From IMG/VR virus record IMGVR_UViG_3300049740_000832: 64,000 nt of DNA; one strand, 5' to 3'. A program made the translations under genes and the position numbers. Below the pieces are notes generated by a model, which saw only the letters and a program-made list of their open reading frames with translations, was not told the origin of the DNA and ran no database searches. Position 1 is the first letter of the stretch, and every line of letters starts with the position of its first letter. Shown here piece after piece: positions 1 to 64,000 of the stretch. This stretch comes from a virus.

Positions 1-174
1 GATACCACAGGACTGAAGGTTAAACTCAATGACCCTAAGGCGCGTAAGTCATTCGCTGCCCGTCATAAGTGTGACCAACAGAACGATAAAACTAAGGCTG
101 CATACTGGGCATGTCGTTTGCCTAGATATGCGAAACAACTTGGTCTATCAGGAGGAGGCAGTTTCTTTTGGTAA
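1..174 (+). CDS. 3' end of a conserved T4-like phage protein (partial, 5' end outside window)
   Basis: Frame 1 reads DTTGLKVKLNDPKARKSFAARHKC...AYWACRL...FFW-stop. The RKSF-ARH-C...YW-C pattern is familiar from marine T4-like phages. Not in the ORF track. Confidence 0.7.
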   Translation, partial: DTTGLKVKLNDPKARKSFAARHKCDQQNDKTKAAYWACRLPRYAKQLGLSGGGSFFW

Positions 175-446
175 AACCCTATACGGATATCTTCAGTCCT
201 GACAAATGTGAAAGAGTCAGAACTTTTGGGGAAGATATCCAAGAAATGGATTTGATATGGCATCGTGACTCCTGTAATCGTGAGGTTACTGTTCTCGATG
301 GTGATAACTGGAAATTGCAACTAGACAATCAGTTGCCTTTTATTATGGAAAAGGGTCGATTGTATCGCATACCGAAGATGGTCTATCACAGAATCATCAA
401 AGGTAAAGGAGACTTGAGACTGAGAATTTGGGATGAAGTTAATTAA
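168..446 (+). CDS. small cupin-like hypothetical protein
   Basis: WHRD...IPKMVYHRI cupin-like His motifs; overlaps both neighbours. Confidence 0.55.
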   Translation: MVKPYTDIFSPDKCERVRTFGEDIQEMDLIWHRDSCNREVTVLDGDNWKLQLDNQLPFIMEKGRLYRIPKMVYHRIIKGKGDLRLRIWDEVN

Positions 447-1113
447 TGTTCTCTATCGCGGTGGCGGTGGAGGTGAGTTTCTGGGAAGTCTTCTGACGGA
501 ACACAGTGATGTTGTTACAAAGAAGGTGGAACATGATGAATCAGTTGAGAGATGGTTTCTAGAGAGAAACGATGAAATCTCTCAATATTATATGGATGGT
601 AGTCAACCTGTATCGGGTAAAGATTGGGATGACACTCTTTGGAACATACGACTAGACCACGGGTATGGTTTTCATGTTCACAAAGAATACTATCGAGACT
701 ATCTTTGGAATGATTGGAGCGAAACAAAGACTATCTTGCTCCAGTCAAGAACAGAGAAGAGTGTTAAATACATAGACCAACTTGCGAGAGCAAAACTTGG
801 TCTAGGACAGAATAATCCTGATGGTCACTGGTTGATTCAGAATGGATTTGATGTTGATAAGTTTTGGAATCGTCCGTGGGAGTCGTGTCAAGAACTGACC
901 GAACTATACAAGAATATGATTCCAGAGGGACATGATTGGATTGGGGTTGACCCATACGATTTGTTCCATAATGATGAAGAGTGGTCAGAGAATGTTCTCT
1001 ATACCATTATAAATTATTTAGGACTGGATGACTCTTTATTTGATGAATGGTCGGTAAAAATAGAAAAATATCGAATAAAGAACAAACAACTTATAAATAG
1101 AACTATAGTTTAA
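433..1113 (+). CDS. hypothetical protein, divergent sulfotransferase/P-loop-like fold
   Basis: N-terminal beta strand followed by YRGGGGGEFL loop-helix, similar in layout to the ORFs at 22615 and 23243. Confidence 0.4.
   Translation: MKLINVLYRGGGGGEFLGSLLTEHSDVVTKKVEHDESVERWFLERNDEISQYYMDGSQPVSGKDWDDTLWNIRLDHGYGFHVHKEYYRDYLWNDWSETKTILLQSRTEKSVKYIDQLARAKLGLGQNNPDGHWLIQNGFDVDKFWNRPWESCQELTELYKNMIPEGHDWIGVDPYDLFHNDEEWSENVLYTIINYLGLDDSLFDEWSVKIEKYRIKNKQLINRTIV
1092..1099 (+). promoter_or_regulatory. T4-type late promoter
   Basis: exact TATAAATA upstream of the 1123 ORF. Confidence 0.75.
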
Positions 1114-1122
1114 TGGGAAGAC

Positions 1123-1437
1123 ATGGCTAAGGAAACACAATTAGAACGCCTCGCAAGGATTGAGACAGAATCCTCTGTAAGATTTGACCGTCTTGAAGAT
1201 AAGATAGACAAACTTGCGGATGCATTGATTTCTCTTGCTCGTGTGGAAGAGAAATTATCTAATCTTGAAAGTAATAATCAGAATAATTTCGAGCGCATGA
1301 ATAAATTTTCTAAGAAACTAGACGAGATTGAGAAAAAGGTAGACGATAATGCTCGAACCGTCTCAATCATTAACAAGGTAGTATACCTTATCAGTGCAGC
1401 GATAATCGCTGGTCTGGTTAAATTTATGTGGATGTAA
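1123..1437 (+). CDS. coiled-coil protein with C-terminal transmembrane helix (XhlA/holin-like)
   Basis: heptad-rich body and hydrophobic tail VVYLISAAIIAGLVKFMWM. Confidence 0.55.
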   Translation: MAKETQLERLARIETESSVRFDRLEDKIDKLADALISLARVEEKLSNLESNNQNNFERMNKFSKKLDEIEKKVDDNARTVSIINKVVYLISAAIIAGLVKFMWM

Positions 1438-1449
1438 ACGGAGATAACA

Positions 1450-2652
1450 ATGAGAACATCAGATATGAAAAGATTGGGTGAAGCGTGGGCATCCGTGACA
1501 TCCAAGAAACAACAAGGTTACACAGAAGAAGAAATTCGTGAACTGTGTCATTCAAAAGACCACAACTGTGCAATCACAGTCAACCACCCTGAATGGGGTC
1601 TTGGAAAACCTGTCTATGAATCACACGCGATTCCTACAGACGATGGTTTTGTTGAGTGGTATGATGTCCAGTTCAAACATGGTATCGAGGAACGTGTCCC
1701 TGTCGCCGACATGGAAGTCATCGAAGAATCCAGTCATACGAAGAAAGATAAAAAGAAAACTGATGAAGGTAATGCCTTCACAGCAGCATTGCAAGCCGCC
1801 AAAGAAAAAGGTGATGATACATTTGTTGTTGCCGGTAAAAAATATGATGTGAAAACAGAAGAAGCAAGACTTGCAAAAGAAGACGCTTCTAATGATAAGT
1901 CAGATGACGGTGATGGTCTTGATAAGGCCGACCCAAAGGCTGCTAAGAAGAAATTCAAAGACCGTAAAGACAAAGACATCGACAATGATGGCGATGTTGA
2001 TGACTCTGATGAATTCTTACACAAACGCCGTAAAGCAATCGGTAAAGCGATGGCAAAAGATGAAGAAAACGGCGAAGAAGAGAATGGTGGCGAAGAAGAC
2101 GGCGAAGAAAAGAAAGATATGCCAAAGGTCGCTGGTAAAAAAGATGACAAGAAGAAAGTTGCATCTAACGCCAAGACTGCGGAAATCAGTAAAATCGGTG
2201 AGTCAACTGAACAGTTGATTGCGATGCTTGAGACTGCTGCAAAACAACAGAAGTCCAATGCCACCAAACCAGAAGGTATGATGGACAAGGAATCTGGAAA
2301 GTCTAAAGAATTTGCGAATGCTCATAACAAGTCTGACAAGAAAATGGAAGACGATGTAGAAGACGCTAAAGACAAGACTACCAAAGCTGGTCAAGCAACC
2401 AAACCAAAATCTGGTAAACGCCCACAGGACAATGCATCAGGTGATACAAATGTTGTGAAGTCAACCGAAGCGCCTGTCAAAGAAGATACCGCTGATGAAC
2501 TTGTAGCAAAAGCACAAGACATAATCTCTGGTAAGACAATGAGTGAAATTGCTGAACTGGGTCAAAAAGAAAAGAATCCACATGATGCAAGAACAAGAGA
2601 AGCAAGAAAGTTTCTCGAAAGAATGGCAAAACGCCGTGGTTATGTAAAATAA
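1450..2652 (+). CDS. highly charged putative internal head/prohead-core-like protein
   Basis: K/D/E-rich low-complexity sequence; DKDIDNDGDVDDSDEFLHKRRKAI motif typical of marine T4-like late proteins; late operon. Confidence 0.5.
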   Translation: MRTSDMKRLGEAWASVTSKKQQGYTEEEIRELCHSKDHNCAITVNHPEWGLGKPVYESHAIPTDDGFVEWYDVQFKHGIEERVPVADMEVIEESSHTKKDKKKTDEGNAFTAALQAAKEKGDDTFVVAGKKYDVKTEEARLAKEDASNDKSDDGDGLDKADPKAAKKKFKDRKDKDIDNDGDVDDSDEFLHKRRKAIGKAMAKDEENGEEENGGEEDGEEKKDMPKVAGKKDDKKKVASNAKTAEISKIGESTEQLIAMLETAAKQQKSNATKPEGMMDKESGKSKEFANAHNKSDKKMEDDVEDAKDKTTKAGQATKPKSGKRPQDNASGDTNVVKSTEAPVKEDTADELVAKAQDIISGKTMSEIAELGQKEKNPHDARTREARKFLERMAKRRGYVK

Positions 2653-2663
2653 GGATGATAAAG

Positions 2664-2990
2664 ATGACAATTAAAGCCCCTGCTTGGTGTGAAAACGCTA
2701 TCCCTACTGCCCGTGGATGGGAAGACCCTGACACTGGTGAATTGTATGCATCTGGTGGTTTCACCCAAGAACAGATTGATGAGTTCTTTGGTGTTACACC
2801 AGTTGTAGAACAAGTTGAAGTCCCTGTGGAAGTTCAGACATTGACCGAAGCACCTGTTGGTGATAAGTCACTTGATGATATGTCAAAGGTTGAACTTGAA
2901 GCATTGGGTCGCCAACATGGCGTAGAACTTGACCGCCGTAAAAAGAAGTCAACCCTTGTTGAAAGAATGACTGGCATACTGAAAGACTAG
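2664..2990 (+). CDS. hypothetical protein with C-terminal HeH/Rho-N-like domain (possibly Inh-like)
   Basis: LDDMSKVELEALGRQHGVELDRRKKKSTLVERM. Confidence 0.45.
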   Translation: MTIKAPAWCENAIPTARGWEDPDTGELYASGGFTQEQIDEFFGVTPVVEQVEVPVEVQTLTEAPVGDKSLDDMSKVELEALGRQHGVELDRRKKKSTLVERMTGILKD

Positions 2991-3026
2991 ATAGAGGTAA
3001 TATACCCTCTGTTTGGATTTTTCATA

Positions 3027-3383
3027 ATGCAATTAACAAAAGATAATTTAATAGTATACGCTGCGAAGCACTATTATAATCCTAAATGTATCGACAGTGA
3101 GGAGTTTTTTGAGGACTTAAAAAGATTTAAGTATATCAAAAGACTTCTCAATCGATACAAAACTACAGGTGAGTTGTCTGAAAGACTCATCATTAATCAT
3201 CTCATAGTAATTTTCAACGTATTTGGTCATGAGGCAGGACTAGACATCCTCGAACTCAAGATTGAACTCGACCATTGGGAAACACTCAAACCATTTCTTA
3301 TCTTTCTCAAGGCAATCAAAAACGATATGTATACCAATATTGAAATGGATAAATTAGTCATTGAAAGACTTCGAAACATATAA
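3027..3383 (+). CDS. conserved T4-like hypothetical protein
   Basis: YYNP-C...EEFFEDLKRFKYIKRL...NHLIVIFNVFG, widely conserved in marine T4-like phages. Confidence 0.7.
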   Translation: MQLTKDNLIVYAAKHYYNPKCIDSEEFFEDLKRFKYIKRLLNRYKTTGELSERLIINHLIVIFNVFGHEAGLDILELKIELDHWETLKPFLIFLKAIKNDMYTNIEMDKLVIERLRNI

Positions 3384-3386
3384 ATA
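3379..3386 (+). promoter_or_regulatory. T4-type late promoter
   Basis: TATAAATA, 5 nt before ATG 3392. Confidence 0.75.
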
Positions 3387-3391
3387 GAACT

Positions 3392-3991
3392 ATGGGTATA
3401 TTAAAGTCAGCAGCAGACCTCGTTTATACGATTCGATTCCTGAAACTTCTCGTAACACCATTCGAGAAGATGGGTGCGTATAAGGCAGGCATCATCGATG
3501 CAGATGGTAAGAAGAATCCAGACTTCAACACTTTGAAGACTGATGACCGTGAGGCATATAGAACACACTATACTCCCTTCATCAGACTTGTTATCAATCT
3601 AAAAAGAATAATGGCAAAGGCGCCAGGCGGTCAATCTGTCATTGCACGTTATGGTGCAGCACTCGCACTCATACGAGAACATGGTGAATTATCAGATGAT
3701 AGAGTGATGCAAATTCACGAAGAAACGGGGATTGATATTCTAGATGTTCTGGTTGAGGACTCCCAGTGGTTTGTGATTGATAATAATGAACTATCGCCAG
3801 GCATATACCGAATGAGATACGATACACTAACTGTTCAATGTGAAGATGTCGTAAAGAAGGATGATAAGATTCGTGTTGTTGAGACCGATGCATCTCCGAT
3901 TGATGAAATTTTAGGTATCAACATATACAAGGGTATCCACGAAAACTCTAAACAGTGGGTATACTTTTCGACAGGGGAGATTACCCGATGA
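3392..3991 (+). CDS. conserved T4-like hypothetical late protein
   Basis: RFLKLLVTPF...AYKAGIIDADGK motif; late promoter. Confidence 0.65.
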   Translation: MGILKSAADLVYTIRFLKLLVTPFEKMGAYKAGIIDADGKKNPDFNTLKTDDREAYRTHYTPFIRLVINLKRIMAKAPGGQSVIARYGAALALIREHGELSDDRVMQIHEETGIDILDVLVEDSQWFVIDNNELSPGIYRMRYDTLTVQCEDVVKKDDKIRVVETDASPIDEILGINIYKGIHENSKQWVYFSTGEITR

Positions 3992-4155
3992 AGAGTTTTA
4001 GAGAATTTATGGGCACATCTGCGGTTGCGGGTGCGGGAGAAAATCCAGAAAAGATTGTCCCTGTCCATATGAAAAAGAAAAAGAAGAAGGATATTGAAGT
4101 CCTCAAAAGATTTATAGATAAACGTGAAGAAAGTAAAACATATTGGAGTAAATAA
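3988..4155 (+). CDS. small basic late protein
   Basis: ATGA overlap with the upstream stop; GGGGAG RBS; begins MKSFREFM. Confidence 0.55.
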   Translation: MKSFREFMGTSAVAGAGENPEKIVPVHMKKKKKKDIEVLKRFIDKREESKTYWSK

Positions 4156-4613
4156 TGTTAAGTGGATTATTAGGTAGTGTGTTAGGGTTTGGTGGTTCGG
4201 TTGTCCCTGCTATCACAGACCATTTCAAACAAAAAGGTCAACAGAAGTTTGAACTAGAAAAAATGAAAACTATGGCAGAACTGCGTAAAGCAGGGTTCGA
4301 CCATGAGTTAAGGGCATGGGAAGCACAGGCCGCAGATAATGAACATGATAGGTTAATTCAACATGATATCTCTATTAATCAAGGCACAGGGTTTATTGCT
4401 GGTTTACAGAAGTCAGTTCGCCCTATTATCACATACTGTTTTTTTGGGTTGTTTGCTGTTATTGAGATAACACTCCTAATGGAGGCATTAGAGAAGGGAA
4501 CAGACTTCGCTGATGCAATTAATATTCTCTGGGATGACGATACAAAAGCAATCTTCGCTGCCATTATCTCGTTCTGGTTTGGTTCTCGTGCGATTGATAA
4601 GGCTCGTAGATAA
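4155..4613 (+). CDS. holin-like membrane protein (GTA 3TM holin-like)
   Basis: N-terminal hydrophobic segment, VRPIITY TM helix, and IFAAIISFWFGSR C-terminal signature. Confidence 0.65.
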   Translation: MLSGLLGSVLGFGGSVVPAITDHFKQKGQQKFELEKMKTMAELRKAGFDHELRAWEAQAADNEHDRLIQHDISINQGTGFIAGLQKSVRPIITYCFFGLFAVIEITLLMEALEKGTDFADAINILWDDDTKAIFAAIISFWFGSRAIDKARR

Positions 4614-5293
4614 TGAATAAAATATTCTTAGTTTTATTAACAACACTGGTTACTGCTTGTGTTGTTTGGTCAGGGCCTGCATTCGGTAAGAACTATATCA
4701 AACTTGGTTACAAAGTAGAAGATAGTAATACCAAGAGTTTCAATCTACATCAAAAGTTTATATGGGAGCCTGAAGGTAAAGACTTTCAGATTGAAACTGA
4801 AACCAATGTCTATAAAACTTCAGTGAATGGTGAAGACCTTACTGACCGCGCAGATGGTGAGTATGAGTTTATTCTTAATTTCACACCAAGACATTATGGT
4901 ATTGCAAACTTTGGTTTTAACTACAATGCCAATCGTTTGATGGCAGAGTTCCGGCCGCATACAGGTGTGGGATGGGGATATAAGTTCTTCCGCAACGATA
5001 AATGGAAGATGTCTCATGAGTTCACCATCACACAGATGGGAACTGAGGACTATACAGAACTCGTTTGGCGAAACTCTACTTGGATTAGATACAAACACCC
5101 TGACTCTCCTATCAGTATCACTAACAAGTATTTGTGGGAAAATGGTGACTATCATGAGTTGACCAAGAATCAGTTCAGTATCGATTACCATGTCAGTAAG
5201 AATTTAATGTTCTCTCTCAACGACCTTTATATCAGCGATGATTCCGAAGAAGAATATAGTGTGACCTATATTTCACTTGGTTACAATTTTTGA
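4613..5293 (+). CDS. outer-membrane beta-barrel protein (DUF481/YdiY-like)
   Basis: Sec signal peptide, amphipathic beta strands, GVGWGYKF, C-terminal YISLGYNF beta-signal. Confidence 0.65.
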   Translation: MNKIFLVLLTTLVTACVVWSGPAFGKNYIKLGYKVEDSNTKSFNLHQKFIWEPEGKDFQIETETNVYKTSVNGEDLTDRADGEYEFILNFTPRHYGIANFGFNYNANRLMAEFRPHTGVGWGYKFFRNDKWKMSHEFTITQMGTEDYTELVWRNSTWIRYKHPDSPISITNKYLWENGDYHELTKNQFSIDYHVSKNLMFSLNDLYISDDSEEEYSVTYISLGYNF

Positions 5294-5303
5294 TAAAAAA
5301 AGT

Positions 5304-5332
5304 TTGACTTTTCCGCCCATTTAGGGTATAAT
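5304..5332 (+). promoter_or_regulatory. sigma70-type promoter for nrdAB
   Basis: TTGACT-17 nt-TATAAT. Confidence 0.75.
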
Positions 5333-5408
5333 ACTATAATCTGAAAACTCGTCTGGGTATAGATATAACTATCCCCAAACAAAACCTTTGACTCTAAGGA
5401 CACCCTCA

Positions 5409-7394
5409 ATGCCCGTAAAGATTGACCGAAACAAAGATGACATCCTTGCAGAATACGCTGTCGGAATGTTAAAAGATTTCTACCTACTAGATTATGAAGA
5501 TTCACCACAGGAAGGTTTTGCAAGAGCAGCAAGGGCGTGGTCAAAATATAGAGAGGAAATAGATGATGCACTCGCACAACGTCTATATGATTATGTTAGT
5601 AATAAGCATTTTATGTTTGCTAGTCCAGTATTATCTAACGCTCCCAACGGAAAGAAAAAAGACAAAGGGATGCCTATCTCTTGTTTCCTCACATATGTCC
5701 CCGATACTCTTGAGGGTCTTATTAGCCATTCTAGTGAGCTTCGGTGGCTTTCTGTTTACGGTGGCGGTGTTGGCGGACATTGGTCTAGTGTGCGAACGGT
5801 CAGTGACATTGCGCCAGGGCCAATCCCATTTCTGCATACGGTAGATGCAGACATGATTGCTTACCGTCAGGGTAAGACACGCAAGGGTTCTTATGCCGCA
5901 TATATGGATATCTCACATCCTGACGTTGTAGAATTTATGAACATGAGAATTCCTACAGGTGATGTGCAAAGAAAGGCGTTGAACCTTCATAACGCTATAA
6001 ATATAACTGATGAGTTCATGGAGTGTGTCAGAGAAGACAAAGACTTTGACCTTCGTGACCCAAAGAATAGTGAAGTAAAAGAAACAGTTAATGCTCGTAA
6101 GTTGTGGGAACGTCTCCTTGAGATTCGTTTTCGAACAGGTGAACCTTATCTTAACTTCATAGATACGGCAAACAATGCGTTACCGCAACCGTTAAAAGAT
6201 AAAGGACTAAAGATTCACGGGTCAAACCTGTGTAATGAGATTCACCTACCAACCAGCGCAGACAGAACTGCGGTGTGTTGCCTGTCATCTCTGAATTTAG
6301 AATACTACGATGAATGGAAAGATACAACTATTGTGCGTGACCTTGTTAGGATGCTCGATAATGTCTTGCAATACTTTATCGACAACGCACCCGACACCAT
6401 TGCCAGAGCAAAATACAGTGCAGCAAGAGAACGGTCAATCGGACTTGGAGCAATGGGATTCCACAGTCTCCTCCAAAAACATGGAGTCGCATGGGAGTCC
6501 GAAGCCGCAAGAGAAATCAACCGAACCGTGTTTGACCACATTAAATCAGAAGCAGTTGCAGAAACTGAACTCCTTGCCCAAGAACGTGGTGAATATCCTG
6601 ATGGCGATGGGTCTGGAAGGCGCAACTCACACTTGCTTGCCATTGCGCCCAACGCAAGTTCAGGAATAATTCTATCAACAAGTCCTTCTATCGAACCGCT
6701 GAAGGCAAATGCATATACTCATCGAACTCGTGCGGGTTCATTCTTGGTAAAGAACAAATACCTCGAACAACTGCTTGATGAGAGAAGTGAGAACACCGAA
6801 TCCACTTGGACATCTATTATTACCAAGAAAGGTTCTGTTCAACATCTACCGTTCCTTACCGAAGGTGAGAAGGCAGTATTCAAGACCGCAGATGAACTTG
6901 ACCAGATGTGGGTGGTGCAACACTCCGCAGAACGTCAACAGTTTGTTTGTCAAGGTCAATCTGTGAACCTGTTCTTCCCGTCTGGTGCGGATAAGTCTTA
7001 TGTAAACAAGGTTCACTATAGTGCATGGGCGAAAGGATTGAAAGGTCTCTATTACCTACGCACCGAATCAAAACAACGGGCAGAGAACGTGTCTGAGAAG
7101 GTAGAACGTGTCGCACTACAAGGTGATATGCGTTCTATCGTCTATGGTAAGTCCGACTGTCCATTCTGTTCTATGGCAAAGGAAGAACTCCGCTTGAGGG
7201 GTATTCCTTTTGATTACATCGACCTGAAAGAGATAGGTAAGACCGCTCGTGAAGTGACAGGCCGAGATGTCAAAACAGTCCCACAGATTTATCTGGAAGG
7301 AGAATATGTGGGCGGATATGAAGAACTTATGGAATACCTAAACAAATCATTAGAAACACAAGAAGACGATGAATGTCGTGCTTGCGAGGGATAA
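5409..7394 (+). CDS. nrdA: class I ribonucleotide reductase alpha subunit with inserted glutaredoxin domain; no ATP cone
   Basis: FASPVLSN, ISCF, SNLCNEI, IAPNAS, GLYYLR motifs; CPFC...TVPQI...GGYEEL Grx domain; terminal CRAC. Confidence 0.95.
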   Translation: MPVKIDRNKDDILAEYAVGMLKDFYLLDYEDSPQEGFARAARAWSKYREEIDDALAQRLYDYVSNKHFMFASPVLSNAPNGKKKDKGMPISCFLTYVPDTLEGLISHSSELRWLSVYGGGVGGHWSSVRTVSDIAPGPIPFLHTVDADMIAYRQGKTRKGSYAAYMDISHPDVVEFMNMRIPTGDVQRKALNLHNAINITDEFMECVREDKDFDLRDPKNSEVKETVNARKLWERLLEIRFRTGEPYLNFIDTANNALPQPLKDKGLKIHGSNLCNEIHLPTSADRTAVCCLSSLNLEYYDEWKDTTIVRDLVRMLDNVLQYFIDNAPDTIARAKYSAARERSIGLGAMGFHSLLQKHGVAWESEAAREINRTVFDHIKSEAVAETELLAQERGEYPDGDGSGRRNSHLLAIAPNASSGIILSTSPSIEPLKANAYTHRTRAGSFLVKNKYLEQLLDERSENTESTWTSIITKKGSVQHLPFLTEGEKAVFKTADELDQMWVVQHSAERQQFVCQGQSVNLFFPSGADKSYVNKVHYSAWAKGLKGLYYLRTESKQRAENVSEKVERVALQGDMRSIVYGKSDCPFCSMAKEELRLRGIPFDYIDLKEIGKTAREVTGRDVKTVPQIYLEGEYVGGYEELMEYLNKSLETQEDDECRACEG

Positions 7395-7398
7395 AAAA

Positions 7399-8361
7399 AT
7401 GTCATTACTAGATTTTTCAAAAACATACCGGCCGTTCCTCTACCCGTGGGCAGTGGAACTATCAAAGAAACACGAAGAGATACACTGGATTGAAGACGAA
7501 GCAGAACTGTCCGAAGACGTTCAGGATTGGAAGACTAAACTGAGTGAACCAGAGAAGAACTTTATCACACAGGTTCTCCGTCTGTTTACACAATCAGATG
7601 TTCAAGTTGGTGAGAACTACCACGAACTTCTGATTCCAAAGTTCAAGAATAATGAAGTCCGTAATATGTTATCATCGTTTGCGGGTCGAGAAGCAGTTCA
7701 CCAACGTGCATATGCATTGTTGAATGATACTCTGGGTCTGCCTGATGAGGACTTCCATATGTTCCTCGAATACAAAGAGATGTCCGACAAGATTGACTTC
7801 ATGAAACAGGGTGACATCAACAGTCATACGGGTCTGGCATTGGCCCTCGCACAGTCTGTATTCAACGAAGGTCTGTCAGTGTTCGCATCGTTTGTGATGT
7901 TGTTGAACTTCCAACGGTATGGTAAGATGAAGGGTATGGGAACAATTGTTGAGTGGTCTATTCGTGACGAGACTCTGCATGTTCAGGGTAACGCGAAACT
8001 ATTCCGTGAGTTCTGTGAAGAACATCCGCGCATCGTGAACGATGAACTGAAATCTAAAATCTATCAGATGGCAAAAGATGTAGTCAAACTCGAAGACCGT
8101 TTCATCAAACTTGCTTTTGATGGTATGGAGATGGAAGGTCTGACCGAAGAGGATGTCAAACAATATATCCGTCACATCGCAGACCGTAGACTCCTACAAC
8201 TTGGTATGAAACCAAAGTTTGGTGTCAAGGATAATCCCCTACCGTGGTTAGACTGGGTATTAAATGGTGCATCGCATGACAACTTCTTCGAGAAACGTGT
8301 TACCGAATACTCTGTAAATGGTATGGAAGGTGACTGGGGTTGGGATGAAGTTGCAGCATAA
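7399..8361 (+). CDS. nrdB: class Ia ribonucleotide reductase beta subunit
   Basis: FTQSD, EAVHQRAY (radical Tyr), EG..FASF, IRDETLH, NFFEKRVTEY. Confidence 0.95.
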   Translation: MSLLDFSKTYRPFLYPWAVELSKKHEEIHWIEDEAELSEDVQDWKTKLSEPEKNFITQVLRLFTQSDVQVGENYHELLIPKFKNNEVRNMLSSFAGREAVHQRAYALLNDTLGLPDEDFHMFLEYKEMSDKIDFMKQGDINSHTGLALALAQSVFNEGLSVFASFVMLLNFQRYGKMKGMGTIVEWSIRDETLHVQGNAKLFREFCEEHPRIVNDELKSKIYQMAKDVVKLEDRFIKLAFDGMEMEGLTEEDVKQYIRHIADRRLLQLGMKPKFGVKDNPLPWLDWVLNGASHDNFFEKRVTEYSVNGMEGDWGWDEVAA

Positions 8362-8477
8362 TGGACGAATCGTATGAACTCGAATGTGAAGTTTGTGACC
8401 ATCGAACTGAAGTCCTAGTTTACGATAGCGAGGAAGAGCCCTCATTCTGCCCTATGTGCGGAACACCAATATCATAA
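8361..8477 (+). CDS. 38-aa zinc-ribbon/rubredoxin-like protein
   Basis: MDESYELECEVCDH...FCPMCGTPIS with two CxxC pairs; TAATG coupling to nrdB; below ORF-track cutoff. Confidence 0.7.
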   Translation: MDESYELECEVCDHRTEVLVYDSEEEPSFCPMCGTPIS

Positions 8478-8491
8478 CCATATATACATTC

Positions 8492-8896
8492 ATGTGGATG
8501 TATGAAAATAAAGTATTTGAACCAGTAGACGAATTCCTTGAAGAATATCAGGGGTTCGTCTACTGTATTACAAATCTACAGAACGGTAAAAAGTATATTG
8601 GTAAAAAGTTTTTCTGGAAACCCAAAGTGTTACCCAAGACAAAAACCAGAAAGAGAAAAGTGAGGACAAGAGTCCAGTCTGATTGGCAAAGTTACCACGG
8701 GTCTTCTGGCGCCGTTCTAGACCTATTAGAACAGGGTGTTTCCTTCAATCGAGAGATACTACGACTTTGTAAGACTAAAGGTGAATGTTCTTACTATGAG
8801 GCAAAACTGCAATTTGAAAATGACGTATTGTTAAATGATGACTACTACAATGAATTCATCGGGTGTAAAATACACTCAAGACATCTTAAATCGTGA
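8492..8896 (+). CDS. short GIY-YIG family protein
   Basis: GFVY...KKYIGKK...YHGSS...YYEAKLQ...YYN. Confidence 0.8.
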   Translation: MWMYENKVFEPVDEFLEEYQGFVYCITNLQNGKKYIGKKFFWKPKVLPKTKTRKRKVRTRVQSDWQSYHGSSGAVLDLLEQGVSFNREILRLCKTKGECSYYEAKLQFENDVLLNDDYYNEFIGCKIHSRHLKS

Positions 8897-10103
8897 TATA
8901 ATCAATAGAGAGATTTGGTGGTCTGACCATCAAAACCAACCAGAACCTAGAGAATCACGCGAATATTTTATTCGACTAATCAATAGATGGAAACATCTAT
9001 TAGAACTTAGTGGTGTAGTAAAAGGCAATCTCGTAACAATTTCACTCCTAAGTGTTGATACTATGCATGTCTCTGCAATCATCGCATGTGCAGAGATGGG
9101 TCTAAAGATTATATTGTTAGACAGTCCCGCGACAGAAGAATCTCTTCCATACACCAAACTTGCGCTACATGGGCCATCTGATTTTTATCTACATTTTAGT
9201 CATGAGGGTGATGGTGTGTATGGTGGTCTCCACGGTGAGATGATGAGACGATATGGGGGACAATCGATAGATGCGGTAAAACTGCCAGAAATGTCAACTG
9301 AAGATACAACGTTTAATTATGAAATTTCTCCTGATGACCCTCTATTGATGAGTTCTACTTCTGGAACAACTAAACCATCTAGACCAGTTTACTTCTCTCA
9401 TCGAGAAGTTATGACAATCTCCCGTAGGAATGTGGATATATTTAAGTTTGATGAGAACTCAAAGGTTGTTCACTCAAGAAACCTACATCATGCTTCTGCA
9501 ATGTTGACATCTCTCATTCCATCTCTAATGGTTGCAAATAGACATCTGACTCTTCCAATAAGTCACGATACAAACCTAGATGTGAATGGTGCGAATGAGA
9601 GTTCATGGCAGATGATTTATAATGACGAGTTTACTCATGTTATGATAGCAAACGAAAAGTCGTTGAGACTATTTCTCGATAAATTTGATAAACCATTTAA
9701 GAAACCCCTGAACATCAATATGTGTGGGTTCACTCTTAATGAGACTTTCGTAGACCTCGCACGAGAATATAATGTGAAGTTTCATTCTCACTACGGGTCT
9801 ATTGATACTGCAATCCCTTTACTGATAAACTTTGTTGACGAGGATAGTGTGGTCAAAGAAAATGGTCTGGGTGTGTTGGCAGATGACTTCTATCAGTTCG
9901 ATGGTAAAGAGATTCGGTGTGAACTCTGGGACGAACCACGATATATCGAGGACACGTTATATCTGATTGACGGTCATTTCTTTATCGAACCAAGAGAACT
10001 ACCCGAAGTTCCAGATGATGTTGACCTAGAACCCTTCTTTCAAGATACGAAGATAAACTTCGAACAACTTCGTGGATATCTAAATGAACGCAATAAGTCG
10101 TGA
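8835..10103 (+). CDS. adenylate-forming (ANL/AMP-binding)-like protein; start codon uncertain
   Basis: GVVKGNLVTI, SSTSGTTKPSRPV (P-loop), LHH, HYGSID, terminal KINFEQLR. Confidence 0.7.
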   Translation: MMTTTMNSSGVKYTQDILNRDIINREIWWSDHQNQPEPRESREYFIRLINRWKHLLELSGVVKGNLVTISLLSVDTMHVSAIIACAEMGLKIILLDSPATEESLPYTKLALHGPSDFYLHFSHEGDGVYGGLHGEMMRRYGGQSIDAVKLPEMSTEDTTFNYEISPDDPLLMSSTSGTTKPSRPVYFSHREVMTISRRNVDIFKFDENSKVVHSRNLHHASAMLTSLIPSLMVANRHLTLPISHDTNLDVNGANESSWQMIYNDEFTHVMIANEKSLRLFLDKFDKPFKKPLNINMCGFTLNETFVDLAREYNVKFHSHYGSIDTAIPLLINFVDEDSVVKENGLGVLADDFYQFDGKEIRCELWDEPRYIEDTLYLIDGHFFIEPRELPEVPDDVDLEPFFQDTKINFEQLRGYLNERNKS

Positions 10104-11043
10104 GATTATTCGGAAAGACCTCCTAATCGATGATGTCGATTATGAGAATCTATGTCTTTCTATCAACCAACACAAACGTTTCTTTCTGTCAAAGGGTATG
10201 GAGAAGGGTGATGTCGTATGTCTCAACCTTCCGCCTGATGGTGTATCATATATTGCATCCTATATCGCATGTCTTGAACTGGGACTACCACTATTCATAT
10301 GGGATGACTTTCTCTGGGATATCACAAATGACGAACACATACATGGCGGCGCGAAAGATTTTGTAAAGAGAAGTGATAGGGTCATTGACAATATCACCAA
10401 CTGGACATCTAAGTTTAATACCAATCGTCATTTCATTCAACATACGATATTTGATGAAGACCTAAACTATGAGTTGTTTCCTTACTGGGCAAAGGCAATG
10501 GATGCTCTCAGGGAGACTGGATTTAGACATTCGTATGAGGGTGTAAAGGGTATGCCGACAGATGATATCCAACCGTGGTGGGTCAGTAAAGAAGATGTTG
10601 CAATCGTGGTGAACTATAATCTGGATTCGGACGAACCTAAATTCAAAGATGTTACCCATCAAGAACTTCTATCTGGATTGAAAGACTTTCCGAAGGATGA
10701 GGTGTTTGGATTCAGCACATCACTTCACCACCATGACATTCTACAAAAAGGTATCCTACCCGCATTGATGAACTCAAAAAGATTGGTGTATCTGTTCACT
10801 CCGTCTCCTAAACTATATGGTGAGAGAGTGAAAGTGTTTCTTCGTAGAACAACACGCAAAATGAAACGATACGGTGTCAATGCGATGTATACGGATGGGC
10901 CTGATAGTATGAGTAATTTGTTTGAAATAATGGGAGATGATGACTTTCTTGAGACTATCAGGATTATAATTACCGAAGAAAGAGGAGAATTCCACGATTA
11001 TTGGGAGGCAGAAAAAAATATTATTTTCGAAAAAAGTGCTTGA
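10084..11043 (+). CDS. degenerate ANL-like paralog of the upstream gene
   Basis: GMEKGDVVCL...IACLELGL and SLHH...ILPALM match the upstream ORF; P-loop eroded. Confidence 0.55.
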   Translation: MNAISREIIRKDLLIDDVDYENLCLSINQHKRFFLSKGMEKGDVVCLNLPPDGVSYIASYIACLELGLPLFIWDDFLWDITNDEHIHGGAKDFVKRSDRVIDNITNWTSKFNTNRHFIQHTIFDEDLNYELFPYWAKAMDALRETGFRHSYEGVKGMPTDDIQPWWVSKEDVAIVVNYNLDSDEPKFKDVTHQELLSGLKDFPKDEVFGFSTSLHHHDILQKGILPALMNSKRLVYLFTPSPKLYGERVKVFLRRTTRKMKRYGVNAMYTDGPDSMSNLFEIMGDDDFLETIRIIITEERGEFHDYWEAEKNIIFEKSA

Positions 11044-11068
11044 CATATCATGTTCTTTTTGTTATAGT
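11040..11068 (+). promoter_or_regulatory. early sigma70-type promoter
   Basis: TTGACA-17-TATAGT with extended -10 TG. Confidence 0.8.
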
Positions 11069-11097
11069 AAGATATAGTTGAGAAAAGGAGAGAAACT

Positions 11098-11526
11098 ATG
11101 GCTTATGTAACACAAGAGATGAAAAAAGAGTTGGCGCCTGGCATCAAGGCGGTTCTCAAGAAGTATGGTATGAAAGGTTCTATCAGTATCAACAACTATA
11201 GTTCTTTGGTTGTGACCCTGAAAGAAGGGCCTTTGTCTTTTACTGGTGTTGACCGGCGTGGTGAGAATATTTACTACCCTGCTACTGATGGCAATATCCA
11301 CAGTCAAGTCAATACATACCACGTTGATAAATTTTACACTGGAGAGACTGCTGACTTTCTGAATGAGTTGGTTGCCGCCATGAAAGGTGTAACGAGTCGT
11401 GGTGAGTGGTATGACAAGACCGATATCATGACTGACTACTTTGACATCGCATACTATGTAAACGTCAATGTTGGTAAGTTTGATAAAGGTTACATCCAAA
11501 CGGGTGTGGAGTCGCTCGCCGCATAA
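11098..11526 (+). CDS. early protein, LPD29-like domain
   Basis: strong AAGGAG RBS; WYDKTDIMTDYFDIAYYV motif. Confidence 0.55.
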   Translation: MAYVTQEMKKELAPGIKAVLKKYGMKGSISINNYSSLVVTLKEGPLSFTGVDRRGENIYYPATDGNIHSQVNTYHVDKFYTGETADFLNELVAAMKGVTSRGEWYDKTDIMTDYFDIAYYVNVNVGKFDKGYIQTGVESLAA

Positions 11527-11534
11527 ATAGGAAT

Positions 11535-11622
11535 ACGGGACATCCCCGTTATAAGTGCGAAACCTATCTCTGCGGAGTAGGGAGTAGGGTAAAGGGGGCG
11601 GTGTCAGACTGCCCCTTTTATT
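11535..11622 (+). ncRNA. candidate structured small RNA
   Basis: CATAAATA at 11522-11529, hairpin ACGGG/CCCGT, hairpin CCTATCTC/GAGTAGG, terminator; GC-rich intergenic tract. Confidence 0.4.
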
Positions 11623-11624
11623 TT
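11591..11624 (+). terminator. intrinsic terminator
   Basis: AAAGGGGGCGGT-loop-ACTGCCCCTTTT followed by a T-rich tail. Confidence 0.8.
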
Positions 11625-11628
11625 GTGC

Positions 11629-11657
11629 TTGACAAAAGTTGGAAAATATGTTAGTAT
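11629..11657 (+). promoter_or_regulatory. early sigma70-type promoter
   Basis: TTGACA-17-TAGTAT with extended -10 TG. Confidence 0.7.
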
Positions 11658-11681
11658 ACATATGATGAAAGGAATATTGTT

Positions 11682-11870
11682 ATGAAACTAAATCTTGACC
11701 CAGAAATTTTGCAGAAGAGGTATGCAATCAAAGGGTTTCTAGAGTCGGCTGAAAATGACCTAGAGAAGGCACAGAAGCGTGGAAACAAGGAATCTGTGGC
11801 AACTTATACATATCTTGTAGGTGAATATCAGATAATGTTAGAAGAATTTGATGAATATTACGACCTGTAG
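11682..11870 (+). CDS. small hypothetical early protein
   Basis: AAAGGA RBS, promoter upstream. Confidence 0.6.
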   Translation: MKLNLDPEILQKRYAIKGFLESAENDLEKAQKRGNKESVATYTYLVGEYQIMLEEFDEYYDL

Positions 11871-11908
11871 AGAACCCTAAAACACTATATAATATATACG
11901 GAGAAATA

Positions 11909-12328
11909 ATGGAACTTGAAGTTTTTGAAATTTTTCACCAGTTTTCGCAAATGAAAACTCGAAAAGATAAGATTGCTTTTCTAAAAGAAAAAGGCAATAT
12001 CCCCGCAGTCAAGGATGTCATTCGCGGTGCATTTGATGACCGACTACAATTCATCCTTCCCGCAGGCAAACCCCCATACACCCCTAATCGACCAGAGAGT
12101 GTTCCCTCAACTTTGAGAAAGAAACACCGTGAGTTTGGCGACTATGTGAAAGGCGCTCGTTCTGCACAGTTGAAACAGTTCCAAATCGAAAAACAATTCA
12201 TTCAAATGTTAGAAGCAATTCATCCAGAAGATGCACTTATCGTTCTGGACATGGTGAACAAGAAGTCACCAGTTAAAGGTTTGACTAAAAAGATTGCAGA
12301 GGAGGCATTCCCGAATCTGATATCTTAA
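11909..12328 (+). CDS. conserved T4-like hypothetical protein
   Basis: LPAGKPPY...EKQFIQMLEAIHPEDA motif. Confidence 0.65.
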   Translation: MELEVFEIFHQFSQMKTRKDKIAFLKEKGNIPAVKDVIRGAFDDRLQFILPAGKPPYTPNRPESVPSTLRKKHREFGDYVKGARSAQLKQFQIEKQFIQMLEAIHPEDALIVLDMVNKKSPVKGLTKKIAEEAFPNLIS

Positions 12329-12372
12329 CTTTTCGTTATGTTTTCTTTCAACTCTAACAACAAGGAGCAATT

Positions 12373-12540
12373 ATGCCAAGAACGCAAATAGAGAGATTGA
12401 AAAACGACAGTAGAGAACTCGATAACTATATCCACCGTCTCAAGAAAAAGGGAAGAGACAACCTTGCTCATAGGTTATCGAAAAAACAAAGTTTTCTCAA
12501 TCAGACTATTGCCGAATACGAAAGTTCAATTCTAGCATAA
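12373..12540 (+). CDS. 55-aa hypothetical protein
   Basis: AAGGAG RBS; MPRTQIERLKNDSRELDNYIHRLKKKG...; not in track. Confidence 0.6.
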   Translation: MPRTQIERLKNDSRELDNYIHRLKKKGRDNLAHRLSKKQSFLNQTIAEYESSILA

Positions 12541-12602
12541 AGGTAGGTGGTCAAGTATCTCGTTGGGGGTGCTAGCCACCCTCAACGTTACTTGGAGACA
12601 AA

Positions 12603-12836
12603 ATGCCAACATATACAATGATGCATAAAGAGACTGAAGAAGAGAAAGATATCTTCTGTTCTTATGATGAGTCTCAAAAATTTCTTGAAGAAAACCCTGA
12701 TTGGTGTCGAGTAATCGGTGCGCCTGCACTGGTGACACAAACAGGCAATGTAATCAACAAAACATCAGGTGATTGGAAAAACTTGATGGAGAATGTCAAA
12801 AAAGGTTCGGGTAAAGGGAATACTATCAAGACATGA
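12603..12836 (+). CDS. FmdB-like small conserved protein (Cys pairs absent)
   Basis: MPTY...E...FLEENP; usual neighbour of phoH in marine T4-like phages. Confidence 0.55.
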   Translation: MPTYTMMHKETEEEKDIFCSYDESQKFLEENPDWCRVIGAPALVTQTGNVINKTSGDWKNLMENVKKGSGKGNTIKT

Positions 12837-13519
12837 CTATGAAACGTCTCAAGATAGACCACCTGTTAACCTACGAAGCAATCACACAAAATCAAAGAAT
12901 AGCATACGACTCGTGGGATGACAGAGACCATTTGGTTCTCTGTGGTTCGGCAGGAACGGGTAAGACCTTTATCGGAATGTATCTCGCACTCGCGGATGTT
13001 CTAGATAAATCGTATGAACAAGACAAACTTGTTATCGTAAGGAGCGTTGTTCCGACACGGGAGATGGGGTATCTGCCTGGCTCAATCGAGGAGAAGGTTG
13101 ATGCATATACCGCACCGTATCGGTCAATCGCAACCGAACTATTCAATGAGAAACTCGCATATGATATGCTTGAGACACAGGGTGCAATCTCGTTTATGTC
13201 CACTTCATTCATTCGGGGACAGACAATCGATGACGCAATCATTCTGGTTGATGAGATGCAGAACCTTACATACCACGAACTGGATAGTATTATCACTCGT
13301 GTGGGACGCAATACACGCATCATCTTCAGTGGAGACTACTATCAATCAGACCTAAATAAAGAGACTGACAAGAACGGTATTCTGGACTTTATGAACATCA
13401 TGGAAGTCATGAACAACTTTACAACCGTAGAATTCGGATGGGCAGATATTGTAAGGTCAGACTTTGTTCGAGACTATATCATGACCAAAGAAATGGTCGA
13501 AAGAGGAAAACTAAATTGA
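12833..13519 (+). CDS. phoH: PhoH-like ATPase
   Basis: GSAGTGKT, MGYLPG, FIRGQT, VDEMQN, TRVG, SGDYYQSDL, DIVRS. Confidence 0.95.
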   Translation: MTMKRLKIDHLLTYEAITQNQRIAYDSWDDRDHLVLCGSAGTGKTFIGMYLALADVLDKSYEQDKLVIVRSVVPTREMGYLPGSIEEKVDAYTAPYRSIATELFNEKLAYDMLETQGAISFMSTSFIRGQTIDDAIILVDEMQNLTYHELDSIITRVGRNTRIIFSGDYYQSDLNKETDKNGILDFMNIMEVMNNFTTVEFGWADIVRSDFVRDYIMTKEMVERGKLN

Positions 13520-13977
13520 GACTATCACCAAACTTCACCTTGAGTGAATTTACCAAGTCCCAGACTGCTCTGCGACAAGGTATCGACAACACACCGAATG
13601 AAGAACACTTGGTTGCGGCACAGGCGTTGTTCCTGATGGTCGTTCAACCTGTTCGAGATAACTTTGGTGTTACCGTAATCAACTCTGGATACCGTGGCCC
13701 TGCACTGAATGAAGCGGTTGGCGGTTCGTCAAAGTCCCAACATTGTAAGGGTGAGGCAGTGGACATCGAATGTCCAGGCACATCTAACTACGAAGTCGCA
13801 AAGTGGATTGAAGACAATCTGGACTTTGACCAACTCATCCTTGAGTTCTATACGCCTGGCATTCCTGACTCTGGTTGGGTTCATGTGTCGTATAAGGTGG
13901 AAGGTAATCGTAAATCAGTATTGACCGCAATGAGAGAAGATGGCAAGACAGTCTATAAGACTGGACTAATTGAATGA
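13516..13977 (+). CDS. peptidase M15A (D-Ala-D-Ala Zn peptidase), probable endolysin
   Basis: NSGYR, SQHCKGEAVD, GWVHVS; TTG start after AGAGGA. Confidence 0.85.
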   Translation: MRLSPNFTLSEFTKSQTALRQGIDNTPNEEHLVAAQALFLMVVQPVRDNFGVTVINSGYRGPALNEAVGGSSKSQHCKGEAVDIECPGTSNYEVAKWIEDNLDFDQLILEFYTPGIPDSGWVHVSYKVEGNRKSVLTAMREDGKTVYKTGLIE

Positions 13978-14819
13978 AAAATATCATCTATCAATATATG
14001 ATAATTGATGAAGATACTAACAAACGGGGTAAAGTTCCTCAGTATCCTCAAGGCACTCGCGCAGAACTATATCAAAAAACCGCAGACCTCTCTGCGGAAT
14101 CATTTCGCACCTATGCAAATAAGATAGGCGCAATACACCATTATACGAATAATAAGGTGTTTACTAAAGGTAAATCTGGGACTACTGTTCCTTTGTTTGA
14201 AGTTCTACGATTAGTTTACGACCCTCTCTATGATGACTTTGATAAGTTGTTGTTTGTCGATACGGATATTATTGCAAATACTGAAGAGAACATCTTTGAC
14301 ATAGAAGACTGTGATGTTTATGGTGTGTTTGAGTCTGATATTCGGACAACCAAAGGGGGTGGATATAATAGTTGGGATTATAGTCAAAAAAAATATCAAG
14401 AAGTTGCAACAAGATTTAATAGAACGGGTGTCCCTATCGTTGAGAACCGATGGGGTAAAGAACCATCAAGTATAACCTGTTTCAATACTGGTGTCATGGT
14501 TTGGTCAAGAGATGCACGACTCAAAGCACGAGAGTGTTTTGATGACTGGTATGAATACATGATGGCAGGAGAGGGTAAGGATGCGTTTTGGGTAAACAAT
14601 GACCAGTTCTTCATCTCTGGTCAATTGACCAAACACGGATTTGACATCAAGGGTATTGACCAGACTTGGAATGATACACCCACCCATTGGGAAGATGACC
14701 GTGGATATGATATGAATTTTCTGCACTACACGGGTGGCGGTAATAAAGTTATCATGCTTGATGATTATACAAATAATAAATTCAAATACTTAAAAAAATT
14801 CAAATATGTAAAGGCATAA
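13974..14819 (+). CDS. GT-A fold glycosyltransferase (GT8/GT34-like)
   Basis: LFVDTD (DxD), FNTGVM, NDQ, WN, FLHYTG. Confidence 0.8.
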   Translation: MKNIIYQYMIIDEDTNKRGKVPQYPQGTRAELYQKTADLSAESFRTYANKIGAIHHYTNNKVFTKGKSGTTVPLFEVLRLVYDPLYDDFDKLLFVDTDIIANTEENIFDIEDCDVYGVFESDIRTTKGGGYNSWDYSQKKYQEVATRFNRTGVPIVENRWGKEPSSITCFNTGVMVWSRDARLKARECFDDWYEYMMAGEGKDAFWVNNDQFFISGQLTKHGFDIKGIDQTWNDTPTHWEDDRGYDMNFLHYTGGGNKVIMLDDYTNNKFKYLKKFKYVKA

Positions 14820-14900
14820 AAAGGGCAAATTCAAATACTTGAAACCGTAAAGATTGAAGACCGCACTTACGCAATCGTGCAGATACTCAACTTTAATTTT

Positions 14901-15050
14901 ATGAATACTTACGAGATTATCTGTTCGGATGAATATTATAGTGATGTTGTCGCAGGCCCGTATCTTTCTATAGAGGAAGCGGTCAAAGACTTACTGTCTG
15001 TTGCCGAGATGCATGAAAAAATACATGCACGACCCACAAAAAACGCTTGA
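14901..15050 (+). CDS. small hypothetical protein (frame open from 14820)
   Basis: MNTYEIICSDELYSDVVAGPYLSIEEAVKDLL...; no clear RBS. Confidence 0.35.
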   Translation: MNTYEIICSDEYYSDVVAGPYLSIEEAVKDLLSVAEMHEKIHARPTKNA

Positions 15051-15078
15051 CAAACTGTGCCCTTTCTTGTATTATAAT
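15047..15078 (+). promoter_or_regulatory. early sigma70-type promoter
   Basis: TTGACA-17-TATTAT, overlapping a TATAAT. Confidence 0.7.
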
Positions 15079-15098
15079 AGTATAAGAAAGGAAAATAT

Positions 15099-15674
15099 AT
15101 GAAAAAATATCACAAAGTAGTTCTTACCGACATTGATGGTGTTGTCCTTAACTGGGGATATGCCTTTGATATCTGGATGCAAGAAAAGGGTTATGTTGTT
15201 AAAGACCCCGATTCCTATGATATAGGTAAGGTCTATGGACTTGAACCTTCTGAATCAAAAGAAATGGTTCGGTTGTTCAACGAAAGTGCTGCGATTGGTT
15301 TTCTACCACCTCTCCGCGATGCAATGCACTATATCAAGAAACTCCATGAAGAACATGGGTATGTCTTTCACGCAATCACAAGTTTGAGTAAAGACTTTAA
15401 CGCACAGAAACTTCGGACACAGAACCTTCAGAAGTTGTTTGGTGAAACTGTGTTTGAGAAGTTTATCTATCTTGATACTGGGGCTGACAAAGACCAAGAG
15501 TTAAGTCAGTATGAAGGTAAAGATTATGTCTGGGTTGAAGACAAGATTGAGAATGCCCAGTGTGGTGCAAGTTTTGGTCTTGACTCTATTCTCATGGAAC
15601 ACAGTTTCAACATGGATAATACAGAGTTTCCCCTGATGAAAAACTGGAAAGATATATACGAATATTTAACTTGA
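15099..15674 (+). CDS. HAD-superfamily nucleotidase, T4 gp30.2-like
   Basis: LTDIDGV, ITS, WVEDK motifs. Confidence 0.8.
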   Translation: MKKYHKVVLTDIDGVVLNWGYAFDIWMQEKGYVVKDPDSYDIGKVYGLEPSESKEMVRLFNESAAIGFLPPLRDAMHYIKKLHEEHGYVFHAITSLSKDFNAQKLRTQNLQKLFGETVFEKFIYLDTGADKDQELSQYEGKDYVWVEDKIENAQCGASFGLDSILMEHSFNMDNTEFPLMKNWKDIYEYLT

Positions 15675-15685
15675 TATATACTCCT

Positions 15686-17188
15686 ATGAGATATGTTGGT
15701 TATTCAGAATACTTTCACGATGCGGCATTGGCTATCGTCAATCCCGATGGTAAAGTCGCATATGCGTCACAATCAGAACGATATAGTAAAATAAAAAACG
15801 ATGAATTGATATTCCCTGAGATGTGGAATTTTGTCAATGATGATGACCACGTTACCTTTTATGAAGATATAAATTTGCGTAAAAAAATGATGGGCGGTTA
15901 TCGCACATTTGGTGCCCCTAAATTTAGGAATCAAAAAGAAGAACAAACAGCGCCAATTAGTAATTCATACCTGTATGATGATTTTAATCTACATCATGAA
16001 AGTCATTGTGCTCTCGCATTTTTCACTCGGCCGTGGCAATCAAAAGAAGACACAGTTTGTGTTTCAGTAGATGGTTCGGGTGAACTTGAATCGGTTGCAA
16101 TTCATGACCACAATCTAAAACCCATAAAAAAAGTTATGTGGCCACAATCTCTTGGAATGTTATATGGGACTGTGACTGGAGCAATAGGTTTGAAATCTCT
16201 TAGAGATGAATATATCGTCATGGGACTTTCTTCGTATGGTGAGGTTGACAAAAAACTTTACGACATATTATATAACGGTTATTATTGGTTTGAAAGTGAA
16301 CAGGGATTATACGAGAAAATGATTGTAGATTTTGAACAAACTTCAATCGCAGAAAGTTCCCTAAGCGCTAAATTTGTTGTATATGAAACAAGAATAAAAA
16401 ATAGGTGCAAGGAGATATCTATGGAGGATGCCGCTGCAACTGTTCAAAATTTCTTTGAGGTCGAAGTTCTTAAAATTATGAAGGAAGCAAGAAAGTATGG
16501 GTCTAAACTTGTCTATGGTGGTGGTTGTGCCCAAAATGTTATTGCAAACTCTATGATACGCGAACTCTTTGATGACATGCATATTGCAATCGCACCTAAT
16601 GATGCAGGCAATGCTCTAGGGTGTGCAGCATACACATGGCATAAAAACACGGGGGGAACACATCTAGACTGGTCTCCATATTTGGGTCATAATATTGACC
16701 GTGATATCAATCCAAAAGAAGTTGCAAAGTATCTCGTTGAAAATCGAGTCTGTGGTATTGCAAATGGTCGAGCAGAGTATGGCCCTCGTGCATTGGGTAA
16801 TCGGTCTCTGATTGCAGATGTTCGTTATGATGTCAAGGATACCGTTAATGAAATAAAAAAGAGACACAAGTTCAGACCTTTTGGCCCTGCAATTCTGTCA
16901 GAATTTCAAGACCACTATTTTGATGGTCATAAAAATGAATATATGCAGTATGCTGCAATTGCAAAACATCCTTATGACTCTGTAACACATATAGATAATA
17001 CTGCAAGGGTGCAAGTAGTAAAACCTGATTGCAAATCTGTTCTTAGACAGATATTAGAAGAATATTTTGAACTTACACAAGTCCCAATGTTACTAAATAC
17101 TTCTTTGAACATAAGAAATCAACCTATGGTAAATACCATTGAGGACGCTATAGAATGGGAAAAAAAATATAACGTAAGAGTATTCTAA
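15686..17188 (+). CDS. carbamoyltransferase (NodU/CmcH/TobZ family)
   Basis: HDAA, ERYSKIK, HHESH, DGSGE, GGCAQN, DAGNALG, EYGPRALGNRS, RPFGP, LLNTSLN. Confidence 0.93.
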   Translation: MRYVGYSEYFHDAALAIVNPDGKVAYASQSERYSKIKNDELIFPEMWNFVNDDDHVTFYEDINLRKKMMGGYRTFGAPKFRNQKEEQTAPISNSYLYDDFNLHHESHCALAFFTRPWQSKEDTVCVSVDGSGELESVAIHDHNLKPIKKVMWPQSLGMLYGTVTGAIGLKSLRDEYIVMGLSSYGEVDKKLYDILYNGYYWFESEQGLYEKMIVDFEQTSIAESSLSAKFVVYETRIKNRCKEISMEDAAATVQNFFEVEVLKIMKEARKYGSKLVYGGGCAQNVIANSMIRELFDDMHIAIAPNDAGNALGCAAYTWHKNTGGTHLDWSPYLGHNIDRDINPKEVAKYLVENRVCGIANGRAEYGPRALGNRSLIADVRYDVKDTVNEIKKRHKFRPFGPAILSEFQDHYFDGHKNEYMQYAAIAKHPYDSVTHIDNTARVQVVKPDCKSVLRQILEEYFELTQVPMLLNTSLNIRNQPMVNTIEDAIEWEKKYNVRVF

Positions 17189-17517
17189 TGGCAAAAAAAC
17201 AAAAACAATTACAAGAACAATCAATTTATGATAAGTATGATTTAGATGGGGATGGAACAGTGACAGATGAAGAACTCGCTCGAGCCGAAGAGATGCGTAG
17301 ATTTGATAATGAAGATGCGAAGGCAGACGCACAACGTAAGATGGCGTGGTTTGCTCTGTGGGGTATGTTGTTATATCCACCTAGTATTGGTGTAGCAAGT
17401 ATATTTGGATTAGATATTGCAGCATCTTTGATTGCAGATATCGCATCTGTTTATTTCGTATCGGTTGCAGCAATCGTTGCAGCATTCTTCGGGGCATCTG
17501 CACTGAACAAAAAGTAA
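17188..17517 (+). CDS. membrane protein with EF-hand-like loop and two TM helices
   Basis: DLDGDGTVTDEEL followed by two hydrophobic helices. Confidence 0.6.
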   Translation: MAKKQKQLQEQSIYDKYDLDGDGTVTDEELARAEEMRRFDNEDAKADAQRKMAWFALWGMLLYPPSIGVASIFGLDIAASLIADIASVYFVSVAAIVAAFFGASALNKK

Positions 17518-18356
17518 TGAAAATAAGATGGCGTGGAACTTGGGGTGTTGGTGACTTCATGCAAGCACTCAACGCCTCTCATAATTATTGTTTCAAAAAT
17601 AAGACAACAGTAAATCTTGAGATGCACTGGCGACATGATGAAGACTACCTTCATCATCCTAAAGACCCAGAAACAATCATTCAAAGAATGGATTGGCTAC
17701 ACACACAATATCATCGTCAGGATGATGTGACAGTCACGCATGTTTTTAATTCTCAACTATTTCCGTATAATAACCTCGATACATCAGCCAATAAAACCCG
17801 ATGTTATTTTGATGACAAGCCTGTTGCATCTCCAAAAAATGACTGGATATTCAAACCAGAGTCATTTGTTCCCAAAAGAAAAAAGATAGTTATCTGGACA
17901 CCTACATACAATAGTCAAGCACCAAGAACTTGGAAAAACTTCTTGACAAGTGATGATTGGTATGATATAATTAAGCTACTTTCTTGGGAGGGTTGGATAC
18001 TAGTAGAATTAACTTATCGAACTCCTATTAGTGTTGCATTCAAACAAATATCAGAGGCAGATTTTATTGTATGTTATGATGGTATGTGGCACTTGATTGC
18101 AAGAAATTTTGGTAAACCTATGTTCATACCATCTTGGGAAGGTATCACTGAATACAACACACCACAGGCAATAAGAAGACCTATTTTAGATTTATCTAAA
18201 TATAAAGACAATCCCTCTGGGGCGACAGCTGTTGGTCGCAAGGATGTTAAGAAATTTTTTGGTGATGGTAATAAAAAGTTTGAACCTAATCTTACTAAAA
18301 TGAAAACAAAAGCAAAAGTTTATTTGAAAAATCTAAAAAAATATCATGAAGATTGA
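17517..18356 (+). CDS. GT-B fold glycosyltransferase (GT9-like)
   Basis: N-terminal GVGD; ISEADFIVCYDGMWHLIARNFGKP resembles the GT9 motif. Confidence 0.55.
   Translation: MKIRWRGTWGVGDFMQALNASHNYCFKNKTTVNLEMHWRHDEDYLHHPKDPETIIQRMDWLHTQYHRQDDVTVTHVFNSQLFPYNNLDTSANKTRCYFDDKPVASPKNDWIFKPESFVPKRKKIVIWTPTYNSQAPRTWKNFLTSDDWYDIIKLLSWEGWILVELTYRTPISVAFKQISEADFIVCYDGMWHLIARNFGKPMFIPSWEGITEYNTPQAIRRPILDLSKYKDNPSGATAVGRKDVKKFFGDGNKKFEPNLTKMKTKAKVYLKNLKKYHED
17943..17971 (+). promoter_or_regulatory. intragenic consensus sigma70 promoter
   Basis: TTGACA-17-TATAAT with extended -10 TG. Confidence 0.6.
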
Positions 18357-19305
18357 TAGAGCAGTAATTGAAGTCTATGGTGGATGTAACTACTCATGTA
18401 GTATGTGTCCTCAAGATATGCGAACAGGTGGTCGGGATAAACGATTCAAGGGTAAGATGACTCTTGAAGAGTTTGAACAGAACGTAGCAGATTGTGCTCA
18501 ACATGGTCTACGAGTCGTAAACCTTGATGGTAGTGGTGAGGCAACCGCAGTCAATAACCTACCCGATTATATCAGGATTGTCAAGAAATATAATGCACAG
18601 GCTGTTATCTTTTCTAATGGGTTCAAGATGCATGGTCAATACATGAAGGACTGTGTTGATGCGGGTCTTGACTTCTATCGGTTCTCATTCATTGGGTCAA
18701 ACCATGATAAATACGATGAGTGGATGTATAATAAAGTCGGTGGGACATACGAAAAAATTATTCAGAACATCCGCGAAATGAAGGCGTATGTAGAAGAGAC
18801 CGAATCAAAATGTGTAGTTGCGACATATCATCTGATTACTGACAATGACAATCTACAGAATGAACTAGACGAATACAAAGCATTGGTCGAAGACCTAGGC
18901 GTCAGAACAGAGATTTGGAAACTACATAACTGGAGTGGTGTGTATGACCCGTCTTATAAACGCGAAGGTGAGGTAAAGACCTGTGGGCGACCTTTTAGTC
19001 CAGACGTTGTTATTCGTGTTGGTGGCCTTGATGGTAAAAGAGGTGCTGTCGCTCCTTGTTGCCAAGTCTTGGGTAGAGACGAGGAAGCAGTTCTCGGTCA
19101 CACATCTGAAAACACAATTGAAGAAATCTGGTTCGGTGATGCGTATAGTCAACTCCGTGATGACCATACTACTGGAAATTATCCTGATTACTGCCGTGGG
19201 TGCGACTTTCTTCTTGATGACCCCGAAGTTCTAATTTATACAAATCACAATCGCGACCTCCACCACATGTATGGCACGGAGTTTGACCTCAATGATTTCC
19301 GATAA
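18346..19305 (+). CDS. radical SAM protein with SPASM/twitch domain
   Basis: CNYSCSMC; GSGEA; C-terminal CGRPF...PCC...CRGC. Confidence 0.9.
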   Translation: MKIDRAVIEVYGGCNYSCSMCPQDMRTGGRDKRFKGKMTLEEFEQNVADCAQHGLRVVNLDGSGEATAVNNLPDYIRIVKKYNAQAVIFSNGFKMHGQYMKDCVDAGLDFYRFSFIGSNHDKYDEWMYNKVGGTYEKIIQNIREMKAYVEETESKCVVATYHLITDNDNLQNELDEYKALVEDLGVRTEIWKLHNWSGVYDPSYKREGEVKTCGRPFSPDVVIRVGGLDGKRGAVAPCCQVLGRDEEAVLGHTSENTIEEIWFGDAYSQLRDDHTTGNYPDYCRGCDFLLDDPEVLIYTNHNRDLHHMYGTEFDLNDFR

Positions 19306-19891
19306 CATTTGGATGATACAGATACCTGATAACGAGGTATCACAATATTATGTGAATAGGGTTTTACCTTCGTGGAATAATCATAAGGTAAATATGTTTG
19401 ATGCATATACACCAGACCATATGCCTGACCATCTGAACTTCGGAAAGTTTTGGAACTTTCGAGACTTCAGTCAATCAGAGAAGGCGGGGTTCTATAGTCA
19501 TTTAGAACTGTGGAAAAAATGTTTTGAAGAGGATGAACCTATCGCAATCATTGAACACGATGTGATGTGCATCAAAGATGATATGCCTATCATAGATAAT
19601 TTCTTTGCCTTCTGCGATTTTGACTCTGAACAGAGTCATGAAAACTATGCCACAAGATTTAGAGGTCATCCCTATTGGGGGACGGGAGAGATGTTCTGTC
19701 CAGTCACTCATGCATATTACATGACACCTGATGTGGCAGAGACGATGTATTATAATCTTATAGATACAAAACTGAATAAATTTGTTGATGATTACATGTG
19801 GGAATTCATGGGTAAGGATACAAACAAAATTGTAAATTACACAAATCCTCTGTATGACAAAGAAGTTGGAGCAACGATGATTCATGAATAG
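19292..19891 (+). CDS. GT25-like glycosyltransferase
   Basis: EKAGFYSHLELWKKC...IIEHD...HAYYMTP. Confidence 0.75.
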   Translation: MISDNIWMIQIPDNEVSQYYVNRVLPSWNNHKVNMFDAYTPDHMPDHLNFGKFWNFRDFSQSEKAGFYSHLELWKKCFEEDEPIAIIEHDVMCIKDDMPIIDNFFAFCDFDSEQSHENYATRFRGHPYWGTGEMFCPVTHAYYMTPDVAETMYYNLIDTKLNKFVDDYMWEFMGKDTNKIVNYTNPLYDKEVGATMIHE

Positions 19892-20672
19892 AATGATTTT
19901 CCAAGTGGCGGTAGGTAAACCGTCCAAACTATATGAACACTGCATTGAAAGTGTTGCACAATACTGTGAGAAATATAATATTAAACATGTCGTATTGACT
20001 CAACCCAAACTGCGTATCAAACCTGACATCTTTACCAGTGGACGAAGTGAGGAATCCTATATGAAGTATGGGGGATATCTGCCTATCTATGAGAAGGAGA
20101 ATGCGTTTGAGTATCTGGATGACTATGACCAGATTGCAATCGTAGATGCAGACATCTATATCCGACCAGACGCACCAAATATCTTTGAAGACTTTGGAAC
20201 AGAACATGCGTTTGGTGCGGTATGTGAACGCGAGATGAATATTCAGGATTGGTATAAAAACAAGATTATCAACTACTCGCGTATGCAATACAATCCGCTT
20301 CATCGGAATACCCTTGATTTCAAACCAAACAATCTGGGGTTTGAGTTCTTTAACATGGGTCTCATTCTGTTGAACAGTAAACTCTTCAAACCATACCTCA
20401 AAGGCCAAGACCCACATAGTTTTATCAATCGTATGGAGTTTAAGGACTTTGTTGATGGTGTGGGTGCATGGAAGTGGTCTACCGACCAGACACTACTGAA
20501 CTACTTTCTCAAGAGATATAACATTCCAACTAAACATATGAACGGTAAATGGAATGGTCTGTATAGTGCAGTCGATAATCTGAAGGATTGTCACTTCATT
20601 CATTTCTTCCTAAAAGACAAACTTCCCAATGCTGGTGAGAATGTTGGAGAGTTGATGAAACAAATCGTATAA
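19884..20672 (+). CDS. GT8-like glycosyltransferase
   Basis: IVDAD, FFNMGL, TDQTLLN, KWNG, FIHF. Confidence 0.8.
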   Translation: MNRMIFQVAVGKPSKLYEHCIESVAQYCEKYNIKHVVLTQPKLRIKPDIFTSGRSEESYMKYGGYLPIYEKENAFEYLDDYDQIAIVDADIYIRPDAPNIFEDFGTEHAFGAVCEREMNIQDWYKNKIINYSRMQYNPLHRNTLDFKPNNLGFEFFNMGLILLNSKLFKPYLKGQDPHSFINRMEFKDFVDGVGAWKWSTDQTLLNYFLKRYNIPTKHMNGKWNGLYSAVDNLKDCHFIHFFLKDKLPNAGENVGELMKQIV

Positions 20673-20675
20673 ATA
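20668..20675 (+). promoter_or_regulatory. T4-type late promoter
   Basis: TATAAATA upstream of 20710. Confidence 0.75.
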
Positions 20676-20709
20676 ATGTTATTGTCAATAGAGTGAATAA
20701 GGAACTAAC

Positions 20710-21408
20710 ATGTTAAACCCACAAGAGTTTGTGAAGAAAATTCGCAACGAAAATCAAGCATTGTTCGAAGCATCCAAGATGAACGTCAAGGCATACTTCG
20801 AAGGCGACCTTTCTAAAGAGGAAATGGTTGACCACTTCATTGGTCGCATGGTCAATGAACGTATGAACATGTCTGAAATCTCCGCACAAATCGCAAGTGC
20901 AGACGATGATGCAGACCCAAGAGAATTAGAATTACTTTCAAAACAAGCAGCAGATGAAGCAAAACACTATCGTATGGTCAAGGAAGTTATTGAACATATC
21001 ACTGGTGAAGAAGTAGATGCTGCAAGTGCGATTGCAAAAGAACGCGAAATGGATACTGCCAAAGGTGCATCTCTGTTAGAAAAGTATGACGCAGAGAATG
21101 ACGAGGCAGTCCTCGCCGCATATCAGTTGGTTGCGGAAGGTCGTGCAGAAGCGGTATGGAATCAGATGGCAGATACTATCGAAGATAGTTTCATTTCTGG
21201 TCGTTATCGCGAGATTGCAAAGGACGAAGGTTTCCACAGTGGTATCGGTGCATACAAGTTACGCAAAGTTGCAACCGATGAGAAAACACAGAGTCGTGTT
21301 CTTCGTATTATCGAAGCAATGCGTAAAGACCTGTTTGAAATCTCGTGTGCAAATACAGTCGAAGCAAAAGGTTCACGCGAACTTGTGAACACAGTCTACG
21401 GTTGGTAA
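20710..21408 (+). CDS. ferritin-like diiron protein
   Basis: NE...DEAKH...AEG...DEGFH: two ExxH motifs in a helical bundle. Confidence 0.75.
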   Translation: MLNPQEFVKKIRNENQALFEASKMNVKAYFEGDLSKEEMVDHFIGRMVNERMNMSEISAQIASADDDADPRELELLSKQAADEAKHYRMVKEVIEHITGEEVDAASAIAKEREMDTAKGASLLEKYDAENDEAVLAAYQLVAEGRAEAVWNQMADTIEDSFISGRYREIAKDEGFHSGIGAYKLRKVATDEKTQSRVLRIIEAMRKDLFEISCANTVEAKGSRELVNTVYGW

Positions 21409-21960
21409 ATGAACGTAGGACTCACACAACGAGTCCTCACGCACAACGGACAAGTTCATGACTCTTTAGACCACAACTGGTATCGGTTGTTGAAGGGTCA
21501 TGAACTTATCCCCATCCCAAATCGTGAAGACTTAGATTATGAATCCCTTGCGGAGTCTCTCGACCTTCTCATCGTCACAGGTGGGGATAACGAAGAGATT
21601 CGTATTATCACAGAAGTATCTCTCATAACCGAAATGTCAAGACTGGGTAAACCCATTCTTGGTATCTGTCATGGTGCGTTTCTCCTAACAGAGATGCTTG
21701 GCGGTAGCACGAAGGAAATCGAAGGTCACTATGATACCGAACATCTTGTATATGGAGATGCACCTACCCACATCCGTGTGAACAGTTTTCATAATATTTC
21801 TATTGACAAACAGCCCCCAAATGGTGTATACTTATATATTGATGGGAATGGTAACATTGAGTCTTGGATGAAAGACAACATATGTGCAATTGTCTGGCAT
21901 CCTGAAAGAATGACCAGACCCTTTATACCTGATGAGATACGGAAGGTGACAGGATTATGA
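21409..21960 (+). CDS. class I glutamine amidotransferase-like protein (peptidase C26 type)
   Basis: TGGD, LGICHG, VNSFH, WHPE catalytic triad. Confidence 0.88.
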   Translation: MNVGLTQRVLTHNGQVHDSLDHNWYRLLKGHELIPIPNREDLDYESLAESLDLLIVTGGDNEEIRIITEVSLITEMSRLGKPILGICHGAFLLTEMLGGSTKEIEGHYDTEHLVYGDAPTHIRVNSFHNISIDKQPPNGVYLYIDGNGNIESWMKDNICAIVWHPERMTRPFIPDEIRKVTGL

Positions 21961-22637
21961 TGAAACAGATTGATAATGGAGAGACTTATCAGGTTACCGA
22001 TATTTGGAATTATGATATCCAAGTTATAAGGGGTGTCAATACGACTTATATCAATAACAATAACTCGATAGGAACAAGTTATATTATGGGTAAAGACTGT
22101 AGTGTCCATATGAAGAACGGTTGGTCAGTTGAGACTAACAGTTTCGCAGGGCAGACAGACAATGAGTTCACGGTTGAGACACATAATGATACCTCTGTGT
22201 TTGCTCACATCAAGTTCTATGGTCTGCATCTCAACGATGACCGCATGTTCATACCACATGATAATCCAAAAGGCAACCTATCTTACATGGACGGCGGAAC
22301 GAACACCACCGCAGTCAATCCTGGCCGTCTTGGACTTCCCGTCATCAACTATGTCCACTTCCCCGCAGGGATGAAACAGACTCTCCACACTCATCCAAGT
22401 CAACGCATCGGATTAGTCCTGTCTGGTAAAGGTGAGATTGAACTTGATAATGATGTAATGTTCCCTATCAAGGCGGGGGATTGTTGGGTCATGGAGAGAA
22501 ATGTTTTACATAATTTTATGTGTAATAAGGGTGAGGATGTTACATTATTTGTATTCAGTCCTGACTCTGGAACAGGGCCAACAGATGAAATCAACCCATT
22601 GAAAGTGAGAACCTATGTCGGACAACAACGATTATAA
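21957..22637 (+). CDS. cupin-domain protein
   Basis: QTLHTHPSQRIGLVLSGKG...AGD...LHNF. Confidence 0.75.
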   Translation: MMKQIDNGETYQVTDIWNYDIQVIRGVNTTYINNNNSIGTSYIMGKDCSVHMKNGWSVETNSFAGQTDNEFTVETHNDTSVFAHIKFYGLHLNDDRMFIPHDNPKGNLSYMDGGTNTTAVNPGRLGLPVINYVHFPAGMKQTLHTHPSQRIGLVLSGKGEIELDNDVMFPIKAGDCWVMERNVLHNFMCNKGEDVTLFVFSPDSGTGPTDEINPLKVRTYVGQQRL

Positions 22638-23253
22638 AAAACTATTAATCATAACAGGCCCACAGGGGTCTGGCAATCATCTATTCAGTAAAGTGTTTAG
22701 TTATCATCCATATGTGAGTGGATGGGATTTTGGTGACAAGTATTGGATACCAAGTGACGAAGAACCCTTTGCAGAATGTTGGGTAGACCCATCAAAGACG
22801 AAGAGTATGTTGAAAAGTTCTGCGGTTGTTGCAAACGTCAGTGTGCCTTTTGTGTATGACGGAGTGAAACAAGTTCCAAAGATACAAGAAGTCATGAAGG
22901 AGGCACAAAACGTAGGGTATGATGTTAAGGTCTGTATTGTAGTTCGAGACCGTAATATAAATATGGAACAACAGTTTAGGGTTAGAAACGAATTCACATT
23001 GCCACAAGCACTAGGATATTATTACAAACTAGATGCCGACTTACAGTTCCTTTCTCATGAGTCGTTATATTTGTATGGTGGTGCGTATCTGAAGTGGTTG
23101 TCAAAGGTTCTTGACTTTCCGATTGCATATAATGATGAACGAATTGAGAAAGATATTGCAAAAGACCAAAATGCAAAATATGTGGAGCCTGTTGACTCTC
23201 ACTGGTTGGATGAACAAGTATGGCAAGGGATAAGACCAAAGAATGAACGGTAA
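22615..23253 (+). CDS. P-loop/sulfotransferase-like protein
   Basis: LLIITGPQGSGNHLF; IVVRD; HESL. Confidence 0.55.
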   Translation: MSDNNDYKKLLIITGPQGSGNHLFSKVFSYHPYVSGWDFGDKYWIPSDEEPFAECWVDPSKTKSMLKSSAVVANVSVPFVYDGVKQVPKIQEVMKEAQNVGYDVKVCIVVRDRNINMEQQFRVRNEFTLPQALGYYYKLDADLQFLSHESLYLYGGAYLKWLSKVLDFPIAYNDERIEKDIAKDQNAKYVEPVDSHWLDEQVWQGIRPKNER

Positions 23254-23779
23254 ATACATCTTTGTCACTGGTGCGCCTGGTTCACGATGGAGTGGTTATG
23301 TTGAAGACCACCTATACATTCGTGACGATATAGACAAGAGTGATAGGTCACCTGAACGAGAGTATTGGCATGGTCGTGATGGTTGTAGAGACTTAGTGCA
23401 TAGAGGTGCATACTTTGACCCTGGCATGGAGTTTCGAAATGATGAGAAATATTGGGATAAACCATTTAGTGGTGAAGGTATTCGCATAATCAAGTCTCAT
23501 ACATTTGCTTATCATATATATTGGTTGATGAGATGGAACTGTCCTATTCATCTGGTATATAGAACTAATCAAGAATGTTTTGATTGGTGGCACGAATGTG
23601 GTGGTTGGAATATCAAGTATCCCGACTATAAATGGTATCGAGACGATGACAATATGATAGAACAGATACAAATGCAGAACCTTCTTATCAAAGAATTTGT
23701 TGAAGAAGAAGGTCTTGAAAAACATAATGACGGAAAAAGAGATTATTACATATGGACGCCAAAGACAGAGAATGGTTAA
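23243..23779 (+). CDS. P-loop/sulfotransferase-like protein
   Basis: YIFVTGAPGSRWS; IIKSH; LVYR. Confidence 0.55.
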   Translation: MNGKYIFVTGAPGSRWSGYVEDHLYIRDDIDKSDRSPEREYWHGRDGCRDLVHRGAYFDPGMEFRNDEKYWDKPFSGEGIRIIKSHTFAYHIYWLMRWNCPIHLVYRTNQECFDWWHECGGWNIKYPDYKWYRDDDNMIEQIQMQNLLIKEFVEEEGLEKHNDGKRDYYIWTPKTENG

Positions 23780-24321
23780 AAGATTACTTTACTTACCATT
23801 GGCCCAGTTCACGCACTGCGGGATTGGATGATTATTATTGGACAGGATGGAGATTGATAGATGAAATACAAGAAGGAGAAACCGTCTTGGATGTCGGTTG
23901 CGGGGTTAATCCGTTTAAGAGACATATTAAAGGATTACATGGCATCGATATTACAGACATTGGGAGTGACGAACAAGTCGCAATCGAGGACTATAGACCA
24001 GAAACTAAATTTGATGTTGCTTTTTGCCTCGGCTCTATTAATTTTGGCGGCTGGTCTGAAGTAGTAGAACAAATCAATTCACTGACACGAAGGTGTCTAA
24101 AAGATGAATGTCGAATTTATTGGAGATGTAATCCAGGCCATCGTGACCATGAGAATGAATTAGTCAACCAAGTTCCCTTCTTTAATTGGAATATAAATCA
24201 TCATATCATGTTGACACAAAATACAGGTTTCAAAGTTACAGAATTTATGCCTGATAATAATAGGATGTATGTGAAATGGGAAAGAAAATCTTCGTCCATA
24301 TCCCCAAAAACGGGGGGATGA
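23752..24321 (+). CDS. class I SAM-dependent methyltransferase
   Basis: VLDVGCG; GID; FDVAFC. Confidence 0.8.
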   Translation: MDAKDREWLKDYFTYHWPSSRTAGLDDYYWTGWRLIDEIQEGETVLDVGCGVNPFKRHIKGLHGIDITDIGSDEQVAIEDYRPETKFDVAFCLGSINFGGWSEVVEQINSLTRRCLKDECRIYWRCNPGHRDHENELVNQVPFFNWNINHHIMLTQNTGFKVTEFMPDNNRMYVKWERKSSSISPKTGG

Positions 24322-24965
24322 CAATCAGGAGAAATCCTGAACTGCGACCAAAAGTATTACTCGCAACACCAGAAAATCATATTAATCGTCAGTATACAGA
24401 AGACCTTTTTCGCGTTATGCAAGAAAACCGCGAACATCACGGTTTTGAACATGCAAGGTGGAGAGACTGGAATCAACAGGTTCGAGAAAATCATCGTGCA
24501 TTTGCAATTGTTCGTAACCCGTGGAGTCGAGTTGTATCGCGATTTGAATTTGCAAAAAAGGTAATCTATAAAGAAGATGGTTCTGACCATTTTGGTAGAA
24601 CAGATTATATTGACTGTTCCTCGTTTGAAGCATTCCTTGAAACTCGACACGAATGGGGTGGTAGAAAGTTCTTCTGGCATCGTGCAATCCGTGGGTGGTA
24701 TCCCGCATTGGATTATGTGACTGATGAAAAAGGTAAACTTAGGTGTGACATTCTTAGGTTTGAACACTATGATGATGACGTAAAATCATATCTGGGTGTC
24801 CTATTCAATCCCGAACCTCGCAATGTGACTGGATATAAACAGTCTACATATACTGATTACTATAACGATAAAACAATTCAGATTGTTGCTGACTGGTATA
24901 AAAAAGATATTGACTATTGGGGATTCGACTTTGATAGTGCTGCACAAAGGAACTATTGGAGATGA
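24276..24965 (+). CDS. carbohydrate sulfotransferase (Sulfotransfer_2-like)
   Basis: FVHIPKNGGMTI (5'-PSB), VRNPWSRVVS (3'-PB), RFE, YKKDI...GFDF. Confidence 0.85.
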   Translation: MGKKIFVHIPKNGGMTIRRNPELRPKVLLATPENHINRQYTEDLFRVMQENREHHGFEHARWRDWNQQVRENHRAFAIVRNPWSRVVSRFEFAKKVIYKEDGSDHFGRTDYIDCSSFEAFLETRHEWGGRKFFWHRAIRGWYPALDYVTDEKGKLRCDILRFEHYDDDVKSYLGVLFNPEPRNVTGYKQSTYTDYYNDKTIQIVADWYKKDIDYWGFDFDSAAQRNYWR

Positions 24966-25558
24966 TGGGAAGCCCAATAAACAAAGACTCCGTAAATATT
25001 ATGGGGTTGATAGAACCAAACTCGATAGGCGCAGAAGTGGGCGTCTGGTTTGGAAACTCCTCACAGAAATTCTTGGGTCGAGGAGTGAGAGAACTTCATC
25101 TCGTAGATGCATGGAGTATTGAACCATATAAAGAATCTACAGAACATGGCACATATGAAAACTATCTAGAAAGATATTCCAAGATGTGTGGGGGTAATAC
25201 CGAAAAAGATTTCCAAAAATACTATGATAGTGTTTATAGAACAGTGAAGTCAACAATAGGAACAGACCCTCGTGTTACCATTTATCGAATGAACTCTAAT
25301 GAGTGGTTTGATAGTTTTGATAAGAAACTTGATTGGATTTATGTTGACGGTGACCATTCCTACGAGGGGTGTCTTCGTGACTTGAACAATGCACTAAAGG
25401 TTGTCAGAGTTGGCGGTCTTATTCTTGGAGATGATTATAAATGGCCAGATACAAAATTTGGTAAGACTGGTGTCACTCGAGCGGTAGACAAGTTTTGTTA
25501 TAGTAATGGTTTATTGAAAGAACAACACGGACAAGTTCAGTTTAGTATAAAGGTATAA
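24962..25558 (+). CDS. SAM methyltransferase (Methyltransf_24-like)
   Basis: AEVGVWFG, VDAW, IYVDGDHSYE, GDDY. Confidence 0.85.
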   Translation: MMGSPINKDSVNIMGLIEPNSIGAEVGVWFGNSSQKFLGRGVRELHLVDAWSIEPYKESTEHGTYENYLERYSKMCGGNTEKDFQKYYDSVYRTVKSTIGTDPRVTIYRMNSNEWFDSFDKKLDWIYVDGDHSYEGCLRDLNNALKVVRVGGLILGDDYKWPDTKFGKTGVTRAVDKFCYSNGLLKEQHGQVQFSIKV

Positions 25559-25559
25559 T

Positions 25560-26087
25560 ATGCATCCCTCATCAATCGCAAATATGAAAAGGTGTAGAGA
25601 ACACCTAAATGAAGTTATCGGAAAAGACATCACAGTTTTGGATGTTGGTGGTCGTGCATTGAAAGCAGATAAGGATAGGTCATATCGTCCAATCTGGGAA
25701 GATGTTGCAGAGAAATATCTAATTGCAGACCTTGTGGCAGGATTGAATGTTGACTTACCAATGCCTGGCCCTTATACAATTCCCCTTGAGGACGAGTCTG
25801 TCGATTTGGTTGTGAGTGGTCAAACCCTTGAACATGTCAAGAATCCCTTTCGAAGTGTTACTGAGATGACACGAGTTTTGAAAACGGGTTCACATATTAT
25901 TTTAATTGCACCATCTACTGGCCCTCGACATGATAGTATTGACTGTTGGAGATTTATGGATGACAGTTTCAAGGCAATCGCCGAGGAATGTGGTCTAAAA
26001 GTTGTGTTAGATTATATCGATTTTGGCCCGTGGGAAGAACGGTCTGCAAGATGGAAAGACCATGTTTTCATCGGTAAGAAGAAATGA
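25560..26087 (+). CDS. SAM methyltransferase (Methyltransf_11-like)
   Basis: VLDVGG, DLVVSGQTLEHV, RVLKTG, DCWRF. Confidence 0.85.
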   Translation: MHPSSIANMKRCREHLNEVIGKDITVLDVGGRALKADKDRSYRPIWEDVAEKYLIADLVAGLNVDLPMPGPYTIPLEDESVDLVVSGQTLEHVKNPFRSVTEMTRVLKTGSHIILIAPSTGPRHDSIDCWRFMDDSFKAIAEECGLKVVLDYIDFGPWEERSARWKDHVFIGKKK

Positions 26088-27409
26088 TAAAACTTATATT
26101 GTTTGACCTAGATGGAGTTCTGGTCAATACAAAAAATATACATTTTGATGCATTGAATGAGGCGTTGGGTGAACGTGCAGTCACCCGTGACGAACACTTG
26201 TCCTTGTATGATGGTATGACTACCATGAACAAATTACGTTTCATGGGGTTCTCTGAGTCTGAATCCAAGAAAATATTTTATGACAAACAACTCTATACTT
26301 ATCGAAGACTAGACTCACTTGAAAAAAACAATAATATCATTGATTTATTTTTAGAATTAAAGAAAGAAGGATATGAAATTGGAATTTGTTCTAACGCAAT
26401 TAAAAAGACTGTGGTTAAATGTCTATCCAGAGTTGGTATTACTCACCTATGTGATTTTTTTCTCTGTTCTGGTGATGTAACTAATCCAAAACCACACCCC
26501 GAAATATATTGGAAAGCGATGTCAACTATGGGTGTTCTTCCTGAAGAGACTTTGATTGTTGAGGACTCTCATGTTGGTCTGTTGGCAGCGCATCGGTCTA
26601 GTGCAAATGTGATTAGGGTGAACAGTCCTGATGATGTAAATCTTGGTTTAATAGAAAGAATCAAAGGTCAAACTCCAACTCCTCGATGGAAAGATGAGAA
26701 ACTAAACGTAGTCATACCAATGGCAGGCGCGGGTAGTCGTTTTTCAAATGCGGGATATACTTTTCCTAAACCACTGATTGATGTCAATGGGAAACCAATG
26801 ATTCAAAGAGTTGTAGAGAATATCGCGATTGAAGCAAACTATATTTTCATTGTCCAAAAATCACATCGAGAGAAATACAATCTGGATTCGATGTTGAACA
26901 TGATTGCACCAAACTGCAAGATTGTGGAGATTGAAGGTATGACAGAAGGTGCTGCTTGCACAACTCTACTCGCAAAAGAATATATCAATAATGACTCACC
27001 ACTGTTTATTGCAAACTCTGACCAATATGTAAAATGGGATTCATCACACTTCATGTATAAAATGAAGGAACATGATGTTGATGGTGGTATTGTTACTTTC
27101 AAAGCAACACATCCCAAGTGGTCATATGCACAGACAGATGGTCTAGGTAATGTCGTGAAGGTTGCGGAGAAAGACCCAATCAGTGACAATGCGACTGTTG
27201 GGTTTTACTACTGGAAACGTGGTAGAGATTATGTGTCTTTCTGTGAAGACATGATTGCGCTTGACCAGAGAGTAAATGGTGAGTTTTATGTCTGTCCTGT
27301 ATATAATAATGCGATACGCGAAGGAAAAGGTATTAAGATATATGAGGTTGAAGAGATGTGGGGACTAGGAACTCCTGAAGACCTTGAACAATACTTGAGA
27401 GAGAATTGA
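26084..27409 (+). CDS. HAD phosphatase fused to a sugar-phosphate nucleotidyltransferase
   Basis: FDLDGVL, KPHPE, VEDS; then IPMAGAGSRF...PKPLI, ANSDQ, GLGTPEDL. Confidence 0.9.
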   Translation: MIKLILFDLDGVLVNTKNIHFDALNEALGERAVTRDEHLSLYDGMTTMNKLRFMGFSESESKKIFYDKQLYTYRRLDSLEKNNNIIDLFLELKKEGYEIGICSNAIKKTVVKCLSRVGITHLCDFFLCSGDVTNPKPHPEIYWKAMSTMGVLPEETLIVEDSHVGLLAAHRSSANVIRVNSPDDVNLGLIERIKGQTPTPRWKDEKLNVVIPMAGAGSRFSNAGYTFPKPLIDVNGKPMIQRVVENIAIEANYIFIVQKSHREKYNLDSMLNMIAPNCKIVEIEGMTEGAACTTLLAKEYINNDSPLFIANSDQYVKWDSSHFMYKMKEHDVDGGIVTFKATHPKWSYAQTDGLGNVVKVAEKDPISDNATVGFYYWKRGRDYVSFCEDMIALDQRVNGEFYVCPVYNNAIREGKGIKIYEVEEMWGLGTPEDLEQYLREN

Positions 27410-28143
27410 TGAGAGTCGCATTATGTGTATCTGGTAAGTGGACGGGTGAAGACTATACGAATTTTTTGAGAGAAAGAATTCCACATGATGAGTTTTATAC
27501 TGCAACCTATACTGGTATCGAAATGCCGTTTGAACCAGATTTTCGTATGGATGAACCAGAAAATACTTATCATTCACTATTTGATACACAACCATATCCA
27601 GACAGTGAGTCTGAAGGTCGAAGAGATATTCTTGGAAGAGATGAACATAAAATTTTGTCAGAATATAGAAAATATAAAAAAGCTTCTGAACATTGGCATA
27701 AACAAATATTATTACACGCATGGATATGTGAACAAATAGAAACAGATATCATTATTAGAGCGAGATTTGAAACGATTGTATCAAATCAGATAGATTGGCA
27801 AGAGTGGATTGACAAATGTTATGATGAAGAAATACCTATTGGTTTCAATACAAGAACTGAAGGTGATGCAAATCAATACCATCATGATTTGATGAGAGCA
27901 ACCGAAGTTGGTTTTTATATCAACGATGCACTAATAATTCATCCGAAGAAAGTTTTAGAATGGGATTATGTGAATCATCTATATAAGGAGAAGAAACTAA
28001 GAGGAGCAGAAGAGGGATGGTATCAAGTCCTATCTGAGTCTCAGGGTCATTATCATATGTGTTATCATGGTGGAGCATATTCTATAAAAGATGAGGCAAT
28101 AGTGAAAGATGCTGATGAAAGTATTTATAATTACTCTTCTTGA
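27409..28143 (+). CDS. putative glycosyltransferase-like protein
   Basis: RVALCVSG N-terminus and DIIIRARFE, a pattern seen in polysaccharide loci. Confidence 0.45.
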   Translation: MRVALCVSGKWTGEDYTNFLRERIPHDEFYTATYTGIEMPFEPDFRMDEPENTYHSLFDTQPYPDSESEGRRDILGRDEHKILSEYRKYKKASEHWHKQILLHAWICEQIETDIIIRARFETIVSNQIDWQEWIDKCYDEEIPIGFNTRTEGDANQYHHDLMRATEVGFYINDALIIHPKKVLEWDYVNHLYKEKKLRGAEEGWYQVLSESQGHYHMCYHGGAYSIKDEAIVKDADESIYNYSS

Positions 28144-28813
28144 TGACCGCAATTCTCGTGATGCATGTAATCGCGTCATTAAGTCTATTGATGACACAGG
28201 TTCAGACCTTGAACCAATAATCTTTCGTGCGACTACACCTGAGTCACTCGAAGAAGATATGTGGTTGAAACTCGATTGGACGTTCCCAACCAATGCAAGT
28301 CAAGACCGTATGGACATGGCGACAGGACTATATCTTCAACATTATCAGACCGCAAACTTACAGAATCGTATTGCCTGTATGGTAAGTCACATGCGTTTAT
28401 GGCAGAGGTCAATCGACCTTGAAGAACCAATTATGGTTCTGGAACACGATGCACTCTTCATTCGCAAGTTTAGATTTTCGGACTTGACAGATGGGTTCAA
28501 AGGTGGTATAGTAGGACTCAATGACCCTCGTGGTGCAACTCGAAAGGCGAGTCTGTTTCATTCAAAGGTCAGTTCGCGTATGGGATTACAACCAGTTCCA
28601 GACCTTGAGGACAACTATCCTCACGGACTCGCTGGAAATTCCGCATATATAATTACACCAAAGGGTGCAAAGAAAGTATTGAAGAAGGTAGGGGAAATAG
28701 GAATGTGGCCCAATGACGCACTTATGAACAAACAGTTCTTTCCGTGGATGCAAGTAGTCTATCCTTACTATACAACTATTCAGAAGGGGTTGGTCTCAAC
28801 CACAACGTCATGA
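28115..28813 (+). CDS. GT25-like glycosyltransferase
   Basis: ACMVSHMRLW, VLEHDA, AYIITPKGAKK, ND. Confidence 0.8.
   Translation: MKVFIITLLDDRNSRDACNRVIKSIDDTGSDLEPIIFRATTPESLEEDMWLKLDWTFPTNASQDRMDMATGLYLQHYQTANLQNRIACMVSHMRLWQRSIDLEEPIMVLEHDALFIRKFRFSDLTDGFKGGIVGLNDPRGATRKASLFHSKVSSRMGLQPVPDLEDNYPHGLAGNSAYIITPKGAKKVLKKVGEIGMWPNDALMNKQFFPWMQVVYPYYTTIQKGLVSTTTS
28484..28512 (+). promoter_or_regulatory. intragenic sigma70-like promoter
   Basis: TTGACA-17-TATAGT with extended -10 TG. Confidence 0.45.
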
Positions 28814-29457
28814 AAGCAAAAGTAATTACAATAATGCATAACTCTTCGAGTATCGATGTCGCAGAACGTTGTATCGCGTCAGGTAAAAAACACGGCGTGA
28901 CCGTAAAATGGTTTCGGGCTATTACACCGAATGATGAACCACTTGAACTACTAGAACGTGAGGGTATTCCACCTAGTGCATTTGACGAGAGATACTCTCG
29001 CAATCTGAATTGTATCTCTGCATTCCTATCACACTATTCATTATGGAAAGAGTGTGCATCAGGTGAAGAGACCTATGCAATCTTTGAACACGATGCGGTC
29101 ATCACTGCACCTCTCCCAACTCAACCGTTTCATTATGTAATGAATATTGGTCATCCCTCTTATGGTAACTGGAATACACCAACATTGATAGGAGTTAATC
29201 AGTTAACCACTAAACGATACTTCCCAGGCGCACATGCATACATGGTCACGCCCGCAGGCGCGAAGAAACTTGTAGAGGCCGCGCCTCAACTTGCACGACC
29301 AACAGACATATATCTAAATCTAGATAACTTCCCGTGGTTACAAGAATACTATCCGTTCTGTGCAGAGGCGCAAGATAGTTTTACCACAATTCAAGTAGAA
29401 GAAGGTTGTCTTGCAAAACACAACTGGAAGAAAGGATACAATATAATCGATGCGTGA
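28810..29457 (+). CDS. GT25-like glycosyltransferase
   Basis: FLSHYSLW, IFEHDA, HAYMVTPAGAKKL, PTD. Confidence 0.8.
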   Translation: MKAKVITIMHNSSSIDVAERCIASGKKHGVTVKWFRAITPNDEPLELLEREGIPPSAFDERYSRNLNCISAFLSHYSLWKECASGEETYAIFEHDAVITAPLPTQPFHYVMNIGHPSYGNWNTPTLIGVNQLTTKRYFPGAHAYMVTPAGAKKLVEAAPQLARPTDIYLNLDNFPWLQEYYPFCAEAQDSFTTIQVEEGCLAKHNWKKGYNIIDA

Positions 29458-30118
29458 GATATTTGTAACAGGTTGTGACGAGAAGACCGAATGGCAACTC
29501 CCGTGGTTCATACAGAAATTCCGTGAACATAATCCAGAGGCGCAACTTGTAATTGCTGACTTTGGTATGAGTGATTATATGTGGCAACAAGTCTATGATG
29601 ACTTTGATGACCACTTTGAAGTGTTGAGTGAAGCAAAGGGGTGGTTCAAAAAACCCCGTGCATTACTTGATGCGTCTCGTTTAGATGATGTGTCGAAGGT
29701 ATGTTGGATTGACACTGATTGTGAAATCAAGGGTAACATTGAACACATCTTTGACCTGTCACAACCACATCGTCTTGGTATGGTTGAAGACCGTCCGTGG
29801 ACTAGACGTAGAAATGAACTGGGTGAATGGTATAACTCTGGTGTTGTTTTGATTGAAGGCACACCAAACATTGTGAAGATGTGGGCAGACGAATGTCTTC
29901 GGAATCCTGTGCAGGGTGACCAAGAAGTATTGTATCTAATGATGGAGGGCGACCCTCTTCAAAAACTTACATATATCCATCCGTTGCCCCACACATATAA
30001 TACTTTACGATTAGACTACATAGATGGTATAAATGTAAGAAACCCAAAGATTGTCCATCATACGGGCAAAAAAGGTAATGACGCAATTAGGAGACAGATA
30101 AATGAATTATTTACTTGA
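29450..30118 (+). CDS. GT-A fold glycosyltransferase
   Basis: WFKKP, WIDTD, YNSGVV, GDQEVL, YN, HHTG. Confidence 0.8.
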   Translation: MREIFVTGCDEKTEWQLPWFIQKFREHNPEAQLVIADFGMSDYMWQQVYDDFDDHFEVLSEAKGWFKKPRALLDASRLDDVSKVCWIDTDCEIKGNIEHIFDLSQPHRLGMVEDRPWTRRRNELGEWYNSGVVLIEGTPNIVKMWADECLRNPVQGDQEVLYLMMEGDPLQKLTYIHPLPHTYNTLRLDYIDGINVRNPKIVHHTGKKGNDAIRRQINELFT

Positions 30119-30323
30119 AGCATTAGTAACAAAACTTGAAGGTGAAATTGCAATCGCAAGAGCAAACATCAGAGTTTATATGGAAAATTCCGTTGGTATC
30201 GGAGAACATCCCGAAGTGGTGCAAGCAATTGAAACACAAATTGAAAATATCGCAACCGCAGAAGAAAAGATTGGTGTAATCAAAGACCACTTTGGAACGG
30301 GCAGTGATTTAAGGCACAAATAG
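30102..30323 (+). CDS. small conserved T4-like protein
   Basis: VYMENSVGIGEHPEVV motif. Confidence 0.65.
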   Translation: MNYLLEALVTKLEGEIAIARANIRVYMENSVGIGEHPEVVQAIETQIENIATAEEKIGVIKDHFGTGSDLRHK

Positions 30324-30325
30324 TA

Positions 30326-30736
30326 ATGTATGAATATAGATGTAATGTCGTCAAAATTATCGATGGTGATACGGTTGACGTTGATATTGATTTAGGGTTT
30401 GGTGTATGGATGCGTAAACAACGCATTCGGATGTATGGTATTGATACACCTGAGTCACGCACACGCGATAAAGAAGAGAAAAAATATGGTCTTGCCGCAA
30501 AAGCATTTCTGACTGGTCTATTGGATGACCCAAATGGCATTGTCTTGAAAACACATAAAGATGGTAAGGGTAAGTTTGGTCGTATTTTAGGTGAGTTGTG
30601 GAGAACCACTGACTTCGCAGACCAATCAATCAATGAGTATATGTGTGAAAAACATCATGCGGTTCGTTATTTCGGACAATCAAAAGACTTGATTGAAGAA
30701 CAACATGTATTGAATAGAGAACTTGTCAAACTATGA
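30326..30736 (+). CDS. staphylococcal nuclease-like (thermonuclease) protein
   Basis: IIDGDTVD, RMYGIDTPES, GKFGRILG. Confidence 0.88.
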   Translation: MYEYRCNVVKIIDGDTVDVDIDLGFGVWMRKQRIRMYGIDTPESRTRDKEEKKYGLAAKAFLTGLLDDPNGIVLKTHKDGKGKFGRILGELWRTTDFADQSINEYMCEKHHAVRYFGQSKDLIEEQHVLNRELVKL

Positions 30737-31323
30737 TAATAGTTCCTGACCGTTTGGTCTTTGTTCATGTTCCTAAAACAGCAGGAACAACAATATCAGA
30801 GTTTATTCGTCATCGTTTCGATGAAAGTATTATTGATGTTGCAAATCAATATAAGAGTGATAAAGTATATGGCGGTCATTTACCAAGAGAACAAATGAAT
30901 GTAGACTTTTCTAAATACATGTCTTCATTGCCTATCTTTTCTATATGTCGGCATCCCTATGATAGACTTGTAAGTGGATTTCTTCATTGGATTCGAGACA
31001 GGGGTTATGGTCAGGGTGATTACCCTCAAGGATTTAACTTTGAATCTTGGCTCAAAGGTAAAAATCATGTATGGAAACTACCATTAACAACATGGATTAG
31101 GGAAAATGATATCATTCTTCGATATGAAAATCTATCAAATGATATTATCAAGATGGAAGAAGTGTTAGGAACTAAGATAAAATTACTTAAAAAGAATGTC
31201 GGTATTCATGAACTCTTGGGTTACAATTATCCGACCAGAAATGATATAATCCGTCCTGATATAAAAGAGTATATACAAGAGACCTATAAAGAAGACTTTG
31301 AAAGATTTGGATATGAGAGTTAA
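30733..31323 (+). CDS. carbohydrate sulfotransferase (Sulfotransfer_2-like)
   Basis: FVHVPKTAGTTI, RHPYDRLVS, RYENL, YKEDFERFGY. Confidence 0.85.
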   Translation: MIIVPDRLVFVHVPKTAGTTISEFIRHRFDESIIDVANQYKSDKVYGGHLPREQMNVDFSKYMSSLPIFSICRHPYDRLVSGFLHWIRDRGYGQGDYPQGFNFESWLKGKNHVWKLPLTTWIRENDIILRYENLSNDIIKMEEVLGTKIKLLKKNVGIHELLGYNYPTRNDIIRPDIKEYIQETYKEDFERFGYES

Positions 31324-31951
31324 TGTTTTAGGTAATGGTGACCATGCGGGATTATTTGAACGTGGTTTGCCGGGCAAATTACTAATATGTAACATGCCTC
31401 CATTTGAAATCCCTCGCAAGGAAGTGTGGGCAACCTGTATGGTTGACTTCAAAATGATGAAGGCACTTCAAGAGGGTAAGATTCAACTGGACATGTATGA
31501 CTGGATTCTTGGAACTCGTCCTCGTGTTTGGATGGAAGCATCTGGGTCATTCTACCTAAAGTATTCTCATCTCATCAAAGGTTTTTATCAACACATTCCA
31601 GAATATGCTGCACTGCCAGGCCAAAGTCTTGGACAAGCGGCAACCAATTTTAACTGCGGTCACTTTGCGGTGCATTATGCATGTAACAAGATGAAAGCGA
31701 CTGAAGTTCACATCTATGGGTTTGACAGTATCTTTGATATGAATCTAGAGAGTTTTACTGACCTCATTCTGGAAAGTGACCGAAGCACTCAAAACACAGT
31801 AAGGTTGGCGGATAACTGGAGACCTATCTGGACGGAGATGTTCAAAGAATTTTCCGAAGTAGAGTTCAACCTTTATCATTCTCATAACAACATTAAAATA
31901 CCTGTCTCTGATAATGTAAAAATACACGTTGTTACCAAAAAAAAGTCTTGA
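31313..31951 (+). CDS. GT-D/DUF115-like nucleotide-sugar-handling protein
   Basis: VNVLGNG...ICN...VD...NCGHFAV...VHIYGFD. Confidence 0.5.
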   Translation: MRVNVLGNGDHAGLFERGLPGKLLICNMPPFEIPRKEVWATCMVDFKMMKALQEGKIQLDMYDWILGTRPRVWMEASGSFYLKYSHLIKGFYQHIPEYAALPGQSLGQAATNFNCGHFAVHYACNKMKATEVHIYGFDSIFDMNLESFTDLILESDRSTQNTVRLADNWRPIWTEMFKEFSEVEFNLYHSHNNIKIPVSDNVKIHVVTKKKS

Positions 31952-31976
31952 CTTTAGACCGTAACTGTGATATGAT
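31948..31976 (+). promoter_or_regulatory. sigma70-type promoter for the tRNA
   Basis: TTGACT-17-TATGAT. Confidence 0.65.
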
Positions 31977-31991
31977 GTAAATCACAATCAA

Positions 31992-32068
31992 GGACGCATA
32001 GCTCAACTGGATAGAGCAACAGCCTTCTAAGCTGTAGGTTCGGGGTTCAAGTCCCTGTGCGTTCACCA
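31992..32068 (+). tRNA. trnR: tRNA-Arg (anticodon TCT)
   Basis: GGACGCA/TGCGTTC acceptor stem, GCTC/GAGC D arm, ACAGC-CTTCTAA-GCTGT anticodon arm, TTCAAGT T loop, encoded CCA. Confidence 0.95.
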
Positions 32069-32070
32069 AC

Positions 32071-32295
32071 ATGGAGCAAAAAATGACTGTGACTGTATCT
32101 CAAATTCTTCAGGATTTGTATCCTGAACTTCCTGAAGACGATAACACATATCGTCTCTTCAAACTTGACCCAAGTTTTAACTTCGGTAAGTTGACTGAAC
32201 GTGATTTGACAAATCACAAAAACCTAAATAGTTTTACAGAGGGCGACAAACTGGTTGTCGTTCAGAATTCAGAAATCATTTATATAGAGGAGTAA
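32071..32295 (+). CDS. hypothetical protein
   Basis: ORF directly after the tRNA. Confidence 0.5.
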   Translation: MEQKMTVTVSQILQDLYPELPEDDNTYRLFKLDPSFNFGKLTERDLTNHKNLNSFTEGDKLVVVQNSEIIYIEE

Positions 32296-32299
32296 TATT

Positions 32300-32491
32300 A
32301 TGGATAAAGTATTATATGCAAAAGAACAAGTGTTGAATTTCTTCAGCACGACTACATCGAACATCGTTGGTATTGGTCTTGGCGGAGCGTTAACCGCTCT
32401 CAGTCTTATAGATTTCAGTATTGTTGGACTGGTCGCGGGCGTATTTCTTATGGTTGCAGAAGGTATCCAATATTGGGAACGTGCTAACTAA
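32300..32491 (+). CDS. small membrane protein
   Basis: GAGGAG RBS; two hydrophobic segments. Confidence 0.6.
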   Translation: MDKVLYAKEQVLNFFSTTTSNIVGIGLGGALTALSLIDFSIVGLVAGVFLMVAEGIQYWERAN

Positions 32492-32664
32492 TGACCGAAG
32501 AGTATCGTCCCCGTGCGGTCTTTGCTCCAGATGACTATGCAATCATTCGTAAATCATTACAAGTGTATATGCATAATTATGGTAACAGTCTAACTGATGA
32601 GGAGGCTCGTAAGATTTCGAGTCTCTTTCATCGACTAGGAAGGGTTGATTATGACACAACGTGA
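32491..32664 (+). CDS. 57-aa hypothetical protein
   Basis: TAATG coupling; MTEEYRPRAVFAPDDY...LFHRLGR; not in track. Confidence 0.55.
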   Translation: MTEEYRPRAVFAPDDYAIIRKSLQVYMHNYGNSLTDEEARKISSLFHRLGRVDYDTT

Positions 32665-32803
32665 ATCATATGACCGATACATGTATCGTAAATATCAGGA
32701 GAGTGTGAGGAGAAATCCTACTCTTGAGGAACGTGTTCGACAACTTGAAGAGAAAGTCAAAGAGTTAGAAACTAACGTTTCTTCTTCTCACGCTCCTGTT
32801 TAA
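32651..32803 (+). CDS. 50-aa coiled-coil hypothetical protein
   Basis: MTQRESYDRYMYRKYQ...TLEERVRQLEEKVKELE; not in track. Confidence 0.45.
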   Translation: MTQRESYDRYMYRKYQESVRRNPTLEERVRQLEEKVKELETNVSSSHAPV

Positions 32804-33449
32804 TCCACTTCTTTGCAAGTGCATTGTCGGGTTCTTTATCAAGAAACTTCTTTACATCACGATATGCCCGAACAGTTTCTTTTTCGGTATTTTTTATTTC
32901 GGTGTTGTCAACTATAATAAACTTCTTCTTACCAAATATCTGTTGTAACGCACCAATATTCTTTTGAACCGTTGTCCAGTATTTGGTAACCTCTTTGTCA
33001 CCCAGAGTTCTATCTCTATCTTTATCTCTATCAATCGCCACTTCGAGAGTGGTGTTTACAAGAATCATCATGGTATCATATCCGAGGTCTTGTAATGTTT
33101 TTGCCTGTTTTTTAATCTTATCAGGGTCTTTGCCAGTTCCATCAATAACCAAACCTAAACGACCTGAGATATACATCGATTGTCTTTTGGCAGTCAATCT
33201 CTTGGAACGGTCACGGATTGTTTGGCCTTCATCAGAGAAGATTTCATCTGATGTCATTTTCTTACCCGCCTTTTTCATTGCGGTTTCAAATGCATCGTCA
33301 GAGTTTACAACTTTCATACCCAATGCAGGGAGACCAGTCTTACCTACGATGAATGACTTTCCAGAGCCAGGCCCACCCGCAAGGAATACTGCCTTAAAGA
33401 TTGCGGGGTCATCTACACCCTCATTCATGAATGTCTTAAATTTAATCAT
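32772..33449 (-). CDS. zeta-toxin/AAA_33-like P-loop kinase
   Basis: AVFLAGGPGSGKS, VNSDD, LVIDGTG, R...RDR lid, IVDN. Confidence 0.8.
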   Translation of the reverse strand: MIKFKTFMNEGVDDPAIFKAVFLAGGPGSGKSFIVGKTGLPALGMKVVNSDDAFETAMKKAGKKMTSDEIFSDEGQTIRDRSKRLTAKRQSMYISGRLGLVIDGTGKDPDKIKKQAKTLQDLGYDTMMILVNTTLEVAIDRDKDRDRTLGDKEVTKYWTTVQKNIGALQQIFGKKKFIIVDNTEIKNTEKETVRAYRDVKKFLDKEPDNALAKKWIKQEREKKKR

Positions 33450-34306
33450 TAGTAAATTTTTACACTATTTCTTATTATCTCAGCAGACTTTGGTAAACGA
33501 TGATTAACAAAATCTGTATCACCGAAACCGTCTTTTCTATAACTGTAATTATTTATAAAGTTAGACATTGCAATATTATCTTTTTCATCACCCGTAAGTC
33601 TAGTTGTTTGTGACAGAGTTTCTAAATAATCATCACGTTTGAAAGCCTCAATATCACTCTCCCCTCTATGGTATATGTCCATCAACTCAAAGTCTGATGT
33701 GCAATATGATGCAAAGTCATCTTTGATATCTGATGCAGAGAATGATTCTCCTTCATTGATATCAATACCAATTAGAACTACTGCATCAAACTTAACTCCT
33801 TCAGGCACAGTTATCTCGTATGTCTCATCCCCCATTTCATACATTTTATTTGATGTTAGGACTTTACTGGAATCATACATTTCCAATAAATACTTTGCAA
33901 AGTTATCACCTTCAGGAAATGCGGTATAAATGTTCGTTGTATCAGAAAGACTAAATGCAGTGTTTACTACACCTATCATATTCCCAGATATGTTGTCTTC
34001 GACAAGTCCATTCTCTTTCTGAACACGAGGATACTTATCATTTGTAAAGTTTGGTATGATAAGAACATTATCATATCCCTGATATGTAACTAAATTGTAT
34101 GCAACTATAATATATTGAACTAACTGTCCCCACTTATCATAAGATAATTGACCACCAACTTCCGATGGTTGCCAACCGTGTGTTGGGTCTTGTGCGTATT
34201 CTATAATGTTTGCCGTAAAACGATTTACGGCGAGAGGAAATAATAATTCAAGTTTGAATTCATCATTATTTCTACTTCTGATAATATAGGTATCTGTGTT
34301 ACTCAT
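33449..34306 (-). CDS. hypothetical protein (paralog of 34303-35181)
   Basis: KFDAVVLIG...DIKDDFASYCTSDFELMDIYHRG. Confidence 0.6.
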   Translation of the reverse strand: MSNTDTYIIRSRNNDEFKLELLFPLAVNRFTANIIEYAQDPTHGWQPSEVGGQLSYDKWGQLVQYIIVAYNLVTYQGYDNVLIIPNFTNDKYPRVQKENGLVEDNISGNMIGVVNTAFSLSDTTNIYTAFPEGDNFAKYLLEMYDSSKVLTSNKMYEMGDETYEITVPEGVKFDAVVLIGIDINEGESFSASDIKDDFASYCTSDFELMDIYHRGESDIEAFKRDDYLETLSQTTRLTGDEKDNIAMSNFINNYSYRKDGFGDTDFVNHRLPKSAEIIRNSVKIY

Positions 34307-35181
34307 GATTTATAAACTCTGAAATAATCATTTACATTCTTTATATTTTTGCCCAGTCTTTCATACATCAATTGATATTTTGTCCGAACAACATCAACAT
34401 AACGTATGTCAAATTGTTTTGTGTCATATAAAGATTTACTGTCATATACCTTTTTAGGTGTGTTGACAACGTTAATAAACTTATTTACTATTGTATCTAT
34501 ATTGGCAGATTTACCCGTAATTTTCCTAAAATCGCCCCGATAAATGTCAATCAAATCAAAATTGTCAGTGCAATATGGTTGAAACTTTTTTCTAATATCT
34601 TCTGCTTTATGTTTTCCACGCAACATAGATTCGCAACCTAGAAGAACAACAGCATCAAAAACAACACCTTTACCTGTTTTAGTTCCCTCAAATTCTTCTC
34701 CATTTTCAAATCGAGTTTTCATAAATTTTCTTGGTTTGAAATCATTATCTAATCTAAAATAATCATCAACCGTTACATAAGGAATATTAAATTCATCATA
34801 AAGTTTGGTATAATAGTTACTAACATCATCTGCTTGAGTTACATACATCTCAGGTAAAGACTCATTCATTGCATGAACAATGGGTAACATATGGTCACCC
34901 GCACTTTTTATTGGTCGGTATAATGTGTCTCTCATTCTGTCGGGGTAATTATGTTTACTAAATGAAGTTACAACAAGAATAGTTTGATACGCAGATAAAC
35001 ACAATAATCCATCAATGACTGTGGCATCACTCATCATGGAAATGATATCGTCTCTGACCAAACCACGGTCATTGAATTTAGACTCTGTTTCTAAAATTCT
35101 GTTAACAAAATTTCTTTTAGTTTCTAAGTTGATAATGTTATTAGTATCATAACTTTTGGGTTGTGACCTGTATAGAATCAT
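34303..35181 (-). CDS. hypothetical protein (paralog of 33449-34306)
   Basis: VFDAVVLLG...DIRKKFQPYCTDNFDLIDIYRG. Confidence 0.6.
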   Translation of the reverse strand: MILYRSQPKSYDTNNIINLETKRNFVNRILETESKFNDRGLVRDDIISMMSDATVIDGLLCLSAYQTILVVTSFSKHNYPDRMRDTLYRPIKSAGDHMLPIVHAMNESLPEMYVTQADDVSNYYTKLYDEFNIPYVTVDDYFRLDNDFKPRKFMKTRFENGEEFEGTKTGKGVVFDAVVLLGCESMLRGKHKAEDIRKKFQPYCTDNFDLIDIYRGDFRKITGKSANIDTIVNKFINVVNTPKKVYDSKSLYDTKQFDIRYVDVVRTKYQLMYERLGKNIKNVNDYFRVYKS

Positions 35182-35450
35182 TACTTGTCGCCTTGATAGA
35201 TTGCCTGAATGTGGTCTTCGAACTGTTCGATTTTCTCTGTTCGATTAGGCCAAAGAATGTATTCTTTCTCTGGGTTCATTTTGAGATTATTTAACAGAGG
35301 TTGAACTGCGTTATAAAGTTTGTCAAGTTTATCTTGGGTCTCTTCTACACTAGAAGATACTGATGCGACCTGTGCGGTGGCAGTCTGGACTGCTTCCAGT
35401 TCGTTCTCATCTACAAGGGTAAACCCAAAATCAAATAAATCGTCTGCCAT
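35181..35450 (-). CDS. conserved T4-like small late protein
   Basis: FDFGFT.VDE.EL...PLLNNLK.NPEKEYI.WPNR. Confidence 0.7.
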   Translation of the reverse strand: MADDLFDFGFTLVDENELEAVQTATAQVASVSSSVEETQDKLDKLYNAVQPLLNNLKMNPEKEYILWPNRTEKIEQFEDHIQAIYQGDK

Positions 35451-35471
35451 GTTGGTCTCCTATATTTCTTC

Positions 35472-35479
35472 TATTTATA
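35472..35479 (-). promoter_or_regulatory. T4-type late promoter (minus strand)
   Basis: TATTTATA on + strand. Confidence 0.75.
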
Positions 35480-35502
35480 AGAAAAAAACGTTAAAAAAGT
35501 GC

Positions 35503-35531
35503 TTGACATTACATGTTTTGTATGTTACTGT
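35503..35531 (+). promoter_or_regulatory. early sigma70-type promoter
   Basis: TTGACA-17-TACTGT with extended -10; TATAGTTGA leader motif. Confidence 0.65.
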
Positions 35532-35557
35532 TAATTATAGTTGAGAGAAAGGAACTC

Positions 35558-35809
35558 ATGATGATTACAGTTTTTGCAGAAAATGGTGGATTGACACTTA
35601 ATGGTGACAATGGATGTCTCGCACAGAACATTAAAACCGCGAAGACTCTCTCATATTACCTTGAGAAGTTCAATATTGCAGACCAAGATGTTTACTTTTC
35701 TTCTAGTATGGATTTTGCTGCTGACGAAGGTTCAGGGTTTGAAACCGATGATGGTGCCAAAATTCTCTGGGAAGAAGGTGTTGTTCGGTATAATCGGATA
35801 TCACGGTAA
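35558..35809 (+). CDS. early hypothetical protein
   Basis: AAAGGA RBS; VYFSSSMDFA motif. Confidence 0.6.
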   Translation: MMITVFAENGGLTLNGDNGCLAQNIKTAKTLSYYLEKFNIADQDVYFSSSMDFAADEGSGFETDDGAKILWEEGVVRYNRISR

Positions 35810-35818
35810 AAAAAGTGC

Positions 35819-35847
35819 TTGACAAATTGTGTTCTTGTTGTTATATT
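35819..35847 (+). promoter_or_regulatory. early sigma70-type promoter
   Basis: TTGACA-17-TATATT with extended -10. Confidence 0.75.
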
Positions 35848-35875
35848 AAGATATAGTTGATTGAAAGGAAAGATT

Positions 35876-36034
35876 ATGGAAGGCGAATTTGATTACGGAG
35901 AGTGTGATTTCTGTGGTGAAGAGAATGATATCAGTGGTCACTGTGTCGATAGTTTCTGTGAGTATTATGCGGGAACGCCTGAACACGATGCTTTGATTGA
36001 AGAATTTGGAGAGGATGCGGTCACTGGCCGGTAA
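35876..36034 (+). CDS. 52-aa acidic Cys-containing early protein
   Basis: AAAGGA RBS; MEGEFDYGECDFCGEENDISGHCVDSFCEYY...; not in track. Confidence 0.6.
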   Translation: MEGEFDYGECDFCGEENDISGHCVDSFCEYYAGTPEHDALIEEFGEDAVTGR

Positions 36035-36041
36035 TGATATA

Positions 36042-36284
36042 ATGTTTAAGATTTCTGATTACTATAAAATGGATATGTCTTGGGATGATGCGGTTGCGCT
36101 CATTACGGGTTGTGGTTGTGGCGACCTTCTTAAAGGTCTGGAAAACATGAACATAATTTGGGAAGATGTCTTGGATGATTATATGACTGAAGACGATTTC
36201 TATGACCAATACATTTATGAAGTAAACGCTTTCAATATTGTGTATGAAGGTATGAGTAAGTTATTTATTAAGGAAGCCGCTTAA
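36042..36284 (+). CDS. acidic early hypothetical protein
   Basis: ORF ending IKEAA, TAATG coupling. Confidence 0.55.
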   Translation: MFKISDYYKMDMSWDDAVALITGCGCGDLLKGLENMNIIWEDVLDDYMTEDDFYDQYIYEVNAFNIVYEGMSKLFIKEAA

Positions 36285-36478
36285 TGTGTGGTTGGATTGA
36301 TGATGCAGTAATGGAGAGTAAAATGCATAACGAAACTATGGCAGAATTTTTGGGTCAGACCAAAGACGGTCTTTGGGAAGTCAAGGTCTATCCGTTTGGA
36401 CAAGAAACTTATGTCGAGGGGTTCATACACTTGCGTGACGCAGAACTGTTCCTCTATCAATTTCGGGAGTTGAACTGA
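36284..36478 (+). CDS. early hypothetical protein
   Basis: coupled ORF. Confidence 0.5.
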   Translation: MCGWIDDAVMESKMHNETMAEFLGQTKDGLWEVKVYPFGQETYVEGFIHLRDAELFLYQFRELN

Positions 36479-36645
36479 TGACTTTTGAAGAATTTTGTCG
36501 CGAGATGTATCGCAAGAATGTTGATGAACGTCTCGCTTGGAAACAGGAAACAATGACATGTGAAGAGTATGTTGATAAAAATAAGAGTTTCTTGGAAGAA
36601 AAATTTAATATTGTTACAGCATCTTTTTTGCTTGACAATTCTTGA
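36478..36645 (+). CDS. 55-aa early hypothetical protein
   Basis: TGATG coupling; MTFEEFCREMYRKNVDER...; not in track. Confidence 0.55.
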   Translation: MTFEEFCREMYRKNVDERLAWKQETMTCEEYVDKNKSFLEEKFNIVTASFLLDNS

Positions 36646-36660
36646 TTGATTTGTTATTAT
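36632..36660 (+). promoter_or_regulatory. early sigma70-type promoter
   Basis: TTGACA-17-TATTAT with extended -10. Confidence 0.75.
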
Positions 36661-36690
36661 AATAGTATAGTTGAAAAGGAGAGGAAACCA

Positions 36691-36921
36691 ATGCTTAATT
36701 ATACAGAACTATTTGAAAACACTTTTTTATATAAAACATTTGAACCAAATGCTGATATAGACAATCCGTATGCAGAGAAAGAGGTTCGTATTGTTGATAT
36801 CCTTGATGGGCCTGGCGCTGACCGCCGTGACTACTGCACAGTCGAAGGTATACAAGACTGGGAAGTCGATATGCCCCTTGAGAACTTTTTGAAAAACGCT
36901 CGGATTAAAGAGGCTGCATAA
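36691..36921 (+). CDS. early hypothetical protein
   Basis: AAGGAGAGG RBS; ends RIKEAA. Confidence 0.6.
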   Translation: MLNYTELFENTFLYKTFEPNADIDNPYAEKEVRIVDILDGPGADRRDYCTVEGIQDWEVDMPLENFLKNARIKEAA

Positions 36922-37169
36922 TGTCACTACTGACGTTTGCTACTGATGAACGTATCGATGTTCTCCGTGAGAAGTTTAACACTCTCACGGAAGGCATGGA
37001 TAACTGGAAAGACCCGATTGATACAGTCATTCCTGTAAACGAACTGAATGACATGCGTGATGCATGTGCGTGGTTCACTGGTTCTGTTCTCGATGTCGTA
37101 GAACAGATTGAGAACGAACCGAAGTTTCGCGTCTATGCAGAGGGTTACTACAATGCAGTCGGAGCGTAA
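36921..37169 (+). CDS. early hypothetical protein
   Basis: NWKDPID...ACAWFTGS...YAEGYY. Confidence 0.6.
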   Translation: MSLLTFATDERIDVLREKFNTLTEGMDNWKDPIDTVIPVNELNDMRDACAWFTGSVLDVVEQIENEPKFRVYAEGYYNAVGA

Positions 37170-37416
37170 TGTAAATCATGAGTCGATAAGGAAAAGTAAT
37201 CAGTATCAGAAGACATATACTTTTGATAATGGATATGGTGCGTCTGTGATTTGTAATCCTAGTTCGTATGGTAACACTGATGGACTTTTCGAAGTTGCAG
37301 TGCTTGACATTAATGGTGAACTGTGTTATGATACACCTATTACTGATGATGTGATTGGTCATTTGACCTTTCAAGAAGTTGTTGATACATTGAAAGAGAT
37401 TGAGAGTTTAACATGA
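37153..37416 (+). CDS. conserved phage hypothetical protein
   Basis: FDNGYGASVI...SYG...GLFEVAVL...YDTPITDDVIGHLT. Confidence 0.65.
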   Translation: MQSERNVNHESIRKSNQYQKTYTFDNGYGASVICNPSSYGNTDGLFEVAVLDINGELCYDTPITDDVIGHLTFQEVVDTLKEIESLT

Positions 37417-37952
37417 ATATTTTCCATCTGGACAATGACCCTATCAAGGCAGCACAGGCAATGTGCGACAAGCATATCGTCAAGATGATTGTCGAGTATG
37501 CACAACTGATGTCAACCGCACACCGTGTGCTTGATGGCGCCTTGTATATCGACAGGACTGCGAATGGTCGCAAAATCAAACGTTGGGCGCATCCTGATTA
37601 TCATGGTTTTCTCTACAAAGCATCTCATGTCAATCACCCGTCAAACATTTGGGTGCGTGAGTCTGACGAGAACTACTTCTGGTTGTATCGTCACTTCCGT
37701 GAGTGCTGCAAAGAGTATACCCGTAGGTATGGAAAATATCACTTGACAGATACTCGTTTATCTGATATACTACTCAACATACCTAAGAAAATCCCCAAAG
37801 CGGGATTGACGAAATTCGCACAAGCAATGCCTGACTATTGCAAACGCGAAGACCCTGTAGATGCATATCGTATCTACTATCTAAATGAGAAACGTTCATT
37901 TGCTAAATGGACAAATCGTGATGAACCTGATTGGTGGAAGGAGTGTGCATAA
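37413..37952 (+). CDS. denV: pyrimidine-dimer DNA glycosylase / endonuclease V-like protein
   Basis: MNIF.LD...CDKHIVKMIVEYAQLMSTAH, NHPSNIW, EYTRRYGK.H, QAMP, AYR.YY. Confidence 0.8.
   Translation: MNIFHLDNDPIKAAQAMCDKHIVKMIVEYAQLMSTAHRVLDGALYIDRTANGRKIKRWAHPDYHGFLYKASHVNHPSNIWVRESDENYFWLYRHFRECCKEYTRRYGKYHLTDTRLSDILLNIPKKIPKAGLTKFAQAMPDYCKREDPVDAYRIYYLNEKRSFAKWTNRDEPDWWKECA
37743..37771 (+). promoter_or_regulatory. intragenic sigma70-like promoter
   Basis: TTGACA-17-TATACT with extended -10 TG. Confidence 0.5.
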
Positions 37953-38113
37953 TGATTGACCGCCGTAAAAAGAAAGTTGCTGAAGACCTGTTCGAAGGTG
38001 ACTATGATAACCGTGACGTTCTGTATTGGAATGACACAAAAGATTATTTCGATGAGATTGGTGTTACCGATACTTATCAAGAAACAGTAGGATATGATAA
38101 TGACTGGAATTGA
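37952..38113 (+). CDS. small acidic hypothetical protein
   Basis: AAGGAG RBS, TAATG coupling. Confidence 0.5.
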   Translation: MIDRRKKKVAEDLFEGDYDNRDVLYWNDTKDYFDEIGVTDTYQETVGYDNDWN

Positions 38114-38369
38114 TTATAGTTATGACAGTGTGGTAGGCACACTGCGGGAAAATATTGTTCGTCTGTCTTTCATCAAAGTGAAAGATGGTCAGGTTCGCAA
38201 CATGCGAGCAACTCTGGATAGTAAATTTATCCCCGAAGAAAAAATGCCCAAGACTGATGCAAACGTAAAGACCGAAAAGAACCAGATTGCGGTTCGGGTC
38301 TATGATTTAGATATTGAGGATTGGCGTTCTTTTCGTGTAGATTCTTTGCAAACATTCGACACTATATAG
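38100..38369 (+). CDS. SH3-like WYL_2/DUF2693-type protein
   Basis: SFIKVKDGQVRNMRATL...VYDLDIEDWRSFR. Confidence 0.7.
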   Translation: MTGIDYSYDSVVGTLRENIVRLSFIKVKDGQVRNMRATLDSKFIPEEKMPKTDANVKTEKNQIAVRVYDLDIEDWRSFRVDSLQTFDTI

Positions 38370-38372
38370 TGT

Positions 38373-38828
38373 ATGGCAAAAAGAAAACTCACTGCGGAAC
38401 AAAAGAAGGCGGCGAGCGAGCGTCTTGCGAAAGCAAGAGCTGTTCGTGGTCATGATGGTCGGATGGGTGTTCACGAAAGTATTCGTGATTATTCCGAAGA
38501 CCATTATATTCATTGGAAGAAAGTAAAACAATGGATTAAATCCTGTGAGTTGGAACTTAAAGGTCTACGTCATCTCAAGAAATCTACAGCGTGGAGAGAG
38601 AGGGCGGAATACAAAGACCTTGAGGTCTATATCTACAACATGAAGAAATATCTTACTACTGGTGTCTGGATGGATTTTCGTTATGGTGAAGACCGTGAGG
38701 GTGTAATCAAATATCGTTGTCTTGCAAAGGCATATGATAAAGAAGGTGAAGTGAAACGCACAGTCGGTGTCTGGTATGATGATGTCGGTATGTGGACACA
38801 GGAGTTAGAAGAAGAATTTGAAAGTTGA
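38373..38828 (+). CDS. conserved hypothetical protein
   Basis: ERLAKAR...KKVKQWIK...YL.TG.W.D..YG; sits upstream of gp33. Confidence 0.6.
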   Translation: MAKRKLTAEQKKAASERLAKARAVRGHDGRMGVHESIRDYSEDHYIHWKKVKQWIKSCELELKGLRHLKKSTAWRERAEYKDLEVYIYNMKKYLTTGVWMDFRYGEDREGVIKYRCLAKAYDKEGEVKRTVGVWYDDVGMWTQELEEEFES

Positions 38829-39087
38829 TTTAATTATCGGTGGAACGGATTCCAGTGAAGAGGAATCCAACTTCATGAGTAAAAAGAAATTTACTCGTAT
38901 GGTTGAGGACACCGTGAAAAAGAAGTCCTTGACATATATGGATGCGGTTGTCCACCTATGTGACGACAATCAATTAGAGATTGAAGATGTTAAGAAATAT
39001 ATCGCGACATCTATCAAAGAGAAAATTGAGATGGAAGCAATGAATCTTAATTATCTCGATAAACGGGAAACCTTACCCAATGATTAA
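38818..39087 (+). CDS. 33: late transcription coactivator gp33
   Basis: F..MVE..V...LTYMDAVVHLC....IE...IKEKIEMEA..LNYL; adjacent to gp32. Confidence 0.85.
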   Translation: MKVDLIIGGTDSSEEESNFMSKKKFTRMVEDTVKKKSLTYMDAVVHLCDDNQLEIEDVKKYIATSIKEKIEMEAMNLNYLDKRETLPND

Positions 39088-39088
39088 T

Positions 39089-39131
39089 TATAAATAAAGG
39101 TATTGACAAACTTATTATATTATGATACAAT
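39089..39131 (+). promoter_or_regulatory. tandem late (TATAAATA) and sigma70 (TTGACA-17-TACAAT) promoters for gene 32
   Basis: 39089-39096 and 39103-39131. Confidence 0.75.
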
Positions 39132-39167
39132 TAATACACACAATACGCAAATATACGGAGAATACAT

Positions 39168-40094
39168 ATGTCTTTTGCAAATCTAAAATCTAATCGAACA
39201 GACGTTTCCAAACTCGCACAAGCAGCAGCGGAAATCTCTGGTCAAAAACAAACCACCAACAAATATGAAGATACACGTTTCTGGAAACCTACTGTTGATG
39301 AAGCAGGGAATGGTTTTGCACAGGTTCGTTTCCTTCCTGCCGCTGAAGGTCAAGAACTTCCGTGGGTTCGTTACTTCGACCACTTCTTCAAAGGCCCGAC
39401 TGGTCAATGGTATGTTGAGAAGTCCTTGACTACTCTGGGTAACAATGACCCTGTGAGTGAACACAACTCGCGCCTTTGGAACTCTGGTATTGATGAGGAC
39501 AAAGAGATTGCTCGTAAACAGAAACGCCGTTTGCATTATGTCGCAAACATTCTGGTTGTGAGTGACCCGTCCAATCCGACCAATGAGGGTAAAGTATTCC
39601 TCTATGACTTCGGTAAGAAAATCTTTGACAAGATTATGGATGTGATGCAACCACAGTTCCCAGGCGAAGAACCAGTCAACCCGTTTGACTTCTGGACTGG
39701 CGCAGACTTCCAGTTGAAGATTCGTAACGTTGCGGGTTATCGTAACTACGACAAGTCGGAGTTCAAATCACCTTCTGCATTGTTTGAATCAGATGAGACC
39801 AAACTTGAAGCGACCTACAACCAACTACATGATGTCAGTGAGTTCGCTGACCCCAAGACTTACAAGTCTTATGAAGAGTTGAAGAGTCGTTTGGAAGTTG
39901 TTCTGGGTCAGTCAACCGGCGCTGGTTCGACTGTAAAGAATGAGTCTCTCGCACAAACCGCAGAGGCAGTATCACCAAAAGTAGTAGAACCGCAAGTGAT
40001 TGCGTCTGCGCCTGAACCTGTAGTCACGGAGACTGTAGACGGTGATGAGGATGATACACTATCATACTTCGCGAAACTTGCTGCAGAAGACTAG
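39168..40094 (+). CDS. 32: single-stranded DNA-binding protein gp32
   Basis: RFWKP, VRFLP, WYVEKSLTTLG..DPV, GKKIFDKI, NPFDFW.GADF.LKIR, RNYDKSEF, acidic tail. Confidence 0.95.
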   Translation: MSFANLKSNRTDVSKLAQAAAEISGQKQTTNKYEDTRFWKPTVDEAGNGFAQVRFLPAAEGQELPWVRYFDHFFKGPTGQWYVEKSLTTLGNNDPVSEHNSRLWNSGIDEDKEIARKQKRRLHYVANILVVSDPSNPTNEGKVFLYDFGKKIFDKIMDVMQPQFPGEEPVNPFDFWTGADFQLKIRNVAGYRNYDKSEFKSPSALFESDETKLEATYNQLHDVSEFADPKTYKSYEELKSRLEVVLGQSTGAGSTVKNESLAQTAEAVSPKVVEPQVIASAPEPVVTETVDGDEDDTLSYFAKLAAED

Positions 40095-40119
40095 GATTCA
40101 TTCTCCTATGGATGATGGG

Positions 40120-40147
40120 AAGGGGAGACTTCGGTCTCCCTTTTTTA
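40120..40147. terminator. intrinsic terminator with C(UUCG)G tetraloop between convergent genes
   Basis: AAGGGGAGAC-TTCG-GTCTCCC-TTTTTT. Confidence 0.9.
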
Positions 40148-41776
40148 TTAGAAAGATGCCGCTTCTCTGTCTAGGTCATCAGTTGCGGGAGTCGGGTCAG
40201 TAAAGACTGCGGTATTACTACTCATATTAGTAGTTGTCGGTGCGTTTACAGTGTTTACTGCCATTGCAGCCTTTTTAGCATCATTTGCCTCTTTATTCGC
40301 CCGCATTCTTTCAATGTTCGCTTGTCTTATTCTTGCCTGTTCTTGTGTCGCGACAACCCTCTCAACATTTTGTGGCGCAGCGATTGGAGGTTCAGGTTCT
40401 TCTTCGCCTGTCTCCCCTTGTTCAGTAGGTAATGTTGTTTCAGCACTACCTTCACCCGTTTTCAATACTTTACTAAATGTTTTCTGGAATGCTTCGATTG
40501 GACTATCGCCGCCTGGCAGAACAGCGCCCAATGCTGCAGCACCACCCGCCAAAACTGCTGGCCCAAATAATAGAAGTCGTTTCACATAAACCATCATTGA
40601 CTTAAACATCTGTGACAGACCAGCACTAAACCCATCCTCAAATCCACTGAATAGATTTTTAAGAACATCATTAAATACACGGGCAACACCCATGAATGTA
40701 TCTTTAATCATATCAGCAAAACTGAAACCAGATAATGCCGCTTGGACATTCTCAAATCCAAGTTTACCCGCAATAAATCCAATCGCAGATTTTACTAGGT
40801 CAAGAGGCATACCAATCAGTCCAGATAGAACACCGCCGATTGCACCAAGAATACCACCTAAAACCCCTTCTTGTTGATACCCTGAAATTGCACCCTTGAT
40901 ACCATCGATAATACTCATTATTAAAGTAAGAGGTGCAAAGATTACTCGACCCAGTGTCTTGAATACTGTAAATATCGGAGACAATGCGCCACGCAATGCA
41001 CTAAAAGTTTTTCCAATAGTCTGGAAAACTTGAGTGGTAGAATTGACACCACTCTTAATAGTATTACCAATCCCTTTCAGTGCAGAACCAACTTCTTTGA
41101 AACTATCAGCGAATACACTTGTAATTGGTTTGAAGAGATTACCAAATTTAAGTATTGACTTGACAAAGTTTGATGTAGTGGTTACTGGTTTACCATCAAT
41201 ACCTAGTCCAAATAATCGAAACATACCACCTTGAATAGTCTTGAAAAACCCCGTGGCACTAACAAACGGACTTCTTACCGCTCTCAAGAATCTTGCGAAC
41301 TTCGATGCAGATGGGTCTAACTTTCCATTTGGTAACAGACCTATGAGTCTAAACACACCACCTCTAATTTGTCGTGTAAGGTTTGTTATCGCCTTACCAA
41401 TTCTATTACCAGTCAAATTATCAAAGGTTCTACCAAGTGCAGCAAGGTATTTACCTAGACCTACCGCGATACCTGTTGCAAGACCAGAGATTGCTGCAGT
41501 AACAATACCCAGAAAACCTAGAAGACCAAACCCCAATGCATCTTTCGCACCGGCGGCCGCATCACTAAAGTTCTCTTTAGTGGGTTTGGGGCCAGATACC
41601 TTCTCTCGTGCTTCTTCGAGTTTGTCGAGTTTACTAGATTTTTGTGCCTGAAAAAATTGTCCAAAAGATTTATTCAGAGTGGCGAGTTGCTCAATCTGTT
41701 TTTTATCTCTCTTTTCACTTTCTGCGCCTTCTTCCTGAACCGCTTCGGTGAGGTGTGCTATGGTTACTTCTGCCAT
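40148..41776 (-). CDS. tape-measure / baseplate hub protein (gp29-like)
   Basis: long Gly/Ala-rich amphipathic helical sequence, hydrophobic stretches, VNAPTTTN tail; downstream of gp26/51. Confidence 0.7.
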   Translation of the reverse strand: MAEVTIAHLTEAVQEEGAESEKRDKKQIEQLATLNKSFGQFFQAQKSSKLDKLEEAREKVSGPKPTKENFSDAAAGAKDALGFGLLGFLGIVTAAISGLATGIAVGLGKYLAALGRTFDNLTGNRIGKAITNLTRQIRGGVFRLIGLLPNGKLDPSASKFARFLRAVRSPFVSATGFFKTIQGGMFRLFGLGIDGKPVTTTSNFVKSILKFGNLFKPITSVFADSFKEVGSALKGIGNTIKSGVNSTTQVFQTIGKTFSALRGALSPIFTVFKTLGRVIFAPLTLIMSIIDGIKGAISGYQQEGVLGGILGAIGGVLSGLIGMPLDLVKSAIGFIAGKLGFENVQAALSGFSFADMIKDTFMGVARVFNDVLKNLFSGFEDGFSAGLSQMFKSMMVYVKRLLLFGPAVLAGGAAALGAVLPGGDSPIEAFQKTFSKVLKTGEGSAETTLPTEQGETGEEEPEPPIAAPQNVERVVATQEQARIRQANIERMRANKEANDAKKAAMAVNTVNAPTTTNMSSNTAVFTDPTPATDDLDREAASF

Positions 41777-41778
41777 TT

Positions 41779-41970
41779 TTAGAACCCGTTATTATTTTCT
41801 TTCATTTTTTCTTCTTGTTCTTTTAACCACTCTTCCAGTAATACTAGATAAATCTCCCTCTCCCACGGCATCATATGTTCAATATCATGTAATGAATAAT
41901 TAAAATGTTGCATCAGCGCGAAGTTGGTCTTGAAATGATTGACCAAATTATCATGCGAGAGGCATACTAA
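41779..41970 (-). CDS. 51: gp51-like C-terminal module, probably reached by -1 frameshift from the gp26-like gene
   Basis: LVCLSHDNLVNHFKTNFALMQHFNYSLHDIEHMMPWEREIYLVLLEEWLKEQEEK; open from the slippery site; first ATG lies inside the conserved block. Confidence 0.8.
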   Translation of the reverse strand, partial: LVCLSHDNLVNHFKTNFALMQHFNYSLHDIEHMMPWEREIYLVLLEEWLKEQEEKMKENNNGF

Positions 41971-42674
41971 AAAAAATCTTGAAGACCCTCCAGTGTTACT
42001 TTATTCTGATGACCACACTCACAGGTGAACTCAACCTCTTTTCTCATGACGGGAACAGTCTGAAGAAATTTGCCAATCTTTTCGAACTGAGTGTTGGTCA
42101 TGGATTCAATAAAATCATTCAATTCTTTTTTACTTACTTCATTGGCCAAATGTTTTTCATCATCGGTCAGAATTGCTACAACACAATCTTCTAACATTTG
42201 AAATCCAAACTCTGCCTCACTGATACCCTCTTTGAAGTTTTTTACAAAACCATCATAGGTTGGATATCTCATCTCAACATAGATATCATCTGTCAACTGA
42301 ATCACGGGGTCTACATCGGTCTTCTCAATCTTGACCGTAGTTAAATCAACCAAAACTTCGGTAGACTTATCACAGTCTATTGCATCACACTTCATTATCA
42401 GTGTAGATGTCTCACCAACAGACTTACTACGAATTTGAGTGAACATATACTCAACATCAAATGTTGTTAGTTCTGTTGATTTAATATCATCATTCACACA
42501 TGCGATAACAGTATCCATCATCGCTCTCATTGCCTGTTTTTGGTCTTGCGACTCAAAAGCAGAGAGAAGAACTTTCTCCTCTTTGACCAAGTATGGTCTA
42601 AATGTGACAATCTTATCAGTTGATGGAATCACCATCTCGTATTTTAGATTGTCGTTTAGTTTAGGTAACGCCAT
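41967..42674 (-). CDS. 26: baseplate hub assembly chaperone gp26-like
   Basis: MALPKL, FRPYLVKEEK.LL, FDVEY.F.QIRSKSVGE, MRYP, C.CGH.N..TLEGLQDFF. Confidence 0.88.
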   Translation of the reverse strand: MALPKLNDNLKYEMVIPSTDKIVTFRPYLVKEEKVLLSAFESQDQKQAMRAMMDTVIACVNDDIKSTELTTFDVEYMFTQIRSKSVGETSTLIMKCDAIDCDKSTEVLVDLTTVKIEKTDVDPVIQLTDDIYVEMRYPTYDGFVKNFKEGISEAEFGFQMLEDCVVAILTDDEKHLANEVSKKELNDFIESMTNTQFEKIGKFLQTVPVMRKEVEFTCECGHQNKVTLEGLQDFF

Positions 42675-42688
42675 TATTTACTCCACAA

Positions 42689-43390
42689 TTATAAGAATTT
42701 CCTAATCAATTCACCAGCAAGACCTTCGATAAATCCACCGCCGCCGGCATCTCCGCCTTCACTTCTCCAGTTCTTATAAGATAACTGAACGTCTAGTTGA
42801 AGGTTCTGGCCATCATCACTCAACTCAATTGCATTCAATGTAGTTGGGTATGCTTTATCTAGTATACAAGTATAAGCAATCTTATCACCTGTAAGTAGAT
42901 TTAAGTCAATCTCGCCTTGCGCCAAATCAAGAGGCCCAATACGAGGTAAACGATTCGCGATAGAACTTGGTAGTTTACCTGAATCAAAAATCTTTTTCTT
43001 TTTCAATGGAAATGCGACACCCTTTTTTATCTGTTGAATCACGACAGGGTGTGTATAGTCATTGTAGTATCCTACTTCTAGTGTCTCTTGATTTACTGCA
43101 AGATTTTGCCATGCCTCAAAGTATGTTCTGACTTTATAGTCATTCATGACATGAAAGGATAGAGATATATCATCCACTGCATATCCATATGCAACTTTGG
43201 TTGTCTGTAAACCAATCTGTTTCTCTGTAGAGAGGACTTGTCTGCCAGGCATTGATGCGGCTCTACACAACAAATTCATCTCTCTTGCTTCACCAGAGAT
43301 AGGCGGAAGGAAAATCTTATAAAGATTTCCCATTGCAAAACCACCAGCTTTACCTACCTGTGATTTGAAATCATCGATACGAGTTGTCAT
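42689..43390 (-). CDS. tail-tube-fold baseplate protein (gp54-like tube initiator)
   Basis: LLCRAASMPGR, YFEAWQ, YYNDY, AYPTTL, LSYKNW. Confidence 0.7.
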   Translation of the reverse strand: MTTRIDDFKSQVGKAGGFAMGNLYKIFLPPISGEAREMNLLCRAASMPGRQVLSTEKQIGLQTTKVAYGYAVDDISLSFHVMNDYKVRTYFEAWQNLAVNQETLEVGYYNDYTHPVVIQQIKKGVAFPLKKKKIFDSGKLPSSIANRLPRIGPLDLAQGEIDLNLLTGDKIAYTCILDKAYPTTLNAIELSDDGQNLQLDVQLSYKNWRSEGGDAGGGGFIEGLAGELIRKFL

Positions 43391-43983
43391 TAACCTTTAC
43401 CTATCATCTGTCTTGAATCGTAGAATACTTTTTGTGAGTTTGACTTACGGAAGTCTGCGGTTGGAAGAAAGGTTGCAATCTCCCATTCGGGTGCAGGGAC
43501 TTCTGCAAATTTACTCGAAACGTGTTTATTCAAGTAGTGTTTGAAACATGGTTTATAATATCTCAGCTTTGAAATACTTTGTAATTTACTATATGTTATT
43601 GCGAACTTTGCATCATCAGATGTCTTACTAGTCGCGGTTTCCATTAATGAGTCTAACATCTTTGCACGAAGAATTGGTGGGAGATAATGAAGGTTCAATC
43701 CATAGAATCCACCTTCCGCAGGCCCGACTACGACAACCAATGGAAATACATCATAATATGGTAGTTTGTCTTTGGTCTTCGGGTCATAGAAGAACATCTG
43801 CATCGAACCGACCACGCCACGTTGCGCTCTTCGTTTGAGCGGTTCTTCTTTCATCAACTCATTACGGTTGATTGAACGAAGATTCGATGCTTTCTTCCGA
43901 AACCAATCACGACTTTCTTTGGTGCGTGGCGTCACCCCAGCGCGGAATGCCTGTAGTTCCAGTCTGTTGAAGATATTACTCAT
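43390..43983 (-). CDS. 2: DNA end protector protein gp2
   Basis: FFYDPKTKDKLPYYDVFPL, GLNLHYLPP, CFKHYL..HV, W....LPTA.F. Confidence 0.92.
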   Translation of the reverse strand: MSNIFNRLELQAFRAGVTPRTKESRDWFRKKASNLRSINRNELMKEEPLKRRAQRGVVGSMQMFFYDPKTKDKLPYYDVFPLVVVVGPAEGGFYGLNLHYLPPILRAKMLDSLMETATSKTSDDAKFAITYSKLQSISKLRYYKPCFKHYLNKHVSSKFAEVPAPEWEIATFLPTADFRKSNSQKVFYDSRQMIGKG

Positions 43984-43988
43984 GTTTC

Positions 43989-43996
43989 TATTTATA
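43989..43996 (-). promoter_or_regulatory. T4-type late promoter (minus strand)
   Basis: TATAAATA 5 nt before the gene 2 ATG. Confidence 0.75.
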
Positions 43997-43997
43997 C

Positions 43998-44474
43998 TTA
44001 TTTTTTACGTTTTTGGAAAGGTTTTAATGGTTTTGTTGATTTGGGAATAAGACTCTTCAATGGTTCGTTCTTCTCCGTCCATATCTGGAAGTGCCAACCT
44101 CTATCTTTTGCGAACTCATTTGCTGCTTGCCATTTGTTCATGTTCTTGACATAAGTAAAACTTTCACTCAAAAACCTTTTTGTTCTCCTTGAACCTGTAG
44201 GGGGTTGAGTCTGTGCATCTGGTTTTATCTCAATCAGATAGGTCTTTCCATTGTCCATCTTGAGTTTTAGGTCTACAAAGTAACGATGCCACCTCTTATC
44301 GACTTCATATAAGTATTGTATTACAACTTCTTCGGATGACCATTCAACCACACTAGGATTATCATCACACCACTTGAATGCATGTTTCTCCCATAGGGAA
44401 CGGTAGACCACATTGGTGTGGTCACCTTTATATTTCGTTGGGTTTTTTACCCGATATCTACCAGAATATGCCAT
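43998..44474 (-). CDS. 4: head completion nuclease gp4
   Basis: MAYSGRY..KNP.KY.GD, YRSLWE, WSSEE, RYFVD, IEIKP, NKW.AA. Confidence 0.93.
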   Translation of the reverse strand: MAYSGRYRVKNPTKYKGDHTNVVYRSLWEKHAFKWCDDNPSVVEWSSEEVVIQYLYEVDKRWHRYFVDLKLKMDNGKTYLIEIKPDAQTQPPTGSRRTKRFLSESFTYVKNMNKWQAANEFAKDRGWHFQIWTEKNEPLKSLIPKSTKPLKPFQKRKK

Positions 44475-44481
44475 ATAAATA
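44474..44481 (+). promoter_or_regulatory. T4-type late promoter; left boundary of inserted cassette
   Basis: TATAAATA 5 nt before ATG 44487. Confidence 0.7.
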
Positions 44482-44486
44482 AAAAA

Positions 44487-45065
44487 ATGATTAGAGGAAT
44501 ATCTCAAACAGTTCTAGACAAGTATGGTGCGTATACAGATTCTCATAAGTTATATATGCCTTATATAGGAGAAGGTTTTACCCAAGAGAGAAACTTATCA
44601 GATGATACTAAAGTATGGCGACACAAGGCAGACAGAATACTACAATTATATGGAAGTAGTATATTCGATAGGGGTGGTGAAGAACTGATAATTGTTGAGG
44701 GTGAAATTGAAGTTCTCGTTGTTGCAGAAGCGTTTCTTAGAACAACCAATATGATTCCACCAATTGTAGGAACAACATGTCATAGTAATTTTCCTATTAT
44801 GATGTTAGAAGAATCACTAGATTATATTAAATCATTTGATAAAATCATTACTGCGTTTGATAATGACTTTACTGGATATAGGCAGACAAATTGGATTTTG
44901 GAAACTGTGGGTGATAAATCATTTACCTTTGATATAAAAAACTGTAATGATAATTATGAATTAATAGAGGAAATCGGATATGACCGATACGTTCATGAAT
45001 TTCGCAATCGAACAAAAAGAACTGGCCAAAAACAAAAGATATCAGGTTGGCGCATATCTCACTAA
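44487..45065 (+). CDS. stand-alone TOPRIM domain resembling the T7 gp4/Twinkle primase catalytic domain
   Basis: RGIS, LYG, IIVEGEIEVL, YIKSFDKIITAFDNDFTG; no Zn finger or helicase. Confidence 0.75.
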   Translation: MIRGISQTVLDKYGAYTDSHKLYMPYIGEGFTQERNLSDDTKVWRHKADRILQLYGSSIFDRGGEELIIVEGEIEVLVVAEAFLRTTNMIPPIVGTTCHSNFPIMMLEESLDYIKSFDKIITAFDNDFTGYRQTNWILETVGDKSFTFDIKNCNDNYELIEEIGYDRYVHEFRNRTKRTGQKQKISGWRISH

Positions 45066-45342
45066 TGGTGTCTCTTCACACAATACACACCTAACTGAAA
45101 GAGAACATCCTGATACGACACAACACGCAGAAGCTAGAATAATATCCGAATCAGCCAGATTAGGTATTGCGACACAGGGACATAAGATTTATATAACCCT
45201 TTCTCCGTGTGTGTCTTGTGCGAAATTGATAATTCAGTCAGGAATAACTCATGTCTATTATCAAGAGTTAGATAAGAAACAAGAATTTGCGTTAGAATTG
45301 TTGGAGTCTGCGGGTATATATTACGAAAAATCTTATAAATAG
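44980..45342 (+). CDS. dCMP-deaminase-family Zn deaminase (compact)
   Basis: FM.FA...VGAYL, HAE, TLSPCVSCAKLIIQSGI. Confidence 0.85.
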   Translation: MTDTFMNFAIEQKELAKNKRYQVGAYLTNGVSSHNTHLTEREHPDTTQHAEARIISESARLGIATQGHKIYITLSPCVSCAKLIIQSGITHVYYQELDKKQEFALELLESAGIYYEKSYK

Positions 45343-45364
45343 AAACAGTTATAACCTATTTATC
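45334..45364. promoter_or_regulatory. pair of oppositely oriented late promoters
   Basis: TATAAATA on + (45334-45341); GATAAATA on - (45357-45364). Confidence 0.65.
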
Positions 45365-45377
45365 GGAATCGTAGACA

Positions 45378-46331
45378 ATGACTCAAGGCGTAGATGAAGC
45401 AAGAAAAAGAGTAGATTTAGAGTATCCTCTAAACAATCCAGATGACTATAAGGGTAGACTTGTATTCACTGTTCTTGAAGAACCACAAACAGACCTCGGA
45501 AACTTAGCAGATACCGTCACGGAACTAGGTGAAGGTGCTTTGTCATTCTTGAGTCTATCAAAGGAAGAACAACAGAAAGCAGCGGATGAGGCATCTGGTA
45601 AACTGAAAAACTTTCCAATCACAGGGCCAGCACAACCACAATTAACAAATAGACAAGTATCAATTTATCTTCCTGTAGGACTTGCATTCCGTGATAATGT
45701 TGCGTATGATAACATGGACTTGGGCGGAATGGGTGCAGCTGCAGAGAGAGGTTTACAGAGCGGAACGGGTGCAATATCCGAAATGATTGATGCGGGTATG
45801 AAAACCTTATCTTCTGGTCTTACTGGTTCGGGTGGTTCGGATATGGCAAAACTAGGTGCAGTAAAACTTGCATCAAAGGGGCCAGACGAACTAGCTGGTG
45901 CATTTAAGTCTGCGGGTCGAGTTACCACAAATCCAAACACTCGTGTTCTATTCAAACAAGTGGGTCTGCGTGACTTTTCATTCACATTCAAATTCATTCC
46001 TACATCTGCAAAAGAAGCAGAGGAATGTAAAGAAATCGTAAAGTTCTTCCGAACTGAACTCTATCCTGAAGATATTACTCTTGATGTTGGCGCATCAAAA
46101 ATATCAGTTGGATATAAGTTCCCTAACAGATTTCAGATTGATGTTTTGTATGACGGTGACTTTGTTGCTAATAAAATCAAACCAGTCTATCTGCGTGATG
46201 TCACAACAAACTATAACACAACAGCGATGTCATTTCACGAGGATGGTAACTTTACCGATATTGAAATGACACTATCATTCCAAGAGTCAAGAACATTGAG
46301 TAGAACTGATGTAGAAGAAGGTGGATTCTAA
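45378..46331 (+). CDS. 48: baseplate tail tube cap gp48-like
   Basis: LEYPL, IYLP, NPNTRVLF..VGLRDFSFTFKF.P, YP, FPNRF, LSFQE. Confidence 0.85.
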   Translation: MTQGVDEARKRVDLEYPLNNPDDYKGRLVFTVLEEPQTDLGNLADTVTELGEGALSFLSLSKEEQQKAADEASGKLKNFPITGPAQPQLTNRQVSIYLPVGLAFRDNVAYDNMDLGGMGAAAERGLQSGTGAISEMIDAGMKTLSSGLTGSGGSDMAKLGAVKLASKGPDELAGAFKSAGRVTTNPNTRVLFKQVGLRDFSFTFKFIPTSAKEAEECKEIVKFFRTELYPEDITLDVGASKISVGYKFPNRFQIDVLYDGDFVANKIKPVYLRDVTTNYNTTAMSFHEDGNFTDIEMTLSFQESRTLSRTDVEEGGF

Positions 46332-47089
46332 TGACTACCAAATATTTCGAAAACTTTCAATACATAGGTTACAAATTCGGTAACGGCGAAGACCCCGTTC
46401 TTTTCAAAAATCTATCTCAATATGTGGATATGATTGATGACCTAAAGAACAACACTTCTTTCTATAACAAGTATACAATTCAGGCAGGAGAACGTCCTGA
46501 TACACTCTCATACAAATTATATGGAACTACTGATTATTACTGGACATTCTATCTTATGAATGATGATATTCGTGTATCAGGTTGGCCAAAACCTTCCTAC
46601 GAGATGTTAGATATTGCCAAAGTAAAATATCCGTATCGTATAGTTACAACCAATAGTAATATATCAAATAATTTTCCTGTAGGTCAGACCGTGACAGGTA
46701 ATACAAGTGGCACAGTCGGAACAATCATTCGTAAAATTCCTGAAATGGGACAGTTGATTATCGATACGGGTGTAGAACCAAATACTACAAATTTCAACCA
46801 AACAGAACGTGTATCATATACTGATAATCAGGGACAGACTGAAGAAATATTTTTGGTGAGAGAATCCGAACAGTATAATGGAATTCATCACTATGAAGAC
46901 GCGAATGGTGTTCATCAAGACCTGACACTTTATGATTTCAATAATCCTAACCCTAGTTTGTTACCAGTTACATATAGAGAAAGACTTGACAGACGTAATG
47001 ATGTCCTGAAAGAAATAATTGTTATCAGGCCTGATGCTGTTGTTAAAGTTGTATCTGAATTCAATACGTTTATGAAGACTAGAATATAA
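46331..47089 (+). CDS. 53: baseplate wedge protein gp53
   Basis: YFENF, GERPDTLSYKLYG..DYYW...LMN....WP, HHYE. Confidence 0.88.
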   Translation: MTTKYFENFQYIGYKFGNGEDPVLFKNLSQYVDMIDDLKNNTSFYNKYTIQAGERPDTLSYKLYGTTDYYWTFYLMNDDIRVSGWPKPSYEMLDIAKVKYPYRIVTTNSNISNNFPVGQTVTGNTSGTVGTIIRKIPEMGQLIIDTGVEPNTTNFNQTERVSYTDNQGQTEEIFLVRESEQYNGIHHYEDANGVHQDLTLYDFNNPNPSLLPVTYRERLDRRNDVLKEIIVIRPDAVVKVVSEFNTFMKTRI

Positions 47090-48424
47090 ATGGCACAAAA
47101 TCAGTCTCAACAATACAAGATAACCGAAGCGTCTGTTAAAGCAGATAGACTTGGCAATATTTATGATGTGACATCGAGTATTGCAGAGTTTAATATTTTT
47201 GAAAGTCTTGATAAACCTTATCTTACTGGTCAGGTTGCAATTCTCGATGATAAAGGTCTGTTTGATACAATAAACTTTCAGGGGACAGAAAGATTTACTA
47301 TTCGTATTGCTTCAATTGAGAATGACCTAGATTCAGTCTTTGAACGAACCTTCATCATGACTAGTCTTGAGAAAAGTGTAAAAAGTAATAATAACGCTAA
47401 ATCAAGTTTGAATGTCTTTACTTTGATTGAGGAACATGCATATCTCGCAAGAGCGAAAAAGATTAGTCGTTCATTTAACGGTAGGATTGATGATATACTT
47501 GTTAAACTTATCGGCAAGGAAATGCGTAAAAATATTGATACTTCATATATGCAGGGGTCGATTCTTTCACAACAAAGTATCAAAGGTATCATTCCTAATC
47601 TAACGATACTTGAAGCATTGAGATGGTTGACTTCAAGAGCAACCACGGATACAGGTTCACCGTTCTTTACATATGCATCGATGCATGATGAGAATATTCG
47701 TCTTGGTAATCTGGAGGTTATGTTACAACAGTCACCGTGGAACGACAAAATACCATATACATTCAATCCATCGAATGTGAGTCTTGCAGATAGTCAAAGT
47801 GAATTTGAAAAAACTTTTATTATCAAAAACGTAAAATCTGCAAAGATGTCCAACACACTCAAACTAGTTGAACAGGGTTTGGTGAGTTCTCAATATTCAA
47901 ATACAAATATAAATACAGCACAGATATTCAATCAACCTTATAGTATTCGTAAGACATTAGAGAGAATGGAAAATCGAAATGTGATTGGTAAGAACCAAAA
48001 TGTATTTGATGAAGATTTCTTTTTATCGGAACAACAATCCGACTTATATGAATCCAGAAGGTTTCATACTATAACGTCTTCGGGAACATATGGCAATACA
48101 CAAAGTTATAATGATGAATTTCAAGAATCTCGGTTTAGAAAAAAGATTGAGTCCATATCGTTAAAAGGACATCTGTATAAAAATATGTTGAATGTTGTCA
48201 TTGAGGGTGCAGGGTTTATTGTTGCGAAGGCAACCGTTGGTGATGTTGTTCGTATGAATGTCATAAATGATAATGCAGAGATACAAAAAAATATTGATGA
48301 GACAATTGCATTAGATAAAAGATTATCTGGTAAGTTCATCATTTATGACACTAGACACACTTTTCAAGGAACTCAACACACCGTGAGTATGAACGTTTGT
48401 AAACTAGAAAGGGATAACGCATGA
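47090..48424 (+). CDS. baseplate hub protein (gp27-like)
   Basis: IFESLDKPYLTG.V.I.D...GTE; LSGKFII.D.RH; lies between gp53 and gp5. Confidence 0.65.
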   Translation: MAQNQSQQYKITEASVKADRLGNIYDVTSSIAEFNIFESLDKPYLTGQVAILDDKGLFDTINFQGTERFTIRIASIENDLDSVFERTFIMTSLEKSVKSNNNAKSSLNVFTLIEEHAYLARAKKISRSFNGRIDDILVKLIGKEMRKNIDTSYMQGSILSQQSIKGIIPNLTILEALRWLTSRATTDTGSPFFTYASMHDENIRLGNLEVMLQQSPWNDKIPYTFNPSNVSLADSQSEFEKTFIIKNVKSAKMSNTLKLVEQGLVSSQYSNTNINTAQIFNQPYSIRKTLERMENRNVIGKNQNVFDEDFFLSEQQSDLYESRRFHTITSSGTYGNTQSYNDEFQESRFRKKIESISLKGHLYKNMLNVVIEGAGFIVAKATVGDVVRMNVINDNAEIQKNIDETIALDKRLSGKFIIYDTRHTFQGTQHTVSMNVCKLERDNA

Positions 48425-49287
48425 CACCTACGCCAATCCCATCTGAATACTATGGTGATAATAGTCGTTGGTTTATTGCAACGGTTATTAGTAATCAACC
48501 GCCTGTTGGTTATGAAGGTCGTATCAAGATTCGTGTGCATGGTCTTCATAGTCACTCTCAGGTGGATATACCTGAAAGTGACCTACCGTGGGCCCAGTGT
48601 GTTCTGCCAACCACAGAGGGTGGAGTTTCTGGTTTAGGACGTATTCCTAGACTTCAACCCAGTGCGCTGGTATTTGGATTCTTTGTTGATGGTGTTAACT
48701 CGCAGACACCTATCATATTAGGTTCTTTACCACACATCGAAATGGCATCAGAGATACAACTAGGACAACCAGACGAAGATGTGGGAATACAAAACCCTAG
48801 AAGTTTTTTTGGTAAGGTTGTTGATTTTGTGAGACCAGATAAAGATATTCAAGATGATAACTTTGGTGACCCACAGAGGCATGTGGTAATCAATAGAGAA
48901 AGATTCGCATTAAGTTTCTTCTTGAACGTTGGATATACATTAAATCAAGCGATAGGTATGACGGCAACATTACAAAAGATTTCTAATATGAGAACAAATC
49001 AGATTCCAAAAGGAGGGAATGGTATTAACTCATGGGAAGAAAAACGATGGGCTCAAATGAAAGCATTCTCAAATAACTATTTGAGATTCAGTGAACAGTT
49101 GAAATTTGTTATATACGAATTAAGAACTACAGAAAGTCAAGCAAACATTAGACTGTTGGATACTCAAAACATAGAAGGAATAAATGGTTCTGTAGAAATA
49201 TTTGCTCGTTTTTATTCAAAAAAAGTTAATGCAAAATTTATCAAACAGATTGAACTTGCTGCTCGAAGATTGAAGGATAGGATTTAA
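48421..49287 (+). CDS. 5: gp5 N-terminal OB-fold module with a degenerate tail-lysozyme-like domain
   Basis: GRIKIRVHGLH...DLPWA...VFGFFVDG..SQ.PIILG; C-terminal GYT.NQA.G...W...RW...QLKFV.YEL. Confidence 0.8.
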   Translation: MTPTPIPSEYYGDNSRWFIATVISNQPPVGYEGRIKIRVHGLHSHSQVDIPESDLPWAQCVLPTTEGGVSGLGRIPRLQPSALVFGFFVDGVNSQTPIILGSLPHIEMASEIQLGQPDEDVGIQNPRSFFGKVVDFVRPDKDIQDDNFGDPQRHVVINRERFALSFFLNVGYTLNQAIGMTATLQKISNMRTNQIPKGGNGINSWEEKRWAQMKAFSNNYLRFSEQLKFVIYELRTTESQANIRLLDTQNIEGINGSVEIFARFYSKKVNAKFIKQIELAARRLKDRI

Positions 49288-49289
49288 TC

Positions 49290-51557
49290 ATGTCATTAGA
49301 TAAGTCTGATATTAACACTGCGCTCAAGAACGAGGCAAAGACGAATAAATCTTCTAGTTCAAAGTATAAAGTGGTTACAACAAGGGGTGTTGACGCAGAA
49401 GGATTTTCATATACTTTGACTCAAAGGGTAGAGGTTACGGAAGATACAAGTCCGTCAAGTCTTTCAGCGAAAGCAACTAAAGCACAAGAGGATACTCTTG
49501 TCAAGAATGCAACCAAACTTGGTCGTAAAGATGGTGAAGTTTTGGGTGGTGTCAAGAGTCTAGGTAAAGATACAATTACAGCAAGTGAAACAACACTCAA
49601 CACTTCAGTAGGTAAACTGACTGATAGTGTTGGTAAACTGACGGGAACTAAAACACCCAAGTCTGCATTAGGTTCAATGACTGGTTTGCCTGCACAGACA
49701 GCGGGAGATACTGCATCATCGGCAATAGAGGTGGTTGGTGCAACTGGCCCCCAAAGTATTGCATCATCAGTCGAAGTTGCAAAGAGTAAGAAGAATGCGG
49801 CGGCACTTGATGTTCAATCATTTGCAAGCACTATAGCAGACTCAACTGAACAAGCAAATATGAATATTCCAAGTGTTGACTTTGGTTCACTCAAAGACAC
49901 TGTAAAAGATGTTACTCCTGTGGGTAATATTTCAGGTAAACTGTCTGATATAAAAGATAATGTATCTAATTCGACAGGAATATCTGCTTTAACTGCAAAG
50001 GCACCTCAATCTAAAAGTATTCTTAGTAATTTTAAGAGTGTTGGTAATGTTATAAAATCAGGACTCAGTAATGTCACCTCTGCGGTCAGTGATTTTGGTA
50101 GTGCTGTGACAAGTTTTGTTGGTAAAACAAATAAAAAATTTGATAATGGACTTCAAAGTGGATTTCTTCAAAATTTTGGTGAGACAATCGGCGGTAATGC
50201 AAAAGCATCTGTTGCTAATGTTGTGCCAGGTGGTATATCTTTCAGCGGAAATGAATATAAACAGACATTCAAAGAACTAACCGCAGAAAGTCCAAAAGAA
50301 AAAACATCTGCGGTAAAGAGAGTTGTTTCTAAATCATCCAATGTAACTCCTCGTATGAAACAGATATCTGCTTCGACATCCGCTAGCACAACTATTGAAT
50401 TACAAAATAAAGTCGAAGAAGAAGCAAGAAAACAGGGTGTTCCTGAAAAAGAAATAAGTGATTATAACAATGAAGTTGCAACAGTCGAAACAGGTCTTGA
50501 TAAGATAGACACGACAATCGCTGGCACATTTGTTGTTGATGCGGATATGTTTGGTGATGCGCCGACAATTAGTGATAATAACCAGAAATGGTCAGGACGG
50601 TCAAGTTCTGATGATGTTTTTACCTACATCTCTTCTGTAGAAGAACTAGACACAGAGATGTCAAATATTAATCGGGTGATTACGGAAGTAATCGTTCACG
50701 CAACTGAAACCTTTACAAACAAAAACATTGGTTCTATCGAAATCAATAATATACACAAAGAACTGGGTCATGATGGTATTGGATTTCATTATGTGATAAG
50801 ACGAGATGGTAGATTACAACGTGGTCGCCCTGTGGACAGACAGGGTGAACATGCACCTACAAATGGTCATGACAAGAACTCAATCGGTATTGTGATGGTT
50901 GGTGGTATCGATTCACCCGTGAATTCGGAAGATGCTCGAAGAAGTGCCGGTTCTTTTACTCGAGCACAATATACCACACTCGAACAATTCTTAGGTGCTT
51001 TTTATCGACAGTTCCCAGGCGGTCAGGTATTTGGTCATAGTGATGTTGATGTAAATGAACTTGACCCTTACTTTGATGTAATTTCTTTTGTTGAAGCAAT
51101 CTTCCGTAAGAAAAATATCGTGGGTGATACACTAAATAGTCAATCAATAGAACCTAATTTTGTTGTGAAGTCGATAGACCTAGAATCTATAGGTAGAACG
51201 ATTGTGTTTAATGATGTGACATCTTTGTTAGAAAGTGGTGACGAGTCTATCAGTGGTTCTGCGGTTAGAACTACAGAAGTAATTGAACCTAACGGAGACC
51301 CAGCACCACAGGATAAAGCGATACTACAAGACACTTCTAGACCCGCTCCACCAGCGAAGGGGTCAGACGGTCAAGATATTCCCCGCACAGACCCAGATGG
51401 AACTCGACACTATTTTGAGTGGGACGAAGAAGATGGTGCGTGGTTAGAAGCTGAAGACTTGACTGATTACGAACCTGAACCTGATGAACCTTCAACTGAA
51501 GTAAGAACATTTGGCGACGTTTTAGCAAGCGATGATATAAGTTTGGATGATATCTAA
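49290..51557 (+). CDS. virion-associated N-acetylmuramoyl-L-alanine amidase (Amidase_2) with long S/T/A-rich N-terminus and acidic tail
   Basis: IVHAT, GIGFHYVIRRDG...GRP, GEHA, SIGIVMVGG, VFGHSD...DPYF. Confidence 0.85.
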   Translation: MSLDKSDINTALKNEAKTNKSSSSKYKVVTTRGVDAEGFSYTLTQRVEVTEDTSPSSLSAKATKAQEDTLVKNATKLGRKDGEVLGGVKSLGKDTITASETTLNTSVGKLTDSVGKLTGTKTPKSALGSMTGLPAQTAGDTASSAIEVVGATGPQSIASSVEVAKSKKNAAALDVQSFASTIADSTEQANMNIPSVDFGSLKDTVKDVTPVGNISGKLSDIKDNVSNSTGISALTAKAPQSKSILSNFKSVGNVIKSGLSNVTSAVSDFGSAVTSFVGKTNKKFDNGLQSGFLQNFGETIGGNAKASVANVVPGGISFSGNEYKQTFKELTAESPKEKTSAVKRVVSKSSNVTPRMKQISASTSASTTIELQNKVEEEARKQGVPEKEISDYNNEVATVETGLDKIDTTIAGTFVVDADMFGDAPTISDNNQKWSGRSSSDDVFTYISSVEELDTEMSNINRVITEVIVHATETFTNKNIGSIEINNIHKELGHDGIGFHYVIRRDGRLQRGRPVDRQGEHAPTNGHDKNSIGIVMVGGIDSPVNSEDARRSAGSFTRAQYTTLEQFLGAFYRQFPGGQVFGHSDVDVNELDPYFDVISFVEAIFRKKNIVGDTLNSQSIEPNFVVKSIDLESIGRTIVFNDVTSLLESGDESISGSAVRTTEVIEPNGDPAPQDKAILQDTSRPAPPAKGSDGQDIPRTDPDGTRHYFEWDEEDGAWLEAEDLTDYEPEPDEPSTEVRTFGDVLASDDISLDDI

Positions 51558-53026
51558 TGACAACTAAATTAGACAACATATCACAGAGAGAAGCGAAACT
51601 TGGCGAGGGTCAAGAAGAGACTGTCGGTGTTCCTGAAAATGGAATGCAAGACCCGTCAGGTCAGTTTCCTAAAGTAGATTACCATTACGGGCCAAGTCTC
51701 AATAAGGCATCGGTTGGAACGCAAGTGAATAAACTTGCGACAGGTGGTGGTGACATTGGTGTATCATTAAACATTGTTCCCCAGAGACCGTCACAGTATC
51801 CATTCAATGATGTGAACGAGACATCATCGGGTCATATTGTTGAGTATGATGATACGCCAGGCGGTGAACGTATTTTAATCAAACACCGCAAGGGTTCTGG
51901 TGTTGAGATGCGGGCAGATGGAACTGTTGTTATCACATCAACAAACAACAAAGTGGAAGTTACGGGCGGTGACCAAACAGTTATCGTTGAGGGTGAGGGT
52001 AATCTCATCTACAATGGTAATCTAAATCTCAAGGTAACGGGTGACTTCAATGTCGATGTAGGTGGTAACTATAATGTCAATGTTGCGGGTAATATGGTAG
52101 AAGATATTCAAGAGAATCATAGAACTACTGTTGTTCGAAACTCAACATATACCACCAAACAAACCAGAACGACCAAGACAGTCGGAACACATACTGACAT
52201 TATGTTAGCAGACAACAATCAGATTGTCAAGGGAAATCAGTCAAATCTCGTTGAGGGTAACATCGACATTGCTGGCGAGGATAAAATCTTTGTGTCTGGT
52301 AAGGAACAGTTTGCAGTGACTTCGAAGGTTTCCAATATCACAGGGGCGAAACAAATCACTGTCTTTGGTAATAAGGGACTCATCGGTGGTAAAGAGGTTG
52401 ACTACACAGGTAAATCTTATCATGGTAGTAAGGGTGAGGTTGAAGGCGTTGCTTCAGGTGATAGTGGTTCAAACGCAATCTTCTGGGGAACATTCAAGGG
52501 TGTCGCAACCGAAGCGATTCGTTCTGTCAATGCTGATAAAGCGGCATTTGCTGAAGTATCAGACCTTACACACTCACAATCATATGGAGAAGCGGCAACA
52601 TCAGGAAGCACAGTTGGTGATACTGCAACATTACACTCATTATCACAAGAAGATATTTCTGGCCAGAATGCACCTATTACTCCAGACCTTGTGGTTGACC
52701 ATTCACTCAATGGGTCGTATGCAATACGAACAGTTGTCATTGATGCAGAGGATAAACTCAAAACAAGTCTATTACTTGAAAAGAAATATGAAGGATACTT
52801 CTATAAAATACCGACCATTGCAGAAGTTCGTTCTGCACTAAAGAGTTCGTATGTGGGTGATGCAGTAGGCAGTATTCTGGTTGCGGATGGTTTGTTGAAC
52901 CCTGAATACAAAATACCAACACCGCCTGCAATTGGTAGAACTGTGAAAAAGTCTGCATCATCAAGATTTGGTTATCAACCTATCGGGAATGCGCTTGAAA
53001 ACAGAGGAAAGAGATTTAGACCATGA
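51557..53026 (+). CDS. 5: gp5 C-terminal beta-helix spike module
   Basis: YPFN.V.ETSSGH..EYDDTPGGERI...H..GS; V.G repeats. Confidence 0.85.
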   Translation: MTTKLDNISQREAKLGEGQEETVGVPENGMQDPSGQFPKVDYHYGPSLNKASVGTQVNKLATGGGDIGVSLNIVPQRPSQYPFNDVNETSSGHIVEYDDTPGGERILIKHRKGSGVEMRADGTVVITSTNNKVEVTGGDQTVIVEGEGNLIYNGNLNLKVTGDFNVDVGGNYNVNVAGNMVEDIQENHRTTVVRNSTYTTKQTRTTKTVGTHTDIMLADNNQIVKGNQSNLVEGNIDIAGEDKIFVSGKEQFAVTSKVSNITGAKQITVFGNKGLIGGKEVDYTGKSYHGSKGEVEGVASGDSGSNAIFWGTFKGVATEAIRSVNADKAAFAEVSDLTHSQSYGEAATSGSTVGDTATLHSLSQEDISGQNAPITPDLVVDHSLNGSYAIRTVVIDAEDKLKTSLLLEKKYEGYFYKIPTIAEVRSALKSSYVGDAVGSILVADGLLNPEYKIPTPPAIGRTVKKSASSRFGYQPIGNALENRGKRFRP

Positions 53027-53622
53027 TTATATTAGCAGACCCAGTATACAACCCAGAGAATCAAGTATCAATCAGTTCTGCCACTAAGTTAGGGCCAGGC
53101 ATCACGATTGCAAAGTTCTTGGGTGCATATGGTGACCGAACACCTTTTAATCACATCGAGTTTGAGTTTAATCGTAGGCGTATCGCTCGTAATCTGTATC
53201 TTCATGCAGAAGCAATGAGAGTAATCAACGATAGTCCATTGTTCAATGATATCCGTCTGATTGTTTCGGAAGGATTGTTACAACCCAAAGATATATGGGC
53301 ATCTCTGATTGGTGATGAAGTGATTGAAGATAAACGATTTGGTCGCTTAGTTTATTATCAAGTCATAGACAAAGATGGTAAGATTGACTTTGAGAAAACC
53401 TTTGATATCGCTGAATATTGGAAAGACTATATTAGTTTTGACAGACTATATCTAGATTATGATTCGTATGACCCTAGTGGTAAATTGACTGGTCAGATTG
53501 GATTACGATTCAACGATGTCCCTGAGAGTTTTGATGTGACCTTTTCAAATGATATTCAGACATGGTATAATGGGACACTTATGAGTAAAAATGAATTGAT
53601 AGAAATAAGAGAAACTGACTAA
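53023..53622 (+). CDS. baseplate-associated protein with a degenerate M15A-like fold
   Basis: block-wise similarity to the 13516 peptidase but lacking the Zn ligands. Confidence 0.55.
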   Translation: MIILADPVYNPENQVSISSATKLGPGITIAKFLGAYGDRTPFNHIEFEFNRRRIARNLYLHAEAMRVINDSPLFNDIRLIVSEGLLQPKDIWASLIGDEVIEDKRFGRLVYYQVIDKDGKIDFEKTFDIAEYWKDYISFDRLYLDYDSYDPSGKLTGQIGLRFNDVPESFDVTFSNDIQTWYNGTLMSKNELIEIRETD

Positions 53623-53629
53623 AAACACA

Positions 53630-53637
53630 TATAAATA
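53630..53637 (+). promoter_or_regulatory. T4-type late promoter
   Basis: TATAAATA 5 nt before ATG 53643. Confidence 0.75.
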
Positions 53638-53642
53638 GAATT

Positions 53643-54089
53643 ATGGCAAGAAGAGCATTCGCACAGGAAGATAATAATATCAACACTGCTTCGGTAACGA
53701 CTAGTAGAACGAAGCAGTATACAGATATTGACCTATCATTTACGGCAAAACCGTCCTCTGGAGAAATATTCAAGAAGACGGACGCAGCTGCTGTGAAGCA
53801 GTCAGTCAAAACGTTGGTGATGTGTAATAAATTGGAAAAACCATTTCGTCCTGATTTTGGAGGAGATGTCCGAGCACAACTCTTTGAACTGGCATATAAA
53901 GGTAAGGATGCACTCTTACGCGATAGAATTATTAATACTATTCAATTTTACGAACCTCGAGCAGAAGTTCTTGATTTGATAATAGATTTGCAGAGTGATT
54001 ATAATAGTTTAAGTGTAACACTAAAATTCAAAGTGGTGAATACTGAAGAACAAGTAGAATTCACTTCAACACTATCAAGGTTAAGATAA
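53643..54089 (+). CDS. 25: baseplate wedge protein gp25
   Basis: DIDLSF, AVKQSVK.LV, EKPF.PDFG, LFE, YEPR. Confidence 0.92.
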   Translation: MARRAFAQEDNNINTASVTTSRTKQYTDIDLSFTAKPSSGEIFKKTDAAAVKQSVKTLVMCNKLEKPFRPDFGGDVRAQLFELAYKGKDALLRDRIINTIQFYEPRAEVLDLIIDLQSDYNSLSVTLKFKVVNTEEQVEFTSTLSRLR

Positions 54090-54090
54090 A

Positions 54091-55917
54091 ATGGGAACAA
54101 CAATCAAATCAACCTCACTAGACTTTGATGCAATCAAAAATAATCTAAAAACCTTTCTTGAACAAGGGGGGGAGTTTGATGATTACAATTTTGAAGCATC
54201 TGGATTATCAAGCATCCTTGATGTGCTTGCATATAATACTCATTACAATGGTCTCATCGCAAACTTTGCTTTGAATGAATCATTTCTTGGGACGGCACAA
54301 CTTCGTGGGTCAGTTATTTCTCTCGCAGAGGGTATTGGATATATTCCTGATTCAAAAACTACATCCAAAGCAGTAGTAAATCTTTCTATGAATCTGTCAG
54401 GATTGGCAACCAGACCAAACAAAATTAGTATCAATGATGGATTTAAGTTCAATGCAACCGTTGATGAAGTTGAATATGTATTTCAAACATTGGAAGATAT
54501 CTCTGCAACTGATGATGGTAACGGTCTTTATCTCTTTACAAACGTTGACGGTTCACAAAATATCACAATCCATGAAGGTATTGCTAGAACAAAGACTTTC
54601 CTTGCGTTGGATGCAACCGAAAATGCAAACTATATTATACCAGATGAGTCATTAGACTTAGACACAGTTGTTGTTCGTGTATATGAAACTTCTACTTCAT
54701 CTAATTTTCAAACATATACTAATATAGTTGATGCTGTAAATATAAATGAAAACTCGACACTCTTCATATTAAAAGAAGCGCCTAATGGTCTCTTTGAACT
54801 TTCTTTTGGTAATGGTAAAACATTGGGTCGTGCGCCAGCGGCTGGTAATAAAGTTACAGTTGACTATCTTGCAGTATCAGGTAGTGATGCTGATACGTCT
54901 TCAACATTTGCTCCGCAAAGTAAAGTTACGGTAGAAGGTCAACAATTTAATATAAATGTGACAACGGTCACAAAGGCAGTTGGTGGCGGTAGTAAAGAAT
55001 CAATTGAGTCAATCCGTAAGAATGCACCATTCCAATACGCATCACAAAATCGCATGGTAACCGCAGTAGATTATTCTACGTTGGCCTTGAGAAATTTCTC
55101 TACACTCATCAAAGATATTAAATCTTTTGGTGGTGAAGACGCACTAGAACCAGAATTCGGAACGGTCTTTATGTCGGTTCTATTCAATGATGATGTAGAT
55201 GCGACAACAATACAATCAACAAAGGATGCAATTCAAGACCTTGCGAAACAATTGTCGGTTGCATCATTTAGTTTGAAGTTTGATGACCCCGTAAAGACAT
55301 TCATTGAGACGAGGATATTCTTCCAGTTCAATCCGAACTTGACTACACTATCTCGTAATACAATTCAAGATAATGTCAATACAGTTATTGGAAACTATTT
55401 TGCGGCAAATACTGGCAAATTCAGTCAATCGTTTAGACGTTCAAATCTCTTAACATTAGTGGATGATATAAGTCCGGCTATTCTCTCTTCTCGCTCAGAT
55501 GTTTTTTTCCAGAGAAGGTTCACTCCTACTTTGAATACTTTACAAGACCATAAATTAAGATATGCAGCAATCATCGCTGACCCTGATGACAAAGAACATA
55601 TAATCACATCTTCTGCGTTTACGCTCAATAATAAAACCTGTATCTTACGCAATAAACTAGATTCATCAAAACTTGAAGTATTTAACACTATTGATAGAGA
55701 GGTTCTAGTTGACAATATTGGAAATTACAGTGATGACACTATAAGTATTGTCGGTCTCAAAGTTGATGATTTTGTTGGTGCAAATCAATTTATCAAAGTA
55801 AGTGCAAAACCCGCAAACCAAAGTGCGATTACTCCATTCAGACAAGATATTATTGAATTTGATACTGATGAATCATTCTCTCGTATTGTAGATGTTGAGC
55901 CTGGAGTTACAAACTAA
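54091..55917 (+). CDS. 6: baseplate wedge protein gp6
   Basis: LDFDAIKNNL, DYNFEASGLS.ILDVLAYNTHY, NESFL, FGNG..G..P, QNRMVTA.DY. Confidence 0.95.
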   Translation: MGTTIKSTSLDFDAIKNNLKTFLEQGGEFDDYNFEASGLSSILDVLAYNTHYNGLIANFALNESFLGTAQLRGSVISLAEGIGYIPDSKTTSKAVVNLSMNLSGLATRPNKISINDGFKFNATVDEVEYVFQTLEDISATDDGNGLYLFTNVDGSQNITIHEGIARTKTFLALDATENANYIIPDESLDLDTVVVRVYETSTSSNFQTYTNIVDAVNINENSTLFILKEAPNGLFELSFGNGKTLGRAPAAGNKVTVDYLAVSGSDADTSSTFAPQSKVTVEGQQFNINVTTVTKAVGGGSKESIESIRKNAPFQYASQNRMVTAVDYSTLALRNFSTLIKDIKSFGGEDALEPEFGTVFMSVLFNDDVDATTIQSTKDAIQDLAKQLSVASFSLKFDDPVKTFIETRIFFQFNPNLTTLSRNTIQDNVNTVIGNYFAANTGKFSQSFRRSNLLTLVDDISPAILSSRSDVFFQRRFTPTLNTLQDHKLRYAAIIADPDDKEHIITSSAFTLNNKTCILRNKLDSSKLEVFNTIDREVLVDNIGNYSDDTISIVGLKVDDFVGANQFIKVSAKPANQSAITPFRQDIIEFDTDESFSRIVDVEPGVTN

Positions 55918-56915
55918 TGGGTAAACAAAACGATACTTTAAGAGATTTAGGTAGAAGAGAGCTTGTTTTTTCTGATAACAAGATTACTCAAGTTCTACCT
56001 GAATTCTTCAAGACAGAGTATCCAAAACTCATTACACTTCTTGAACAGTATTATAATTTTGAAGATGATGATAACGCACCTTCTCGTCTTGCAGATGACC
56101 TGTTTTACTCTCGTGATATTACACAGACTGATTTAGACCTTCTTTCATATATTGAAGATGAACTCCTATTGGGTCAATCATACTTTGAAGGGTTTACTGA
56201 TAAACGTGCTGCTGCAAAATATTCTAACACTCTGTATCGTTCAAAGGGAACAAAATATTCTATTCAACAGTTCTTCCGAACTTTCTTTGGTGTTGACCCA
56301 GATATTATTTACACAAAAGAGAACGTATTCAAGGTAGGAGAAACTGACTCTCAAATTGGATTGGAATCACAGAAGTTCTTGACAGATAATAAATTGTTTC
56401 AGACATTTGCGATTCAGGTAAAGTCTGACATCTCATTTAACGAGTGGAGAGAACCATATAAATTATTCGTTCACCCTGCGGGTATGTTCATTGGTTCGGA
56501 GGTGCAGATTGTATCGAGTGTTACTGATGAATTGACTGCTCCTCTTGTTGTGCCTTCTGAAGCACCACCTATTGTGGTCGAGGCAACAGGATTATTTGGC
56601 GATACAGGAGTAACAGATTTGACCTCTATTGTGGATGACCTAAATACAGATTCAGCAGGCGTATTCAGTCGCATCAATGCAGAATTGACAAATATGGAAG
56701 GGTTTGATTTACAAACTATCCAAACTATCAATAATCAATATTCATCGTTGCGTGAAGCGCAAATTGCATCTTCACCAACATTTGACGATTCAGATGAAGT
56801 TGGAACAAACGGTATGGACTTGTCAAACAACTTGTTCTTCGAGACTTTAGACCAAGACAAACACCAACATTTCAGTGCTGACTCTGACCAATACTTAAAA
56901 AGTTTCACTCTTTAA
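55917..56915 (+). CDS. baseplate wedge protein gp7-like (short form)
   Basis: VLPEFF..EYP, LYRSKGT..SI..FFR.FF, LFVHPAGM. Confidence 0.75.
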   Translation: MGKQNDTLRDLGRRELVFSDNKITQVLPEFFKTEYPKLITLLEQYYNFEDDDNAPSRLADDLFYSRDITQTDLDLLSYIEDELLLGQSYFEGFTDKRAAAKYSNTLYRSKGTKYSIQQFFRTFFGVDPDIIYTKENVFKVGETDSQIGLESQKFLTDNKLFQTFAIQVKSDISFNEWREPYKLFVHPAGMFIGSEVQIVSSVTDELTAPLVVPSEAPPIVVEATGLFGDTGVTDLTSIVDDLNTDSAGVFSRINAELTNMEGFDLQTIQTINNQYSSLREAQIASSPTFDDSDEVGTNGMDLSNNLFFETLDQDKHQHFSADSDQYLKSFTL

Positions 56916-56926
56916 CCGATAAACCT

Positions 56927-56934
56927 TATAAATA
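56927..56934 (+). promoter_or_regulatory. T4-type late promoter
   Basis: TATAAATA. Confidence 0.75.
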
Positions 56935-56956
56935 GTTAAAACAAACGGACTATAAA

Positions 56957-57988
56957 ATGGCAAGACAAACATTAAACAGAGGCACTACAGCAAATGACGG
57001 AACGGGTGATACCCTCCGCACCGCTGCCCAAAAGATTAATGAGAACTTTACTGAACTCTACCAGAGTATCGGTGGTGATTCTGCAGCTGCAATCGTAAGT
57101 CTATCAAATGTGGGTGTGGTCTTTGAAGGTCAGGTTGCAGACAGTAACGAAACATATATGGTTGCGGTAGAACCTACCGCTGATAATTATGTGTATGTTC
57201 CTAATGATGGCGGGACACTTATTCTTGACTCTTGCGCTCAGACTTTGACTAACAAAACTATTTTAAGTCCTTCGTTGACTACTCCTTCTATTAAAGATAA
57301 TGACTCTAGTCATAGTTACAATGTTGTGGTTGGTAATTTATCTGCAAATCGTAATATCACTATTCCGTCACTGTCAACAAACGACACATTCGTGTTTGCA
57401 GATGCAACTCAGACTCTTAGTAATAAAACAATTAATGGGTTAAATGTTAACAATCCAGTAGTTGGTGGTATAGATGGCGGTTCAAAATTCTTTGATAGTT
57501 CAGATAACGAGTATTTACAATTCAACAAAACTTCAAGTGCAGTCAATTTCATAACACTGACAAACTCTGCAACTACTACTGGCCCAACTATCGATGTCGA
57601 TGGTGATGATACTAATGTTAGTCTCAATTTAAGTGCAAAGGGAACTGGTGGTATCACGTTTACAAATAAGATTGTATTTGAAAAAGGAACTGATGTAGCA
57701 TCCACCACTGCGGTCAACTTAAATCAACCCCTAACAGTGTTTAACTCTGGTAGTTTTATCAACCCTACTCTTGGTGATGGAACGATTCAGGCAGAGTCTA
57801 AATACTTCAGTAATATTGGGGCGGGTGAAGTTCATCTCACGCCAGCGGGCGGCGCATCAAACATTCAGGGTGTAGATTCTGCTGCTGGGTTTATTAAGTT
57901 TACTATAGGACAGGGGTGTCAACTAATATGGAATACAACAGCAAGTAAATGGTTTATTGTTGGAAACAACGGGACAACAACAGCGTAA
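56957..57988 (+). CDS. baseplate/fibre protein with gp9/gp10-type N-terminus
   Basis: G..ANDGTGDTLR....KINENFTELY; QTLTNKTI/QTLSNKTI fibre repeats. Confidence 0.75.
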   Translation: MARQTLNRGTTANDGTGDTLRTAAQKINENFTELYQSIGGDSAAAIVSLSNVGVVFEGQVADSNETYMVAVEPTADNYVYVPNDGGTLILDSCAQTLTNKTILSPSLTTPSIKDNDSSHSYNVVVGNLSANRNITIPSLSTNDTFVFADATQTLSNKTINGLNVNNPVVGGIDGGSKFFDSSDNEYLQFNKTSSAVNFITLTNSATTTGPTIDVDGDDTNVSLNLSAKGTGGITFTNKIVFEKGTDVASTTAVNLNQPLTVFNSGSFINPTLGDGTIQAESKYFSNIGAGEVHLTPAGGASNIQGVDSAAGFIKFTIGQGCQLIWNTTASKWFIVGNNGTTTA

Positions 57989-58003
57989 GCGTAGGATAAT
58001 AAA

Positions 58004-59362
58004 ATGGCGATTGTAACAAACAGAATTAAAAAACAAGTTATAACAGATTTGTTGACAGATTTTGCTGATTCTTCTAGTAGATATTATGCAGCTATTGGTC
58101 GTTCAGAAGATTGGAATGACTCTGATGTTGCGCCCACTGCTCTTAACAATCTGGTAGAAGATAGAAACTTCCGTCTTGGACTCCAATCGGTAAAAAATAT
58201 TATTGATACTTCCTTTGTTGTTCCTCGTTTCAACTGGTCATCTGGTGCAATTTATTCTCCATATGATGATATCCAAGTAGGATATCCTACTCAAACATAC
58301 TACGTTATGAATGACAATAACCAAGTTTATCTGTGTATTCAACAATCAAAAGATGTCTCTGGTAATGCACAGGTTTCTACAGTTCAACCGACAGGTGGCA
58401 CAGATGGAACGCCATTCGATACCGCTGATGGTTACATTTGGAAGTTCCTATATTCTATTGGTGCATTGGATGCTAACAAATTTATTTCTGCCAACTTCCT
58501 TCCCGTCAAATTAATTGGAACAACTGACTCAGATTCTCCTTCTGCTGACATTGAACAAAAGACAGTTCAAAATAACGCAATAGTTGGTCAGATTATTGGA
58601 TATGCAATTGACTCTGGTGGCGCTGGATACTCTGGTAACCCAACCATCGAAGTGAATGGAAATGGCACAAAAGCAAAAGCAGGCGCAACAGAGAATGGTG
58701 GTCAGGTAACTAAGGTAGAACTAATTGATAGTTCTGGTAATTATACATTTGGTTCAGGTTATGACTATGCAACAGTATCCGTTACGGGCGGTGGTTCACC
58801 AACCAAACCCGCAAAAATACGACCAATTCTAGCAACACCTCTTGGACTTGGTGGTGACGCTCGAGATGACCTTCGCTCCACCGCAGTCATGTTTAACAGT
58901 AAACCTAGTGGAACTGAAACTGGAGACTTCATTGTCGGTAACGATTTCCGTCAAGTAGGTCTTATCAGAAATATTCAAGATAGTTCTGGGTCTACCTTAT
59001 TTACTGGGTCAACAGGTATTGCGTTAAAACAATTAAGACTTTCAAGTGTGAACACAGGATTTACCGCAGACAATACTATTCAGGGTTCAACATCTAATGT
59101 CAAGGCACTTATTGATAAAGTCGATTCTGCGAATATTTGGTATCACCAAACAGCGGAGACAGGATTTGGTAACTTTGATTCAGGTGAAAACATCACTGAA
59201 ACCGATGGTAATGGTGCAGGCGTATTGAATGCTTCTTTTGCTCCATACATAAATCCTGAAGTAGATATTCTAACGGGTGATGTTCTATATATTGATAATC
59301 GCGCATCAGTTACTCGCGCAACTGACCAAACAGAAGATATAAAAATCGTAATTCAAATTTAA
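58004..59362 (+). CDS. 8: baseplate wedge protein gp8
   Basis: VVPR.NW..G..Y, YYVMN...VYLC, DGYIWKFLY, FRQVGLI.N, GDVLYIDNR..VTR..DQTEDIKIVI. Confidence 0.9.
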   Translation: MAIVTNRIKKQVITDLLTDFADSSSRYYAAIGRSEDWNDSDVAPTALNNLVEDRNFRLGLQSVKNIIDTSFVVPRFNWSSGAIYSPYDDIQVGYPTQTYYVMNDNNQVYLCIQQSKDVSGNAQVSTVQPTGGTDGTPFDTADGYIWKFLYSIGALDANKFISANFLPVKLIGTTDSDSPSADIEQKTVQNNAIVGQIIGYAIDSGGAGYSGNPTIEVNGNGTKAKAGATENGGQVTKVELIDSSGNYTFGSGYDYATVSVTGGGSPTKPAKIRPILATPLGLGGDARDDLRSTAVMFNSKPSGTETGDFIVGNDFRQVGLIRNIQDSSGSTLFTGSTGIALKQLRLSSVNTGFTADNTIQGSTSNVKALIDKVDSANIWYHQTAETGFGNFDSGENITETDGNGAGVLNASFAPYINPEVDILTGDVLYIDNRASVTRATDQTEDIKIVIQI

Positions 59363-59372
59363 GGTAATACCG

Positions 59373-62300
59373 ATGCCAAGAACGTTTACAGAAAATGTAT
59401 TTTCATCCACATACAAGGATGATTTTAAGGATAGTGATAACTATCACCGTATCCTGTTTAATAGTGGTCGGGCGCTACAAGCGAGAGAACTTACTCAATC
59501 ACAAACAATTATTCAGGAAGAGATTGGTAGATTTGGTCGCAACATCTTTAAGGATGGTGCATCGGTAAATCCTGGCGGCCCTACAATTAATACGAACTAT
59601 GAGTTTGTAAAACTAAACACAAACACTAATGCATTACCAGCTGGCGCAAATGCGCTTGAAGCAAATGGTGGTTTGATTGGTGTAGAATTTACTGGTGCCA
59701 ATTCTAATGTTGTCGCACGAGTTCTTGAGGTTGTCGAGGCAGAGGGTTCTGACCCTGCAACACTTTATGTTCAGTATGTTAATACTTCTGGTGGTGAAGT
59801 TGGAGAAAACCCAGTTCGTTATAAGTCAGGTGAAACTATATCAGGCGGCGGTGAGACTCTAACTGTTCAGTCAACCAACACCGCATCAAACCCCGCTATT
59901 GGTCGCGGTTGTCAAATTTCTAATTCATCTGGTGACTTTTTTGTTCGTGGTCATTTTGTATTTGCAAAAGAACAAAGTTTAATTCTATCGAAATACTCGC
60001 GACTACCTTCAAAAGTTATTGGTTTCAAAGTAACAGAAGATATTGTTACAACCAGTGATACAAATGAGTTGTTTGATAATCAAGGTGCTACACCAAACTT
60101 ATCTTCGCCGGGCGCAGACCGATATCGTATTCAACTTACTTTAACAACAAAAGACCAAGTTGCAAGTGATGAAAACTTTGTTTACTATTGTGATGTAGTC
60201 GATGGTAATATCGTTGACCAAGTAAGCGGAACAGATGATTACAATAAAATTACCGAAGTATTAGCGCAAAGAACGGCCGAAGAATCGGGTAATTATATCG
60301 TGTCCCCATTTACTATTGATTTTGCTGACGATGCGACAAACAATACAAACTTCATTGCAAGTGTATCTTCGGGTGTTGCATATCTTAATGGATATCGCGT
60401 TGGTTCTGAAAAACCTACGAAGTTAACTATACCAAAACCTCGGGCAGAAGTTGAACGCACAAATGAGGTTGTTGGTGTTAACTATGGTCAGTATTTTATA
60501 TGTGATGTATTGGAAGGTAATCTCAATATAAACCAATTCCAAACTGTTGGACTTAAAGATGCAACAGGGTTTGGCGGCAACGGGCTCGGCACTGCAAGAG
60601 TTAGATATGTAGAAGAAGATGGGTCAAACTTCAAGATATACCTTTTTGATATTAACTTATTATTAGGTAAAGTTTTGCGTGATGTTAAATCATTCGGAAC
60701 AGGCACAGCTGATTTTGCACAACCACTTTTGGAAAATGGTAAGGCAGTAATCAAGGAATCGAATAAAGTAAATCTTGTATTCCCTACACCAGACCCTCGT
60801 CCTAAAAGTATTACTGATGTAGACTTTGAAGTTCAACGTGTGTTCACTGGAACTTCTGACGATGGAACAATTGTTCATTCAAGTAGTATACCAACTAATA
60901 ATGCTAGTGGAACTGTTCAACTTACATTGTCTGCTACAGGTGAGACATTTGCTAATACGGGTCAATTCATTGCGACTGTTGACTCTAGTGGTGATGTCGT
61001 TTCGTCTCTAACCATTGGTGCTGCGGGAACTCAAAGCGTTAACGTTAGTGGTTTACCAATTGGTTCAGCTGTTACAGTTTATGCAAAAGTTAATAAAGCA
61101 CAACCATCAGTTCGGACAAAGACGTTGGTTGAAACCACAAAAACTTTTACTGGTATATCCGAAGATAGTAACGGAAGTAAATATATCGACCTTCATGAAA
61201 ATGATATCTTTGAAATTGTTTCAATTAAAGATACAGATTCAAATGGCGCAGACCAATCAAGTAAATACTATCTTGATAATGGTCAGAGAGCAGGGTTTTA
61301 TAATAATGGTCGTTTGATTCTTAATGGTGGTGCAACTGCACCCGGCGGTTCTGATAATACCTTCATAAGATTCAAACACTTTACCCACGGTGCAGGCGAC
61401 TTCTTCTCCGTGAACTCTTACACTGGTCAAGTTGATTATGAAGATATCCCATCCTTCGCAACAGGCCCACGGGAATCCGTAAACTTGCGTGATGTGATTG
61501 ACTTCCGTTCTTCGGTTGACTCTGATGGATTGTTTGTTGGTGGTGATGCTGCTGTCAATGAAATGCCTACCAATGGTGATATTTTTCAAGGGGATGTAAC
61601 ATATTATATGCCTCGTGCAGATAAGGTTGTGATTACCAAAGATGGAGAACTGAAAAATATTCAGGGTGAGAATGGATTTGGTTCACAAGTTCCAGATACT
61701 CCCGAAAACACTCTAGGTCTTTTTGAGTTAGAATTGAATGCATATGGTCTGCATGATTCGGATGTTGCAACAAATGTTCTTAGAGCAAAAAGATTCACAA
61801 TGGCCGATATTGGCAAACTAGAAAAACGTGTCGATAAACTTGAAGAAGTTACCTCGTTGTCATTACTTGAAGTCGGCACTGATGCTCTGTTGGTCTTAGA
61901 CTCTGCGGGTAATCCAAGAACTAAGTCTGGTTTCTTTGTTGATAACTTCGCTGACAGAACTTTCTCAGACGTTCAAAGTCCAGAGTATCGTGCGGGTATT
62001 GACCCATCAACAGAAACTTTATCACCTCAAAAGACTGAGAAAAATGTTACACTACGATATGACTCTGCTGCATCATCGAATACTATTCTGAAGGGTGATA
62101 CTGTATATCTGAAATATCAAGATGTAGAAGCAATTACACAAACACAGGTATCAGGAACAGAGAATGTAAACCCATTTGCTGTTATTACAGGTGAAGGCGA
62201 ACTTACACTTTCTCCTGCTTCTGATGAATGGATTGACACAGAATATCGTCCCGCAAATGTAATTAACAAAACTGCAACAGAAACTTTGGCAGCAGTTAAT

Positions 62301-64000
62301 GAGGGTAATCTTGCGGTAGGAACTGCTGCAAGCAGAGGTCTCATTGCATTTTGGTGGGGTCGTGCATTCTGGATACCACTTCTTGGATTCGGTCTCATTC
62401 CTAATGCTGGTATTTGGAATGGATGGAACGGAGTTGCTAACTGGAATAGAAACGGTGTAGTTCAAGGTTCTGTTGTAAGAAGAGGTCGAAATATTGTTAG
62501 AAGTTTCTCACAACGTATCGTTGTGGGCGAAAGGACTGTAAGGAAAGAAATTGGTGACCGCACAGTTTCGCTAACATTCTTACCTTTCATTCGTGCTCGT
62601 AAAATATTCTTCCACGCAGAAGGTCTCCGTCCAAATACGCAATACTTTGCATTCTTTGATGGAACACCTGTTGCAGACTATGTTCGCACTGAAACATCAT
62701 TCGAAAGATTTGCATCTTCAACTAATGGTGGTTGGAAATATGGTGACCGACATAAGTTAGCAGCAGAACACCCTGAAGGTAAATCAACTCTCACATCTGA
62801 CTTGAATGGTGCTATTCGAGGTTCTTTCTTCATCCCAGCTCGTGAGGATTTGAGATTTAAGGCAGGCGAAAGAGAATTCAAACTTCTTGATATTAGTGTA
62901 AATAATGATGCAAATGCATTATCAATTGCATCTGCAATTTATACTGCACAAGGAACATTGGATACAAGACAGAAGACTATTACATCTACTCGTATCACAA
63001 CGGTAAGAACTCGTAGATGGACAGAAACTCAACGTGTTCGTGGACGCGACCCTCTCGCACAATCCTTCCGTGTGACAGAACCAGATGGTATATTCGTAAC
63101 CAAAGTTCAAACTTATTTTAAGAGTAAGGATGATGTTATCCCTATTCGTTTGGAAATCCGTCCAATGGTAAACGGTCAACCATCTGCAACAGACATCATT
63201 GCAAATGCGGTGAAGTTTCTGACGCCAAGTTCAGAAGTGAGTCTCCCTGCATCACAGACACAGGCAGCGGTTGTTGCTGCACCTACAACGTTCACATTCG
63301 ATGAACCAGTCTTCTTGAATCCAGATACGGAATATGCAATTGTTCTGTTGGCAGAGTCAACAAAATATGAAGCGTATGTTGGAGAGACCTATGCATTTGA
63401 ATTAGGTTCAACTGAAAATCGTATCTCTCGTCAACCTTCTATGGGTTCATTGTTCAAATCACAAAACGGAACGACATGGGAGCCTGACCAGACTAAAGAC
63501 CTTGCATTCAAAATCTTTAAGGCAGATTTCTCTACTGCTGGTGGTTTTGCTGTATTTGAAAATGTCGATATGCCTAAACAACTTCTTAAAGAAAATCCAT
63601 TCCATGTTGAGAACGGTGATGCAACTGTTACTGCAATGATTGATGGACATGGTTTCCAAGTTGGTGACGATATTCATATCGAAGGTATTGATAGTGCAGA
63701 TACAGTTAATGGTATCACTGGTGCAAATATTGTTGCCACAAGAGCTATTACTCACGCCGATGGTTATGGTATTAAATTTGAAGCAGGCGCTAATGCAACC
63801 TCATCAGGTCGTTTCGGTGGCACCAATGTTGCCGTTGACCAACAGATACAGTTTGATGAAGTTATTCCGATGTTCACTACACTGACCCCAGACAATACAA
63901 ATCTGACATATAGTGCAAAGTTTACCACAGGTAAATCATGGGCGGGTTCAGAAACACGTTTCCAAAAAGATACAAGTTTTAATAGTGACATCGCAATACT
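59373..64000 (+). CDS. very large virion structural protein (DUF4815/VrlC-like), partial; runs off the window end
   Basis: YKDDF...YHRILFN.GRALQARELTQ, PGADRYRI, YYMPR.DK, KRFTMADIGKLEKR, KSGFFVDNF, DPLAQSF, GSLFKSQNG.TW; same frame at 59373, 62283 and 63951; absent from track, consistent with no stop in the window. Confidence 0.88.
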   Translation, partial: MPRTFTENVFSSTYKDDFKDSDNYHRILFNSGRALQARELTQSQTIIQEEIGRFGRNIFKDGASVNPGGPTINTNYEFVKLNTNTNALPAGANALEANGGLIGVEFTGANSNVVARVLEVVEAEGSDPATLYVQYVNTSGGEVGENPVRYKSGETISGGGETLTVQSTNTASNPAIGRGCQISNSSGDFFVRGHFVFAKEQSLILSKYSRLPSKVIGFKVTEDIVTTSDTNELFDNQGATPNLSSPGADRYRIQLTLTTKDQVASDENFVYYCDVVDGNIVDQVSGTDDYNKITEVLAQRTAEESGNYIVSPFTIDFADDATNNTNFIASVSSGVAYLNGYRVGSEKPTKLTIPKPRAEVERTNEVVGVNYGQYFICDVLEGNLNINQFQTVGLKDATGFGGNGLGTARVRYVEEDGSNFKIYLFDINLLLGKVLRDVKSFGTGTADFAQPLLENGKAVIKESNKVNLVFPTPDPRPKSITDVDFEVQRVFTGTSDDGTIVHSSSIPTNNASGTVQLTLSATGETFANTGQFIATVDSSGDVVSSLTIGAAGTQSVNVSGLPIGSAVTVYAKVNKAQPSVRTKTLVETTKTFTGISEDSNGSKYIDLHENDIFEIVSIKDTDSNGADQSSKYYLDNGQRAGFYNNGRLILNGGATAPGGSDNTFIRFKHFTHGAGDFFSVNSYTGQVDYEDIPSFATGPRESVNLRDVIDFRSSVDSDGLFVGGDAAVNEMPTNGDIFQGDVTYYMPRADKVVITKDGELKNIQGENGFGSQVPDTPENTLGLFELELNAYGLHDSDVATNVLRAKRFTMADIGKLEKRVDKLEEVTSLSLLEVGTDALLVLDSAGNPRTKSGFFVDNFADRTFSDVQSPEYRAGIDPSTETLSPQKTEKNVTLRYDSAASSNTILKGDTVYLKYQDVEAITQTQVSGTENVNPFAVITGEGELTLSPASDEWIDTEYRPANVINKTATETLAAVNEGNLAVGTAASRGLIAFWWGRAFWIPLLGFGLIPNAGIWNGWNGVANWNRNGVVQGSVVRRGRNIVRSFSQRIVVGERTVRKEIGDRTVSLTFLPFIRARKIFFHAEGLRPNTQYFAFFDGTPVADYVRTETSFERFASSTNGGWKYGDRHKLAAEHPEGKSTLTSDLNGAIRGSFFIPAREDLRFKAGEREFKLLDISVNNDANALSIASAIYTAQGTLDTRQKTITSTRITTVRTRRWTETQRVRGRDPLAQSFRVTEPDGIFVTKVQTYFKSKDDVIPIRLEIRPMVNGQPSATDIIANAVKFLTPSSEVSLPASQTQAAVVAAPTTFTFDEPVFLNPDTEYAIVLLAESTKYEAYVGETYAFELGSTENRISRQPSMGSLFKSQNGTTWEPDQTKDLAFKIFKADFSTAGGFAVFENVDMPKQLLKENPFHVENGDATVTAMIDGHGFQVGDDIHIEGIDSADTVNGITGANIVATRAITHADGYGIKFEAGANATSSGRFGGTNVAVDQQIQFDEVIPMFTTLTPDNTNLTYSAKFTTGKSWAGSETRFQKDTSFNSDIAI

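What the first reader, a model, noticed from the sequence alone, without database searches (positions are those of the whole stretch)
20668..24321. Late-promoter sub-operon resembling a small-molecule tailoring pathway: diiron enzyme, amidotransferase, cupin, two P-loop proteins, methyltransferase
Seen: its own TATAAATA and RBS are followed by six abutting or overlapping genes: ferritin-like diiron (two ExxH), class I GATase (C-H-E triad intact), cupin (HTH...H), two divergent P-loop/sulfotransferase-like proteins and a SAM methyltransferase. None is a glycosyltransferase, unlike the flanking genes. Established: ferritin-like diiron enzymes catalyse N-oxygenation, desaturation, hydroxylation and deformylation, and stand-alone GATase/C26 proteins supply ammonia or remove gamma-glutamyl groups. 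Inference: a phage-encoded pathway making an unusual substituent or metabolite late in infection, for virion, glycan or DNA decoration or for signalling. I cannot match it to a known pathway.
Basis: partly seen in the sequence, partly recalled or inferred. Interest (0 to 1): 0.78.

Follow-up and report, generated by a model that had tools for sequence, protein, structure and literature searches.

The report
Phage diiron–sulfotransferase tailoring gene cassette
A late-transcribed block of six enzyme genes in an uncultured marine T4-like phage is a real, widely conserved and mobile cassette (iron oxygenases, a gamma-glutamyl-hydrolase-type amidotransferase, two sulfotransferase-fold proteins, a methyltransferase) whose product is unknown and which matches no described pathway.

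Summary
Six abutting or overlapping + strand ORFs (20710-24321) follow an exact TATAAATA and an AAGGA ribosome site.

The two "P-loop" proteins are better described as sulfotransferase-like. PL1 is so by fold: its best solved matches are tyrosylprotein and olefin-synthase sulfotransferases, Z 11-12. PL2 is so by motifs only.

Five of the six genes (diiron protein, amidotransferase, PL1, PL2, methyltransferase) recur together in many divergent uncultured phage lineages. Eight of the 12 well-flanked lineages that lack the glycosyltransferase island still carry most of them. Two Oxalobacteraceae chromosomes carry a version without the amidotransferase. The cupin is optional, and a 2-oxoglutarate-oxygenase-like gene often stands in the cassettes that lack it.

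No cultured phage record has the diiron protein, PL1 or the cupin. PL2 matches only two uncultured single-cell virus contigs.

My best reading (about 0.4) is oxidative tailoring followed by sulfation and methylation of a small acceptor. In this phage the cassette is wired into a late glycan-decoration island. A Campylobacter-type O-methyl-phosphoramidate pathway is unlikely, because related genomes have no glutamine kinase.

First-stage notes of this scan flagged the same cassette on other genomes.

The parts
20668..20675 (+). T4-type late-promoter-like box TATAAATA in the 37-nt gap before the first gene
   Evidence: Exact match. The octamer occurs 15 times against 3.8 expected in the window. 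It is positionally conserved upstream of the diiron gene in 38 of 38 loci of the window's clade. Transcription itself was not tested.
20710..21408 (+). FERR: ferritin-like diiron-carboxylate protein, a new sequence family near DUF455/MiaE; presumed oxygenase
   Evidence: No Pfam, NCBIfam or PDB sequence hit. Ligands E50, E83xxH86, E143 and E173xxH176 are invariant. The model has pLDDT 93.6 and is a helical bundle with one ligand set on each of four core helices. Best structural matches are an ADO-like protein (Z 15.3), CADD (14.6) and MiaE (TM 0.68/0.72). Of 20 remote relatives, 13 hit DUF455 weakly.
21409..21960 (+). GAT: stand-alone class I glutamine amidotransferase of the Peptidase C26 (gamma-glutamyl hydrolase) type
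   Evidence: Pfam Peptidase_C26 scores 45.1 bits and GATase 39.1 bits, both above cut-off. The C87/H164/E166 triad is invariant. The profile's best PDB hit is Lin1909 (1e-16); SpuA, GGP1 and PuuD also match. It sits next to FERR in 83 of 85 loci.
21957..22637 (+). CUPIN: 3-His cupin with an uncharacterised N-terminal half; an optional member of the cassette
   Evidence: Cupin_2 scores 44 bits at residues 132-199. H144, H146 and H185 are invariant and the C-terminal 120 residues are highly conserved. It is present in 40 of 85 loci and is absent from L041-L043 although they carry the island.
22615..23253 (+). PL1: sulfotransferase-fold protein with a lysine-free P-loop GPQGSGNH
   Evidence: The model has pLDDT 93.4. 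VIA-align best matches are TPST-2 (Z 11.7), the OLS sulfotransferase domain (11.3) and TPST-1 (11.1); kinases reach at most 9.2. Foldseek gives TPST-1 at E 1e-4. Invariant residues include G15, Q17, G18, G20, N21, H22, R111, Q119, R122 and E149. No Pfam hit.
23243..23779 (+). PL2: second, unrelated sulfotransferase-like protein with a PGS(K/R)WS loop, an IKSH motif and an RND motif
   Evidence: Invariant P12, G13, S14, W16, S17, S85, H86, W115 and W116; K84 and R107 are nearly invariant. Homologues hit Pfam Sulfotransfer_3 below cut-off: L002 at E 1.3e-3 and Janthinobacterium at E 0.004. The resemblance to cytosolic sulfotransferase motifs rests on my own knowledge. The fold was not modelled.
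23752..24321 (+). MT6: class I SAM-dependent methyltransferase-like protein
   Evidence: The VLDVGCG motif is conserved: D47/V48/G49 in at least 90% of rows, C50 and G51 invariant. Pfam Methyltransf_23 scores only 16.5 bits against a cut-off of 27. PDB profile hits are generic methyltransferases. It travels with FERR in 65 of 85 loci, often divergently upstream.

Best explanation
This is a self-contained, horizontally mobile tailoring cassette of uncultured aquatic myovirus-size phages, transcribed from its own T4-type late promoter. That it is a conserved unit has about 0.85 confidence. The chemistry below has about 0.4.

Proposed mechanism (every step is inferred from family and fold; none is shown):
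1. The diiron protein FERR, helped by a second metallo-oxygenase, hydroxylates or N-oxygenates a small acceptor. The second oxygenase is the 3-His cupin here and often a 2-oxoglutarate-type oxygenase in other phages.
2. The C26-type amidotransferase GAT removes a gamma-glutamyl group from an intermediate, or hydrolyses glutamine as a nitrogen source.
3. PL2 (with a catalytic-His-type motif) and PL1 transfer sulfate from a 3'-phosphonucleotide donor, most simply host PAPS, onto the new hydroxyl or amino groups.
4. MT6 methylates the product.

In this phage the cassette is inserted in an 18-kb late island of glycosyltransferases, a carbamoyltransferase, Sulfotransfer_2 enzymes, methyltransferases and a sugar-nucleotidyltransferase. 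The acceptor or the final destination here is therefore most likely a sugar-borne substituent of a glycan made late in infection. In other phages and in bacteria the same cassette works without any glycosyltransferase.
For: Unit:
- Among 85 loci, FERR is accompanied by GAT in 83, MT6 in 65, PL2 in 64 and PL1 in 62.
- After collapsing to 32 lineages (below 90% FERR identity), 20 have full flanks. Of these, 19 have GAT, 16 MT6, 15 PL2 and 14 PL1. Of the 12 with no island gene nearby, 8 keep MT6 and PL2 and 6 keep PL1.
- Gene order is shuffled between lineages (MT6 divergent upstream, PL1 duplicated, GAT moved) while membership is kept.
- Massilia and Janthinobacterium chromosomes (60-63% GC) hold FERR-CUPIN-PL1 facing a PL2-MT6 operon. 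The block is conserved between the two genera while its flanks differ.

Oxygenases: diiron ligands, cupin histidines and the HxD...H...R set of the substitute gene c21 are invariant.

Sulfate transfer:
- PL1 has the sulfotransferase fold. PL2 has the motifs and weak Sulfotransfer_3 hits.
- Atlas neighbours of both carry sulfotransferase Pfam families on 11-23% of their members, and on 96% in one cluster.
- An APS_kinase gene above Pfam's cut-off directly follows the cassette in one phage. An APS-kinase-like fusion protein lies inside it in four others.

GAT: it belongs to the gamma-glutamyl-hydrolase neighbourhood (Lin1909, SpuA, GGP1, PuuD).

Late and glycan context: the promoter evidence and the island content.
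Against: - No enzyme activity, substrate or product is known for any of the six families.
- FERR could be a non-oxygenase ferritin-like protein. Its fold matches are spread over many helical-bundle families.
- PL1 lacks the lysine or arginine that PAPS sulfotransferases use in the 5'-phosphosulfate loop, so it may bind another donor or be non-catalytic.
- PL2's fold was not modelled, and profile comparison with three true Sulfotransfer_3 proteins was insignificant.
- A clade of phages keeps only FERR and GAT, and the bacteria lack GAT. The steps are therefore separable and the linear scheme may be wrong.
- The 'Sulfatase'-family gene of the bacterial block has Thr, not Cys/Ser-x-P-x-R, at the nucleophile position (the reading of that motif is my own knowledge). 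It points to phosphoryl rather than sulfate chemistry.
- A secreted TctC-type binding protein inside the cassette in some phages fits import and conversion of a metabolite better than glycan decoration.
Confidence: 0.4

Rival explanations
1. Import-and-convert auxiliary metabolism. The cassette processes a small carboxylate or organosulfur or organonitrogen compound taken up from the water, either catabolising it or converting it to a usable nutrient or cofactor, to boost the infected cell. It does not decorate anything.
For: - A TctC-family binding protein with a clear signal peptide sits between GAT and PL2 in 5 of the 12 lineages without island genes.
- An SsuA/NMT1-type binding protein flanks the bacterial block in both genera.
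- The cassette occurs without glycosyltransferases.
- A remote FERR relative lies among amide/urea uptake and formamidase genes.
Against: - Sulfotransferase-fold enzymes and a methyltransferase are group-adding enzymes and are unusual in catabolism.
- Transcription from a late promoter, shortly before lysis, suits a nutrient pathway poorly.
- In the window's clade the cassette always sits inside the glycan island.
Confidence: 0.15
2. Protein post-translational modification. The enzymes hydroxylate, sulfate (tyrosine-sulfotransferase-like), methylate and deamidate a virion or host protein late in infection.
For: - PL1's best solved matches are tyrosylprotein sulfotransferases.
- GAT alone also matches DJ-1/PfpI-type proteins.
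- The late promoter fits virion-protein timing.
- Baseplate and fibre genes lie downstream in the window.
Against: - No conserved candidate substrate gene or small precursor ORF travels with the cassette.
- No collagen-like repeats are nearby.
- Chromosomal copies in free-living bacteria lie among housekeeping genes.
- The Z scores of TPST, OLS and carbohydrate sulfotransferases are tied within about 2 units.
Confidence: 0.12
3. An O-methyl-phosphoramidate-type pathway as in the Campylobacter jejuni capsule. GAT acts as gamma-glutamyl-CDP-amidate hydrolase. The sulfotransferase-fold proteins transfer phosphoramidate from the PAPS-like donor 3'-phospho-CDP-amidate. MT6 methylates it.
For: - The best NCBIfam hit of GAT and of its L002 homologue is NF045546, full length, with E 1e-15 and 8e-18 against 3.5e-7 and 6e-10 for the next family.
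- APS-kinase-like genes occur in some cassettes. In C. jejuni, Cj1415-Cj1418 together make the 3'-phosphorylated donor (PMC11800397). That Cj1415 itself is an APS-kinase homologue is my own recollection.
- The donor resembles PAPS, which would suit sulfotransferase folds.
Against: - GAT scores 58 bits against the curated cut-off of 250. The model also rings below cut-off in all 14 control genomes, so the hit is not diagnostic.
- No PPDK_N domain (my stand-in for the glutamine kinase Cj1418) occurs in five large related phage records, one of them complete.
- No cytidylyltransferase travels with the cassette.
- The bacterial version lacks GAT altogether.
Confidence: 0.07
4. Nucleic-acid modification. 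The cassette modifies phage DNA bases or tRNA, for example by MiaE-like hydroxylation followed by group transfer.
For: - FERR's nearest named structural family in the Atlas is the tRNA hydroxylase MiaE (TM 0.68/0.72), and two remote relatives hit MiaE_2.
- MT6 gives weak hits to CmoB and rRNA methyltransferases.
- The bacterial block includes a LigT-type 2H phosphoesterase.
Against: - All these hits are far below family thresholds.
- No DNA-binding, base-flipping, transglycosylase or nucleotide-kinase partner is conserved.
- Sulfated nucleic-acid bases are not known (my own knowledge).
Confidence: 0.06
5. There is no common function. Unrelated accessory genes merely accumulate together in a hyperplastic region.
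For: The region is the hypervariable host-recognition region described for pelagimyophages (PMC7029224). The cupin, TctC, c21 and kinase genes come and go.
Against: The same five families stay together despite rearranged order, at 30-70% identity, in different genome neighbourhoods and in two bacterial genera.
Confidence: 0.05

Closest known systems
Campylobacter jejuni O-methyl phosphoramidate pathway (Cj1415-Cj1418 plus transferases Cj1421/Cj1422; PMC11800397)
   Same: It has a stand-alone class I amidotransferase acting as a gamma-glutamyl hydrolase and a PAPS-like 3'-phosphonucleotide donor. Methyltransferase genes lie in the same cluster (my own recollection). The modification decorates a surface glycan.
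   Different: The cassette has no glutamine kinase or cytidylyltransferase. GAT scores 58 bits against the family cut-off of 250. C. jejuni has no diiron or cupin oxygenase in its pathway.
Nod-factor and O-antigen decoration enzymes (NodH sulfotransferase, NodS methyltransferase, NodU carbamoyltransferase; my own knowledge, with NodU as the best NCBIfam hit of the island's carbamoyltransferase)
   Same: Sulfation, methylation and carbamoylation of an oligosaccharide by clustered tailoring enzymes. This fits the window's island as a whole.
   Different: Those systems have no diiron, cupin or amidotransferase trio. The cassette also occurs without any glycosyltransferase.
Pathways that pair an iron oxygenase with a gamma-glutamyl-trimming amidotransferase: the glucosinolate core (GGP1 plus SOT sulfotransferases) and ergothioneine (EgtB/EgtC/EgtD); my own knowledge
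   Same: The logic is the same: oxidation, use of glutathione or gamma-glutamyl-cysteine, removal of gamma-glutamate by an amidotransferase-fold hydrolase, then sulfation or methylation. The GAT profile hits GGP1 at 9e-7.
   Different: The oxygenase families differ (P450 or sulfoxide synthase against ferritin-like and cupin). No C-S lyase or glutathione transferase is in the cassette. The resemblance is in logic only.
SznF of streptozotocin biosynthesis (diiron domain plus 3-His cupin domain, with methyltransferase SznE); my own knowledge
   Same: A diiron oxygenase works with a 3-His cupin and a SAM methyltransferase on a small nitrogenous substrate. SznF appears among FERR's structural matches (Z 10.6).
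   Different: SznF's diiron domain is haem-oxygenase-like with a different ligand pattern, whereas FERR has the ferritin-type E/ExxH x2 set. The proteins here are separate and the cupin is optional.
DUF455 / MiaE branch of the ferritin-like superfamily
   Same: Four-helix diiron core with the same ligand pattern. Remote FERR relatives hit DUF455 (13 of 20) and MiaE_2 (2). MiaE is the nearest named Atlas fold.
   Different: FERR itself hits no Pfam model. Identity to those relatives is 17-26%. It has extra N- and C-terminal helices and an invariant C-terminal YGW.
Host-recognition / LPS-gene hypervariable region of pelagimyophages (PMC7029224)
   Same: The same kind of phage: RNR is 66% identical to Melnitz and 77% to phage C48C1, with T4-like baseplate genes. 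The same kind of region: GT8-rich, hypervariable and next to tail genes.
   Different: That paper does not mention sulfotransferases, ferritin-like proteins, amidotransferases, cupins or methyltransferases. The cassette is absent from cultured phages of the group.

Membership tests
Ferritin-like diiron-carboxylate superfamily (FERR) | Two E...ExxH ligand sets on four core helices | tested here: met
   E50, E83/H86, E143 and E173/H176 are invariant in 15 relatives and kept in relatives at 17-26% identity. In the model they lie on helices 36-62, 70-98, 132-156 and 160-187.
Ferritin-like diiron-carboxylate superfamily (FERR) | Membership of a curated family (Pfam or NCBIfam score above cut-off) | tested here: not met
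   No Pfam or NCBIfam hit at E up to 0.1, and no PDB sequence hit. Only remote relatives hit DUF455 weakly (best 2.8e-6).
Class I glutamine amidotransferase / Peptidase C26 (GAT) | Cys-His-Glu triad and Pfam score above cut-off | tested here: met
   C87, H164 and E166 are invariant. Peptidase_C26 scores 45.1 bits (cut-off 20.5) and GATase 39.1 (cut-off 22.8).
Gamma-glutamyl-CDP-amidate hydrolase (NF045546, Cj1417) | Equivalog score of at least 250 bits | tested here: not met
   58.3 bits. Relatives score 40-69 bits, and the model rings below cut-off in 14 of 14 control genomes.
O-methyl phosphoramidate pathway | An L-glutamine kinase (PPDK_N-type ATP-binding domain) in the same genome | tested here: not met
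   PF01326 is absent from five related phage records, including a complete 149-kb genome, while it rings in 13 of 14 controls. The window's own full genome is not held. That Cj1418 carries this domain is my own recollection.
Cupin_2 metal-binding cupins (CUPIN) | Pfam score above cut-off and conserved metal-binding histidines | tested here: met
   Cupin_2 scores 44 bits (cut-off 27.2). H144, H146 and H185 are invariant. The usual Glu position is Q, H or D, so this is a 3-His type site.
PAPS-dependent sulfotransferases (PL1) | Sulfotransferase fold | tested here: met
   TPST-2 Z 11.7 (167 residues aligned, rmsd 4.2), OLS sulfotransferase Z 11.3 (166 residues, rmsd 3.2) and TPST-1 Z 11.1. P-loop kinases reach at most Z 9.2. 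Foldseek gives TPST-1 at E 1e-4.
PAPS-dependent sulfotransferases (PL1) | Lys or Arg in the 5'-phosphosulfate-binding loop | tested here: not met
   The loop is the invariant GPQG(S/A)GNH with no basic residue. That a basic residue defines the family is my own knowledge.
PAPS-dependent sulfotransferases (PL2) | 5'-PSB loop, catalytic His and 3'-phosphate-binding R-x motifs; Pfam membership | tested here: inconclusive
   PGS(K/R)WS, IKSH and RN(D) are conserved. Only sub-threshold Sulfotransfer_3 hits were found in two homologues. hhalign against three true members gave probability 4%. The fold was not modelled.
Class I SAM-dependent methyltransferases (MT6) | Glycine-rich SAM motif I and Pfam score above cut-off | tested here: inconclusive
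   The VLDVGCG motif and downstream acidic residues are conserved. Methyltransf_23 scores 16.5 bits against a cut-off of 27. PDB profile hits are only generic methyltransferases.
T4-type late promoter | TATAAATA box a short distance upstream of the gene, enriched in the genome | tested here: met
   Actual late transcription cannot be tested with these tools.

The most novel reading that the evidence does not exclude
The cassette encodes an undescribed biosynthetic route, shared by abundant uncultured aquatic phages and a few Oxalobacteraceae. In it a new ferritin-like diiron oxygenase family, with a cupin or a 2-oxoglutarate oxygenase, makes an N- or O-hydroxylated intermediate from a glutamine- or gamma-glutamyl-derived precursor. 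Two new sulfotransferase-fold families, one without the canonical lysine, then load it with sulfate or another group from a 3'-phosphonucleotide donor. The result would be a new class of charged, methylated substituent or metabolite that phages make late in infection.
Probability: 0.3. Interest if true: 0.8.

Novelty: new variant of a known kind. Interest (0 to 1): 0.62.

Why it matters
Phage hypervariable regions are usually written off as "LPS genes". Here a defined, portable five- to six-gene cassette built from enzyme families without any curated model (FERR, PL1, PL2, c21) recurs in hundreds of metagenomic contigs. About 2,270 FERR relatives were found among 5.8 billion proteins, and 394 viral contigs carry one. 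No cultured phage has the diiron protein, PL1 or the cupin.

If it makes a sulfated and methylated group or metabolite, it would add a new chemistry to phage-host interaction in very abundant marine and freshwater bacteria. It would also supply new oxygenase and sulfotransferase families for enzymology.

The cultivable Massilia and Janthinobacterium strains that carry the block make the question directly testable by knock-out and metabolomics.

Tried and rejected
- Co-folding FERR with GAT gave no verdict. It says nothing about binding.
- Profile comparison of PL1 with PL2 aligned only the P-loop (probability 20%), so they are not detectable paralogues.
- PDB sequence and profile searches gave nothing for FERR or PL2. 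For c21, the cupin and MT6 they gave only non-significant or generic hits.
- Foldseek of FERR against the PDB gave only weak rows, E above 0.02.
- The idea that GT25 enzymes and hydroxylases modify collagen-like fibres was dropped. No G-X-Y repeats occur in the window or in 85 loci.
- The NF045546 lead was tested with controls and found non-specific.
- Megablast and tblastn against 50,697 phage records found no FERR, PL1 or cupin. PL2 matched only two single-cell viral contigs, which lack the cassette.
- No fused FERR forms exist among the 111 relatives, apart from one 1586-residue protein with a marginal partial match at E 9e-4.
- The 'Sulfatase' gene of the bacterial block was considered as support for sulfate chemistry. 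I rejected it because it has a Thr-type nucleophile region.
- The 409-aa minus-strand ORF in the bacterial block looks like an antisense artefact (Arg/Ala-rich).
- Papers on pelagimyophages and on DUF455 gave no functional lead.

Full report
**What is there**

The window is part of an uncultured T4-like marine myovirus.
- Baseplate and tail genes lie at 45-59 kb.
- Its class I RNR alpha subunit is 77% identical to that of phage C48C1 and 66% to that of the OM43 phage Melnitz.
- The nearest held record is an IMG/VR contig at 95% nucleotide identity.
- TATAAATA occurs 15 times against 3.8 expected.

Between 13974 and 31951 lies a + strand island. It encodes a NodU-like carbamoyltransferase, a radical-SAM/SPASM protein, three GT25 and two GT8 glycosyltransferases, two Sulfotransfer_2 proteins, two further methyltransferases (24956-26087) and a HAD-sugar-nucleotidyltransferase fusion.

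The finding sits in the middle of this island. After TATAAATA (20668) and an AAGGA site come six ORFs that abut or overlap by 4-28 nt. The string of overlapping ORFs continues past 24321, and no terminator-like site lies at that boundary.

**The six proteins**

- *FERR (20710-21408).* It has no Pfam, NCBIfam or PDB sequence match. It keeps an invariant E / ExxH / E / ExxH ligand set. It folds with pLDDT 93.6 into a helical bundle with one ligand set on each of four core helices. Structural matches are spread over ferritin-like and haem-oxygenase-like oxygenases: ADO-like Z 15.3, CADD 14.6, HrmI 13.7, PaaC 12.9 and MiaE TM 0.68/0.72. The family is small, with 111 clusters at 50% identity among 1.84 billion representatives. 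Thirteen of 20 remote relatives touch DUF455.
- *GAT (21409-21960).* A class I amidotransferase of the Peptidase C26 type with an invariant Cys-His-Glu triad. Its profile is closest to Lin1909, SpuA, GGP1 and PuuD, which are gamma-glutamyl hydrolases.
- *CUPIN (21957-22637).* A 3-His Cupin_2 protein.
- *PL1 (22615-23253).* Its loop is GPQGSGNH, with no Walker lysine. It models at pLDDT 93.4 as a sulfotransferase fold: TPST-2 Z 11.7, OLS sulfotransferase 11.3, kinases at most 9.2.
- *PL2 (23243-23779).* It is unrelated to PL1 beyond the loop. It carries PGS(K/R)WS, IKSH and RND motifs, which I recognise as the 5'-PSB loop, catalytic-His and 3'-PB motifs of cytosolic sulfotransferases. Two homologues give sub-threshold Sulfotransfer_3 hits.
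- *MT6 (23752-24321).* It has a class I SAM motif but scores below Pfam's cut-off.

**Is it a unit?**

Yes. FERR has about 2,270 relatives in a 5.8-billion-protein collection, and 394 viral contigs encode one.

In 85 fetched loci, GAT accompanies FERR in 83, MT6 in 65, PL2 in 64, PL1 in 62 and the cupin in 40.

Collapsed to 32 lineages, 20 have full flanks:
- 19 have GAT, 16 MT6, 15 PL2 and 14 PL1.
- Twelve of them have no island gene nearby, yet 8 keep MT6 and PL2 and 6 keep PL1.

Gene order is rearranged between lineages (MT6 divergent upstream, PL1 duplicated, GAT displaced) while membership persists.

Optional members are:
- a 2-oxoglutarate-oxygenase-like protein (c21; invariant HxD...H...R), which often stands in cassettes that lack the cupin;
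- a TctC-family binding protein with a signal peptide;
- APS-kinase-like genes.

A well-supported FERR clade keeps only FERR and GAT.

Two Oxalobacteraceae chromosomes (Massilia atriviolacea and Janthinobacterium sp., 60-63% GC) hold FERR-CUPIN-PL1 opposite an operon of LigT-like phosphoesterase, alkaline-phosphatase-family protein, PL2 and MT6. They have no GAT. Their flanks are non-conserved housekeeping genes.

TATAAATA precedes FERR in all 38 loci of the window's clade.

No cultured phage among 50,697 records has FERR, PL1 or the cupin.

**What it most likely does**

The enzyme set reads as oxidation (FERR plus cupin or c21), handling of a glutamine or gamma-glutamyl group (GAT), transfer of a group from a 3'-phosphonucleotide donor (PL2, PL1) and methylation (MT6).

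The simplest donor is PAPS. This is supported by the sulfotransferase fold and motifs and by APS-kinase genes embedded in some cassettes.

In this phage the cassette is part of a late glycan-decorating island whose other enzymes add carbamoyl, sulfate and methyl groups. A sugar-borne substituent is therefore the likeliest destination here.

I give the whole scheme about 0.4, and the statement that this is one functional cassette about 0.85. All chemical steps are inferred.

**Rivals**

- *Campylobacter-type O-methyl-phosphoramidate route.* It is attractive because GAT's best NCBIfam hit is Cj1417. But the score is 58 bits against a cut-off of 250, and the model rings in every control genome. 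No glutamine-kinase-type domain exists in five related genomes, one of them complete. No cytidylyltransferase is conserved.
- *Import and conversion of a metabolite.* The secreted binding proteins favour this reading.
- *Protein modification.* The TPST-like fold and the late timing favour it, but no conserved substrate travels with the cassette.
- *Nucleic-acid modification.* It rests only on weak MiaE and CmoB resemblances.
- *Chance co-location.* The synteny census excludes it.

**Relation to what is known**

The pelagimyophage literature describes the hypervariable, GT8-rich host-recognition region but none of these six gene types. I found no paper on this combination.

First-stage notes of this scan had flagged the same cassette on several other genomes. 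One noted the Cj1417 resemblance and the missing kinase, and another the TctC variant. I checked both points here.

**Verdict**

This is a real, conserved, mobile and uncharacterised tailoring cassette made of new sequence families within known enzyme superfamilies. I rate it a new variant of a known kind (phage auxiliary tailoring genes). It is of good interest and is directly testable in cultivable bacteria that carry it.

Noticed in passing
window 22956-22963: A second exact TATAAATA lies inside the PL1 coding sequence, about 290 nt upstream of the PL2 start. It could be an internal late promoter or chance.
   Followed up: no
L002:11254-12228 (also L047, L059, L079, L082, L084, L085): A TctC/Bug-family solute-binding protein with a clear signal peptide is encoded inside the cassette of other phages, without TctA/TctB. 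It looks like a phage binding protein that would use a host tripartite tricarboxylate transporter.
   Followed up: partly
L002:12857-13528 and 13 other lineages (alignment A4): A family of about 222 residues with no Pfam match has an invariant HxD...H...R pattern typical of Fe(II)/2-oxoglutarate oxygenases. It follows PL2 or GAT in many cassettes and often stands where the cupin is absent.
   Followed up: partly
L096 (G005:C1:97979-98239); L064:6317-7171: An APS_kinase gene above Pfam's cut-off directly follows the cassette in one 215-kb phage contig. In four other loci a fusion of an APS-kinase-like P-loop domain with an NMN-adenylyltransferase-like HxGH domain sits between PL1 and PL2.
   Followed up: partly
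L088:2995-12215 and L089:5796-12247: A bacterial version of the cassette occurs in Massilia atriviolacea and Janthinobacterium sp. It includes a LigT-type 2H phosphoesterase and a soluble 'Sulfatase'-family protein whose nucleophile region has Thr rather than Cys/Ser-x-P-x-R, which suggests phosphoryl rather than sulfate-ester chemistry.
   Followed up: partly
L005, L066, L073, L074, L081: A well-supported FERR clade (100/99) keeps only the FERR-GAT pair. In L005 the pair is followed by RpiB and a phosphoribosyltransferase, and a CTP_transf_like gene lies upstream. This may be a different use of the pair.
   Followed up: no
L087 (contig binned as a Nitrosopumilaceae MAG): CUPIN-PL1-FERR-GAT lie on a 33% GC contig at 60-75% identity to phage copies. 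This is probably a viral contig mis-binned into an archaeal MAG, or a virus of that archaeon.
   Followed up: no
window 5388-7394: The ribonucleotide reductase alpha subunit carries a C-terminal glutaredoxin domain (residues 585-641) fused in frame.
   Followed up: no
window 26084-27409: A fusion of a beta-phosphoglucomutase-like HAD domain with a sugar-1-phosphate nucleotidyltransferase domain lies within the island. It would make an activated sugar in one protein.
   Followed up: no
L097:4256-4939: A remote FERR relative (about 20% identity, ligands kept) sits beside an amide/urea-type periplasmic binding protein, a two-domain copper oxidase, an AmiS/UreI channel and a formamidase. This hints that the wider family handles small nitrogen compounds.
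   Followed up: no

What the first reader, a model, noticed from the sequence alone, without database searches (positions are those of the whole stretch)
44474..45364. TOPRIM + Zn-deaminase cassette inserted at the late promoter between gene 4 and gene 48, bounded by TATAAATA direct repeats
Seen: two non-structural genes sit inside the structural module, flanked by TATAAATA at 44474-44481 and 45334-45341. Removing one copy plus the 852 nt between them restores a compact junction: gene 4 start, TATAAATA, minus-strand GATAAATA, gene 48 start. The likely gene 4 promoter (45357-45364) is now about 880 nt from its ATG, so its transcript would be antisense to the cassette. Gene 1 closely follows the T7 gp4 primase catalytic domain but has EGEIE in place of EGEID and no Zn finger or helicase. 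Gene 2 is a trimmed HAE/PCxxC deaminase. Established: TOPRIM domains (OLD, GajA, AriB) and dCTP/dCMP deaminases (AvcD/Dcd) are recurring anti-phage effectors. Inference: a late-expressed two-gene module acquired by recombination at the promoter, possibly an undescribed phage-versus-phage or nucleotide-pool interference system. Late timing is odd for housekeeping dNTP supply.
Basis: partly seen in the sequence, partly recalled or inferred. Interest (0 to 1): 0.8.

Follow-up and report, generated by a model that had tools for sequence, protein, structure and literature searches.

The report
Mobile primase-core plus deaminase phage cassette
A marine T4-like phage carries, wedged into the promoter spacer between two virion genes, a horizontally traded pair of overlapping genes, a zinc-finger-less T7-type primase core and a minimal dCMP deaminase; most relatives lack the pair and its joint function is not yet known.

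Summary
TATAAATA sits at 44474-44481 and 45334-45341. Between the two copies lie a 192-aa TOPRIM ORF (44487-45065) and a 120-aa HAE/PCxxC deaminase ORF (44980-45342).

The cassette is accessory and mobile:
- It occupies this site in three non-monophyletic lineages.
- It is about 95-100% identical in DNA between two phages whose flanks are 40-80% identical.
- It occurs in two other gene contexts.

Both genes are under purifying selection and keep their catalytic residues.

The genes overlap out of frame by 86-125 nt in every lineage. The left promoter has the TATAAATA-N5-ATG (leaderless) format that this clade also uses for gp2 and gp25.

The defence-system analogy is not supported. The TOPRIM protein is a T7 gp4 primase RNA-polymerase domain, not OLD/GajA-like, and has no PADLOC hit. 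The deaminase is a small viral dCMP deaminase whose nearest non-cassette relative follows nrdAB.

My best reading (about 0.45) is a late-expressed pyrimidine-deoxynucleotide and replication accessory pair that spreads by recombination at conserved flanks. A replisome-directed editing or conflict role is not excluded. The scan has noted this pair only on this genome.

The parts
43998..44474 (-). gp4 head-completion gene, left flank. Its first ~40 nt travel with the cassette in the exchange with L001.
   Evidence: phrog_218 7e-56 and PF08722. Identity to L001 jumps from ~75% to ~98% at about 44434.
44474..44481 (+). Left late promoter TATAAATA. It overlaps the gp4 start codon, and 5 nt separate it from the TOPRIM ATG (leaderless format).
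   Evidence: The same N5-ATG format is found at gp2, the gp25-like gene and ORF 3392 in this window and at gp2 in 18 relatives.
44487..45065 (+). TOPRIM gene: the T7 gp4-type primase RNA-polymerase domain (192 aa) without Zn finger or helicase.
   Evidence: phrog_239 1.5e-17. PDB profile hit to 1nui residues 84-240, E 1e-8. AF2 pLDDT 90 and Foldseek 1nui TM 0.73. dN/dS 0.2-0.56.
44967..44971 (+). GAGGA Shine-Dalgarno-like element, 8 nt before the deaminase ATG, inside the conserved ELIEEIGY codons of the TOPRIM gene.
   Evidence: Read from the sequence. The ATG position is conserved in L001, L003 and L008.
44980..45065 (+). Dual-coding overlap of 86 nt. The TOPRIM C-terminal helix and basic tail are in frame 0; the deaminase N-terminal helix is in frame +1.
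   Evidence: The overlap is 86 nt in L001 and L003 and 125 nt in L008 and L063.
44980..45342 (+). Minimal dCMP-deaminase-family gene (120 aa) with HAE and PCxxC intact.
   Evidence: PF00383 55 bits, phrog_174 9e-23. PDB hits to dCMP deaminases of S. mutans, T4 and S-TIM5. The Atlas model aligns over all 120 residues with ComEB at TM 0.90. dN/dS 0.03-0.2.
45334..45341 (+). Right late promoter TATAAATA, the ancestral gp48 promoter. It also encodes the last codons and, with G45342, the stop of the deaminase. It marks the right edge of the exchanged block.
   Evidence: It is homologous to the single + strand TATAAATA of the empty sites.
45357..45364 (-). GATAAATA on the minus strand, the ancestral gp4 late promoter, now ~880 nt from the gp4 ATG.
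   Evidence: It is positionally homologous to T/A/G-ATAAATA in about 40 empty-site relatives. It is retained in L013 and L003 and degenerate in L001.
45378..46331 (+). gp48 baseplate tail-tube cap gene, right flank.
   Evidence: phrog_230 1.3e-33. It is 45% identical to L001 although the cassette is 93-97% identical.

Best explanation
This is an accessory two-gene late operon that marine T4-like myoviruses trade among themselves.

Shown:
- It sits in the ~65-nt divergent late-promoter spacer between gp4 and gp48.
- It is absent from most relatives and was recently moved between divergent phages.
- It encodes two selected, apparently catalytically intact proteins in an out-of-frame overlap.

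Inferred expression: gp55/gp33-type late transcription from the left TATAAATA starts at, or next to, the A of the TOPRIM ATG, giving a leaderless mRNA as for gp2 and gp25 in this clade. The deaminase is translated from its own GAGGA-N8-ATG inside the last 86 nt of the TOPRIM gene. This arrangement keeps the pair together as a unit.

Inferred function: the deaminase is a stripped-down viral dCMP deaminase that makes dUMP (leading to dTTP) for a 37% G+C genome, in a lineage that otherwise has no such enzyme. It has lost part of the loop before the HAE motif; I suspect, from recalled dCMP deaminase structures and without testing, that this removes allosteric control. The primase core keeps the acidic residues that align with T7 gp4 E157, D207, D209 and D237 and the Lys that aligns with K122, all recalled as catalytic in T7. 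It lacks template recognition, so it acts as the deaminase's Mg2+/(d)NTP- or ssDNA-binding partner. It may feed the deaminase (for example by (d)CTP pyrophosphorolysis), regulate it, or tether it at the fork. It is not a stand-alone primase.

Spread is by recombination in co-infections, using the conserved gp4 5' end and the late-promoter motif as crossover points.
For: Empty sites are found in about 40 relatives and in the complete phage C48C1.

DNA identity between the window and L001 is 95-100% from about 44434 to 45346, against 65-85% in gp4 and 20-68% in gp48. Cassette carriers are not monophyletic on either flank tree.

The pair also occurs after a 164-aa ORF (L008, L063) and after tRNA-Thr (L064). 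dN/dS is below 1 for both genes.

The TOPRIM protein matches the T7 gp4 RNA-polymerase domain by profile and by fold. In the cassette family K42, E71, E73, D125, D127 and D155 are invariant; across 40 gp4-like sequences E71, D125 and D127 are invariant and K42, E73 and D155 nearly so.

The deaminase fold matches ComEB at TM 0.90 over all residues, and all 30 nearest Atlas clusters are small viral dCMP deaminases. Its nearest non-cassette homolog follows nrdA-nrdB.

C48C1 has its own gp61-type primase, gp41 and gp55 but no PF00383 gene. The near-identical 48-kb record G001 has no second deaminase.

TATAAATA-N5-ATG is shared with gp2, gp25 and ORF 3392. A gp33 homolog is present in the window.

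T7 primase without its zinc-binding domain makes only random diribonucleotides at a very low rate, and the RNA-polymerase domain alone does not bind template stably (PMC2910064).
Against: No experiment or expression data exist. No precedent was found, in my recall or in one literature search, for a primase RNA-polymerase domain acting as a hydrolase or as a regulatory subunit of a deaminase. Late timing is unusual for dNTP-supply genes; T4 cd is an early gene (from memory). Phage dCMP-deaminase-family enzymes can also deaminate ssDNA (bioRxiv 10.1101/2024.12.05.627091), so a mononucleotide substrate is not proven. The rest of this phage's genome is not held, so a second cd or a thymidylate synthase could not be checked. 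The tight pairing could equally point to a nucleic-acid-directed activity.
Confidence: 0.45

Rival explanations
1. Replisome- or nucleic-acid-directed editing or conflict module. The primase core binds ssDNA, RNA primers or a replisome (its own or that of a co-infecting T7-like podophage whose gp4 it resembles). It brings the deaminase to cytosines in polynucleotides, mutating or poisoning a competitor's or the host's DNA late in infection.
For: The obligate coupling of a template-cleft protein with a cytosine deaminase. The TOPRIM protein derives from T7-type gp4, not from the phage's own gp61-type primase. dCMP-deaminase-family phage enzymes can act on ssDNA. The loop before HAE is shortened to about the length recalled for TadA, and TadA structures are the PDB hits that align across that N-terminal region (query residues 5-102), whereas the dCMP deaminase hits start at residue 28-47. 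The patchy, horizontally spreading distribution is typical of conflict genes.
Against: There is no homology to any known defence or anti-defence model. The deaminase's nearest relatives and its fold are ordinary mononucleotide dCMP deaminases. No self-protection mechanism is evident. The T7 RNA-polymerase domain alone binds DNA poorly.
Confidence: 0.2
2. Two independent morons that merely travel together. The TOPRIM protein would be an auxiliary or degenerate primase used in late recombination-dependent replication, and the deaminase an unrelated dCMP deaminase auxiliary gene. The overlap would be only genome compaction.
For: Each protein has a plausible stand-alone role. Stand-alone ~170-193-aa viral Toprim clusters exist in the ESM Atlas, and small viral dCMP deaminases are common.
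Against: In every lineage and all three genomic contexts the two genes are adjacent, in the same order and with the same overlapping junction. No cassette-type TOPRIM or cassette-type deaminase was found alone among 1.84 billion representatives or 5.8 billion clusters. A primase without its zinc-binding domain is nearly inactive.
Confidence: 0.15
3. Selfish homing-type element. The TOPRIM protein would be a Mg2+-dependent site-specific nuclease that cuts empty gp4|gp48 sites in co-infecting relatives and drives gene conversion, with the deaminase as cargo.
For: The same insertion site in non-sister lineages, a sharp high-identity block with a ~40-nt co-conversion-like tract into gp4, and a patchy distribution. 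TOPRIM nucleases exist (OLD, RNase M5; from memory). The genome does host a SegE-like GIY-YIG gene elsewhere.
Against: The fold and the motifs are those of a primase, including the N-terminal subdomain and the Lys that aligns with T7 K122. There is no DNA-recognition domain. The deaminase is the more strongly conserved partner. Ordinary homologous recombination at conserved flanks explains the pattern.
Confidence: 0.08
4. Decaying, non-functional fragments of a primase-helicase and a deaminase.
For: Both are shorter than their relatives. One Logan contig (L064) has a truncated TOPRIM ORF and a frameshifted deaminase.
Against: The ORFs are intact in four lineages down to 49-57% identity, with dN/dS 0.03-0.56 and all catalytic motifs invariant. 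The fold prediction is confident.
Confidence: 0.02

Closest known systems
Bacteriophage T7 gp4 primase RNA-polymerase domain (PDB 1NUI, residues ~71-245), and the ZBD-less 56-kDa gp4 form
   Same: Same two-subdomain fold (TM 0.73). The residues that align with T7 K122, E157, D207, D209 and D237 are invariant in the cassette family, and it keeps the KDxNE-like motif and the following helix.
   Different: It has no Cys4 zinc-binding domain and no helicase. EGEIE replaces EGEID in all family members. It is a 192-aa stand-alone protein in a T4-like phage group whose complete relative C48C1 has its own gp61/gp41. It ends in a short basic tail that is dual-coded with the next gene.
Small phage dCMP deaminases (T4 cd 1VQ2; cyanophage S-TIM5 dCD 4P9C, 138 aa; marine-phage nrdAB-linked cd P0155, 139 aa)
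   Same: HAE and PCxxCAKxIxQSGI motifs, the C-terminal helix-strand ending, and the overall fold.
   Different: It is 17-19 aa shorter between strand 1 and HAE. It is not next to RNR or thymidylate synthase. It sits under a late promoter inside the virion-gene block and is always overlapped by a TOPRIM gene.
PeSL 'mobile regulatory cassettes' of T4-type phages (Arbiol et al. 2010, PMC2839356; Comeau et al. 2014, PMC4122927)
   Same: Non-essential genes bracketed by repeated promoter motifs, with insertion, deletion and replacement between close relatives through recombination at those motifs.
   Different: PeSLs are sigma70-like early promoters plus terminator stem-loops in hyperplastic regions. 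Here the repeats are bare 8-nt late promoters inside the structural module. Only the right boundary coincides with the motif, and no mini-circle evidence exists.
TOPRIM and deaminase anti-phage effectors (OLD, GajA, AriB; AvcD dCTP deaminase)
   Same: They share only the generic TOPRIM acidic motifs and the ~50-residue zinc-deaminase core.
   Different: There is no ABC-ATPase or P-loop kinase domain. The TOPRIM protein has no PADLOC hit. The deaminase scores 48.9 bits against a cut-off of 400 for NF041025. The fold neighbours are primases. The genes are encoded by a phage rather than a host island.

Membership tests
T7 gp4 / DnaG-type primase | TOPRIM fold with EGxxD, DxD and (K)DxxE acidic motifs | tested here: met
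   E71-G-E-I-E75, D125-x-D127 and D155-N-Y-E158 are aligned to T7 E157/D161, D207/D209 and D237. The single Asp-to-Glu change at the D161 position is invariant in the cassette family.
T7 gp4 / DnaG-type primase | N-terminal subdomain of the RNA-polymerase domain, with the Lys recalled as essential in T7 (K122) | tested here: met
   K42 is invariant and aligns with K122. The model covers both subdomains (pLDDT 90, TM 0.73 to 1nui).
T7 gp4 / DnaG-type primase | Cys4 zinc-binding domain for template recognition | tested here: not met
   The ORF starts at M-I-R-G-I-S, aligned to T7 residue 84. Only 12 nt separate it from the divergent gp4 start.
T7 gp4 / DnaG-type primase | Linked or partner DnaB-type helicase domain | tested here: not met
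   The ORF ends ~30 residues after the TOPRIM fold, and the next gene is the deaminase.
T7 gp4 / DnaG-type primase | Template-directed oligoribonucleotide synthesis | not testable with these tools
   Needs an enzyme assay. ZBD-less T7 primase makes only random dinucleotides, at a very low rate (PMC2910064).
dCMP deaminase (PF00383 / ComEB type) | H-A-E and P-C-x-x-C zinc and catalytic motifs; Pfam score over the gathering threshold | tested here: met
   55.1 bits against a cut-off of 25. H49, A50, E51, P76, C77 and C80 are invariant.
dCMP deaminase (PF00383 / ComEB type) | Full-length equivalog match (TIGR02571 ComEB) | tested here: not met
   63.6 bits against a cut-off of 219. About 17-19 residues are missing before HAE.
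dCMP deaminase (PF00383 / ComEB type) | dCMP-to-dUMP activity with dCTP/dTTP allostery | not testable with these tools
   Needs an assay. The fold matches ComEB at TM 0.90.
OLD / GajA / AriB TOPRIM nucleases | Match to family HMMs, an ATPase partner domain and an OLD-type TOPRIM fold | tested here: not met
   No PADLOC family at E<=0.1. All 41 PDB fold hits at E<=0.001 that are listed are primases or Twinkle, and no OLD or Gabija chain is listed.
AvcD-type anti-phage dCTP deaminase | N-terminal P-loop NTPase/kinase-like domain plus deaminase; NF041025 cut-off | tested here: not met
   The protein has only 120 aa. It scores 48.9 bits against 400, and the match covers only residues 49-96.
PeSL mobile regulatory cassette | Sigma70-like early promoter plus terminator stem-loop flanking the cargo | tested here: not met
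   Only TATAAATA late motifs flank the cargo. The sigma70-like matches are at shuffle level, 9 against 6.6. No flanking stem-loops were found.
Free-standing homing endonuclease gene | GIY-YIG, HNH or LAGLIDADG nuclease domain | tested here: not met
   Pfam, PHROGs and NCBIfam give only Toprim/primase and deaminase hits.

The most novel reading that the evidence does not exclude
The two proteins form one enzyme in which a zinc-finger-less primase core replaces the usual targeting or regulatory parts of a cytosine deaminase. The complex would be a phage-encoded, replication-fork-directed cytosine editor or poison. It could act on ssDNA or RNA primers of the phage's own late replication, or on a co-infecting T7-like competitor whose gp4 it mimics. 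The obligate out-of-frame overlap would enforce co-inheritance.
Probability: 0.12. Interest if true: 0.85.

Novelty: new variant of a known kind. Interest (0 to 1): 0.55.

Why it matters
The locus is a clean natural example of site-specific gain, loss and lateral exchange of cargo inside the most conserved (virion) module of T4-like phages, with empty sites, occupied sites and a recent transfer all available for comparison.

It defines a small, previously unannotated protein-pair family. Gene callers skipped the overlapped deaminase in all relatives but one set of short contigs. The family couples a primase catalytic core to a dCMP-deaminase fold, a combination not found in one full-text search of the held literature or in the PADLOC defence models.

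If the pair works as one enzyme, it would either show a new way to regulate or feed a nucleotide deaminase, or reveal a replisome-targeted editor. Minimal phage deaminases of this family are already being mined as sequencing tools (10.1101/2024.12.05.627091).

The TATAAATA-N5-ATG format suggests leaderless late mRNAs in an abundant marine phage clade. Late promoters could not be predicted in the related pelagimyophages (PMC7029224).

Tried and rejected
1. Programmed frameshift fusing TOPRIM to the deaminase. The deaminase frame is +1 relative to TOPRIM. The only A-run in the overlap (ACAAAAAGA in the window) is not conserved in L008, whereas an SD-like GAGGA-N8-ATG is. I rejected this as the main reading, by inspection.

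2. OLD/Gabija/PARIS-like nuclease. No PADLOC hit and primase-only fold neighbours.

3. Faster evolution of the cassette than its flanks between the window and its near-twin L013. The cassette differs at 2.2% of sites and the surrounding 7 kb at 4.1%, so there is no such signal.

4. A longer direct repeat at the borders. Only the 8-mer, plus 3 of the next 4 nt, is shared. An 11-nt repeat (44506/45343) is at chance level by my estimate.

5. A structured RNA in the region. There is no Rfam match at E<=0.1.

6. L056 (27% TOPRIM hit) is an ordinary 535-aa gp4-type primase-helicase of a T7-like phage.

7. Longer contigs for the L008-type context, and contexts of short primase-only relatives (P0010, P0025). 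Only contigs of 1-2 kb exist, which are uninformative.

8. The first AF2 run with 4 sequences failed (pLDDT 37). It was repeated with 44 sequences.

9. Names for the nearest gp4-like proteins. None are on record.

10. The window's own assembly is not held, so a genome-wide search for td/thyX, a second cd or gp61 could not be done.
Full report
**What is there**

The window is part of a marine T4-like myovirus. Recognisable genes include:
- gp26-like hub, tail-tube-like, gp2, gp4, gp48, gp53, gp6-like and gp5-like virion genes;
- gp32 and a gp33 homolog;
- nrdA and nrdB.

On the minus strand gp4 runs 43998-44474. On the plus strand gp48 runs 45378-46331. Two plus-strand ORFs lie between them: a 192-aa ORF at 44487-45065 and a 120-aa ORF at 44980-45342.

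TATAAATA is at 44474-44481 and 45334-45341. The window holds 15 copies against 3.8 expected by shuffling. The minus strand reads GATAAATA at 45357-45364. Every coordinate in the finding is correct.

**The two proteins**

*ORF1.* It scores weakly on Pfam Toprim models but 1.5e-17 on the PHROG primase/helicase family.
- A 4-sequence profile hits only T7 gp4 in the PDB, residues 84-240, E 1e-8.
- With a 44-sequence alignment AlphaFold gives pLDDT 90. Foldseek ranks T7 primase first (1nui, TM 0.73), followed by DnaG and Twinkle. Viral models give only primase/helicases.
- The residues that align with T7 K122, E157, D207, D209 and D237 are invariant in the cassette family, and the D161 position is Glu in all of its members.
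- There is no zinc finger: the ORF begins at the RGIS motif, 12 nt from the gp4 start. There is no helicase.
- No PADLOC defence model matches.

*ORF2.* It matches PF00383 (55 bits) and the PHROG dCMP deaminase family.
- PDB relatives are the dCMP deaminases of S. mutans, T4 and cyanophage S-TIM5, and TadA.
- The ESM Atlas model aligns over all 120 residues with ComEB at TM 0.90, and the 30 nearest clusters are small viral dCMP deaminases.
- It lacks about 17-19 residues before HAE compared with its nearest non-cassette relative, P0155 (36% identity). That gene lies directly after nrdA-nrdB in a marine phage.

*The overlap.* The two ORFs overlap by 86 nt in different frames, with a GAGGA 8 nt before the deaminase ATG. 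The overlap is conserved: 86 nt in L001 and L003, 125 nt in L008 and L063. AlphaFold places a confident TOPRIM helix at residues 165-175 inside the overlap, so part of the overlap is genuinely dual-coding.

**Is it an insertion?**

A scan with gp48 returned 42 viral loci. tblastn with gp2, gp4, TOPRIM, deaminase, gp48 and gp53 shows that about 40 of them have gp4 and gp48 back to back with no cassette.

Their spacers, 65-172 nt measured to the aligned part of gp48, all read the same way: CAT(gp4), about 8 nt, TATAAATA(+), 13-20 nt, T/A/G-ATAAATA on the minus strand, about 10 nt, ATG(gp48). The nearest deposited complete phage, C48C1, also has an empty 55-nt site.

In the window the right end of the cassette carries the whole ancestral spacer: TATAAATA, 15 nt, the minus-strand GATAAATA, 13 nt, then the ATG. 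The left end has a second TATAAATA fused to the gp4 start codon.

No other cargo was seen at this junction. The neighbouring gp2|gp4 junction does carry other cargo in relatives: a 564-aa radical-SAM-like gene, a 216-aa gene and a sulfotransferase-like gene.

**Is it mobile?**

The cassette sits at this site in the window and its near-twin (L012/L013, IMG/VR record G001), in a TARA scaffold (L001), and in a third lineage (L002-L007).

| Comparison with the window | TOPRIM | Deaminase | gp4 | gp2 | gp53 | gp48 |
|---|---|---|---|---|---|---|
| L001 (amino-acid identity) | 93% | 97% | 79% | 77% | 65% | 45% |
| L002/L003 (amino-acid identity) | 59% | 76% | 82% | 87% | 73-75% | 74-77% |

L001 therefore has the closer cassette and the more distant flanks, while L002/L003 show the reverse.

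At the DNA level, identity to L001 rises from about 75% to 95-100% at about 44434, inside gp4. It collapses to about 40% right after the right TATAAATA, at about 45346.

On trees of gp2+gp4 and of gp48+gp53 the carriers are not monophyletic, and empty-site genomes are nested among them.

The pair also occurs in two other contexts:
- after an unrelated 164-aa ORF, with an ATGA start overlap and no late-promoter motifs (L008-L011, L063);
- after a tRNA-Thr in L064, where both ORFs are broken. That could be decay or assembly error.

Both genes are under purifying selection: dN/dS is 0.2-0.56 for TOPRIM and 0.03-0.2 for the deaminase.

The family is rare. Only two clusters score below E 1e-30 among 1.84 billion representatives, and everything else is gp4-like primase-helicase. 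Four clusters were found in the 5.8-billion-protein set, and three loci in the metagenome scan. Gene callers missed the overlapped deaminase in most relatives.

**Expression**

The left TATAAATA is followed by exactly 5 nt and then the TOPRIM ATG. The same format precedes gp2 (43996, minus strand), a gp25-like baseplate gene (53630) and ORF 3392. That is 4 of 15 sites against 0.27 expected, P about 1e-4. The format is invariant at gp2 in 18 relatives.

From memory, T4 late transcripts start about 6 nt after the motif. If so, these would be leaderless mRNAs, and the cassette uses the clade's normal late-gene format. A gp33 homolog is in the window, and a gp55 gene is annotated in C48C1.

The ancestral gp4 promoter now lies about 880 nt from gp4, so its transcript would be antisense to the whole cassette. 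It is degenerate in L001. How gp4 is expressed in carriers is unexplained.

**What it does**

Nothing here is experimental.

The deaminase looks like a bona fide, stripped-down mononucleotide dCMP deaminase. The lineage otherwise lacks one: C48C1 has no PF00383 match, and G001 has none besides the cassette copy. In the window the slot after nrdB holds a SegE-like endonuclease instead.

C48C1 has its own gp61-type primase and gp41. T7 primase without its zinc-binding domain makes only random dinucleotides slowly, and the RNA-polymerase domain alone does not bind template stably (PMC2910064). A stand-alone priming role for the TOPRIM protein is therefore unlikely.

The invariable coupling points to joint action. 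My preferred reading (0.45) is a late pyrimidine-deoxynucleotide and replication accessory pair in which the primase core feeds, regulates or tethers the deaminase.

The rivals are:
- a nucleic-acid- or replisome-directed editor or conflict module (0.2), kept alive by the report that phage dCMP-deaminase-family enzymes deaminate ssDNA (10.1101/2024.12.05.627091);
- two unrelated morons travelling together (0.15);
- a homing-type element with a TOPRIM nuclease (0.08);
- decaying remnants (0.02).

**Comparison with known systems and novelty**

The parts belong to known families: the T7 gp4 RNA-polymerase domain and the small viral dCMP deaminases. The mode of spread resembles the promoter-flanked modular shuffling described for PeSLs (PMC2839356), but with bare late promoters inside the structural module.

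The pair itself, its obligate overlap and its placement were not found in the literature searched or in the defence-system models. Earlier notes of this scan record it only on this same genome.

I class it as a new variant of a known kind: a phage accessory cassette. Interest is moderate, and would be higher if the two proteins prove to act as one enzyme.

Noticed in passing
window 3379-3394, 43981-43996 (minus), 44474-44489, 53630-53645: Four late genes (ORF 3392, gp2, the TOPRIM gene and a gp25-like gene) have TATAAATA followed by exactly 5 nt and then ATG. This format predicts leaderless late mRNAs. It is 4 of 15 sites against 0.27 expected, and it is invariant at gp2 in 18 related marine phages.
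   Followed up: partly
window 8456-8896: A SegE-like GIY-YIG homing-endonuclease ORF (PF19835, 1.9e-34) sits directly after nrdA (5388-7394) and nrdB (7369-8361). This is the slot where a related marine phage (L067) has its dCMP deaminase.
   Followed up: no
L014 1176-2870; L022 2312-2962; L041 1264-1860: The neighbouring gp2|gp4 junction is a second cargo hotspot in relatives. It carries a 564-aa radical-SAM-like protein, a 216-aa protein or a 198-aa sulfotransferase-like protein, all co-oriented with gp4 and gp2.
   Followed up: no
window 43998-44474 and 45357-45364: In cassette carriers gp4 has lost its nearby promoter and the AAGG Shine-Dalgarno-like element seen in empty-site relatives. 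The predicted gp4 mRNA would be an ~880-nt antisense transcript of the cassette, and in L001 the promoter is degenerate.
   Followed up: partly
L064 705-1691: A third context for the pair: tRNA-Thr(TGT) lies immediately upstream, the TOPRIM ORF is cut at 117 aa and the deaminase is split by a frameshift. This is either a decaying copy or errors in a Logan assembly.
   Followed up: no
window 37413-37952; 12833-13519; 15671-17188: A DenV-like pyrimidine-dimer glycosylase, PhoH and a NodU/Nol-type carbamoyltransferase are present. This auxiliary gene content resembles that of pelagimyophage and cyanomyophage genomes.
   Followed up: no
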